DNA from: the human T2T-CHM13v2.0 reference genome, Homo sapiens
Assembly: GCF_009914755.1 (NCBI RefSeq)
Contig: NC_060933.1
DNA length: 64,000 bases
Direction: 5' to 3' (one strand)
A model generated the notes under the pieces. The model made no database searches. It saw only the letters and a list, made by a program, of their open reading frames with translations, and had not been told where the DNA came from. Shown in pieces: positions 1 through 64,000 of the stretch. Positions within the stretch are counted from its first letter, which is position 1. Every line of letters starts with the position of its first letter. Position numbers and translations under genes: made by a program.

Positions 1-515
<515 letters not shown>

Positions 516-1749
516 TCAACTATTCAGGAACAATGTGTGTTATGAGCTGGCTGACATTCAGTTTATGGCTAATATCCATTTGGATTGGCTGATCTTTTTT
601 TTTTAAACTGATAGCTATGCCATACTTGTTAAATAGTACATTTCTGAGGTTTTGTAAGTTTATAAGCTGTACGGTTTTATTCAACTACAAAAACATCTGA
701 AATTCCCCAAACTGTTTCTGCCACCCTCCACCAATATCTTCCTTAAGGTTTGAATAAGTGATTAAGGAACTGCTGCTCCTGGTCTAACTCTCAGCTTCCC
801 ACTGGAAGTCAGAAACTCAAAGTAGAAGGAATTCTGGCAGTGACCATGTGCTCATAACAGCTGGCATAAAATAAAAGGTACACAGATTTATATATTTCCT
901 CTGACTTTAGGAATGTAATAGCAATTCGGATCAGAGTGCAAGGAAGAAATCATACATAGTCTAAATTACCCTTAAAAGTACATTTTGAATGCACCCCATG
1001 GTGACCATGAGACCATCTTGCCATTCCATATTTCGGATACAGACTGCCATTCTCTTAGTGGTAGGAAAGTTATAGTTACTGTAGTGAAGGATGAAGTTTG
1101 GTTTTGTCTTGTGTTTGCAGTTAGTGGCCTTGCTGAACAAGAATTAGTGTCACTGAACTAGGCTCGCACTTTGCACTGAGAAGTGCTCACACTACATGAG
1201 GCATCCAGGAACCAGGACTAACTGTGGGAAGAATGGATCCGACTTCTCCATCACATTATTTGACTGCATGCCTTCATTTGATGAAGGCAGCCCAGAGCCT
1301 TTTGGATAATTTACTCCCTCTTAATTCTCCCCCAACCCCTTTTTCCTGGGCACTTATAACTATATTCTTACAAATACGCAATGTGACTCTACTGTGTAAT
1401 TACATAGCCATGTGTCTCTAAAAGTAACACCAGCCGTAAAAGATTTAGACAGTCTGAAAGAGATTATTTGGTTTGCTTAATCCAATGCATTCTGATGAAG
1501 GTGAAAGGGAATTTCCAAAATCATTGGGCTAGCTTTCCAATGATTTAAACTTTTAAAAGGACAAAATGGGGTGGGTAGAGGATTATGAAGAAAATTACAT
1601 AATCAAGGATAATTAGGTAATATAATGACTTGTAAGAATTACCATCTTGCTGTATGCTACTATTAGTAGGTACTCAAAACTTGTTAAATAACTAAAGGTA
1701 AAAACTGAAAATGACTCAACACTTCTGAAAAATGCCCAGGGCAACTTGG

Positions 1750-4150
1750 ATTTAAATAAAATCTCCAGGAACTTCCAGGAAAAAACTATTTACTTCATTC
1801 TGTTCCCCGAGACCCCAAGAAAATGAAACAACAATAACAACAACAAAACCTAATGAAGAAACTGGGAAATAATTCAAGCCACAGATGTGGAAGGATGTCT
1901 GCCAAATATATGGTATCGGCAGTGAACCCAGAAAGGATGCTGAAAACTATTAATCACCTTTCCATATTTCAATCAGGCTGAGATTTGTGTGAGTAAATGA
2001 TAGGCTCTGGAAACATTCAAGTGATAATGTTTACTAACACAGAGGAGTGGAGGACTGAACTGGTTCAGTTCTGTGAGAGGCAGGGAAAAGTCGAGTAGGC
2101 ACCTAGTTCTGTAACTGGGCTGAACAAGAGGCAGGACAGATGGGAGAAACAGCTGGGTTCTGCCATCTTTACACTCTCCAACACCCAGACTCCTAACCCA
2201 GGAAACTGCCTGGAGAGGAGGCAGGGAGGAAAGCTGTTTAGTGCTTCAGTGCTGTAAAACACCTAGGAATACCAAACCTTTGAAGAAAATCTCCAGCAGA
2301 AAATACTGAGACCTAAGCAAACACACCGCAGTGAGTAGGGAAGGGGAAGAAGTAAACAGAGATCACTGTAAAGAGATCAATGCAAAAACTTAAAATACTT
2401 TAAAGTGGAAAAAAAAAATCCTCAGATCTTTCTGAAAGAAAAATAGGATACTGATACTGACTTAAGAAAGAAAATGTTTGGAGAATAAAAAGATCTCTTA
2501 GGATTTCAAAAAAAAAATCTTATGATTCAGCAGGTCATGCACACACACACAAAAAAATCTATGAAAGCCAAAAAACAAAGAAAGATAATTTGAAAGATAA
2601 TTCTAGAAAATTTCTCAGGAAGTAGAAAAAGCAATAGAAAACTGGAGAGAAAAATAAAAAAAATTTAAAAAATATTTAAAAAATTTCAGAAAAATAAAAA
2701 AAGAATTAGTCAAAGTAGTTTCCTCTTCAGCTAAAAGACGTTATAGTAACAGAACACAGAGAAAATGGAGAGGAGGAAACTTTCAAATGAATACTAAATG
2801 AGCATTTCTTGGAATCAAATCTCTAGGTTAAAGGGCCCCAGAAGGGCTGGGGGTGGAAGAAGAAGAAAGAATACCTATACCAAAAGAGATCCTTCCTTAA
2901 ATTTCAGAATTATCTTAGATAAATAAAAGATTCTAAAAACTTTTCATAGAAAATAGGTCACATATAAAGAATAAGGAAGCCGAAGAGCCATGGATTTTTT
3001 GAAAGGGATCATTGGAAGACTATGAAATAGTGTTTTCAGAATGATTTATATCTGAGTCTATACCCAGCCAAAATATCAATTAAGTTAGAGGGCAGAATAG
3101 GGATATTTTTAGACATGAATGGAATTTAAAAATTATTCCAAGGGTTCCTTGGATCCTTACTCAGAAAGCTACAGAAGGATATGTCCTAGTAAAACAAGGA
3201 AATAAGCCAAGGAAGAAAACAACATAGGATCTAGAAACAGGGAACTCAACACAAGAAAGATGTAAATGAACTCCTGGGGCAGCAGTGAAGCAAGGTCCCA
3301 GGATGACAAATGTATAAAATGCAACGGAACAACCAGTCCTGATTAGAAAAGACAAAGCCAAAAGGGAGATCTCTGATTTAAAATGAACAAAATGGAACTG
3401 ATATATTATCTTATATGTTGACCGTGTTTTGAAAGATTTCATAGATCTGTCAGTGAATTAGAAAAGAATCAGCTAGAGATATACACACACAAAGAAACAA
3501 AGAAAATTAAAATGTAAGGCAATTAACTCGTGGGAAAAAAAGTTGACCAAAAAAATAAATGAAATTACAGCTGCTCATCAATGAACAATATTTACATTGT
3601 TAAATAGTGTAAACAGTGAATTATCAAAAAATTGGGTTATATAACTGTTGAAAGGATGGGAGAAAAATGATGTGGGAATGTTAAGACAGCATGATTTTTA
3701 CCTACCATAATAGAAGATAATACAATCGACAAATCAAGAAAAAAAGAGTAAAAGCACACCATTTTGAGACACGAAGACAATAACAGAAACTAAGAGTTAG
3801 GAGTTAAGGGCAGTCCCCCTGGCTATCAGGAGGTGGTGGTGATGGTGACTGAGAAAGTGCTCTTTAAAAAATTTTGTCTTTTTTAGTTGTTTGGCTTTGT
3901 AAACCATTATTTGATAAAAATACAAACTGATTGATTTTTAAACTTAAAAAAAGATATACTGGTTCAGGTGTAAAATACAGTTCTGGGAAGAAGATACATA
4001 TGAAACAGCTGGTGGTAGTTACCCAAATTTTAAAATGGGGGAGGTAGAGTGGAAACACAGCAGAGTTTTCACTCTCTTCTGTAGCCTTCTATGTATGTGG
4101 AATTTTAAATAATGAACATATATTACCTTAGTTATTAAAATAATAAATAT
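1750..4150 (+). mobile_element. Degenerate HAL1 / ancient L1 ORF1-like element
   Basis: A-rich strand with decayed ORF1-type motifs: AAAATAGGTCACATATAAAG, CTATACCCAGCCAAAATATCAAT, AAGGTCCCAGGATGACA. Boundaries approximate. Confidence 0.6.
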
Positions 4151-7100
4151 ATTCTAAGAAAATAATACATTTATTTTATATTTTAAATGTAACAGAAACA
4201 TCAAAAGGCAAGACAACAAAGCAGCAGACAAGCTCATTGCTGGGAGTGACTCATGGTGCAGAGTTTGATAAATGTCACAGAGAAAACCAGAACCTTTTAA
4301 CTCCTACTTTTGATCCTGAATACCCTGTTATGAAGAAGACTTTTCATACTGAAAAAGGTAGAGGAGATCAGTAAAAAGTAAGACTGGGAAGACTACTCTA
4401 ATGAGATCAAGTATCTTTAACTGAAGACTTGACATTCTAAGACATTATCTAGCTTTAGTTATTACCATTTTCATAAACATCAGTTTATAAGATTAGCAAA
4501 GCCAGCAGGAATGGTCCAAAGACCCTTAATTTAAATGAAAAACAGGCACAGAATGGGATGATGCATGGAATGAAGTTTGACATACACTGTATTGAGAAAA
4601 CTTTAGGTATTCTGAGGGCAGCCTGAAGACTCCATGCACCCACCCATAGCACCAGCTAGACAACAGGAAGAGAAGGCGAGAAAGAATTAGTGACAAACTT
4701 TCCTACCTTTAGAATGTGTCTTCAGGTTGTAATTCCCGTGTGGGACCTAATTTCTTGAACATCTGCTCTGCGCTAGGTGCTTCACATGCTACCTCAATTA
4801 GTTCATGCAACCTTGTGAGATAAAGACTTAAGTTTGAATTTCCCTGGCTACAAGTCCATGGTTTTTCTATTAAGCCATGTTGGATGGTGTCAATTGGTGA
4901 CATCATCCATGTGAACATTCCTCATGTTTAGATCTAGCAGGACAATGTGGCATAGAGAGGGGTGGTCAGGAGAACTGAGTTCTTAGCCTGGTCCCAAGGC
5001 CACCTCTTGGGAAGTCCTTTCACCACTCTGGGGTCCAGTTTCCAAATCCAGAGTCTCCTCTATCTAACATTTTCAGATGAAATAAAATCCAGTGAAAGAC
5101 ATAATAACGGAATAAATATTTTCAGCTATTATCTTAAATGGATTACTTCAATATTCATCTTTTGTTTAAATCTACATCTCATTTCTCTTTAGGTAGTATC
5201 TTTTTGAAAAGCTGTCATTTCAAAGTACTGAAAACCTAAAATCTAGGCAATGAAAGTAGAGTAAATGACTGAGGTTTTCCTAAAATTACCCTGGAAAGAT
5301 GAGAGGATTCAACTACTGTTCTGGGAAATGGAAATAGCTGTTCCCAGCACTCACTCCTCCCCTGATGCTCCCAATTAACTTTTAAGGACAAGCATGAAGC
5401 TTTGTAGAGCTTGATGCCTTCTGCAAGCACTACAGTAAATGTGGGGCATAAATTGCCTCCCATTAAGACAACTGTGGAGGATGACAGAAGTAGGTCAGTT
5501 TCAAACAACAGCCTAGCTTAGTAGCCTAAGTGGTATCTGTAATTCTAGGGTTGGGGCATCTTTGAAAGCACTGGCTAAAGGAAAAGTTATTTAACCCTTC
5601 TTTGCTGAATTTTCCAGCTCTCTCCACTTCTTGAGAGAAAATGTCAACTGTTATTGTCAGATAGAATATGAAAATAGGTAGCACAGCAAGAACATGACAA
5701 ATGTTTAATAAATTACAAAGTAAATATAAATGACAAGTGTTTAATAATTGGATTTTGGCCCACAAGTGAGGTATGATCCAGGTACTGGAGCCAGTCCAGA
5801 TGTTGTATCGGACTGGTCCTGTTATAAGCCAGATTCCACCAGTATAAAAAAGTTGAACACAGGGATGGAATGACTCCTCAGGGTAAGAAAGGGAAAGGGG
5901 GAGTTCTGAAGGAAGGCCATATTTCTGGCTGGGACACTGGCTTCTGACAGATTTCCAGTGGTTGACTGCATCCAACACTTCAGGCTTCAAGCTTTGGCTC
6001 TAGACCTACCTCCCTGCCCCATGTTCTCGACCTTAGCATTTGGGAAGGCTGTGGGGTCTTCACTCTTCACTGCCGCCAGGTTCTCAATCCTTTCCATAGT
6101 TTTGGCATTTTCTCTCTCCCCCTGGCTGCCATGGCCCCATTCTTGCTTTGGGTCTAAGTCAAAACATCCCACTCAAACCAATACCTTGTGAGGAATGAGG
6201 CTCCACTGTACAGAAGCAACGAGCTGATGCCAGTTAAGACCTTATAAAGTGAGGGGTCTTGGGCATTTCACCCCCGTGTACTCCTTACTATAAATAAACA
6301 CCCTTAACCAGGTGGTAGAACGTTATTCAGGAAAACAGGCAGAAGGCTTTAAATATGTTAGCAGATCCTTCTATCCTTCCTTTTCTCTTTGTTTAGGTTT
6401 CCCAGGAATGTCTTGTACAGGAACAAGTTTTTGCTGAGAACTGAGGACTTCAGAAACATTTATTTCCATAAATAATATACTAAATGCATATAATTTTTCT
6501 CTAGTTGCTAATACTGGGACTTGGATGGGTCTTCCAGGACAATAGGTGAAGGGTTAATTCCACATACTATACACAAATTGGTATTTCTCTAAAATAATGT
6601 TTTCAAACTAATGATAACAATCCACAGTAAGAAATACAGTTTACACAGCAATCCAGTATATTCACACACAGAAACACAGACATATAAAACTAACATTTCA
6701 TGAAACCATACTTTTCCTTACAACATGCAATGTACTCTATTCTCAATTCCATCCCATCCTCCCTATAAAAAAATGCTAACAAGACCTATTAAATTGATTT
6801 TACGACCCAGTAAATGGGTTTTGATGTGATGAAAAAAATATTGTGTATATTTTTTTCATACATTGTAATTGTTCATATTCTGTATTTCTTCACTAATTTA
6901 GACTGTTTTATTCTCAATTATACTACAATAGCAAATATTTTGCAAGATTGGGCTAAAAAGTCTCTGTGGCCAAATGAATATATAGTTTTGAAATCTGGCT
7001 GCAGATGTGCTGATTGGCAAAGAACATTTAATTAGTCACATAAGGTACATCTTTAAAAAATATTATTTCCACTGAAAATCAGCTATAAACATATTTTCTT

Positions 7101-8723
7101 TTATAAATACCAAATTAATATTAAAGAAGAAATCTTGCAAAATTCTTTCTACCAATACCAAAAGATTTCTAATGCATGGACTAAAAACTCTGTTATAGGA
7201 TTATCAGAAACAGATGTTTTTGATATTCAATCTTTCTTAAATGTAAAATATGAAAACCAAGCAAACAAAGCATTCTGCCTCTTCCATGCAGTTTTAATCA
7301 TAATACAGTTTTACTTAATTAGCAAATACAGATGGGGCCTTAATAAGAACATTTTAAATGTAAGAGGTTTTTGTGATAATATAATCCCACTAGTAATGAT
7401 CATGTTATCATCATTATGTAATTTAGAAAATTTATGAGTCAGTGAAAGTCATTTTCAAGATGGTATACAGAAGTCGACCTCATAACCTCCATTCCAGCCA
7501 AATGGCACAGCTCAAACTTCCTGAATATGCTTACATATTTTTTGTTTTATTACCTTTATTTCTAACTCTTTCTTGAAGTCTTCCCAGTCATCAAGCTGGA
7601 AAAAAAATCCCTCCCTCCCCTGAAATCACGTATGGCTTGTTAAGAACACTTGCTATATTAACCTCCCTGGGCTTTTCTTTGTAATTGGTCATGTAAATAT
7701 TATACCAACCCTGACTGACTGAGCTTCTTGGAGCTCAACTCTGTATCATACTTATTTCTATACACTCCCCCAACACCCAAACAACACCTTGCTGTGGCAG
7801 GTGATCAATAAATTTTTGTTGGTTAAAATGAACATTTTGAACAACAGTGAAAATAGGCATTTATCTAACCTGTGAAGATGGTGCTACTGTACAGTGCTGT
7901 AAATACATACCAACTCATGAGTCTAATAAGTGGAGACCCAGCACTGCTTGGCCTTTTCAAGTTTTTCCCTTTTGGTGTATTCCTTTACAAATCTTTCCCC
8001 GCTTTATAGACTAAATAGCATCCATCATGTTAAGTCAGTGAATCCCATTTAGCAATTAAAGGTGATTACAAGAGCTATCAGGCATCTGCTTTCAATATTA
8101 TTCCAGGCATGGGAAATTAGTAATGGCCTGCCTTTTCCCTCAAACCACTGCCTAATGCCTTGATTTTTGGAAGATTTTGCCAAACCTGCTTTGTGGTCTT
8201 GCCTTGCTAAGATCTGGAAGAATTTCATATTTTCTCTGAAAGTATTGCTAAAAAGAATAAAAATATCCTAGAATGGGCTGGGTGGTTTCCCTAATTGAAT
8301 ACATGGGCCTGAAACACTCCTGTATTGAAACTAACTCTATATACATGGCATGTAACCAGTAAAATGAAAAGCAGATGCTGTAATTTTCACGTAATAAATT
8401 CATATGCAATCTCTTAAGATAGTTGAGTGTACTTCAGAAAGCCCAGTAGAGAAAAGACATGAATAAGTGCGGTTAGCCTAGAAGCGGACAGAAATTTTAT
8501 AATGGGGTGGGTAGGTGGGCTGGGGATGGACAGAGACGTGGAAAGAGCTACAACCTCACTTAAAGCAATGCTGCCCCCATGTGGATACCAAAAATTAGAA
8601 TCTGTAACTCAGTCAACAGCTCTTTATTCTCCTTAGTAATAAGACCTTCCACTTCCTGTAATTTCAATTTGATGGCTGTTGCTAGGACAACTAGGAAACG
8701 AGGCAAGGAACAGACAGACCTCC

Positions 8724-8772
8724 AAAAAACAAACAAACAAACAAACAAACAAAAAAAACAAACGAAAAAAAC
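8724..8772. repeat. (AAAC)n A-rich simple repeat
   Basis: Direct reading. Confidence 0.85.
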
Positions 8773-9766
8773 AGGTCACTGAAGTGAAGTTACTATATTA
8801 ATTCTAACTTCTAACAGGAACACAGGAACAGTGGCCCTGCCAAGGGAAATGCGAAACTGAATCTAAAATGAGGTGCCACTGTCCTGAAAAATGATGGTTG
8901 AGGTACACAGTGCTCATGTTCAGGCTGTGTGATAGACTCATCTATCAAAGAGTGCTTGTAAATGCTTCCCTTGGAATTGGATGACAAAACAACTTTATCT
9001 CAGTATGCACGCAGTGGGAAGGAAAAATTCATTTTTTAAAACCTGTAGTCACTTTAAGTTAATCACTCTGACAAGTATTTCTGTTTGCAGTTGAATTGTC
9101 AAACAGATAATAAAACAAAATAAACATGGTGTAGAGAGGTCTCTAGGCAAAACTGCAGTTAATGTACCTCGGTAAAAATGGCAGGAGTATTCCAAAGTAT
9201 TACAGAAATGTGAAAACTTGAAAAGCTGAAAAAGGTTAAGATGAGTTCTAATGTTTCATTTAGATCCTTATTAGGAAGTGACTACTCTATCTGAGTCTAT
9301 ACTGACTAAAAAGTGTCTTGTTCACGTGCTGCAATAACTTGCACCGGGAGGTAGAGTAGGTACTGAATGTGTGCTTCACACTTCCCCTCAAGGACTCAGA
9401 AATGAAGCTAGAAGGGAATATGGAGTTCATTCACATCCAATCTCCTCTTTTTACAGCTGATCTAACTGCAACCTGCAGAGGTTAAGTAACTTGCTCCCAA
9501 ACCCACAAAGTTATTTCTGGTGAAGCCAAGACTAGAACTCGGTTTTCTCAACCTTCATTCCAAGGCTCTTTTGTCTCCTTGTGTTCTTAGATGGAAATGC
9601 CTGTGTCTGTTATTACACCTCAACACTGAAGTATGTGTGCAAAGTCACTGGGTTTCTACAGATGTTATTCTGCATGTAAATTTTATCTTATTTCTCCCCA
9701 AGTGACTTTAAATTTGGAGCAATTTCAAAATTAGCATTCTTTTGGATAAAGATTTAGTTGGCTTCA

Positions 9767-10072
<306 letters not shown>

Positions 10073-11654
10073 TCACTGATAATCTTTTTTCATAAATGGG
10101 ATATAAGTCCAATTTTGAAGACACATGGCTCAGACACATACCCGAGGCACATGTTCTTCAGTATGATCATCGGGAGGTGGTATACTCATTCACAAACACA
10201 CATACACATGCGCGTGCGCACGCACACACACACACACCCCCACCCACCCCCTGAAGAAAAAGGTTCAGGGTAAGATATGAAATAGCTGCAGAAGGCACAT
10301 CTTAGCATTTACGTCTATCAGCATCTAACATGTTTTCTGAGGTTTAAGATGATAAACAGTCCTTTTGTGAAGTAGTCATGCTTACTTTCCTTCTAGATAA
10401 CTCTATGGATACCACTGCCTTTGGAATGATGAAGAGTAAGACTAAGAGCTTCTTTTTAGTTAGTGAACGAATAACCTTTCACAGAGTCAAGGATGTCTGA
10501 AATTAGGCCCATAAACATATTCCTAAGAATCCTTAGGCATGTGTTGATATGATTGAGGGTGACAGAAAGAGGAAGTATAGCATGATAATTTAAAAAACAT
10601 GATGTAAAAAACATTCCTCCGTTTTCCCTAGAGAGGTCTCGAAATACTAATTTGGTATCTACCTGTGGATCATGAGTATTATTCTCCAGCATGCTACCTA
10701 AGCCCATTATTGTACAATATGAATAACAGAAAAGGCACTGTATAGTCGCCCTTGAAAAACCCATATACTTGAATTAATTAAAAAAGCTCATAAGACAGTG
10801 GGATATTTAACAACATTAAATTACCCTGTGTACTTGCTTGCCTGTCAGGAAGTCATCTTTAAAATCACTTTCTCTTGTTTGTGTGTTGGGATAAAGTTGA
10901 GGGAAAAAACTTCTCTTGAAAGCAAAATCTGAGTCTTTTCCCTGTAAGCTTTGATGATGGGACTGTTGAAAGTGATGCTGGAGAAGTGTAAAGAAACCAA
11001 ATTAAAAGGAGCACTCAAGGCCTCTCTGAGTTAGCCTCAGCGTGGATGGCACCCTGGAGTCTCTGCTGCTTCTGTTAGGCATCACATAGGCAGGCCTTCC
11101 TCAGGACTGGTTCTCTCCCAAGACAGGTTTGGTGCCTTTTGTTTCTGTCCCCACAGCACCTGTACTTAACTGCTATGAAAATGCTTTCCTGCCACACTGC
11201 ATTCTGACTGCCATTTTAGTGTCTCCCTGAGTGGGCCAGGGGCTTCTTAAGAACAGGGGCAATACCCTGTTCACTAGCATCCCAAGCATCTAACATAGTT
11301 CCTGGGACACTCCATCTGTACTTCTTGACAAAATAAGTAGGTGTTTTATATGTATTATCTCATTTAACACTCATAACAAGTTCCCACATCATAACAGCTG
11401 TTTCTTTTAATTATTCCAGTAAACAGAGCAAAAAGGCATTTATGAGCTGCAGATTCCCTTGTTCTGTCATAATCACACTCTTCCTTAGGTGTATTAACAG
11501 AATATCAATGGCAGATATAATGTGATCCTGTCATGACCAGGTAAGTGATGTATTTTGTTATGTAAGTGTTCTGCACAGGAGCTGGGGATCAAGAGGAGTC
11601 ATTAATAGGAAAGATGGTTCCAAGACCTGCCAAGTACATCAACTTAAGAGACCC

Positions 11655-12450
11655 AGACAGACAATAACAAATGCTGGCGAGGATGTGGAGAACCCTCATG
11701 CGTTATTGGTAGGAATGTAAATTAGCACAGCCACTATGGAGATATAACCAGTATGGAGGTTCCTCAAAAAACTAAAAATAGAGCTACCATATGATCCAGC
11801 AATGCAACTCCTAGGTATATACCCAAAAGAAGGAAAATCAGTGTATCAAAAAGATATCTTCACTTCCATGTTTACTGCAGCACTATTCACAACAGCCAAG
11901 ATGTGGAAGCAACTTAAGTCTCTCTTAACAGACAAATGGATAAAGAAAATGTGATACATATACACAATGGAGTACTACTGTGCCTTAAAAAAGAATGAGA
12001 TCCTGTCATTTGCAACAACATGGATGGAACTGGAGGACATTATATTAACTAAAATAAGCCAGGCATAGAAAGACAAACTTTGCATATTCTCATTCATTTG
12101 TAAGAGCTAAAAATTGAAACAAATTCATGCAGATAGAGAGCAGAATGATGGCTATTAGAGGCTGGAAAGGGTAGTGGGGCTGGGGGAAGTGGTTAATGGG
12201 TACAAAAATATAGTTAGATAAAACGAATAAGATCTAGTATTTGATAGCACATCAGGGTAATTACAGTTAAGTTTATTGTACATTTTAAGATAACTAAAGG
12301 TATAATTGGAATCTTTGAAAATCATTAAATGCTTGAGGTGGATATCCCACTTACCCTGATGTGATTATTACACACTGCATGCCTCTATCAAAATGTGTCA
12401 TGTACCCTATAAATATATATGCCATGTACTCATAATTTTTTTAAAAAAAG
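11655..12450 (+). mobile_element. L1MA-type 3' fragment
   Basis: ORF2 C-terminal/3'UTR motifs GATCCAGCAAT, GCAACAACATGGATGGAACTGGAGGACAT, TAAGATCTAGTATTTGATAGCAC. Confidence 0.85.
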
Positions 12451-12459
12451 AAACTTCAA

Positions 12460-12777
12460 GGACATATGTCATGAATATTTCCTCCTTATTTTGGTAAGAA
12501 CATGTTTGTGCATGTATACACCTGTACTAAGAAATTATCTTCATTTTATTTCCTTTTTCCTTTATCATGTGACATAAGATTTATTGACTTCATAACAGCA
12601 TTTAAGTATCGTTAACTTTATGTAACAGCATTTGGGTTGAGGATTGGTGCATTTCCGGTTGTATGAAGGAGAGTTGTATTATGTTAGGCATAATTATGAC
12701 CTTATTATTGTCTTTATTTGAAGATTATGTATGATTTCAGGAGATGTGTATGGGTTCAAGTTGACAAGGGGTGGATT
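12460..12777 (+). mobile_element. HERV-L internal 3' end with polypurine tract
   Basis: GGAGATGTGTATGGGTTCAAGTTGACAAGGGGTGGA directly abuts the LTR start TGTGA. Confidence 0.75.
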
Positions 12778-13225
12778 TGTGACGGTTAATACTGTCAACT
12801 TGACTGGATTGAAGGATGCAAAGTACTGTTCTTGGGTGTGTCTGTGATGGTGTTGCCAAAGGAGATGAACATTTGAGTCAGCGGAACGGGAAAGGCAGAC
12901 CCTTCCTCAGTCTGGGTGACTGAGGCACAATCTAATCAACTGCCAGTGCAGCCGGAATCAAAGCAGGCAGAAGAACATGGAAAGACTAGACTGGCTTAGC
13001 CTCCGAGCCTACATCTTTCTCCTGTGCTGGATGCTTCCTGCCCTTGAACATCAGACTCCAAATTCTTCAGCTTTGGGACTCGGACTGGCTTCCTTGCTCC
13101 TCAGCTTGCAGGTGGCCTACTGTAGGACCTCACCTTGTGACTGTGTTAATACTCCTTAATAAACTCCCCGTTATGTATACATCTATCCTATTAATTCTGT
13201 CCCTCTAGAGAACCCTACTACAACA
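12778..13225 (+). mobile_element. MLT2A-type LTR (ERV-L)
   Basis: TGTGACGGTTAATACTGTCAACTTGACTGGATTGAAGGATGC ... AATAAACTCCCC ... TCTGTCCCTCTAGAGAACCCT..CA. Confidence 0.85.
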
Positions 13226-13234
13226 TATTACAAG

Positions 13235-13676
13235 CTGGGTGGGAACCACGTGGTATGGTTGTGGATTTCTGAAAAGCCATAACTGCAGACAGCAACCTGA
13301 CTGAAAGTCTGGTCTGCCCCTATGGCACAGACTATTCACTGTCCATCCAGATGTGTTTCTCCTTTGTCCTCTAGGAGAATTATAGCCAGAGAAATGACTT
13401 CCAGCAAGACTCCACGTGGAAGCATTCTTTGAAGTTATAGGTGGGCAGGTTAGTAAGTTCTTACAAATGGAATATGAGCAAAGTGATAACCATGGCCTAG
13501 GGAATGCTGGCACAATGACTTGAGAGAACCTGGGTTCCTGACTGGCCACGAGGGGCAGAGTTGCTCTACTGAACTGGATTGCTTCCTTAACAGAGAAATG
13601 CACATCTGCATTCTTGAAACCACTGTATTTTCAGGACTCTTTGTTATAGCAGCTGAGTTGTCCCCTGACTAATACA
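13235..13676 (+). mobile_element. Old MaLR (MLT1-like) LTR remnant
   Basis: Ends GACTCTTTGTTATAGCAGCT...TGACTAATACA, a typical MLT1 terminus. Confidence 0.5.
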
Positions 13677-16662
13677 CTCTTTAAGCAAACATTTTACTTA
13701 GAAGGATATGGTAGCCTCATTTCTCCATGTTTCTGAACTTCAGGTTTCCTTATCTGTAAAATGAGAAGGGTAACTAAAATCCTTTCTGGCTCTAAAATGC
13801 TATGATTCATTGTTATTCTTGTTCCCATGAGACCTATCCAATCCCACCCTAATAAGCACTCTGTTTCTTCAGGTTTGCTTTCATTGTGCCTTCTCAAAGC
13901 CTGCTCCATAGCTTCCATTCACACTGATAACAGCTTGTTATCTCTACTTGGAGCCTTTGGCATTTACTAGGGATCAAATCCTTAAATTAAAGGATTGAGT
14001 TCATATTTGAAAGTTCAGGTGCCTACCTGAGTTGATGAGATTATGGAAAGGCAAAGATGTCTTATGAAATTATTCCTGTGAAATAGAACTTTCGAGTTAA
14101 GCCCTGCTTGTATTAAAACATAAACTGCTGAAAATCTGTTATAACTGTCTTCCAAATAGATAAGAATCTATCCCCATAAGCACGACAAACAAGCCCCAAC
14201 TTTTTTTCTAAATCGGCAAGGCAACCATCCTTAAAAACCTATGATGACTATACTCATTTATCTCACTTTCAGCTAGCCTCATATCTACCCTTCACCAGAT
14301 CTGCAAATAATCATTAACTTTCTACTAGCTTAAAAATCTCCACATGTATTTCCACCATTACGCTCAAATTGACTAAGTCATTCGCTCTCTCCCCTCCTTC
14401 TTCCCCCTAGCTTATTAATGCTTCCTGTTAGAAAGAAAACTACAAATATATCCTTCACATCTGTATCTCTTAGAGCCCAGCGTCTGCTTTTACTGGCTCA
14501 GGTCTCCAATTCGTGCCAACATAAAAAATACCCACTATAACATGCTTTTACTATTATTAATGTTACCAAACCATCAGCTATCACGATAGTGCTCCCAATA
14601 AGTCTTGCCTATCAACTCTGTAAGAACCACATCTACCATAACTTTCTGGCTTCCAATAGCTATGTAAGTCCATTAATGACATAAATGTTCTTCAATTTCA
14701 CTGACTGTACACAAACCTCCCATTGGTATATCAATTGGTCTTTCAATTTTCAGCAGTCCAATATCTAGTTCTAGTAACACGGAAAGTCCTTCTTTAGTTT
14801 CTCCCAATTGAGAGAATTTAACTCCTCCCTAACATATGAATATCATGCACATTTTAACTGCTTTGAAATTTTAAAGCCTGCTAAATCCAGATATGCTCCT
14901 ACGAGCAAAAAGAAAATTCTAACAGGTACATCAGTCATCCCAACTATTAATATAATGCTTCTTGATTAAACACTAAAGTCTAAAAATATTATATGAATTT
15001 AAGCTAAGTCGAAGTCAGAAAAAAGTTTATCTGGAAACCTCAAGTACAAAGGATTGCTTTCTCCAGTGGTGGGACCATCTTTAATTCTCTGTGTGCTGCG
15101 CCACGCAAAGACATTTGTCTTACATTTGCTTTCAGTTTTATTTTTACCCATTTTCAAATTAGTCTTTCCTCAAATTAACCTTCTAATACAGGCTGCCTGT
15201 GTTTTTGACATGATTTTCCTCAAGGTTACTCAACACAGGCATCAACATATAAGGGTTGAAACAACAACTAAATTGAAAGCCTTGTACAACATCACAAATA
15301 TTCTAAAACATCATCAAATAATACACTGACACAGTATTAATAAGAAAAACTAGATGTATATTTAAATGGCACAAATGATATAGATGACATACTTGTGTTT
15401 TAGTGGTTACTAATTTCTAAACTAAATTGCTAATTTTAAAAATGAAAAATGCATGTATATAGCAGAAAATTTCAACATCAAAATATATACAAAGTAGGAA
15501 TACCTTCTACCTCAGATCCATGTTTCCTATTTTCTCCTGTATCATTTCAGAAAAATTTAATTTACAAATAAACATATGTACTTATGTATATATAATTTTA
15601 GATAAATGGTAGCACATGTATTGCCTATACTTTGCTTTTTTCAATTAACATGCTTTTAAAACTGTTCTATGTCAGCACATGTAAAGGTAGCTTATGTATT
15701 TTTAAAGAGCTTGAGTAATTTTCTGCTTGATGTTCATTTTGTTTTTTCTAGTCTTTTCCATCTCTGCACGTAAGTTTTTGTACAAATGTACACAAATAAG
15801 TACAAATGCAAAGGCAAATAACATATATATTTAAAAATTTGAAAGATAATCCAAACTTATTCTCAAGAGTCTGCTGTATGTTTAAAAAAAATCATCCTGT
15901 TTATAAAAATTAAAAGCAGCCTATTAAACTAAACATATAGATAAGAATAAACAAATGAACTCAATAGAGTATTCTTAGGATATTAAACAATTTGAATATG
16001 TACGAGTCTCTAAAGACACAGTTTCTTAGCAGAATTTCTGTAGATTCATGTGAAAAGAAATATTTCTGATTTCACAGATTACCATAAGCAATGTAAAAAT
16101 GGCATTCCAAACCATCCTGGCAAATTGTGACTATCAATATTGTTAACCTGAACTGAATGCCATTATAATACTACCCAATGCAAAAATAACGTTACAGTTC
16201 TCTAATATCCTTAAACATTTTAGCAAACTATTATTTTTTGGTCTTTCATTTAAGAATTAGAAAACAGCTGGATGTTAAATGAACATGACAAATCCAAAAT
16301 CTTTATGTTTCTGCTAAATTCAATCATATCAAAATGACTTTTCATAAGGCATTTTTTTCTGGAAACAAAAATGGGATAATCCTTTGCCAAGCAGAATTCT
16401 GAGATAATATGCTTTTCTACTTATATGCGAAACACTTAAAAAACAATGTTCAGTTTCCTTCATCAACAACTACAGCACGTGACTCTAAGTACTGCTCCCT
16501 CTACTGTGGACCATGTGGCAGGTCTATGGAACAGTGTAGAGTTTGGACTGACTTATGCTCTCCTCCTTCAATACGTAACTTAGGAAACCATGCCCTACAC
16601 CCTAGATAACTTGTGAAAAGGCCAGACAAGAACAGAGATATTCTGTTGATATCTGGAAGAAT

Positions 16663-16680
16663 AAAAACAAAGGAAAAGGT
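16663..16680 (+). repeat. Left TSD of composite SVA insertion (right copy 20100-20117)
   Basis: Perfect 18-bp match. The left copy starts at AT|AAAAA, an L1 endonuclease-type site. The right copy directly follows the SVA A-tail. Confidence 0.9.
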
Positions 16681-17159
16681 GTTCTAGCCAGTGATGTGAT
16701 TTTGGGAAGGTCTCTCCATCTCCAAAAGGCTCAGTTTTCTGAGCCTTTTAGATCTATTAAATCACTGGAGTAGACTACAGTATATAATGTTCTTAGTCCC
16801 TATTTCTTCTACCTTTTTCTCTCTCTTTTTTTCTTTCTTTCTTTCTTTTTTTTCTTTTCCTTTTTCTTTTTCTTTTTTTTTTGAGACAGGGTTTTGCTAT
16901 GTTGCCCAGGCTGGTCTCAAACCCCTGGGCACAAAGTGATCCTCCTACCTTGGCTTTCCAAAGCGCTGCAATTACAGGCATGAGCCACCATGCCTGGCCT
17001 TTTTCTAATTTTTTTTTTTAATTGAGGTGAAATTCACCAAATATAAAATTAATTATTTTAAAGTTTACAATTCGGGGTATTTAGTTAATTCATAATGTTA
17101 TACCCACCTCTATCTAGTTCGAAAACATTTTCATCACCACAAAAGAAAATCCTGGACTT
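16681..17159 (+). mobile_element. 5' transduced segment co-inserted with the SVA
   Basis: Lies inside the 18-bp direct repeat AAAAACAAAGGAAAAGGT (16663-16680 and 20100-20117). Contains MIR-like sequence, a minus-strand Alu monomer and a minus-strand L1M 3' fragment that stops at the hexamer. Confidence 0.85.
16812..16999 (-). mobile_element. Alu left monomer (FLAM_C/AluJ-like) with T/C-rich tail
   Basis: GAGACAGGGTTTTGCTATGTTGCCCAGGCTGGTCTCAAAC...GCCACCATGCCTGGCC preceded by a long pyrimidine tract. Confidence 0.85.
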
Positions 17160-20099
17160 CCCTCTCCCTCTCCCTCCTCTCCCTCTCCCCACGGTCTCCC
17201 TCTGATGCCGAGCCGAAGCTGGACTGTACTGCTGCCATCTCGGCTCACTGCAACCTCCCTGCCTGATTCTCCTGCCTCAGCCTGCTGAGTGCCTGCGAGT
17301 GCAGGCGCGCGCCGCCACGCCTGACTGGTTTTCGTATTTTTTTGGTGGAGACGGGGTTTCGCTGTGTTGGCCGGGCTGGCCTCCAGCTCCTAACCGCGAG
17401 TGATCCGCCAGCCTCGGCCTCCGGAGGTGCCGGGATTGCAGACAGTGTCTGGTTCACTCAGTGCTCAATGGTGCCCAAGATGGAGTGCAGTGGCGTGATC
17501 TCGGCTCGCTACAACTTCCACCTCCCAGCCGCCTGCCTTGGCCTCCCAAAGTGCCCAGAGTGCAGCCTCTGCCCGGCCGCCACCCCGTCTAGGAAGTGAG
17601 GAGCGTCTCTGCCTGGCCACCCATCATCTGGGATGTTAGGAGCCCCTCTGCCTGGCTGCCCAGTCTGGAAAGTGAGGAGCGTCTCTGCCCGGCCGCCATC
17701 CCATCTAGGAAGTGAGGAGCGCCTCTTCCCGGCCGCCATCCCATCTAGGAAGTGAGGAGCGTCTCTGCCCAGCCGCCCATCGTCTGAGATGTGGGGAGTG
17801 CCTTTGCGCCACCGCCCCGTCTGGGATGTGAGGAGCGCCTCTGCCCGGTCGCGACCCCGTCTGGGAGGTGAGGAGCGTCTCTGCCCAGCCGCCCCATCTG
17901 AGAAGGGAGGAGACCCTCCGCCTGGCAACCGCCCCGTCTGAGAAGTGAGGAGACCCTCCGCCCGGCAGCCGCCCCATCTGAGAAGTGAGGAGCCCCTCCG
18001 CCCGGCAGCCACCCCATCTGGGAAGTGAGGAGCGTCTCTGCCCGGCAGCCGCCCTGTCCAGGAGGGAGGTGGGGGGTCAGCCCCCCGCCCGGCCAGCCGC
18101 CCCGTCCGGGAGGGAGGTGGGGGGGTCAGCCTCCCGCCCGGCCAGTGAGGGGCGCCTCTGCCCAGCTGCCCCTACTGGGAAGTGAGGAGCCCCTCTGCCC
18201 GGCCAGCCACCCTGTCCGGGAGGGAGGTGGGGGGGTCAGCCCCCCGCCCGGCCAGCCGCCCCATCCGGGAGGGAGGTGGGGGGTCAGCCCCCCGCCCGGC
18301 CAGCCGCCCCGTCCGGGAGGTGAGGGGCGCCTCTGCCCGGCCGCCCCTACTGGGAAGTGAGGAGCCCCTCTGCCCGGCCAGCCGCCCCTTCCGGGAGGGA
18401 GGTTGGGGGGTCAGCCCCCCGCCTGGCCAGTCGCCCAGTCCGGGAGGGAGGTGGGGAGGTCAGCCCCCCGCCCGGCCAGCCGCCCCGTCCGGGAGGGAGG
18501 TGGGGGGGTCAGCCCCCCGCCCGGCCAGCTGCCTCGCCCGGGAGGTGAGGGGCGCCTCTGCCCGGCTGCCCCTACTGGGAAGTGAGGAGCCCCTCTGCCC
18601 GGCCAGCCGCCCCGTCCGGGAGGGAGGTGGGGGGTCAGCCCCCCACCCGGCCAGCCGCCCCGTCTGGGAGGGAGGTGGGGGGGTCAGCCCCCCGCCCGGC
18701 CAGCCGCCCCGTCCGGGAGGTGAGGGGCGCCTCTGCCCAGCTGCCCCTACTGGGAAGTGAGGAGCCCCTCTGCCCGGCCAGCCGCCCCGTCCGGGAGGGA
18801 GGTGGGGGGGTCAGCCCCCCGCCTGGCCAGCCGCCCCATCCGGGAGGGAGGTGGGGGGTCAGCCCCCCGCCCGGCCAGCCGCCCCGTCCGGGAGGGAGGT
18901 GCGGGGGTCAGCCCCCCGCCCGGCCAGCCGCCCCGTCCGGGAGGTGAGGGGCGCCTCTGCCCGGCCGCCCCTCCTGGGAAGTGAGGAGCCCCTCTGCCCG
19001 GCCAGCCGCCCCGTCTGGGAGGGAGGTGGGGGGGTCAGCCCCCCGCCTGGCCAGCCGCCCCATCCGGGAGGGAGGTGGGGGGTCAGCCCCCTGCCCGGCC
19101 AGCCGCCCCGTCCGGGAGGTGAGGGGCGCCTCTGCCCGGCCACCCCTACTGGGAAGTGAGGAGCCCCTCTGCCCGGCCAGCCGCCCCTTCCGGGAGGGAG
19201 GTTGGGGGGTCAGCCCCCCGCCTGGCCAGCCGCCCCGTCCGGGAGGGAGGTGGGGGGGTCAGCCCCCCGCCCGGCCAGCCGCCCCACCTGGGAGGTGAGG
19301 GGCGCCTCTGCCCGGCCGCCCCTACTGGGAAGTGAGGAGCCCCTCTGCCTGGCCAGCCACCCCATCCGGGAGGGAGGTGGGGGGGTCAGCCCCCCGCCTG
19401 GCCAGCCGCCCCATCCGGGAGGGAGGTGGGGGGGTCAGCCCCCCGCCTGGCCAGCCGCCCCACCTGGGAGGTGAGGGGCGCCTCTGCCCGGCCGCCCCTA
19501 CTGGGAAGTGAGGAGCCCCTCTGCCCGGCCACCACCCCGTCTGGGAGGTGTGACCAACAGCCCATTGAGAACGGGCCATGATGACAATGGTGGTTTTGTG
19601 GAATAGAAAGCGGGGAAAGGTGGGGAAAAGATTGAGAAATCGGATGGTTGCCGTGTCTGTGTGGAAAGAAGTAGACATGGGAGACTTTTCATTTTGTTCT
19701 GTACTAAGAAAGATTCTTCTGCCTTGGGATCCTGTTGATCTGTGACCTTAACCCCCAACCCTGTGCTCTCTGAAACATGTGCTGTGTCCACTCAGGGTTA
19801 AATGGATTAAGGGTGGTGCAAGATGTGCTTTGTTAAACAGATGCTTGAAGGCAGCATGCTCGTTAAGAGTCATCACCACTCCCTAATCTCAAGTACCCAG
19901 GGACACAAACACTGCGGAAGGCCGCAGGGTCCTCTGCCTAGGAAAACCAGAGACCTTTGTTCACTTGTTTATCTGCTGACCTTCCCTCCACTATTGTCCT
20001 ATGACCCTGCCAAATCCCTCTCTGTGAGAAACACCCAAGAATGATCAATAAAAATAAAATTAAAAAAAAACAAAAAAATAAACAAACAAACAAAAAAAA
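17160..20099 (+). mobile_element. Full-length SVA retrotransposon (SVA_D-like), antisense to GNAQ
   Basis: Short (CCCTCT)n hexamer at ~17160-17190, Alu-like domain at ~17200-17560, GC-rich VNTR at ~17560-19545, SINE-R (HERV-K-derived) at ~19545-20050, AATAAA at 20047-20052, then an A-rich tail. Confidence 0.97.
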
Positions 20100-20293
20100 A
20101 AAAACAAAGGAAAAGGTAAGTGCCAGAGGCCCAGGAACTGGCTGGAAAAATTTTAAAGGATATGATCTATAAAACATCTCAAGATTGCAATGTGTGTAGT
20201 ATTAAGGTAACCCATGAAAAGGGAGCAGGATTTTAACATCGCTTTGCCTTCCACAACTATTATATGTTGTGATGATAATATTTTTTGTGTAAA

Positions 20294-20421
20294 GCTAGGT
20301 GTGGTGGCTCATGCCTGTAATCCCAGCACTTTGGGAGATCAAGACTGGAGGATCACTTGCGGCCAGGAATTCAAGACCAGCTGGGCAACATGGCAAGACC
20401 CCCATCTCCACAAAAATAATT
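20294..20421 (+). mobile_element. Alu left monomer (FLAM/AluJ)
   Basis: GGTGTGGTGGCTCATGCCTGTAATCCCAGCACTTTGGGAG...CCCCATCTCCACAAAAAT. Confidence 0.85.
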
Positions 20422-21359
20422 AATACTGTATGTGTGAAGCCTTTTCAATTGTCCTCACCCCACCCCTGTTTTCTGTGAGACAAAGATCTTGCCATTTGCG
20501 ATTTTGCTAACTGCTGTACTTTTCAGGAAGATAACTATGAATTTGGTGAGGGATTATTGTATTGCGATGGATCAAGTGTGAAGAGATATTATTTACATTC
20601 ATTACAAGGGTAAATAAAAACTGTTACTGTGAATACGACTGAGCTGTACAAACACAAAGTCAAAAATGTCCTGTCTGCTGGGATGATTCTGTAAACAAAC
20701 ATGGAGTAAGAAGCAAAGCACACTGGTAGTGCAGAGGCAGTTTACTCAGGGAGAAGACAGGTGAGAAACAGTTTGTGAAAGTCTGTAAATGATTAGCATG
20801 GCAAGCTGCTCTAGGAAGCCTATATAAATATCCCACAAAAGAGCTTTTCTTGTTCTTTCGGCAATACATGGCTACAAAATAGTTGTGTTTTGTTAGTTGT
20901 TTTGTTTTCTTCGAAGGCTTGGATTTTGGGGAATGTTTAGTACTAACAATAGTGAAATAAGAGTTGCAAAAAGTTTCAAAGCAGTGAGCTGGTACATAGA
21001 TTTTATCCCTTGCCATGAGAAAAGGTTAATAGGAACTTCCATTCATTTTATGATCAAAAACCAAATACAAACCTATACTCCTAAACAAGAAAGTGAGATT
21101 GAGTCAGGTGAATTTCAGGCTTCTAGTCTCAGAGTTGAAGGACTGAATTTCTATATGATACTATGAAACTCAGGGATCATCTCTGAATGCAATCTCTTAA
21201 TTTAAAGATAAAGGCACCAAATCACAGATATTAAATTATTTCCCTAAGGTCAATGGGTAGATTAGTGAAATTTTGTTTTCCTAATCTGTAATCCAAAGAT
21301 CTTTCACAAGGGCAATATAATACCTTGCCTACATCTGCAGTTTCCTGTATTGTGGATAA

Positions 21360-21703
<344 letters not shown>

Positions 21704-22259
21704 GAAAAGACTTGCTAATAGTTAAGCAGTGGCAACATGCAAATCAAGAACCACATGAGGAATAAAACCCCTGCATCAAATCCTGGCTTCAACAAGAACC
21801 AGTGTGTGATCTTGGGGATGTCATTTGCCCTCACTGGATCACAGTTTTCTCATTTTACAAGGAGAAGGTTGAAACCAACAGACTCTTCCGTGTTAACATT
21901 CTATAAATGTGATTAGTTTTTTCAAATTAACATACATCTCATATTTTTGTGAAGTAAAATCCTGTCGGGATAACCTGGGAATTTGTCTTCGGTTTTATGC
22001 AAGTACTTCATGCCATAGTGAGAGTACCACCTAGTGGACATTTGGCTAACTTGAGCAGTTAAGAGCAGTACAAAAATTCAGTTTACAGAAGTGCTGTAAA
22101 GAACTTATTTAAAAAAAAAATCAGAACTGAAAGGAAAGCTAAAGGACATTCTCCATGCATTGAGGAAGGGACAAAAAATAGCTATTATCAACATATGAGA
22201 ATCTGTCTTCTTATTAAGACTGAATGCCATTACTTGGTAAACTAAAGAAAATAATAATT

Positions 22260-23190
22260 TAAAAACGGATATCACCTATGGAATGAAATAAAATATCTGA
22301 AAATTACATATCTGATAAGGGTTTAATATCCAGAATATATAAAGACTCCTACAACTCAATAACAAGAGCAACAACAAAAAACTACCTGAATCAAAAATGG
22401 GCAAAGGACATGAATAGACATTTCTTCAAGGAAGTTATATAAACGGCCAACGAACACATGAAAAGCCGTTCGACAAAACTAATCATTAGGGAAAATCAAA
22501 CCACGATGAGATACCACATTCATTAGAATAACTATTTTTAAAAGAAAAACAGGAAATAAGTGTTGGCAAGGATGTAGAGAAACTGGAACTCTTGTACACT
22601 GCTGGTGGGAACATAAAAAGATACAGCTGCTATGAAAAACAGTATGGCAATTCATCAAAAAGTAAAAAATACAATCACCATATGCTCCAGCAATTCCACT
22701 TCTGGGTGTATACCCAACAGAACGGAAAGTAGGAATTTGAGTAGCACAATTCACGACAGCCAAAAGGTGGAAGGAACCCAAGTGTCCATTGGTGGATGAC
22801 TGGATAAACAAAATGTGGTTTACACATACAATGGAATATTATTCAACCCTGAAAAGGAATGAAATCTTGACACATGCATGCTACATGAATAAATCTTGAT
22901 GACATTATGCTAAGTAAAATAAGCCAGTCAAAAAAAGAACAAATACTGTATGATTCCAGTTATATGAGGTACACAGAGTAGTCAAATTCATAGAGATAGA
23001 ATGGTGGTTGTGGGGGATGGACAGAATTACTGTGTAATGGGTATGGAGTTTCAGTTTGAGAAGATGAAAGTTCTGACGATCCATGTAGTGATACCTGCAC
23101 AATAATGTGAATGTTTTTAGTATCACTGAACTGTATCTAACACAAAAATTAAATAGTAAATTTTATATATGTATATTTTACAATAAAAAT
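22260..23190 (+). mobile_element. L1MB-type 3' fragment
   Basis: TCTGATAAGGGTTTAATATCCAGAATATATAAAG, AAATGGGCAAAGGACATGAATAGACATTTC, 3' end ATTTTACAATAAAAA. Confidence 0.85.
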
Positions 23191-24146
23191 TTTTTATCAG
23201 TGTGAAGTGTAAAATGAAGTCTGTTTTTAGAAAAAGCTCTTTGTTTCATCAACATTCTGTTTCAACGTTTCCTTGTTATTTTTCAGTGATTTACAGTTCA
23301 CATGTAATAATTAGCTTGTAAAGTACATATTAGAAAGTGAATTGTTCTTGATAACTTCTGAAATACTTTCAGATGGGGAATATGTACTTTTAAGAATCCA
23401 GGAGAAAGAAAATAAACTCCTTTGTCCCTTGTGATTTTTGACTAAAAAATAATGCTCATTTGATGAGACTTCTGGGTGTCTCTGATTTTCTTTGAGTTTG
23501 ATCCAGAAGAGAAATGAGCTTATTTTAAGTGAAGATGTTTGCTGTGTTCCAGGCTGGGCTCAACACCGGGGCAGGAGGAGTGTGGTGGGGGTGTAGGGTG
23601 GGAGGCTGGGGATGTCAGACAATAGTGTTCAGATGCCTGGGTTGCTGTTATGCACCGTTTTTTGCTACCACAGTCTGCAGTCCAAGTGTGGGTGTTTAAC
23701 TAGTGACAACTGGAGCTGCCTTTGCCAGAAGGGAAGGACGGTCTATAAGGAAAGACTGGTTCTGAGTGAATGCCCTTTGCTCTTGTTTTGAACAAGGTGG
23801 CTATGTGGGACCTCTCTGGGGGTTACGAAAGGTATGGCTGTCCTTAGCAGAAATTAATTAACTTTAGGTTTTAATAAGCCCTGTCCAGTGCTTTTTTCCC
23901 TTCTGAAATACTCTCTGACCTCATGTTCTTAATCTCTATAAAACCTACATTTGGAAAGAGATTTTGGACAAACTAAATTACCCTAACACATAAATGTCAG
24001 GGAACGTTTAGTGTGTACTGGCACTTTAAAAGGGTCTGTCATAAACCAAATAAATGAACCTCTAACTTCATAATTCTTGATGTCAATGAGTTGGCAAGGG
24101 GAAGGGTTGGGAGAAAGGTATGGCGGCCCTCTAGGTTCCCCCAAAG

Positions 24147-24364
24147 CAGGGTTTTTCAACCTCGACACTACTGACATTTGGGCTGGATGATTATGTGTTG
24201 TGAGGGGCTGTCCTGTGTGCCGCAAGAGTTTCAGCAGCATCCCTGACCTCTCCTACTAGATGCCAGTAGCACCCCCTAATTGTGAGAACCCAAATGTCTC
24301 CACACATTGAGGGGCAGGATGGGGGGACAAATTAGCCTCCCCCTAACTCTGCTGAGAACCACTG
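24147..24364. mobile_element. MER20 (hAT-Charlie MITE)
   Basis: Termini CAGGGTTTTTCAACC / GAGAACCACTG. Internal CAGCAGCATCCCTGACCTC..CTAGATGCCAGTAGCACCC. Confidence 0.85.
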
Positions 24365-24964
24365 CTCTGAACATACCATGTGGGTGGGCAGTCAGCTGCT
24401 CTGGTAGTATGCATCACTAGCTACTCTTGTCAAGGAGCTTATAATCTCACTAAGGCACTCAGATCTACACTGAAATTATCAGCAAGTAATACAAGCCAGG
24501 GTATAAGACTAAGCACTTGAAAGTGCAAACAATGAGTGTAACTTTTTAGATTTCTACAAGAAGCTCCTAGTGCAATTCGATAAAATGGGATGAGACTATT
24601 GATACCTGAAGAAAAGCCTCTTGTAAAAAAACTCTTAAAAGGTGATAAAACTACTTAAAGAATAATTTAGATCCCAATTTGGTCTGTCTTCGTAGGATTT
24701 TATATGCACATCCTCCCCCACCTTTATGTCCTCTCAGCCCATCCTGACACTTAACACAGGTAAATCTTGAAGTCATGGTGCCCACCTACAACCTGCCCCT
24801 TCTGCAAGAGTACCCTAATATACTCTCCAAATACAAGGAGTTTATTGAGTTTTAATGTTTTGAGGTTTTAGTGTTCACGGTCTGAGCCCCAAATAAGTAG
24901 CAAATTATCAAAGGAAATTATATTTAGACTTTTAGATTAGAAATCATTATATTATTAAAATAAT

Positions 24965-25170
24965 CATGCATTTACTATATGTCAGGGACTGTGCTAAATA
25001 TTTCACATATATTGTTACTGAATCTTTACAATAACCCAAAGACAGGTGATAAAACTAAGGCGCTGAGAGCCTCAAGGTCAAACAGCTAGACAGTGGCAGG
25101 TCTGGGATTTGAATCCACGCAGTCTGGCTATAGAGTCTGAGCTCTTAACCACCACACAAAACTGCCTTTT
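24965..25170 (-). mobile_element. MIR
   Basis: AAAACTAAGGC...AAGGTCAAACAGCTAG...GGGATTTGAATCCACGCAGTCTGGCT..AGAG...CTCTTAACCAC. Confidence 0.75.
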
Positions 25171-26067
25171 AGAAGAATTCTATGCACTTTTTGCTAAAAC
25201 TGCTAATGGGAAGTTAACTCTGAATAACCCCAAATACTCTAATCTCTTTGGGCCTCAATTCTCTCAACTGTAAAAGATGACTGAACTAGATGATTTATTA
25301 AGACCCTTTCTGTGCCTAGATCATGATAAATGCTCAATAAATATTTAGCCCTGGAATTTTCTGCCATGTGATATTCAACTCAGAGACAGGAATGTCTCCA
25401 CCTAAGCTTGATGTTCAAGTGAAATACTGTGGAAGAAACACTGAGCTTGGGACTTGAAAGCATGGGTTCAAAGGCTTTCCCCTTCTTGCCACAAGATGCA
25501 CTACCATCTTGAGTTTCACTCTAAGACAATGGACTGGTTAACTTTAACGGCAAGCAGAAAAGCAGTTGAAGCATCCCTTTATTTTGAGAGGTGTTTTCTG
25601 AAGAAATCTGTCTTGGGACTTTTGTTTAAGAACTAGTTCTTCTACAGGTTCTACTTCAACACTGCTAAACCACTCAGGAGTCCTAAAGCAACCTGGTGGA
25701 TTTTGAAGCTTGGAGAGACCTCTCGGTTAGCAGTAGTCTTAGACTGGGCTACTGAAGATGTTCCAGGGCACTCTTGGTGTTGGCATCATAAAGATTTCTC
25801 CTGTAACATTATTTATGACTCCAAAATGTTCTGAGTGGAGTTTCTGACTGAGTAGTAAATTCTGAATAAACTCACTCTGATAACAAAGTAGAATGAGATG
25901 GCTAGCACTGAGAATTCCTTAATTCTGCCAGTGATATGCAGACACCAATAAAAAGGAGGAACTGTGTTGCCTGGGAAGACAGAGGGCAAGGTAAACCTTT
26001 GCTCCTTGAACCCCACTGAAGTAGCACCTCATGTTAGACAGCTAAACAACTGTTAGAAAAACAAATC

Positions 26068-26366
26068 GGCCTGGTGCGGTGACTGCTGCCTGTAATTCCA
26101 GCACTTTGGGAGGTTAAGGTGGGTGGATTACTTGAGGTCAGGAGTTTGAGACAAGCCTGGCCAACATGGTGAATCCCCATCTCTACCAAAACATAAAAAT
26201 ATTAGCCAGGGGTGGTGGCATGCGCCTGTAATCCCAACTACTTGGGAGGCTGAGGTGGGAGGATCACTTGAACCTGGGAAATGGAGGTTGCAGTGAGCTG
26301 AGAGATTGCGCCACTGCACTCCAGCCTGGGTGACAGCACAAGACTACCTTAAAAAAAAAAAAAAGG
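26068..26366 (+). mobile_element. AluS
   Basis: Full dimer with A tail. Diverged TSD AGAAAAACAAATC / AGAAGAACTAATC. Confidence 0.93.
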
Positions 26367-26520
26367 AAGAAGAACTAATCTGCCAAACATTATTGAAAGG
26401 GTGGGCACAGCTGCTGGAGGAAGGAAATGGGAACTGCAAACTCCATTCAATATTCACATAATTCTGTAACACAGGCAGGAAGAAGGTGAGGTAAGAATGC
26501 ACGTGTTTCTTATCTACTGA

Positions 26521-26914
<394 letters not shown>

Positions 26915-28565
26915 AAGACAAGAACTCTTAGTGGGGATTGTGTATTTGGGTAATGAAATAACAACAAGTAGCAGCTTTTCCTCATAATGATGCACACTAG
27001 TGAATGGTACTGAATAATTAGTGAAATGATTGGTATAACTTGAGAAATTTCAGGTTTGAGAATTTAGCATATGGTCTAGGATATTAAGAATTCTAAATGA
27101 ATTTCAGGGTTTCGAGGGTTATATGTATGTGTATATAATTCAACAAAGTTAGGTTTACAATTATAGGGTTTTTTCTCTGTGGATAAGAGGAGAAAGAACA
27201 CAACATGTAATGATGAACATTTATTCAGTCTGATAATCAACAGAAATTGTATCCAATTAGATGCTGGTTAGTTTATAATGTGCCCAGTGCTTGCAGGATT
27301 TGTGGAAAGACAGGTAAAGGCTTCACTTCCCATCCCAAGACCCCAAAAAACACAATCTTAGCTGAAACCAGAAAACTCGAGGCCAGTGCCTGCCAGAATA
27401 AAAAACAACAACAAAACACAGGGAGCTTATTATTTGTGTCAACAACAGGCCTTTGTCGGAAAAGATCCTCCCACTAGTGTTTTCTCGTTACTGTCTTTCC
27501 CTTCGGAAGCAGCTCTACTTCTATGTGAACTAGCATCTGAAATTCCAACCTGTGAATCATTTAGTCAGATGGCTCGGACTGCCCTAAATTACCTCAAACA
27601 TTTTATAAGCTTTTCCTCTTGGCTTAACCAGTCCCAGAGCAAGAACTCGGGCAAGAACTTGCTATTCAGTGGGAGGAAAATTGAACATCATGGACCTCTG
27701 GTCACTTTAGTGAGTGCTGAATTAAAACAAAACAAAAAGATTGTATATGTTTTGTATCTGTGCCACAGGAATTCTTAATGAGCACCAGGCGATTTGGAAA
27801 TTTAATCACAAAGCAAAGATAACACTGCTTAAGATTTTTATTTTTCAGATCATGAAAAATAAAACATTTTTCATTTTCTGAAAAAAATAAAACATTTTTC
27901 ATTTTCTGAAAAATATTTTCAGATCATGAAAAATAAAACATTTCACCCAGTTCTTACATAGTTTTTAGTAAGTCGGTTTTTGGAGGTTAAGTGGGTCTAT
28001 CCATTATCCCAGTTCAATGGGCAACCCTAAGATGAGAAGAGGAGGAATCACTGGTATCACTAACACCTACTTTAGAAACTCAGTTTAATGAACACATAAC
28101 CTGAATGCAAGCTCTTTTAAATTCTATGCTATCTCTTTCCTTTTAGTAAGTTGACAGTCTATTTAAGGGATGTGGGGGCCATAAGGGGATGGGAGAAGTG
28201 GGGCATATATTAAACTATAAGTTTGGGCTGCCATGGATTCAATGATTAGTTCTGAATGCCCTCATTGGGCACATCAGCCTGGTACCACTGGGGAAGTGAG
28301 GCAGGAAATCAGCTGCTAATTAGAGTATATATTAACATGCTGCAAATTAATCAGGAAGAGCACGTTTAGTGTCATTTTCTAAAAGAGAATTAAAATTAAG
28401 AGGCATCAGGTGAAACTAAATTTAACAGAAAATGAGAGATATATTCCTCCTGTTAAGTATCACGTGCTCTGTGAGCACAGGCGAAGACAAGGATGTCTGC
28501 AGCTCTCTGGGTATGGGAAAAAAATGATTCTGGACTACCAATCTCTCATTTTAGTGTTTAGTGGA

Positions 28566-28711
28566 CAGGACTGGCTACAGAATCTGTAGGTCCCAGTGCA
28601 AAATAAAAATGTGGGGTCCTTGTTTAAGATGGCCACAGACAGAAGAGTATTAAACCAAGTGCAGGGCCCTGTGGAACTGCATGAGGTTGCATGTCTGTGA
28701 AGCTGGCCCTG
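28566..28711 (-). mobile_element. MER45A-like hAT-Tip100 MITE
   Basis: TIRs CAGGACTGGCT / AGCTGGCCCTG. Perfect 8-bp TSD TTAGTGGA at 28558-28565 and 28712-28719. Confidence 0.8.
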
Positions 28712-29753
28712 TTAGTGGAAGAAATGTTGCATACTGAAACATACAAATTGAGCTGAATTTATGGCTATGGTTGTTTCTGAAAATTACTTTACCTTAAATT
28801 GTGTCACAGAAAGGGGGAAAAACAGCAACCACCCACCTGGACTCTCCAATCAAAAACAACAAAAAAAAACCCACCCTGGAAGGCTGAGGAGCCAGCTAAT
28901 TCCCATCTGCTGCTGTGTGCCACTCTGCATTCACCCTTCCGCCCAATGCCTGGACTGGAGTGAAGAATAAGATCCTAGTAGCAAGCAGATTACCTTCCCA
29001 TTGACAACAGTAGTTTACAATTGAAGAGCACTGTACGGTGTAGACCTGTAAACTTTAAAAATTATGACCCATATTAACAACTATGTTTTATATTGTACCT
29101 AGTCCCCCAACCCACACACATGTAAATATAATGGAAACGAAAGTTTCATGAAACAATAATTCACCTGACTGTGATATCCTTTAACATTTTCTATTCAATT
29201 TCATTTAAATGTATTTATTTCACTTTTTTAAAGATGCTGCTCATGACCCCATCATATGGAATTCACTGCCCAATAATGGTCCCAATTCACTGCTGTGCGG
29301 AAACTCCCAGGTTGGAAAAGATTGGTACCTGGCCATTGTTTTTCTCCACCAAGTGTGCTCTGCTCCCTGCCCCCAATCTTCCTGGAATACATTCTGCCTC
29401 TGACCACTGGGGTCGATATTAATTTACACTGAGACAAACCTAGTACTACATCCCCTTTCGGTGGGATTTTCCATTTTGGAGTGGAATAGAAACTCCCTTT
29501 TCTCTTGGGTTGCAAGGCTGAGCAGGTACAATTCAGGACTGTTTGAGGAGAAACAAAACAAAAATCAGAAGAGAGAAAGATATTCCCAACCAAACTCCTG
29601 GTTCAAGGTACTAATAAAGCATCTTCACCCTGGTTCTTCCTGGTTACGTCAGCTAGTCTGTGAGAATTTTTGTCTTTTTTCAACAACAAAGCCATGACTA
29701 ATACAAACACTGTAATAGAACATGTAAACAGATAACAAATATATGTTATAGAT

Positions 29754-29993
29754 CAAGGGTGTCCAATCTCTTGACTTCCCTGGGCCACAATGGAAGAGAA
29801 GGAACTGTCTTGGGCCACATGTAAAATACGCTAATGCTAAAGATAGCTGATGAGCTAAACAAAAACAAAAAAACCACAGAAACACGCCAAAAAAAATCTC
29901 ATGTTTTAAGAAAGTTTACAAATTTGTGTTGGGCTGCATTCAAAGCCGTCCTGGGCCACGTGAGGCCCACAGGCTATGGGTTGGACAAGCTTG
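29754..29993 (+). mobile_element. MER30 (hAT-Charlie)
   Basis: Termini CAAGGGTGTCCAATC / GGTTGGACAAGCTTG. 8-bp TSD TTATAGAT / TTATAAAT. Confidence 0.85.
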
Positions 29994-31425
29994 TTATAAA
30001 TATTAGTAGCTGTATCTTAAAAATATTGTTTTCAGTCCCTTTTTTTGGGCATGTTAAACCTTTTCATTCTCTTATTGTAAAAGAAATTTTCTTAAACCAA
30101 AGCTTCTTTATTTTTCAGCACTTACACAAATAATACTTTTCCCCATATTTTAATCTTATTTAACAAATAATGATTAAGCTTATGACTCTGGCTGTGAGGC
30201 ATAAATGTCAAATCAAAGAGTTCTCTTAAGACAGAATTAGCCATAGATGATAATGTTTCCAAATGAAAGTTATAACACTAACTTAGCACCAACAGTAATA
30301 ACAGTACCTTAAAACTGATAGTATGAACTATAATTTACTGAACATCTGTGTGTTCCAGGAAGTTTGTATGTTATCTATTTTAATAATCCTCACAGCGCTT
30401 TAAGAGTAATGATATCCTCATTCTTCACATTATGAGGGAGGCACAGTGATATTAACTTGTGCAAGATTAACCAGCCTGAAATGAGTGAAGCTGTGATTTA
30501 ATCCAAGATAGTCTGATTCTATTTCCCTGTTGTCTCTTCAGGGACTGCCTTGGATTTGTACATCACAGTTGACTAATGTTCCACAAAAGACACTACACTT
30601 TTTTCTTGTTCCCATTTTAAAGTGACGATTCACATTATATTCATTGGCAATTCAAAAATATGCTGCTTTTCTTCATAGGTTCCCGTGTGAAAACATGTTA
30701 GAGATGTTACTGTAGGAGATTTAACTGAGGCAGAATAAGACCTGAAGAATGGCACATATATTATCCTGCCCCTGGATCTTAATCTAGGCTCTCTGAAGAA
30801 CATTTCACGAAATCCAGACCCTTTATTAATTATTGAGCTTGGTGTCCCAACCAAAGTGATATTATAGAATAACAAAGCCACAGCAAATGATTTAAAGTTT
30901 TATAAAATGTAGGTTCCCTGGTAAAAGACAAATTCTTCTTCTTCTTTTTTTTTTTTAAAAAGGAAGACTCAGATGGTACTCAAGAAAGACCTCAGCTGGT
31001 TAAATTTGGCCACCAAAGTGGTCCACATTCCTCTGGCTTTGAGACCACAGCATTTTCATTTGATTATCTACATTGTAGAGCATATAGTTATTTTAAGCTT
31101 TACACTCTCTGCATTTGTTCCATCTAAGATGAAGGAACAAGTGTGGAGATAAATCTTGGTGTCATAAAACTATCTCCTTTATTTCAATGAACTCTTTAAT
31201 TTGTATTACTTCTAAAAGATGTATCAGTTTTGAAGATATTTTCAATAAATTGACAGAAAATGGATGTTAGAACTAATACTGCTACGTTTGCTAAGCTTCT
31301 CGGACCAGACATTTGTACTTAATTTCTCCATTTGCTTGTAACTGCATCTTATCTTTCTGAAACCAATCAGAAAAAGAGAAAGCTGCCTAAAATGCCTTTT
31401 AAAAAAATAAAAGAAAAGAAAAAAT

Positions 31426-31711
31426 AGAGAGACAGGTTCTTGCTCTGTCACCCAGGCTGGAGTGTAGTGGCACAATCATAGCTCACTGCAGCCTCAAACT
31501 CCTGGGCTCAAGTGACCCTCTGGCTTTGGCCTCCCTAGTAGCTAAGACTACAGGTGTGTACCACATGCCCAGCAAATTTCTTTATATTTTTTGTAGAGAC
31601 AGGGTCTCACTCTGTTGTCCAGGTTGGACTCCAACTCCTAGCCTGAAGTCATCTTTCTGCCTTGGCCTCCAAAAGTGCTGGCATTACAGGTTTGAGCCAC
31701 CATGCCCAGCT
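31426..31711 (-). mobile_element. AluJ
   Basis: J-type ATCATAGCTCACTGCAGCCTCAAACTCCTGGGCTCAAG. Confidence 0.9.
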
Positions 31712-32323
31712 CAGCTTACTTTTATTTTATTAGATTTTAATCTTTAAGATTTCTTATCTTTTAAGATAATCATTATTTCTTTAATCCATGTAAAATGGAT
31801 TGTTCATGTAAAAATTTAAAAATGCAGGTAAGTAAAATAAATAAAACATAAAAACAAAATGACCTTTACCCCAACTATTCAGAAATAATCCCTGCTAACA
31901 GTCTGAATTAATCTTCCAGGCATATATGTATGCACCTATAATAAATATCTGTATTATATGTCTTTAAAAATCAGATGCATGCTGTACGTGCTGTTTTGAA
32001 ATTATTTACATCAATATATCATGAGCGACTTTCTGTCCAATATTAATTATACATCTATATTACCATTTTTAGCATCTGCATAGTATTTTATTTTTTAGGT
32101 GTACTCTGAATTTGTTAATCGATTTCCTACAATTGGATAATTTAATTATTTTCATTGTTAACAACTTTGAGCAATGTTGTCTTTGGGACATGTAACCTAC
32201 TAACTACAATTAGCAATAACATTTCTACCAGTGGCATTACTGGATCAAAGGGTATAAACACCTCAAAAGATTTTATATATTGTCATACTACTGGCAGATT
32301 GTACCAATTTATCCTCCTATTAA

Positions 32324-32644
<321 letters not shown>

Positions 32645-32759
32645 TCCTCATCTCTCTTTTTATCTTTGCCATTCTAGCAAGTAAAAAGGCACTTTCACTC
32701 ATCAATTGTGTTTCCGTAATTATGGCATGCTGAGATTTACTTTTAAAATTCAGTTTAGA

Positions 32760-32905
32760 TACTTGGGGCGCTGAGGCACAAGAATCACTTGAACCCAGCA
32801 GATGGAACCTGCAGTGAGCCGAGAATGTGCCACTGCACTCCAACCTGGGTGACAGAGCACGACTCTGTATCAAACAAATAAAAAATAAAAGAAAAGAAAA
32901 AGAAA
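32760..32905 (+). mobile_element. 5'-truncated Alu (right arm only)
   Basis: TSD AAAATTCAGTTTAGA (32745-32759) / AAAATTCAATTTAGA (32906-32920). Confidence 0.85.
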
Positions 32906-34165
32906 AAAATTCAATTTAGAGACAAACTTATGGAATGGTGGAATAAGGACCTCTAAAAATCTATCTTTCCACAAAAGTGGCAAAAATTGTCAATATCAAC
33001 TTTTTCAGATATCTGGAAATTAACCACAGGCTTGCAACAACATAACATTTATTCAAGAAAAACAGCTGAATCTAGGTGACAATAGCTTGTTTTGTGCAAC
33101 TTGTGTTCCTCCCATCTCCCTTTTCCAGCTCTGCAATAGCCTAGAAAACCAACAGCTTCTCAGCCACAGTAGCTGTGAAAACCAAAAGTAACATATTAAA
33201 TGTAAATGAACTAAATACGTTAGTCAATAGACAGAGATAGGCAAAATGAATTAGAAAATGACCAAACTACATGCTGGCTACAAGAGACACAATTTAGATT
33301 AAAAGACACATTGAAAGAAAAAGGACAGAAGATGACGTACCATGCAAACAGTAACCAAAAGAGAGCTAGACTAATATCAGACAAAACAGACTTCAGGGTA
33401 AAAATTATTACTAGAGACAAATAAGTACATATAATAAAGGTTAAGTCAATCAAGTAGGCATAACAATTGTATGCTTATGTGCAATAATAGTGCAATAACA
33501 ATTTGTGCACTGAACAATAGAGCCCCAAAACACATGAAGCAAAAATTGACAAAACTGAAAGAAGAAACAGACAATTCAACAACAGTTTGAGACTTCAAGA
33601 TTCACTTTCAATAATGTATAGAACAAAAAGGCAGAATATCCACAAACAAAAACACAATGAAAAATACTGTAATCCAACTACAGCTAACATATATCAATAG
33701 AACATGCTACTGAACAACAGCAGAATATACATCTTCTCGCATGTTCAGGTGGCAGTATTCCCCAAACTGATCTACATAGTCAACATCATCCCTATCAAAT
33801 CCCAGGTGCCTTTTTTTTTTTTTTTGGCAGAAACTCACAAGCTGATCTTAAAATTTATGTGGAAATGTAAAGGACTCAAATAGTCAAAACAATCTTAAAG
33901 AAGAATATAGGTGAAGGACCCATACTTTCTAATTTCAAAGCTTACTACAAAAGACAGTGTGGTATTGACTTAAAAAAAGACATGTGCATCAGTGTAATAG
34001 AACTGAGAATTCAGAAATAAAACTTTATGTTCACGATCACCTGGTTTTCAACATGGGGGCCAAGACAATCCAATGTGGAAAGAACAGTCTTATAGTAAAT
34101 GGTTCTGGGACAACTGGAAAACCACATGCAAAAGAATAAAGTTGGGCCTTTTCTTATACCATATA

Positions 34166-34278
34166 AAGATGGTCCTAACTTACAATGGTTCAATTTAAGA
34201 TTTTTCAACATTATGATAGTGCAAATGCAATATATATTCATTAGAAACTGTAATACCATTGTAAATCAAGAGCATCTG
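34166..34278. mobile_element. Internally deleted Tigger-type MITE (MER47-like) inserted at a TA within L1
   Basis: Termini AGATGGTCCTAACTTACAATGG / CCATTGTAAATCAAGAGCATCTG, flanked by TA. Confidence 0.65.
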
Positions 34279-35161
34279 TATAAAAACCAACTCAAAATGA
34301 ACAATATACTAAAATGTAAGAGCTGAAACTACCAAAACTATTGGGAGAAAACATAGGTGTAAATCTTTGTCACCCTGGATTAGGCAAGTTTCTTAGATAT
34401 AACACCTAAAGCACAAGAACCAAATAAAAAATAGACAACCTGAACTTCACCAAAATTAAAAGCCTTTGTGCTTCAAAGGACACTATAAAGAAAGTGAAAT
34501 CCCTACAGAATATAATGTATTTGCAAATCATATTTCTGATAAAAGTCTAGTCTCCTTTATATAAAGGACTCTGACAACTCAACAATAAAAACACAAGTCT
34601 ATTAAAAATAGGCAGAGGATCTAAATAGACATTTCTCCAAAGAAGAGATACAAATGCCTAATAAACACCTGAAAACCCCATTAGCCTTTAGGGAAATAAA
34701 AATCACAATGAGATACCATCTTATAACCACTAGGATGGCTAAAATAAAAAAGAAAAACAATAACAAGTGTTGGCTAGCATAAGGAGAAACTGGAACGCTA
34801 ACACATTGCTGGTAGGACTGTAAAATGGTATAGCCACATTAAGAACAGTTTGGTATGTCCTGAAAATGTTAATCATAGAACTACCAAATGATCCAGGAAT
34901 TCTACTCCCAGGAATACACCCAAGAGAAGAGAAAACCATTTGAATAATTTGAATTGTATGTTCACAGAAAAAATTGTACATGAATGTTCACAGCAACATT
35001 ATTTGTAATAGCCAAAAAGTATAATCAACTCAAGTATCCATCAATAAGTGAAGGTAAATAAAAACTTTTATTTTTCTTACTTATTTGATCTAACAGATAA
35101 CAGCTCTAATAGCAAGTGTTCAATTATGTATGTTTTTATATATACATAGTTTTACACGTTT

Positions 35162-35185
35162 ACACACACACACACACACACACAC
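35162..35185. repeat. (CA)n microsatellite
   Basis: About 12 uninterrupted AC units. Confidence 0.9.
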
Positions 35186-36911
35186 GTATTCCTCTATATA
35201 AGGGAAATGAATGACAGTAATACAAGGGATGGAAAGAAGGAATTAAAAGTATTTTGTTATTACAAGGTACTTGTGCTACCCATGAAGCAGTATAGTATTC
35301 TTTGAGTGTGGACCTGGGTTAGTTGTAAATGTACATTGCAAACTCAAGGGCAACGACTAAAATAAAAGAAGTATAACGAATATGCTAAGACAGCAGAGAA
35401 AATGAAATATAAAATGGTCAGTTAAAACCATAAGAGGCAGAAAGAGAGTGGAAGACAAAAATAGGAATAAAGAACAAGGGCAAACTAGAAAACAATAATC
35501 ATCATGGTAGATATTATTGCAATATATCACTAAACACTTTAAATGTGAACGGTCTACATACACCAATTAAAAGACAGAGATGGCCAGAATGGATAAAAAA
35601 AACCACAACCACATACATTGTCTATAATAAACCCACTTTAACATAAAGATATAAATAGAATAAAAAACAAATGAATGAATATATATGATGCTAACACTAA
35701 TGAAAAGACAAGTAGCTATACCCAAGTAGCTGTATTAATTTCAGACAAAGCAGGCTTCAAAGTAAGGAAAGTTATTAGGCCTTACATAATGATAACGGGG
35801 TCAATTCTCCAAAAAACTCTAACAATCCTTAATGTGTATATCCCTAACAAAAGAGCATCACAAAACATGAGGCAAAAACTGATAGAAGGAAAACAGATAA
35901 ACCCGCTATTACAGTTAGAAACTTCAACATCCATCTATCAGAAATGAACAGATCCAGCATGCAGAAAATCAAGAACATAGCTGTATTCAACAATGCCATC
36001 AATCAATTAGATATAATGGCCAGCTGTTGATTACTTTATCCAGCAACAGCAGAATGCACATTCTTCTCAAGCTCACACATAACAGTCACCAAGACAGACC
36101 ACATTATGGGCCATAAAAGACACCTTAACAAATTTAAAAGAATGAAAATCATACAACGTCTGTTTTCATACCACAATGAAATGAAACTAGAAACAAATAA
36201 CCAAAAGATAACTGGGAAATCCCCAAATACATGGAAATTAAACAATACAGTTCTACATAACACATGGGTAGTCAAAGAAGTTAAGAAGTGTTTTGAACTA
36301 AACGAAAAATTAAAATACAACTTATCAAAATTTGTGGAATACAACAAAATCCATGCTTAGAGACAAATTTATAGTATTAAATGCAAATATTAGAAAAGAA
36401 GAAAGATCTAAAATCGATATCTAAATTTCCACCTCAGGAAACTAGAAATAGAAGAGCAAAGTAAATCCGAAGTATGCAGAAGAAAATAAGTAATAAAATT
36501 TAGAGCAGAAATCTATGAAATTGAAAACAGGAAATCAACAGAAGAAAATGAAACCAAAGCTGATTCTTCGAAAAGATCAATAAAACAAATACGCCTTTAG
36601 CCAGGTTAACTAAAAAACAAAACAAAAAAAAAAAAAAAAAAAGAGAAGGCACAAATTACTAGTATCAGAAATCAAAGAGTGATCACTATAGATCACACGG
36701 ACGTTAAAAGGACAATCAAGGAACACTAGAAAAACTCTATGCCCAAAATTTGACAACCTAGATAAAACAGACCAATTCTTTGAAACACAATTTGCCAAAA
36801 CTCCTATAAAATAAAACAGACAATCTGAATAGGCCTATATTCAGTAACCGAAATGGAACAACAATTAACCTTCCCGAACAGTAAACAGGCCCAGATGGAA
36901 TCACTGGTGAT

Positions 36912-38350
36912 CTCTTTTTTTCTATAAAACAATGTTTTAAAATTGGCACATAATAATCATACATATTTATGGGTACATAGTAATATAGCAATATGTATAA
37001 TGCATAGTGATCAGATGAGAGTAATCAGCATATCCATCATCTCAAATGTATATCATTTCTTTGTGTTGGGAACATGCAATATCCTCCTTCTAGGTATTTC
37101 AAAATATATAACATTTTATTGTGAACTACATTAAAATAGTGCTACAGGACATTAGAACTTATTCCACCTATTTACCTGTAATTTTGTATCATTTAACAAA
37201 TCTCTCCCTCCCCATACCCTTCTCAGCCTTTAGTACCCTCTGTTCCACTTTTTACTTCTATGAGATCTACAGTTTTTTTTCACATATAAGCATATGCAGT
37301 GTTTAACTTTCTGTTTCTGGCTTATTCCACTTAATGTAATATCCTCCAATTCTATCCATGTTGCTGCAAATGATAGGATTTCATTTTTTTTTTTTTATGG
37401 CTGGACGGTACTCCACTGTGTACATACATACTACATTTTCTTTATCTATTCATCTGTTGATAGGCACCTAGACTGATACATTGGCTACTGTGAACAGTGC
37501 TGCAGTCAACATGGGGGTGCAGATCTCTCTGATATAATAACTTCTCTTTGCTTTGGATAAAGGCCCTATAGTGAGACTACTGGACTATATTGTGGTTCTA
37601 TTTGTAGTTTTTTGAGGAACCTTTGTACTGTTCTCCACAGCAGCTATATTAGTTTACGTTCTCACCAATAGTGTACAAAAGTTCCTTTTTTTCCACATCC
37701 TCACCAGCATTTGCTATTTTTTGTCTTTTTGATAATGGCCTTCCTAAGTGGGGTGAGATGATACTTTATTGTGGTTTTAATTTGCATTTGCCTGATGATT
37801 AGTAATGTTGAGTACCTTTTCATGTATTTGTTGACTGTGTGTCTTCCTTTGAGAAATGTCTCTTCAGATCATTTGCTCATGTATTAATTGGATTTTTTTT
37901 TTTTTTTTGCTGTTGAGATGTTTGAATTCCTTGTATATTCTAGATATATATTAACCCCCTGTTGGATGAATACGGATATTTTCTCCTATCCAGTAGGTTC
38001 TTTCTACTCTGTTGTTTCCATTGCTGCACAGAAACTCTTCAGTTTGATATAATCTCATTTATTTTTGCTTTTGTTGCCTGTGGTTTTGAAATCTTATTCA
38101 AAAAATCTTTTCCCAGACCTATGTCCTGATGTTTCCCCTATGTTTTCCTCTAGCAGTTTTGTGTCTTATATTTAGGTCTTTGATCCACTTTGCGTTGATT
38201 TTCGTAAAGGGTGGGACGTGGGGGTCTAGTTTCATTCTTTTGCATGTGGATATCTAGCTTTCACAACACCATTTATTGAAAAGACTGTCCTTTCCCCAAT
38301 GTATGTTCTTGGAACTTTGTCAAAAATCAGTTGGCTATAGATATAGGGGT
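36912..38350 (-). mobile_element. L1MA-type 3' fragment nested in the plus-strand L1M
   Basis: Switch to a T-rich strand. The host L1 reads ...CAGATGGAATCACTGGTGA before and TTCTGTCAAAGATTTAAGAAAGAAAT after. Confidence 0.85.
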
Positions 38351-39052
38351 TACTGTCACTTCTGTCAAAGATTTAAGAAAGAAATCTTAGCAATTATCTA
38401 CAATTCCTTTAAGAAGATAGAAGCAGAAGGAGGGAATACCTCCTAACTCATTATGAGGCCAGCATTAACTTAATACCAAAACCAGACAAAGTCATTCCGA
38501 GAAAGCTACAGACCAGTATCTCTGATAAACACAGATATAAAATTCCCAACAAAATATTAGCAAATCACATCTAACAATGTATAAAAATAATTATACACCA
38601 CAGCCAAGTGGGATTTATCCTAGGTATGCAATGGGATACCTAGGTACAACATTTGGAAATCAATTAATGAAATCCACAGGTCAATAGGCTAAGAAAAAAA
38701 TCATAGGGTCATATCAACAGATGCAGAAGAAATGTTTGACAAAATCCAACACCCATTCATGATAAAAACTTGCATGAAATTAGGAATAGAAGAGAACTTC
38801 CTCAACTTCATAAAGAACATCTATTAAAAAATCTACAGCTAATATCATATTTAATGGTGAGAAACTAGAAGCTTTCTCTCTAAGATCAGGAACAAGGTGA
38901 GGATGTCTCCTCTCAACACTCCTTTTCAGCACTGAACTGGAAGTCCTAGCAAATGTAATAAAATAAGAAAAGGAAATAAAAGGTACACAGATTGAGAAGG
39001 AAGAAAACTGTCTCTGTTCTCATCTGAAAAAAACTAACTTAAAATCTCCTGG

Positions 39053-39139
39053 CACATGTATACATATGTAACTAACCTGCACAATGTGCACATGTACCCT
39101 AAAACTTAAAGTATAATAATAAAAGAAAAGCTTAAAAAA
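39053..39139 (+). mobile_element. Extremely 5'-truncated young L1 (L1PA2/pre-Ta-like 3' terminus)
   Basis: CACATGTATACATATGTAACTAACCTGCACAATGTGCACATGTACCCTAAAACTTAAAGTATAAT plus tail. TSD AAAATCTCCTGG at 39041-39052 and 39140-39151. Confidence 0.9.
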
Positions 39140-40716
39140 AAAATCTCCTGGAAATATTAAGTGATTATAGCCAGATTATTATTCAAAACATACAAAGAAC
39201 TTTTAAAATGTAACAATTAAAAAATGAACAACTCAATTAAAAATGCTCCAAAATTTTCTAATGTGCCAAAGACTTGTACATCTGTTCACTTCACTAAAGT
39301 AGATACATAGAAGGCAAATAAATATAAAAAGATGTTCTGTATCATAAGTCATTAGGGAAATGCAAATAAAAACCACAATGAAGTACTACTACACACCTAT
39401 TAGAATGGCCAAAATCCCAAACACTGACCACATCAGATGCTGGTGGCCATGTAGAGCAGTAGAACTCTCATTCATCACTGGTGGGAATGAAAACTGGTAC
39501 AGCCATTTTGGAAGACAGTTTGGCAGTTTCCCTTAAAAAAACTAAACATACTCTTACCATATAATCCAGCAATCATGCTCCTTGGTATTTAACCAAAGGA
39601 GCTGAAAACATGCCCACATAAAAACATGCACATAAATGTTTATAGCTTCATTCATAAAACTGCCAAAACTTGGAAGCAACCAAGATGTCCTTCAGCAAGT
39701 GAATGGATAAATTGTATTACATCTAGACAATGAACTATTTCAGTACCAAAAAGTAATGATGAGGCCATGAAAAGACATGGAGGAACTTCAAATACTTATC
39801 AGGAGAAGCTAGATGGAAGAAGCCAATCTGAAAAGGCTACAAACTGTATGATTCTAACTACTGGCATTCTAGAAAAGGGAAAACTATGAAGACAGCAGAA
39901 AGATTAGTGGTTGCCAAATGGCAGGGGGAAGGGAGAAATAAATAGGCAGAGTACAGAGCATTTTTAGGGCAGTGAAACCATTTTGTACAACACTATAATG
40001 GTGAATATATAACATTTTACATTTGTCAAAACCCATCAATCATACAACCTAAAGGGTAAATCCAAATGTAAACTGGGTGATAATGATGTATATATGTAGT
40101 TTCATGAATTGTAACAAATTTGTCACTCTGGTTCCAGATGCTGATAGTGGGGAAGGCTATTCCTGCATGTGGGGTAGAAGATACAGGGGAAAATCTCTGT
40201 ACTTTCTGTTCAATCTTGCTGTGAACCTAAAATTCCTCTACAACACAAAGTATGTGTGTGTATAAAAAATTAAATAGTGGTAATGACTGTACATTTCTGT
40301 GAACACAGTAAAGTCACTGAATTGTTCATTTTAAAATGGTACTTTTTTGGTATATGAATATATCTCAATAAGCCGTTATTTTTTAAAACTCAATTTAATA
40401 TTTTCTACTTCCTTTATAGCTGGCTCTTCTGTCTCTACAGACTCTGCTTCTTTCATATCATCTTTCCTTCTCACGTTGGTCCCAACCTCTTCAAGTCACT
40501 GCCTGCCTGTGCGGGCTCCCACTGCTGCTCTGACCTTGCTGCTGCCACCACCTACCTTCCCACTGCTCAGTTATTACTACTTAGGAAAACATGGATCTTG
40601 TTCTGTCTTCTAACCTAGGGCTGAGAGGCAGGATACTAGCACTTCTAGTTTGCTTCCTGTATAACCGCATTATTTTGGCACAGAGCACTTCTGACTTTAA
40701 AAAAGAATTATTTTTG

Positions 40717-40848
40717 AGCCAGATATGGTGGCTCATGGCTGTAGTCCCAGCTCCCAGCTACTTGGAGGCTGAAGAGAGAGGATCACTGGAGCCTAGGAGT
40801 TTAAGGACAACGTGGGCAACATAGCAAGACCCTGTCTCTTAAAAAAAA
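40717..40848 (+). mobile_element. Alu monomer (FLAM_A-like)
   Basis: GGTGGCTCATGGCTGTAGTCCCAGCT...GGCAACATAGCAAGACCCTGTCTCTTAAAA. Confidence 0.8.
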
Positions 40849-41962
40849 TTCTTGATGACAAAAGGAATAAATTATCAGAAATATAAAAAATTTCACACTA
40901 ATAACACACATAATAATGAAGCCTCAAAAATAGAGAAGTATGGAATTAAAAGAAGAAATACGTAAGTTTACAATCACAGTGGGAGATATAAAAATAAGTC
41001 ATTGAGGGGAAAACAAATGCACATTTTGTTTTTCCTCTGAAATTTTTGTTTTTTTTTCCTACAAAAAAGTGAGTGGATGGTTCTTCCTTTTTTCCCCTGC
41101 CAGAGATCCATTTTGGTATATTTTTATGAGCCAACCAAGCTATACAAAATACTTTTATGACACTAGATTGGTAAGGTAATTTGATAATATATCACACAGT
41201 GTATACAATTTATATTTTACATGTATTTTTATTTTATTCTATTTAAGATAAATGTGTACCTTAAAATAAAAGTTTAATATATTTCAATTTTCCCCAGAAT
41301 TCCCAAATTACATAAACGGGTTATTCCTACCCAAGTGATCTCAGTGTTGACAAAAAATTTTATGTCCGTGGTTAGGTACAAATGTTTATGATGTTAAAAT
41401 GTTGGTATTATTTTTTCAGTGTATTCAGAATTGACAAACTTTATAAAACGTGAAACTATGCAGATAATATAATTGAAAAACAAAAAATCTGCATGCTAAA
41501 ATATCCACTTATAAAATATAAATGTTATACACTACAATTGGGGGGAAAGATTCCTTAAGGAGGACATGATAAAAGACAAATTTTAAAAGATTGATAAATT
41601 CAATGTAGTGAAAAGGCAAGTCATGAAGCAGCAGAAGTTATTTGAAAACAGTGAACTTAACAACGGACGTGCATCACTGATTTATAAAGAATTCCTCTAT
41701 ATTAATAATAAAAAGGGCAGATCAACAGAAAACTGACATAGAATTAAATAAGCACTTCAAAAATATTTCCCATGGCAAAGTACTCAATCTGATTTTAATT
41801 AGGGAAAAACAAATTCACACCACAATGATATGCTACTATACACCCACCTGAATGTCTGAAATTTAAAAGCTGATCTACGCTGTCTAAGGTATGGATCAAA
41901 TAGAACACATACACACTGTTGGTGGGAGTGCCAACTCTTCCAATGTTTAAACTGTTTGGCAG

Positions 41963-42412
41963 TGTCATTGGGCTGAATAGTGACTCTGAGAAAGGTATGT
42001 CTATGCCCTAACCCCAGAACTTGTGAATGCAATCTTATTTATCAAGAGGGTCTTTGCTGTAAGGATCTTGAGATGAAATCATCTTAGATTATGTGGGTGG
42101 GCCTTAAATCTCACCCACACTTGTAGGACAAGTCCTTAGAAGACACAGAAGAGGAGAAGGTGGATACAGAGGAGAAGGCCATGTGAAGACAGAGTCAGAG
42201 ATAGGAGTTGTGCAGCCACAAGGAATGCCAACAGTCACCAGAAGCTGGAAGAGAAAAAGAAGAGATTCTCCCCTAGAGCCTTCGGAGGAATTTTAGCCCT
42301 GCCAACACCTTGATTTCAGACTTCTAACCTCCAGAACCGGGGAGAATAAGTTTCTGTTGTAACCCACAGTGTTTCTGGTGCTTTGTTTCAAGAGTCCTAG
42401 GAAGCTAATACA
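41963..42412 (+). mobile_element. MLT1B/C-type solo LTR nested in an old L1M
   Basis: TG...CA termini, GGCCATGTGAAGACAGAG, GCCAACACCTTGATTTCAGACTTC, perfect 5-bp TSD GGCAG. Confidence 0.85.
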
Positions 42413-43034
42413 GGCAGTATCTACCACAGTTGAACATATGTATTCCCTGTGAACCATCAGAGGGAGCTGCTGATAATATCTATTTATTGTGGCAGATGGT
42501 GACTACATGGATGTGTTCACTTTGTGACAATTCATCAAGCTGAATACTTATAATCTGTATACTTTTCTATACATGTATATGCCAATAAAAACATTATTAA
42601 AAACAATAACAATACTGTCAGTATCTGACAGTTCCTGTCAGTTAACTGATCATGCAGACAATAAATTAAAATTTAAATCATTCAATTAGATAGTTTGTTA
42701 TAAAAGACATAATACAGAATTTTGTACCCCAAAATATGAAATCACAATTTGAAGCAATTGTGAAGTACTTATTTGACGGGCTGATCTTAAAATTCAAATA
42801 GAAGAGTAAAGGACAGACAATAACCAAGAAAACTCCAAAGAACTAGATGGACAGATTTCATCTACTAGATATTAAGATTATTGTAACTAGTGATTTGATA
42901 ACTTTTATACTGGTATAGCAGAAGCAGATCAACCAAATAGCCCAGAGAAAGACTCGTGCATATAATAAAACTTGATACATGTCACATGTGTCATTAATAT
43001 CAATGGGAAGGAGCACAATTAGAAGAGTTAACAA

Positions 43035-43309
43035 GCCAGGCGCGGTGGCTCACGCCTGTAATCCCAGCACTTTGGGAGGCTGAGGCGGGCAGATCGCGAG
43101 GTCATGAGATCGAGACCATCCTGGCTAACACGGTGAAACCCAGTCTCTACTAAAAATACAAAAAAATTAGCTGGGCGTGGTGGCGGGTGCCTGTAGTCCC
43201 AGCTACTTGGCAAGCTGAGGCAGGAGAATGGCGTGAACCCGGAAGGCAGAGCTTGCAGCGAGCCGAGATGGTGACAGAGTGAGACTCTGTCTCAAAAAAA
43301 AAAAAAAAA
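43035..43309 (+). mobile_element. AluY with ~22-bp right-arm deletion
   Basis: GAGAT|GGTGACAGAG lacks CGCGCCACTGCACTCCAGCCTG. TSD AGAAGAGTTAACAA at 43021-43034 and 43310-43323. Confidence 0.93.
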
Positions 43310-43589
43310 AGAAGAGTTAACAAATTAAAAAATACATCTGCTTAAAGGCCTCAGAGAACTAAGAGGTAGTGAAGAATTACCAGGCCAAGGTTTGGGAAAG
43401 AACAGGTCTAGAGAAGTGGGCCCAGTATTCGGGGTCAATTTTCCCACGGAGATATTTGCTGATTCTGGAAGCAGCAGCTGAGAGGCTGAAGGGATGGGAC
43501 TCCAGTGAAGCATCTTTGCATTGCACTATAGCTATTCACCAGGAAGATATGCCTGAGTAAAAAGGCACAGCTCAGCTACCTAGTCACCA

Positions 43590-45600
43590 GAAGGCTAAAA
43601 TGGAACAGACGGATAATGCCAAGGGTTGACAAAGATGTGAAATGAGAGGAACTTTCAGACATTGCTGAGAGGGTAAATTTGCTCATTTATTGTGGAAAAA
43701 TACTTTGGTTTTATCTATTAAATCTGAAGGTATGCTTACTCTATGTGCTTGTAATACTACTACTAGGTACATATACACCAGATATGTACACCTATGTGCA
43801 ACAAGAGACACACAACTGAGTATTCACATCAGCATTATTTGTAATAGCCCCAAATTGGAAACACATCCAGAAAGTCCATAAATAGTAAAATGGGTAAGTA
43901 AATTGTGGAATTTTCATGCAACAGAATACTACACGACAGTATAAATGAGTGAATTACATAGAATGCATATACCTTACAGACATAATATTGAGCAAAAGAA
44001 TCTAGACACAAAAGAAAATACACTCTTTGCTATTCTTTATAAAAAAGTTTAAAATAACATACTGTCTACGCAAGGTTAAAAAAATACACTACTTGATTCT
44101 CTTTGTATAAAAGTTAAACACAAGTTAAAACTAAACAATGGTATTTAGGGAAGCATATTTAAGTGTTAAAACTGAAAAGAACGGGGAGGGGAAAAAACTA
44201 ACAAGAAAAGGAAAATAATTACCTGAGTGAATAGTGGCTACCTGGTAGGAGAGGGCACTTGCAGGCATCAATGGTCTTGGCAAAGTTCTGTTTCTTGACA
44301 GGGGTGTTAAACAGATGTTTGCTTTTGTGATAAACCACTGCTGTATATTTTTTGTGTACTCTTCTTTATGTGTGTGTATTTCACAATTAAAAAGGTAAAA
44401 ATAGTGGAGAAAAGATGGATGAACTTACCATTCAATAAATGGTATTGGCACAACTGATAGAAGAATAGCAAGGAAATATTAAATCCTTACTTCCTACCAT
44501 GCACAAAATCAATTATATGTATGCAGGAAGCCTATGAAAAGCAAAACCTTATAAATTTTACTAGAAAATAAGAGATTATATCTTCATATTCTTAGGGAAG
44601 AAAAAGAATTCTTGAAGAAAACACAGAAATATAACCAATAAAAGAAATGAGTGAGTTGATCACATTAAATTAAAACGCTTCTGCTGGCCAGGCATGGTGG
44701 CTCACGCCTGTTATCCCAGCACTTTGGGAGGCCGAGGCAGGTGGATGACCTGAGGTCAGGTGTTCAAGACCAGCCTGGCCAACATGGTGAAACCCCACCT
44801 CTACTAAAAATACAAAAATTAGCCGGGCATGGTGGCGCGTGCCTGTAATCCCAGCTACTTGGGAGGCTGAGACAGGAGAGTCGCTCGAACCCGGGAGGCA
44901 GAGGCTGCAAGTGAGACAAGATCATGCCACCGCACTCCAGCCTGGGCAACAAGAGTGAAACTCTGTCTCAAAAAACAAAACAAGACAAAACAAAACACAC
45001 CCAAAACCCTTCTGCAAAATAAACAAAATGAAAACGACAAACCATGTAGTGACAGATAATTTCCATATGTGTAACAGTATTTCCAGAAGACATTTTCAAT
45101 TGTGTATATATCAAAAACAAAAAGAAAACTCCTTAGGGGTTGGGGTGAGAGGGAGACCAAGCAAGACTAGGAAAAGGTAATGTGCATTACAAACAACCCA
45201 ACTGGCTAAGGAGCATGTGAAACACAGCAGGGAATAGTCACGTAATAGAGTGACATGGTAGTTTAAATAAATGAAACAGAGTCATGTGTAGCAACATGAA
45301 AAAAAATCTCAACAACAATGCTAAGTGAAAAAAGACCAAATTGCAAAATGAAACCATTTTAATAAAATGTATAATCATGCATAATATTTAGAATCCAGTA
45401 TTGCTCAGTGACACATACACATGTAGTAAAAGAGTGAAAAACTATGCCTAGGAATGATAAATGCCAACATGAGGCCAGTGGCTTCTGGGGAAGGAGAGAA
45501 ATGAATCAGGGAGGGCTACACATAGTCTTTAATTTTATCTGTATCATTTTACTTGTGTGAAAAATGAAAATTGGAAGCAGGTAGGTCATTATTTTAAGTT
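43590..45600 (+). mobile_element. Degenerate L1ME fragments
   Basis: GCATTATTTGTAATAGCCCCAAATTGGAAAC, TTCAATAAATGGTATTGG and 3' end motifs. Confidence 0.6.
44686..45002 (+). mobile_element. AluSq/Sp-like
   Basis: GGCAACAAGAGTGAAACTC. TSD AAAACGCTTCTGC / AAAACCCTTCTGC. Confidence 0.93.
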
Positions 45601-48600
45601 CTCTATAATTATATACTCTTTTCTCTCACTCAAACAGTTTATAGAAATAGAAGTAAACAAAACCCATTTTCCAAGCTATTCTAAGTTTTATTCTTGTTTC
45701 AAACTGTGTATTTAGACCACACGGTATAAGCCTATCACACGCTTTTATGTTATGGCACTGTCACTGAGGGAAGCTAAAGAAACAGCCCTTATGAATTCTA
45801 ACACTTGGTTCCCTCGAGGGATATTATCATGAATCTGATTTACTTCCTTCCATGGCATCTCCTTCTCAAGCTGCAGGAGAAGTCACTTGGGGCTCAGTAC
45901 CTGAAGAAGCTAATTTGAGTAACTATTTCTTTTTTATGTTAAGGACACAGTGACTCTTGCAATAGGCCGTGATTATCTCCTTTCATTGGTTGCTAAGAGA
46001 TGCTTGATTAAATCTGTGGCCTACCATTAGGAAAGGTACACAATTGTATGGTTCTTATTTTAATTCTTAATCTCACCATCCAATCCTTACTGTCCTTTCA
46101 TCCAGATTTTTCATGTGATTTATTTTATCCCACTGGGCATGGAATATATGGCTACACACAAAATAACATATAACCATAAAAATAAATTTTGACAAATTTA
46201 ATTACATTAAAACTTATAACTTCAGTTCATCAAAAGATACCATGAGGAGAATAAATGGCAAGCTACAAAGTGGAAGAAGATATTTGTATACATATACAAA
46301 AGGCTCACATCCAAAGAAAATAAGAAACCCCTATAAATTAGTAAGAAAAAGATAACCCAAAGGAAAAATGGACAAAGTTGGTAAATGGTAGAGCTAAAAT
46401 TCTCAAACTGAAGGCTTATTTTATTTTACCTTAAAAAAAGTATCATTTAAATTATTATTTCTAATGCTATTACCTAGTGACAATGACAATCACTGTTTAC
46501 ACCTTAGCCTTGGTAGAAAATCTTCCAAATTCTTTTCTTTTTTGCAGAGGGGTGAATAACCATCCAAATAATAATTTTATATTCATAATTAGTTGTAATT
46601 ACAAATATTGCATTATATTAAATACACTATTCCACAATCGGCCTTTTTCACATAATTCATCTTTTAAAAAAGCTATTGCATAGATTATACTGTATAAATT
46701 CAATGTAAATTCTTTAAAACCTTTCCAATTTATATGCATACAAAAAGTGTTCATGTGTGTCTGCTTCCCTATACCCGGATCAGCACTAACTCCAGGTCTC
46801 TGGTTCAAACTCATAATTGGGTAATCAGAAAACTTCCTTCTAGCGTAAGGGAAGCAAGGAGAACAAAGAGATGAAGAAGGAGTACAATAATGAGGGAAGA
46901 AAAAAAAGCCAAAGAATGAAAGGTGAGAGAAGGAGTTTAAAAAAGGGACAAGTGACTGAAAATGAACAAAGTAATGAGGAAAGAGGAAAGAGGTTAAATA
47001 TTAAAATGCTAGGCATCTTTCAGGAATAGCCTTATGAATCAGGTCATGAATCCAAGCCAAGTGTACCAAAGGCCTAATTTGATTAAGATTCGATAAAGGC
47101 GGGCTTGATTCAATTCAATTAACGATCAGAGACCAGATATCTTAACCTAAGCTTTTACTTTTAACTACTTATAAATGTTCTTTAGGTCTTTCCTTTGCGA
47201 TTTGAGTTTTTTTCTCCTCAATTTTTAGTCAGGTTTTCCCCGCAAAGCTGAATGTTATCTGAAGAAAATTCCCAAAAGCTCACTCAACAATTTTTAGAGC
47301 AGAACAAAGTACATGTTTCACACTTTTAAAGAAAATGTTCAAATTTTGATTGCAGCTGAGTAACTTCAAAATGGCTTCATTTTAAAACCTACCAGAAGAG
47401 ACGGATCCAAAGGAAATGCATATTTTAGACTAATTGTTTAAAGATAGTTCAAAGTCAAATGAGCAATACAGGAACTCTAAATGACTGGTAAAGGATCTCT
47501 GGCTGGTCTACTACTACCAATTGGTGTAAGAAGAGCTTAGAGGTAGAGGAGAGTTATTTCAACTCCTTCATGAAAGGGCAGGATTTTCATTCTACTTCCA
47601 CCCTCTTTGCTGCCTTATAGCTCCTCTTGCTTTTTCTTTAAGTTTGTCTCTAACATCTAGAAGACACTATGAGGGAAGGGAAAGAAAGCTGGTCTGGAAG
47701 GGCAGGGGACCTGGCCTTCAGTGACCTTGGCCACAGGCCTTCATCTCTTCATTCCTGTAACCTCATCGTTATGACGCACACCAGCAAACCTGATCTGTCC
47801 CCGCCACGGTGAGGTCAGCTGGTAGATTCTGATGAGTAGCAGCTTCAGCAAGTTTTGGGTATAAAGTGCTAAGGTATTATAAACGTCTATGCTTTCCTTT
47901 TATCAATTGAGCAACTTCAAAAATCAGGTTTGAAGGATGAATACATGTTTATGGAAACCAAGGTCAGGGAATCCACCTTGATCAAGGAGGGCCTAGGGTA
48001 GGGAGAACTATCTTGACGTTTTAATAAAATGATAACATAATTCCTCATGACCATTTCAAGATGATTAATAAATTCAAAGCTCACATTCAAAGAGGACATG
48101 GAGGAGAAAAAGGTCTCAGTCTTTGAGATTCTATAAAGAGCTTAGCCTGGAAGACAGTCATTGAGACAATGTCTGAGAAAACATCTTTGTAGTAGTGCTC
48201 AGATATTCATGAAACAGAAAATCAGAAAAATAAAGATTAAAAGGCAGTGTTTGGATACACACTGATAAACTAAAATATGTTATAAGCATGTCTTATTGTG
48301 TGCTTTGGGCTTTCAGGAGCACTGAAATAACATACCCATGAAAGGATTACAGCAGAATAGTGGATTCCATGCTGGTGTGTTATCACAGGGAAAATAAGAC
48401 AGCAAAGGGAATACACACATCAATAAGACAGTAAAGGGAATACGCAAATCAACACAGCTCTACCACCCTGGGTATTCTAGCCACTATTTGATAATGTATT
48501 TCCTTCTTTGAAGGAAAAAAGAAATTCATTCCCCAAACAATAGAAAGGCTGAGAATCTAGGCAGACAAAAGCAGACCTACATAAAATTATGAAGATTTAT

Positions 48601-51387
48601 AAGGTTTTAGAAATATTAAAAAGCAAAAGCAATAATCTAAAATGCTTCCCTTAGCTGCTTTTGTCTGTGGTCTGCAATGCATTTTCCACAGTTTCCTGGG
48701 ATAGAAAGAAAAGCTGTCAGAATCCATTCCTAGGTTTTTCTCACAAATATATACCAAGGGAGGGAGGCACAACAAAGTCTGCTTTGGATTAAAGTTATGA
48801 ACATCAGACTTCTAAACCAAGAACAAAATGTTTCTGGAGTTTATTTCAGTTTTGTCTCACCAAAACCAAAAAATCTGGGGAAACTAGAATTCTGTAGTTC
48901 TGAATTTTCTTAATGATTAAGGAAGCTGAGAGGCAATGACATTATCATACATTAGTACAACTGGGGAAAAAAAGGGGTAATGCGACTACATCCCAACATT
49001 AAAAAATATTTTTTGACAGTACTTCCTAATTACAGACAGTGATAGCTGTGGCTAATATGGATGAAGGAATTAATGAACAGCACTTTTCTCATGATCCCAT
49101 ACTATCATCAGGCTTGACTAGAGGTCTCAGAAAGGAACACTGTACAAGTTGACTTTCATCTTATAGAATTACCTAGACTTTCAAAAGATTCACAAGTGAT
49201 TAGGGAGTCCTAATGAAAAAATGATAGCTTTATTATTTTAATTTGTAATTATTTAAAAGTAGCATAAGACATCACCACAGGAATCAAAGGAACTGGGACA
49301 ATATTTTTAGACGTTCTTAGTACCTGTACATTGAATGTCAAGTTACTGTGGGAACTTTAATTATGACACATGATAATAAAAACGATGCCATTTTATTCTA
49401 ATTAACATAATATACTTTTATATAAAAATCTAGTCACTATTAGCTATGTCTGAGGAAAAATGGAATAAATGATCTGTAATGTTCAGATAACTGAAGAACC
49501 AGATTCAATTCGGTTGAACTGAATTAGCTGATGAGTTGCCAAAGGATTCTACTTTCTTTTCTATTTTGATAATTTTGAAGTGGTAAATTGATAAGTATTA
49601 CATCATGACATATACTTCTTCATATATATATAATGCATTTATCTTGTGGAAAATGTGTATTGATAAACACTTGTCCTCCTCTAGCTATAATGTAAACATC
49701 AGAAATAAATTCACATTTGCTTCTTACATCTCTTGTGTAATTGATAAATGCAAATTTTATTTTACTGGATGGCAAATTAAAGAAGAGAAATGACAACCTA
49801 CATAACAAAGGCTTACCTTTCCCCCTATGGCTTATTCTGACCAAAAGCATATCTTGTTTATAAGGTCTTCTAGGGCAGAGTTGATTTTTTTCCCCATTTT
49901 TGTGTCTTTTTAGATACTCTGGTACCCAGCATATAGTAGGGAAGCCCTCAAAATATTTTTTTGTCTTGACACAACATTCAAAAAAATCAGAAGTGTTAGA
50001 ATAGATCTGCTCCCAAAATATGCAGTATGTTTAAAATACTACATCCAGGGATTATGTAACAAACAAGCACAGACATAAAGATATACAGATAAAGATATCA
50101 TAGCTAAAATTCTGACAGTAACTGCCTTGTATCTTGGTAACTTACTGTCATATATTGTAGCATGCTTTTAGGCACTTTGCTTTAGAGTTATTGGGGGCAA
50201 CTGATTGATAAACAAGCCTCATTCTTAAACAGAAGTTATTTGGTTAACTCCAAAGCCAATATACTTGTAACTCAGGAATGATTCCGAAATGCATGAACAG
50301 GTGACTCTCGGTTCTATATAGACATTGGTTCACGGAAACTTTATCAATCCTATACATAAAAGAAATACTATAGGAGCTTGGATATGTATTTTAATGGAGA
50401 TATTAATACTGGCAGAAAAATATTTAAAAGAACCAGTCAGGAATTCTTGTGTACCTAAAAAATGTACTGTATTAAAAGCATAATATGCTAGATCCTATTT
50501 TAGTCAGCAAACGGGGATCTCTCACTTCCTTCTTTTTTGCTACCCTATTATTGGGATATTTAATATTTATTATTAACCTACCACACTGCAATCTCTGCCT
50601 CTAACAGGATATCAATGGTGTCTTCCCCGTTCCCCCAACACACACATACACATGCACACAACTACAGCTCAGAAGTACAGATTTCTACATCCCTTAATAT
50701 ATTCCATAATCGATTCATCGTCAGGTCTTTACCATCCTGAAAATCCACATTTACACCTATTAAGTTTCCCTGTAACAGGGAGGAGATAACAATACTGAAA
50801 TTGTTCTCCAGACAGGCATATTAAGGATACTTCTTCAACTGCTCACTGCTTAATAGAGACAAAATTATGCAACAGCCTAGAGAATTCTATAAGAGCAGAA
50901 AGGCCGCATCACCAAGATATTCCATGGTTCATAATGAACTGATTTAGAGCCCAGCTGCGAAGTCATTCACATTTGCCAAGAGAGATTTTGAGTACTCTTT
51001 GGGACACACCCATCACACAAACAATGATTTAAACAAAATGAAAACAAAACAAAACAGGATGACTCACTCCAACACTCCCAGTTCTATCCTGTAGGAGGAA
51101 GACTATAAAATGATCTGATGATTAGCCTAGGATTTCCATGTTATTTTCATTTTCAGAAGCTCTGCATAGTGTTAAAAAGTATCAAATAGGCTCTAATTAG
51201 ATTTGAACACAAAGACCTGCTCACACATCTGACAGAAGAGCTTACCACAGGATTATTTTTGGTTATTTTAAAAGTCCTAAAATCAAATTTCAAGAAAGCA
51301 AAGAAGTAAGTTCACTCCATTCCCCACACCCTACTTTCTATCATTTACTTGTATCAGATAATAAAATGATAATCCATTGCCTGTCTA

Positions 51388-51537
<150 letters not shown>

Positions 51538-53975
51538 TTAACAATACTCATATTAATAACATATAAAGTAAAACTAAAAAGTCAACATAAATATAGCACT
51601 ACTTACAAACTTAGGGAAAATATTCTCTTGAATGACGATGATCATCCAAGTCAATTCAATTAATACTTATTGAATAATTACTAATTTCTTATTACCTAAT
51701 ATTCAAAGTTAAAACATTCTGGGTAACACATCATGATGGTTTTAAGAAAGTTACCAGTGTGTACGAAAACTGTAACACTGTAAAAAACATCCTTATCTGT
51801 GCCAAGCAAAATGGTATTTTATTTAATGAAGCACTGAAGAGTCCAAAACTGAATGAGTTTTGTGTTAAGCCCTACTGGCAAATACTGAACTTCAGTTTCT
51901 TTTCCTATAAAATCGGAAAAAAGATCCTCATGTATTTCTTATGGATGCTAGATATGACTACAAGTATACTTAAAATATGTGAGATGCTATACAATTCAAT
52001 ATGGGTGGTATGATGCTTCCACTAAATGCAGATACGACCCCACTCATCCTTTATCAGCAGGGTCGGCATGTTGGGCATTTTTTTCTTCCCAATATTGATA
52101 AGAATTTGGCACAGGTCCAGTCATGTCAGGTCACTTACTTGAAATAAAGTGTGAGTGAATGAAGATACTACAAGGTACAAGACGGAGGCCATCATGTGAA
52201 CCATTTCAATCATTTGTTTTTAACACATCAATTCTGTGCTGAATTACTGCTCAGAAACCAACACTGACATCAATTAATTTGAGTGACAATGTATGTCTGA
52301 AAATATCTAGCAATGCTTGGCACTGAGTCAAAGTTTCTCCAAATTGTTGAATCCGTATCTTGAATGAAATGTATACAATGTTCACAGGAAAAAAATAGTC
52401 TCAGAGAATGAGCGGTTTAGGTACAAAAATTTGAAAGTAGGGCTCTTTAAACATTTGTTTAAAATTGCAGTTGCTCCTGGTGTTTTCCTGCCTCCTGACA
52501 TTAAACCTAAACAAGAACTAAGATCTTCTAAGTGACTACTCGTAAGCCTAGTAAGGCACAGGAGAGAGATCTAAGGGGCAAAACAATGCATTCAGGGAGA
52601 TCCACGTACTATGGACATCAAAGCCAGAATTCTTAGATCTTCGGAAGTATTAAAATGCTGGCTCTTCCCTAATGCCAAGGTGTGAATAATACGCTACTAA
52701 TTTACGTGAAATCCTCATTCCATGAAACTCTGTCACACTGGGCCGTAAAAGATGCTTCTGATGGTGGTGGAAAATTATACTTCTAAGTCATTACTTTTAC
52801 TGTAGTGGCAAAAAATGTACTTCAAAAGCCAGTGTACAAAACGTGGAAAAAACAACATGTAATTGTAATCTGGTTTCAGAATCCACTAATTGCGAAGCAA
52901 TAAGGAGATGAAAATCCCCATGAAATGCTATGTTTTCTAAAAATATTTTGTAACATGGAGGAAGGAAATCTGGGTGTCTCAAATTAAAGATTTCTAAATA
53001 CCATAGACTTAAAACGTAAGTAATATAGAATGCTGGAGCTACAAGGAACCCTGAGGATCATCTAATGCAATACAACCATTTTATAGATTAAAAAACTGAG
53101 GCTCAGAAATAGTTTCAAAATGCCACCTACTTTGTGGCAATATCTATTAGAACAATGTATGGCAGCCAGATTTGACCTCAGGTACAGAGGCCGATTAGAA
53201 GAAAACACAGTGTCACGGCAAGGAATGAAGGTGGGCCTGCTAATCAGAATCACTTGGCAGAGTGACACAGGAGATAATAACTTCTGCTTCATAACCAATA
53301 TTGCACACATCCATCTTCAATGGGGTGGGCGCTCCTAGAAAATCAACTCTCCACACTCCAAGACACATTCTCATTTCTCAAAGCACCATGTAGTTTGTAT
53401 TCTAACTAAAAGTACAACTGAGTGATTGCATAATAAGAGACTGAATGAAAGTACATCAGTATTGTTTATTTTTTCTCATCCTAAAAACAAAACAACAGAA
53501 TGCTTCTGCTGAAGTATTATCCAGACAGAACAGCAGCAGTGAGAGATGAGGTAATAAATTTTCATTCTATTTTGCTAGGTAAATACAGACTAGGTTAATT
53601 AACCCATTTTCAAAATCATGTATTTCAAAATTTTTCAAGCAACATATTTTATGAATACAAAACATCACATATTTTTCTTGCTACTGAAAAATTTTGCATT
53701 GGTACCAGAGGACGTGGGGAAAACACCAGCATGAAAACTTCTGACACTACTTAATTTCTGTGATTGACAGCATCATATGATCATTCATAGCTTACATAAT
53801 TCTAAAAACATATCCATTGTCCTTACAGTTAAAATGATTGCCCAAAAAATTACAGTTAAGACCAATGGTTTACTAACCGATTTTACTCAACCACAAGCAA
53901 AACTAAGATTTTATTGATTTCTTAGTGATTTAAATTGAAATGCCAAATGTTCTAGTACAAGTACATCTCTCTCTC

Positions 53976-54327
<352 letters not shown>

Positions 54328-54455
54328 TAATGATAATAATTGGTATAAAGCCTATCTTGTTTTGAAGCCTACACATGATTCCAGTATTTATAGAGTTTAC
54401 CAAATGTACTCAAGGCATAAAAGCTGGGAAATAGGTTTCATGGACTCAGTTACTA

Positions 54456-54743
<288 letters not shown>

Positions 54744-55485
54744 TCAACCTTCCATTACTGGAAGGTTATCCATCTATGGATTACATACACACCATAGTTC
54801 TCATTTCTTCTCTTATTATCAATTAGAACTCATACTCCCCAGAGGCAAGGGGTGGGAGAAAAAGAAATTCAAATTAGTTTCCTATTCTCTACTTGTTTAG
54901 TAGGTTTGGTTGTCAAAGCAGGAGTTTAAAACAAATAGTGTTTAAGACAACAGAGAGTTGCACATAAGGTCAGAATGCCTTTTTTTTCTTTTTCTTTTTT
55001 CTCTTTTTTGCAGAACATCAGAGTCTTCCTGGAATGAATTTCACTATTCTCCTAAGAGAAGACAGCAGGCTACAGTGTCCTAAATTCTGTCCAGAGCCTA
55101 AGTCATTCATGATTAATGTGAAGCCATGACATTTCTAGTTACTGCAGTAATAATGTGTCTAAGGTCAGATATTCCCAATGTTTGGAGTCACCACACCTTA
55201 ACTTTATATTTATCTAGTTATATGATACTTGATACTTTTCCCTTCCCTTAAAAGAATTTTTCTTTTGAAATAACTTTAGACTCACAAGAAGTTGCAAAAA
55301 TATTACAGAACATTTCCCTGTACCCTTTACCCAGCTTCCCCAAACAATAACATCTTACATAATCATAGTACATGATCAAAACCAGGGAAATGACACTGAC
55401 ACAAATACTATTAACAAAACTACAGACCTTACTGAATTTTATCCGTTGTTATATACTCATATGCTATATATTGTATGTATGTATA

Positions 55486-55808
55486 CAGTCAACCCTCAGT
55501 ATCTGTGAGCGACTGGATCCAGGACCTCCTGCACATACCAAAATCCCTGGATGCTCAAGTCCTCCATATAAAATGGAACAGTATTTGCATATAATGTATG
55601 CATAGTCCTCTCCTATAGTTTAAATCAACCCTAGGTTACTTAACAATGTAAATGCTATGTGAATAGCTGTTATACTGTAGTGTGTAGGGAATAATGACAA
55701 GAAAAGTCTGTACATGTTCAGTAAAGATACAATTTTTCTCTGAATATTTTTGATCCATAAGTTGTTGAGTTCACAAATGCAGAACCCATAGATACAGAGG
55801 GCTGACTG
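55486..55808. mobile_element. MER2 (Tigger MITE) nested in a minus-strand L1MC fragment (~55255-55960)
   Basis: TIRs CAGTCAACCCTCAGTATCTGTG / CATAGATACAGAGGGCTGACTG with TA on both sides. Confidence 0.85.
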
Positions 55809-57033
55809 TATTATGGGGGGGTATCTAGTTCTATGAGATTTTATATGTAGAGATTTGTGTAATAACACCACAATCAGGACACAGAATTGTTCTATCACTA
55901 CCTGTGTTATCCCTGGCAGTCACACATATGTTCTTCATCAATGTAATTCTGCCATGTCAAGAATCTTTTATTCCATTCATGTTTCATTTTCTCAAAGTGT
56001 AAAAAATAATCTGAAATGTTGAGAATGACATAATATGATAGAATTGAGTGGTATCTTCATGATTTCAAAGAGTAACTGTGTTCTCCTTTGTCCTGGAAAG
56101 GATGGGGCACAGACATGGCTTCAAAACACACAACTACAAAGTATATGCACAAAGTAACTAACTTATGAGCCAGATTAAAGAAAAGGTGGGACCCTTAATA
56201 GAAATGGAAGGGGTTAGATCTTCAACTCTGTATACCCACAAACAAGAGGTGAGTTCTAAGATACATAACAAGGAATGCCTTGTGCATAGCATGTTATAAT
56301 TGAACAATAACAAATACTCAGTGGACATGACCTACCCAGGGTAGGGACTCTGACACACTCATCTTTATTTCTGCCTTAGTACCTAAAAGAATGCCAGACA
56401 AATAGAACTTAATGAATATGTGTTGGATGGATTGATGGATTTCCTATGCTGAGATTTAGTTTTAGCATTATTTAAATAGCATTCTTACCAGTGGTATTTC
56501 TGTATGAATGATACCCTTAAATTTGAAACTGAATGTAAAAAAAATGTTAAATCTACAAGATTCCTGGAATCATAAAGTAGGAGGATTAAATCTGAGTTTA
56601 ACAAAGAGTTAAGTCTGACTTTAACAAAGAAATAAAATTACTGCTTCTTTGGAGGTGTGTTATCAATTCTTTAAGACAAAAAAAGTATCAGCCCAGAAAT
56701 TCCTATTGCATATCAATTAATTAGTATTCCAGGGGCCTTATCCCTGATACATTGATGATTCTCTAGCTGGCAATCAGCTCTCTATTGAGTAACAGGAACC
56801 AGCCTGATAGCTCCAATTATTATAAAACTGGCTGGAAGACAAATAGAGGGAGGCTGGGAGAATACTGGTGTGAAACACAGAAAGGAAACGTAAAAATGGA
56901 CTAGACCCAGAATTTTAGTAAATATCTTGCCATGATCACGGAGTCCTCTGATAAGAGTTAGACGAGCCCATGTTCTGGGAAGGGATCTGTATTTCACTCT
57001 ACTGATAAACCAGCTCATCACATCATAAATAAA

Positions 57034-57673
57034 AAATAGGAACACTTTTACACTGTTGGTGGGACTGTAAACTAGTTCAACCATTGTGGAAGTCAGTGTG
57101 GCGATTCCTCAGGGATCTAGAACTAGAAATACCATTTGACCCAGCCATCCCATTACTGGGTATATACCCAAAGGACTATAAATCATGCTGCTATAAAGAC
57201 ACATGCACACGTATGTTTATTGCGGCATTATTCACAATAGCGAAGACTTGGAACCAACCCAAATGTCCAACAATGATAGACTGGATTAAGAAAATGTGGC
57301 ACATATACACCATGGAATACTATGCACCCATAAAAAATGATGAGTTCATGTCCTTTGTAGGGACATGGATGAAATTGGAAATCATCATTCTCAGTAAACT
57401 ATCGCAAGAACAAAAAACCAAACACCGCATATTCTCACTCATAGGTGGGAATTCAACAATGAGAACACATGGACACAGGAAGGGGAACATCACACTCTGG
57501 GGACTGCTGTGGGGGGAGGGATAGCATTGGGAGATACACCTAATGCTAGATGACGAGTTAGTGGGTGCAGCGCACCAGCATGGCACATGTATACATATGT
57601 AACTAACCTGCACATTGTGCACATGTACCCTAAAACTTAAAGTATAATAATAAATAAATTAAAAAAAGAAAAA
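57034..57673 (+). mobile_element. L1PA2/L1PA3-like 5'-truncated L1 (ORF2 C-terminus, 3'UTR, A tail)
   Basis: ORF 57084-57524 is the L1 ORF2p C-terminus (WRFLRDLELEIPFDPAIPLLGIYP...FSLIGGN). GAG diagnostic in GATGACGAGTTAG. Candidate TSD ATAAATAAA. Confidence 0.93.
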
Positions 57674-58829
57674 ATAAATAAATCAAGTAATTCAAAACAA
57701 CAACAACAAAAATCAGATAGCTACTCTGTATGGATGGGGTTTTCTAATTTATCAGCTTCTTGATTTGAAAAACCTGAATGTACATTTCGAAATCCACAAG
57801 TTCACCATTTAACTACTGTATACAAAAACTTATTTCAGAGGAATCAAATAACTTTAAATTTCCACTGGCAAGGCTGCTCAGAAATATATTGCCTGATAAA
57901 CCATCTCTACTCGCTTAATGCCGTACACAGAGGTCAGAACAGAGGGCTGTTAATTCTTGTAATGGAAGGTGCTGTGGTGTTCCTGAGGTAAAGGGAAAGT
58001 GTGGTTTTCTGTTTTCTGGAGATGAACCTAACAGATTACTCATTGCCACTCCATAGTAAAGCACAGATGAGTGTTAGCACAGGAGAATTTAAAGAACCAG
58101 CACATGAAGTGGGAAATTACCTGTCACATTGCTTGGATAAGATGGAATCAGGCACATACCTGCCACTAGAAAACTTTCCACTTACAAGGGGTTAGAGGAT
58201 ACCCTAAAAAAATTGTCAGTGGTATCACTCCTAAGTTCAGGGTACTGAAATGAATATCCAAGACACTCATACTTGCAAGAATACTTTTTCCTCTTCATCT
58301 TTTCAATGGCAGTATAGATCACAGAGAATGACAACAACAGCATAACAACAAATAACACTGAGCACCTGATGCCTGCCAGGCTCTGTTCTGTCTGTTCATT
58401 GCCCAGGTATCAACACAGTTCACAGCAATGAAATGGCCATTAAAGACGCTTCATAAATTTCTGGTTAACTTAAAAGGAAGCTGCAGTTTTTGCTTGCCAT
58501 TCTTTTTGCTTTGCCTCAGTTGAATAATAGAGAGAAAGGCTCACTTTGCTTGGGGTGAAAGAGTTAAATTAATCTAGCTTAACAAAAGACAAGACTAAGA
58601 GGAACTGTATCTAGCTCTGCTAGTTCCAACATACATCATCTAGAACCAAAAACCAAACCAAACAAAAACCCAAAACAAGGCAAAGAAAAACAACAAAACC
58701 TCCAACTAAACAAAAGACATACAAACTATTTGCTCCTAGAGTAAAATCTGGGAAGCTACCCAGGATTGAAGATATGTTACAGACAATTTGTGAAGCAGGT
58801 AAAATTTATAGACCACGAACGACATTTTT

Positions 58830-59136
58830 GGCTGGGCGCAGTGGCTCACACCTATAATCCTAGCACTTTGGGAAGCCCAGATCACTTGAGGCCAGGAGTT
58901 TGAGACCAGCCTGGACAACATGGTGAAACCCCATCTCTACTAAAAATACAAAAATTAACTGGGTGTGGTGATGCATACCTGAAATGTCAGCTACATCGGA
59001 GGCTTAGGCATGAGAATCGCTTGAACCTGGCAGGTAGAGGTTGCAGTGAGCCACCATTGCACCACTGCACTCCAGCCTGGGCAACAGAGTGAGACTCTGT
59101 CTCAAAAAAACAAAAACAAAACAAAAAACAAAAAAA
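58830..59136 (+). mobile_element. AluS
   Basis: Full dimer with a small left-arm deletion and (CAAAA)n tail. Confidence 0.92.
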
Positions 59137-61317
59137 CCCTGCATTTTTCATTGCCAAGAAGGGATCAAAGAGCTGCTGCCCGCATAACCCCCAATCCCAT
59201 GCAACCCCCCTCACTCTGGGCTCACAGGACTCAGAGGAGGGATTCAGCACACTCTGTATTTCACATCTGCCAGGGAAAAAGGGAACTTTGTTCCCCTAGA
59301 AATGGAGTTCTAGCATGGTAAGAGTAGAACATCATCATTTGATGGTCCTCGTCACATACTGAGAAAAGGTAATAAAATAATCTCTTAACTGAATTGTACT
59401 TTCCATTGAAGCATTTTCTATTCTAAAAAAAAAATTGGTGGAATATGAGGGATAGGTTCATGTTAAATTATTCCATTCATTCGACCTTTTAAAAAAAAAA
59501 CCACACCGAGGTCTGAACAAATTTATACTGTAAATTCAGAGTTAATTATAGCCATAATTTGTTTTGTAGGAATGATTCTGAGTGGCTGTTGAGGTCATTC
59601 TCAAGGGTGTTGCCATGGTGCCAGGCACAGGTACATTTCCAAGGCAATGTATGTGTAACAAGTATCTGGTAGTGACTCTCTCCTGATGTCAGGGAGAGGA
59701 AGCTCCCATGTTTTACATAAGGCTTGTTAAGTGTCTAGGAGACAAGCTATTCATGTTAGAAAATGGGAGATTTAGCTGCTTAAACCCACCTTACTCCAAT
59801 CCCTCCATGGGGATTTAATGACTTTTCACTGTGCTGAGACATTATAAATTATTAATTTATAATTTTTTTTAAAAAAAGAAACCCCGAGCTCAATATTCTT
59901 CCACATGTTTGCCCAGTTAGCTATGGCCCTCACACTCGGTGGTCAGAACCCACAAGTGCTTTTGTCCACGGCTATATCAACAACACTTAGCCAAGGGCCT
60001 GGAGCACAGCAGGTGCTCAGCATGGACCCAAATTAAAACTATTTTATGGGAAGTGCTGTAGTGGTTAGAAAGGCAAAAACACAGGAGAGGGGAGGTTGTT
60101 AGCTATCCATCCTTACGAAATTACTTCTCTCGGCTATTACTGGCCTGCATCATGTAATAACCAAGTTCTGAATAAAAATGTCTCTGACAAAGACAACACA
60201 GAAAGAGAAAGCATTATTTGTTTAACTTCATTTAGTAGATTTGCTTCCTGCTATTCTTTAGGTCCTGGCTAGAGAATGACAAAATGTTTATGTCCATTTT
60301 ATACCTGTTTCAAGCTTTCAGGCCTTAGCATTCTGTCTAACACAGTGCAAACTGAGAAGGTGGGACTTTATCAACAAGACATTTCTGACACAATCTTCTT
60401 GATGGAAAAAAGGTTTTTGATGGTTTTCTGTGAAAAGTGAGGGAACACAGACACTTGCATATTAATGTTTCAGTGATTCCTTTCTGACCATAAGCAAAAT
60501 GCAGAGTCATCTGGAATTAAACAACATATTTTGGCCATGACATTATGGTAGATGCTACAGATAGGAAGATTCATTGGATATGATCCTTACCTGCAAGGAG
60601 TTTATCAATTTGTGGGGAAATAAGGGTTACATAAAAACAAGAATGGTGAGATTTATAGAGATGAAATGAACCTTTGTATATTTTGGATACAGTCACTTTC
60701 TGGGAACCTGTTCGAACAATCTCTAGCCCTTGGTGATAATCCTCAAAACATTCTTCTGTGTAGTATGGCTGCACTGCATGAAAGACTTAACAGAAATCAT
60801 GCCCATTAGTTTACACCTTGTAACAGATAAATTCTTTACACGCTGAATGTCAGGATAATCTCTGGCTGAAGAAAAATAAATTCAGAAACAGGACATAATC
60901 CACTACTTTAAATGATTAAAATATATGACAGAAGCTTCAACTTCTCTAAAATAATATGCCCAAATCAATATTACATACAACACTTTCTCTCTTATGTTTT
61001 AAAAAGAGATTCCAATTGTTCCTTAATTTTGACACTTTATCAATAAGTTTTGAGGTGACCTTCAAATTAATTTATGCTCCCATTTGACATGAATGCAAAC
61101 TGATTTTTAAAAGTCTCTTTTTAAGATTAAAAAGAACCACCCCTCCCCCCACCTATGACTGGAAGAGTAACTGAAATCTAGACCAAGAATAGCACAGAAA
61201 TTAAAAATTCAAGTGCTTTGTTTTCTCTTAAATGAAGGAAACAAAAAATTAAAATTTAGAGATATGAGCTGGCAGGTAAAACATATCACATTATAGCTAG
61301 GGTTAATAAATTTTATA

Positions 61318-61455
61318 AGCCAGGTGTGGCGGCATGTGCCTACAGTCCCAGCTACTTGGAAGGCTGTGAGGCAGAAAGATTGCTTGAACCCAGGAGTTTC
61401 AGGGTGTAACCACTGCACTCCAGCTTGGGCAACACAGTAAGACCCTGACTCTAAA
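61318..61455 (+). mobile_element. Alu monomer (FRAM/AluJ right arm)
   Basis: AGCCAGGTGTGGCGGCATGTGCCTACAGTCCCAGCTAC...CCACTGCACTCCAGCTTGGGCAAC. Confidence 0.8.
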
Positions 61456-62040
61456 TACATATATTAAAGTTAGAGGCATACAACCCTCAGTAATCACACC
61501 AAAAGGCAAAAAGTACCTGTGGATAGTTAAGTAGGAACAGAAATCTCTGAAATTTCATGCAAATCCAACCAGACACAATAGGATAAATGAAATCGCATCT
61601 TGGGGCTTTCAATGTAGCATGACACGGGGTGTGTGTTGGAGGTTGGGGAGCTCTTTGACCCCTATGTAAGGGCCTCCTATAGAGAGGCTGCATTTATAAC
61701 AAATTTGCAGTTCACGTCAAATATTAAGATGAAGTTATGGCACAGAAAATGATTCTGGGTAGGTCTTCACATTTTTAATTATTGAAAAGAAGGTTAGAAA
61801 AACGAGGTCGACTTCATTTAAAAAAATTAAGAAGACCTCATTGTGAGAGGAACAGTCTTTGGGGAGTTGAAAGCTAGATCATGCCATGAGACGGTGTCTG
61901 ACACTATCAAAAGCACTGGAAGCTAAAGAGAAATCAGAAACACACAGTTATCGTGCAGTTGCTATATGACCACAAAAGTCCAAAGGAAAAAAGTGAAAAA
62001 AAAATTGTAAAGTGACCTGCAAAAACAAATGAAGAAGTAA

Positions 62041-62638
<598 letters not shown>

Positions 62639-63269
62639 AAAAAGTTTGCTTTTAATACAAAGTGGCAGGTTCAAAACAAAGATCACTCGGTAGCAGGTGG
62701 GTTATAATCCTACCATTTATGAATGCTGTTCAAGGGAGACTATTCTGGAGGATAAAAGAGAAGGCTTCGAAATTATGCATTTCAATTTCCCTCTACCAAA
62801 GAACTAACCCAATCTAGAAAAGATTTTTAAAACTAAATTAAATATCTCCTAAAAAGATTCTATCACTGCATTTGGTAAATAGTTTCATTATCTTATGAAT
62901 CTGAAAGTCTGACATAAAGAGAGCACTAGTGCCAAATAGGAAAAGGGCCAGGCAACTAAGTGTCTGCCAGACAGATGCCAGGGCTGGGCTCACAGCAATA
63001 GATTCTCAGGTGTAGTGCTCCAAAAAATAAATCAACTTTGTAATTGAAAACGAAAACAAAACAACAATAGCAATGAGAGAGAAAGAGAGAAAAGAAAGAA
63101 GGAAGTCTTTTTCAATTTGCCTATTTGGCTTTGTTAATTTATTCATCTTTTATATATGATAACTTTCCAAGCTATTGGTTAATTTTGACACAATTCTAAA
63201 ACATATCAAGAAATAGCTGAAGATTACTTTTTAATTCTGGTCTGCCTGCCTTGAAACTGGATGGCGATG

Positions 63270-63860
63270 CTTAATTCAGTTAATTTACACATATTTATTG
63301 GGAATCTGTTATACATTAATTTCTAATGCAGTGTGTTAGATGGAGGGAGATTGGCACAGAGAACTGGCACAATATATGTTAAAATACCTTCTTTGCCTTT
63401 AGGGATTTCAGGCTACCTGTGAAGCAAAGAGAGCACCGATGAATCAATTAAGAAACAATTAAGTGCCAGATTGTGAGCTGCTAATGATGAATGCAATAGG
63501 AAGGGAGAGATGATTATGAACTGTAGTCACTGGAGAATAGTGTGCAGTAGAGGTGGGGATGGGTTACTCTGTGCAGACAGAATGGGATTTGAACAGGCAG
63601 AATAGGACAGATGACAGATGAGAAGAAATTAGGAAAGGTACAGAACTTCCTTTTTCCTCTATCACTCATTCATTCAACAACTTTTACGGAAAGTCTACAG
63701 TAAGCTAGGCACTAGGCTTAGGCTGAGCGTGAACTACAAAGAAAAAAGGACACAAATCATGTCCTCAAGGAGATTATAGTCTGGCAATGAAGAAAAACGT
63801 GTTATAAATAACCGTAATACAATGCAGATGTAATATGGGTCAAAAGAGAGCTTCCAGTGA
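63270..63860 (-). mobile_element. L2 fragments
   Basis: TCACTCATTCATTCAACAAC...CTAGGCACTAGG...CCTCAAGGAGATTATAGTCTGG, typical of an L2 3' end in reverse. Confidence 0.6.
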
Positions 63861-64000
63861 TTGCAGCCAAGAGCAATGAGCAATAAATAGGTCATACTGA
63901 TTTAAGTGGGTCTCCCATGGTCATGTCAGTTATGTCACCTTAATTTGGATATTGCTTCTGTGAGATTAGAACTTTCATTTTGACAAGGATGATCAGGTCT

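What the first reader, a model, noticed from the sequence alone, without database searches (positions are those of the whole stretch)
16663..20117. SVA carrying a 479-bp 5' transduction, revealed by a displaced 18-bp TSD
Seen: the sequence after the SVA A-tail (AAAAACAAAGGAAAAGGT, 20100-20117) has no match next to the hexamer but recurs perfectly at 16663-16680, at an L1-endonuclease-type AT|AAAAA site. Known: L1-mediated insertion duplicates the target around the whole reverse-transcribed RNA, and SVAs transcribed from upstream promoters carry 5' flank with them. Inference: 16681-17159 (MIR-like piece, Alu monomer, L1M fragment) is foreign DNA from a source locus. Ancient-looking repeats here would then be recent arrivals, which a repeat annotation would list as unrelated old elements. 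The hexamer is retained, which favours upstream initiation over splicing into the SVA. I cannot tell whether this transduction group is already catalogued.
Basis: partly seen in the sequence, partly recalled or inferred. Interest (0 to 1): 0.85.

Follow-up and report, generated by a model that had tools for sequence, protein, structure and literature searches.

The report
SVA with 5' transduction in GNAQ
This is an ordinary SVA jumping element in a GNAQ intron that carried about 480 bases of DNA from its parent copy on chromosome 10, a well-known behaviour of SVAs.

Summary
The 18-base duplication is exact at 16663-16680 and 20100-20117. It occurs nowhere else in the window. It encloses 479 non-SVA bases (16681-17159) plus a complete SVA (17160-20099).

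A search of the window's own genome finds the same non-SVA segment at two other places, each joined to an SVA at the identical junction.
- **Chr10 copy (about 120.077-120.079 Mb):** this is the origin. The SVA sits directly inside an old L1M fragment, has its own 14-base duplication, and the L1M resumes after the A-tail.
- **Chr11 copy (about 18.215-18.218 Mb):** this is a sibling offspring. It carries a longer transduction (592 bases) inside its own 15-base duplication.

Both offspring have one extra G at the 5' junction that neither the source nor the target encodes. This fits two capped transcripts started 473 and 583 bases upstream of the chr10 SVA.

The three copies each differ by about 0.6-0.9%, so the events are millions of years old. 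Whether the insertion is human-specific could not be tested.

SVA 5' transduction is textbook (about 10% of SVAs, PMC4859970). Interest is low.

The parts
16663..16680 (+). 5' copy of the 18-base target-site duplication of the GNAQ insertion
   Evidence: Exact match to 20100-20117, with only two matches in the window. It is preceded by AT, giving a TTTT/AT nick site on the bottom strand.
16681..16681 (+). Single untemplated G at the 5' junction
   Evidence: Chr10 and chr11 have C at this column and the 3' flank has A. The reading as a reverse-transcribed cap is inference (cap reading for L1: PMC4859970, passages).
16682..17159 (+). Templated 5' transduction (478 bases) copied from the chr10 flank
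   Evidence: 97% and 96% identity to chr11 and chr10 over query bases 2-479. Outside the microsatellite there are 3 substitutions in 405 sites versus chr10 and 2 in 405 versus chr11.
16682..16806 (+). Low-copy part of the transduced segment
   Evidence: Only 3 places in the whole genome match: chr9, chr10 and chr11 (3 candidates, 3 scored).
16813..16882 (+). T/CT-rich microsatellite, read as the degenerate tail of the antisense Alu monomer
   Evidence: TRF rows 16813-16882 and 16826-16882. It is the only part of the transduction where the three copies differ much, and chr9 and chr11 are more alike there than either is to chr10.
16883..16999 (-). Antisense Alu monomer inside the transduction
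   Evidence: Aligns to the left-monomer half of antisense Alus at five other loci. The family name is recalled.
17020..17159 (+). L1M 3'-end fragment, cut off at the SVA junction
   Evidence: Aligns to five other L1M copies that continue beyond this point. In the window the L1M does not resume after the SVA, whereas at chr10 it does.
17141..17154 (+). Copy of the source element's own 5' target-site duplication, carried inside the transduction
   Evidence: The same 14 bases flank the chr10 SVA on both sides. Source duplications inside transduced sequence are the criterion used in PMC12593883 (passages).
17160..17189 (+). (CCCTCT)n hexamer region of the SVA
   Evidence: Read directly. TRF row 17161-17203.
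17190..17555 (+). Alu-like region of the SVA
   Evidence: Aligned with chr10 and chr11 over 364 ungapped sites, with 6 chr9-private differences.
17556..19562 (+). VNTR, about 2.0 kb, GC 64-82%
   Evidence: TRF arrays 17565-19548 with periods of 37-49 bases and higher-order periods of 175-176, 224 and 351. GC profile. The VNTR is 974 bases in chr10 and 658 bases in chr11.
19563..20052 (+). SINE-R region ending in the AATAAA signal (20047-20052)
   Evidence: All 40 scored genomic matches are 98-100% identical (1,659 first-look candidates). 497 ungapped sites aligned with chr10 and chr11.
20053..20099 (+). A-rich tail, interrupted by T and C
   Evidence: Read directly. TRF row 20050-20108 shows 72% matches.
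20100..20117 (+). 3' copy of the 18-base target-site duplication

Best explanation
Window 16681-20099 is one L1-mediated retrotransposition product. It is a full-length, hexamer-bearing SVA, antisense to GNAQ in intron 5, with a 478-base 5' transduction plus one untemplated G. The transduced DNA comes from the 5' flank of an SVA on chromosome 10 (minus strand, SVA body about 120,076,733-120,078,651 in this assembly). That element lies inside an L1M 3' fragment, next to an antisense Alu monomer. A transcript that began about 473 bases upstream of the chr10 SVA ran through the flank and the SVA to the SVA polyadenylation signal. The L1 machinery then inserted it at a TTTT/AT site in GNAQ, creating the 18-base duplication around the whole RNA copy. 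A second transcript, starting about 583 bases upstream in chr10, produced the chr11 sibling. What is shown: the duplication, the three-member group, the colinearity with chr10, and the structure of the chr10 locus. What is inferred: that the two 5' ends are true transcription starts (from the extra G), that L1 supplied the enzymes, and the order and age of the events.
For: (1) The 18-base duplication is exact and unique in the window. An A-rich tail precedes its 3' copy, and the target reads TTTT/AT.
(2) The flank-to-hexamer junction (28 bases, up to 3 mismatches allowed) occurs at exactly 3 places in the 3.1-Gb genome, on chr9, chr10 and chr11. The reversed control pattern gave 0.
(3) The low-copy 125 bases also occur only at those 3 places.
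(4) At chr10 the same 14 bases flank the SVA directly, and the sequence after the tail continues the L1M as other L1M copies do. The upstream DNA there runs on past both offspring 5' ends.
(5) At chr11 a different 15-base duplication encloses 592 flank bases plus the SVA.
(6) Both offspring have a G at the 5' junction where chr10 has C.
(7) The literature confirms the mechanism is established. About 10% of SVAs carry sequence transduced by upstream initiation (PMC4859970, passages). One study called 1,389 5' transduction events among 7,554 insertions (PMC10681720, passages).
Against: No outgroup or population data were available, so an empty GNAQ site was not seen. The chr10 duplication is exact for only 14 bases. 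Five bases (GACTT) lie between it and the hexamer. If those five are counted, the match is 17 of 19. At SINE-R position 19924 chr9 has G while chr10 and chr11 have T. The 28 other close SVA copies split 14 G to 14 T there, so one extra change or an older chr10 allele must be assumed. In the microsatellite, chr9 resembles chr11 more than chr10. No CpG island or other recognisable promoter lies upstream of the chr10 start sites (CpG observed/expected at most 0.4). A single extra G could also be filler at a truncated 5' end.
Confidence: 0.95

Rival explanations
1. Relay: the GNAQ copy was made from the chr11 offspring, transcribed from inside its own transduced flank, and not directly from chr10.
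For: The chr9 5' end lies inside the segment that chr11 carries. In the CT/T microsatellite, chr9 and chr11 share a layout that chr10 lacks. They also share C where chr10 has T at the end of the Alu monomer. Offspring acting as sources is documented (PMC12593883, passages).
Against: None of the 11 chr11-private substitutions (2 in the Alu-like region, 9 in SINE-R) is present in chr9. The SINE-R states that set chr10 apart are derived: 27 or 28 of 28 other copies disagree with chr10 at each of its 4 private sites. They could therefore have arisen in chr10 after both births. Microsatellites change quickly.
Confidence: 0.2
2. The 5' ends are not transcription starts. Both offspring are 5'-truncated cDNAs of longer read-through transcripts from a distant promoter at chr10.
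For: No promoter-like feature was found just upstream. 5' truncation is common in L1-mediated insertion (PMC4859970, passages).
Against: Both of the two offspring carry exactly one untemplated G at the junction. The cited review reads untemplated G at the 5' end as evidence of a cap for full-length L1 insertions.
Confidence: 0.2
3. DNA-level duplication (segmental duplication or gene conversion) copied flank plus SVA between loci, without an RNA intermediate.
For: None specific, beyond three loci sharing about 2-3 kb.
Against: Each offspring ends in an A-tail right after the SVA signal and is bounded by its own short duplication at an A-rich site. Similarity stops exactly at those points, and the L1M does not continue after the SVA in chr9 or chr11.
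Confidence: 0.01
4. The 18-base repeat is a chance match, and 16681-17159 is resident GNAQ intron DNA into which a plain SVA was inserted.
For: The repeat is A-rich and of low complexity.
Against: 0 of 100 shuffles gave two matches. The segment has two paralogues with the identical SVA junction. No duplication lies beside the hexamer.
Confidence: 0.01

Closest known systems
5'-transducing SVA groups (Damert et al. 2009, Genome Res 19:1992; Hancks et al. 2009, Genome Res 19:1983)
   Same: An SVA RNA started upstream of a source element, carrying 5' flank that ends up inside the offspring's target-site duplication. Several offspring share the flank, with differing 5' ends. Neither paper was held. 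What I say of them comes from citing papers and from recall of the abstract.
   Different: Nothing in kind. This is a small group (one source, two offspring in this genome) with an unspliced, hexamer-retaining transduction made of old repeats. I could not see whether the 2009 inventory lists it.
SVA_F1 (MAST2 exon 1 fused to SVA; source element H10_1 on chr10)
   Same: 5' acquisition of foreign sequence by an SVA lineage, followed by further spread (PMC3287187, passages).
   Different: SVA_F1 arose by splicing and lost the hexamer (PMC3287187; PMC6928650). Here the hexamer and full Alu-like region are kept and the flank is colinear with genomic DNA. I did not compare the two chr10 loci directly. 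The structural differences show only that this is not an SVA_F1 element.
Polymorphic SVA transduction groups in long-read human assemblies (PMC12593883; PMC10681720)
   Same: Same logic of tracing offspring to a source through the transduced sequence, with the source duplication inside it.
   Different: Those sets are non-reference, recent insertions. A search of the two held supplementary files of PMC12593883 for GNAQ and for my estimated coordinate prefixes gave nothing relevant. That fits an old, probably inactive group. The prefixes were estimates, so the miss is weak evidence.

Membership tests
SVA retrotransposon (canonical, full length) | Five parts in order: (CCCTCT)n, Alu-like region, GC-rich VNTR, SINE-R, AATAAA plus A-tail | tested here: met
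   Read directly. VNTR arrays with 37-49-base units. GC up to 82%. For SINE-R, all 40 scored genomic matches are 98-100% identical (1,659 first-look candidates). The order matches the description in PMC6928650 and PMC3287187 (passages).
SVA retrotransposon (canonical, full length) | Assignment to a named subfamily (A-F) by SINE-R diagnostic positions | not testable with these tools
   No repeat library or subfamily reference sequences were available. Only relative similarity to unnamed genomic copies was measured.
L1-mediated (target-primed) insertion | Target-site duplication of 4-20 bases, 3' A-tail, nick site close to TTTT/AA | tested here: met
   18-base exact duplication, A-rich tail, TTTT/AT site. 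Criteria as given in PMC4859970 (passages).
SVA 5' transduction | Non-SVA sequence lies between the 5' duplication and the SVA 5' end | tested here: met
   479 bases at 16681-17159.
SVA 5' transduction | That sequence maps to the 5' flank of another SVA, colinear up to the SVA, with the source's own duplication at its 3' end | tested here: met
   Chr10 locus. The source duplication is 14 exact bases, followed by 5 unmatched bases.
SVA 5' transduction | Empty pre-insertion site in an outgroup or another haplotype | not testable with these tools
   Only this one human assembly is searchable. No ape genomes or pangenome were available.
Transduction group (two or more offspring of one source) | Independent insertions share the transduced sequence but have different target-site duplications | tested here: met
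   Chr9 (18-base duplication) and chr11 (15-base duplication, longer flank).
Spliced 5' acquisition (SVA_F1-like) | Foreign exon joined to an internal SVA splice acceptor, with the hexamer and part of the Alu-like region lost | tested here: not met
   The hexamer and full Alu-like region are present and the flank is contiguous with chr10 genomic DNA.

The most novel reading that the evidence does not exclude
The chr10 flank holds an unannotated promoter with two start sites that once drove germline SVA expression. That promoter was copied into GNAQ intron 5 and into chr11. The GNAQ copy could then start transcripts antisense to GNAQ through an SVA whose VNTR has grown to twice the source's length. 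In addition, the group may be missing from published inventories.
Probability: 0.1. Interest if true: 0.35.

Novelty: already known. Interest (0 to 1): 0.15.

Why it matters
This is a clean worked example. A displaced target-site duplication correctly revealed that 478 bases of 'ancient' repeats (a low-copy piece, an Alu monomer and an L1M end) in a GNAQ intron arrived with an SVA, and are not resident DNA. Repeat tables list these pieces as unrelated old elements, so dating or synteny work on this intron would mis-age them.

The group also gives a lineage marker linking three loci, and two candidate transcription start sites beside the chr10 SVA. None of this changes what is known about SVA biology. 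5' transduction by upstream initiation is established and common.

Tried and rejected
- **Another duplication beside the hexamer:** none. The only similarity is a 10-of-11 partial resemblance separated from the hexamer by 10 bases.
- **Further group members:** the junction pattern and the low-copy 125 bases each gave only chr9, chr10 and chr11.
- **H10_1 as the source:** I wondered whether the chr10 source is the well-known H10_1 element. The text of PMC3287187 shows H10_1 is an SVA_F1 with MAST2 sequence, a structure this hexamer-bearing element does not have. I did not compare coordinates.
- **Papers naming an SVA in GNAQ:** 2 hits, both irrelevant melanoma reviews by title and abstract.
- **The 2009 papers:** the two Genome Research papers that hold the inventory of 5'-transduced SVAs are not held.
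- **Supplements:** the supplements of PMC12593883 gave no relevant row.
- **Promoter at chr10:** I looked for a CpG island and found none.
- **Order of the two births:** polarising shared differences gave a star-like pattern with one ambiguous site, so the order is unresolved.
Full report
**1. Observation**

The 18-base string after the SVA A-tail (20100-20117) recurs exactly at 16663-16680. No other match exists in the 64-kb window, even with two mismatches allowed. Shuffles expect 0.05 matches, and 0 of 100 shuffles gave two or more.

The sequence between the two copies reads as follows:
- 479 non-SVA bases (16681-17159).
- A CCCTCT hexamer run from 17160.
- An Alu-like region.
- A GC-rich VNTR. 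TRF places it at 17565-19548, with 37-49-base units and higher-order periods. GC reaches 82%.
- A SINE-R region ending in AATAAA at 20047-20052.
- An interrupted A-rich tail up to 20099.

The target reads AT before the duplication, so the bottom-strand nick site is TTTT/AT. That variant appears in the table of L1 endonuclease sites in PMC4859970 (passages). The element is on the + strand. GNAQ is on the minus strand, and the site lies downstream of the 130-base exon at 51400-51529. It is therefore antisense in intron 5, as the annotation supplied with the finding implies.

**2. Where the 479 bases come from**

A search of the window's own 3.1-Gb assembly with 16681-17159 gave two near-full-length matches besides itself:
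- chr11:18,215,485-18,215,966 (+), 97% identity, query bases 2-479.
- chr10:120,078,652-120,079,124 (-), 96% identity, query bases 2-479.

All other scored matches were 72-88% Alu or L1M hits starting at query base 123 or later, apart from two short 95-96% Alu-only hits of about 45 bases. Only 40 of 4,413 first-look candidates were scored in that call, so I ran two sharper searches:
- The 28-base flank-to-hexamer junction, with up to 3 mismatches allowed, occurs at exactly three places (chr9, chr10, chr11). The reversed control pattern gave 0.
- The low-copy 125 bases at 16682-16806 also match only those three places (3 candidates, all 3 scored).

In this genome the group therefore has three members.

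**3. Which copy is the source**

I fetched 9-9.5 kb around each paralogue and read the ends.

*Chr10.* The same 14 bases lie just before the hexamer and just after the A-tail. Five extra bases, GACTT, are shared by all three copies and sit between the 5' copy and the hexamer. The sequence after the tail continues the L1M 3' end in the way other L1M copies continue. Upstream, the chr10 DNA runs on without a break beyond the 5' ends of both other copies. This is the structure of an SVA inserted directly into an L1M, with its flank in native context. It is the origin of the transduced DNA.

*Chr11.* A different 15-base duplication (chr11:18,215,359-373 and 18,217,560-574) encloses 592 flank bases plus the SVA and its tail. 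This is a second offspring with a longer transduction.

*GNAQ copy.* The L1M stops at the hexamer and does not resume after the SVA.

Finding the source's own duplication inside the transduced sequence is the confirmation criterion used in PMC12593883 (passages).

**4. The 5' ends**

At the GNAQ 5' junction, base 16681 is G. The source and chr11 have C there, and the 3' flank has A. At the chr11 5' junction there is likewise one G where chr10 has C.

[quoted passage not shown] I infer two capped transcripts that started 473 and 583 bases upstream of the chr10 SVA, at chr10 positions 120,079,124 and 120,079,234 on the minus strand.

This inference is the weakest step. No CpG island lies upstream (observed/expected at most 0.4), and a single filler base at a truncated end cannot be excluded. 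The flank is colinear with chr10 right up to the hexamer, so no splicing was involved.

**5. Relationships and age**

Private substitutions in each copy:

| Region | Sites compared | chr9 | chr10 | chr11 |
|---|---|---|---|---|
| Transduction, outside the T/CT microsatellite | 405 | 2 | 1 | 0 |
| Alu-like region | 364 | 6 | 3 (plus a 2-base deletion) | 2 |
| SINE-R (one further site has three states) | 497 | 2 | 4 | 9 |
| Total | 1,266 | 10 | 8 | 11 |
| Percentage | | 0.79% | 0.63% | 0.87% |

The pairwise counts behind the transduction row are 3 of 405 for chr9 versus chr10, 2 of 405 for chr9 versus chr11, and 1 of 405 for chr10 versus chr11.

I compared these sites with 28 other close SVA copies taken from the 29 non-self loci, leaving out the chr10 source itself. 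The private states are derived, because the other copies agree with the two-copy majority. The exception is position 19924. There chr9 has G, chr10 and chr11 have T, and the others split 14 to 14.

The pattern is star-like. It does not decide whether GNAQ was seeded from chr10 directly or through chr11. In the microsatellite, chr9 and chr11 look alike, but chr9 has none of the 11 chr11-private changes.

With commonly used human substitution rates (my own knowledge, roughly 0.5-1.2 x 10^-9 per site per year, faster at CpG), 0.5-0.9% per lineage means several million years. That is near or before the human-chimpanzee split. The interrupted A-tail agrees with this. An empty site in orangutan or macaque is more likely.

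The VNTR is 2,007 bases here, against 974 in chr10 and 658 in chr11. It contains a 176-base higher-order array with 94% matches at 18813-19548. This suggests local expansion after insertion.

**6. Composition of the transduced segment**

- 16682-16806 is low-copy in this genome. I could not test the 'MIR-like' label.
- 16813-16882 is a T/CT microsatellite.
- 16883-16999 aligns with the left-monomer half of antisense Alus.
- 17020-17159 aligns with L1M 3' ends at five other loci.

The family names are recalled, since no repeat library was on hand.

**7. Comparison with what is known**

SVA 5' transduction by upstream initiation is established:
- About 10% of SVAs carry such sequence (PMC4859970, passages).
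- One survey called 1,389 5' transduction events among 7,554 insertions (PMC10681720, passages).
- Transduction groups and their sources are routinely traced (PMC12593883, abstract and passages).

The founding papers (Damert et al. 2009; Hancks et al. 2009) are not held. From recall of the Damert abstract, it reports a genome-wide inventory of 5'-transduced reference SVAs (about 8% of elements). That inventory very likely includes these reference loci, but I could not check.

The group is not SVA_F1. That lineage lost the hexamer through splicing to MAST2 exon 1 (PMC3287187; PMC6928650). Here the hexamer and Alu-like region are intact.

No paper in the library names an SVA in GNAQ. The search for GNAQ, SVA and retrotransposon together gave 2 irrelevant hits. 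The held supplements of PMC12593883 have no relevant row.

**8. Verdict**

The feature is a correct but ordinary instance of a known mechanism. Its main value is for annotation: old-looking repeats at 16682-17159 arrived with the SVA. It also provides a three-locus lineage marker.

Noticed in passing
window 17556-19562, versus L012 (chr10) and L011 (chr11): The VNTR of the GNAQ copy (2,007 bases) is two to three times longer than in its source (974) and sibling (658). It contains a 176-base higher-order array with 94% matches at 18813-19548, suggesting expansion after insertion.
   Followed up: partly
window 16883-17030; L004-L008 around positions 1470-1860: Five other L1M 3' ends at about 75% identity each carry an antisense Alu whose 5' end abuts the same T-rich stretch just before the same L1M motif. 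The likely cause is repeated use of a TTTT/AA-type nick site in the L1M. The loci were picked because they resemble an Alu-plus-L1M query, so selection bias is large.
   Followed up: partly
L017 (chr4:154.54 Mb), L018 (chr4:162.88 Mb), L020 (chr13:87.18 Mb): Three SVAs without the transduction are as close or closer to the GNAQ SINE-R than the chr10 source is (6-13 differences in about 520 columns, against 98% identity for chr10). They share the same unusual 3' end after the AATAAA signal. They may belong to the same source lineage.
   Followed up: partly
L012 reverse complement 2850-2935 (chr10 source hexamer region): The chr10 element has a 17-base unit at the hexamer/Alu-like border present three times. 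The chr9 and chr11 offspring have it once. This is either expansion at the source after the births or contraction in both offspring.
   Followed up: no
L011 4034-4085 (chr11 sibling, start of SINE-R): Six of the nine chr11-private SINE-R differences cluster in the first 50 bases. This looks more like a short conversion or patch event than independent point changes.
   Followed up: no
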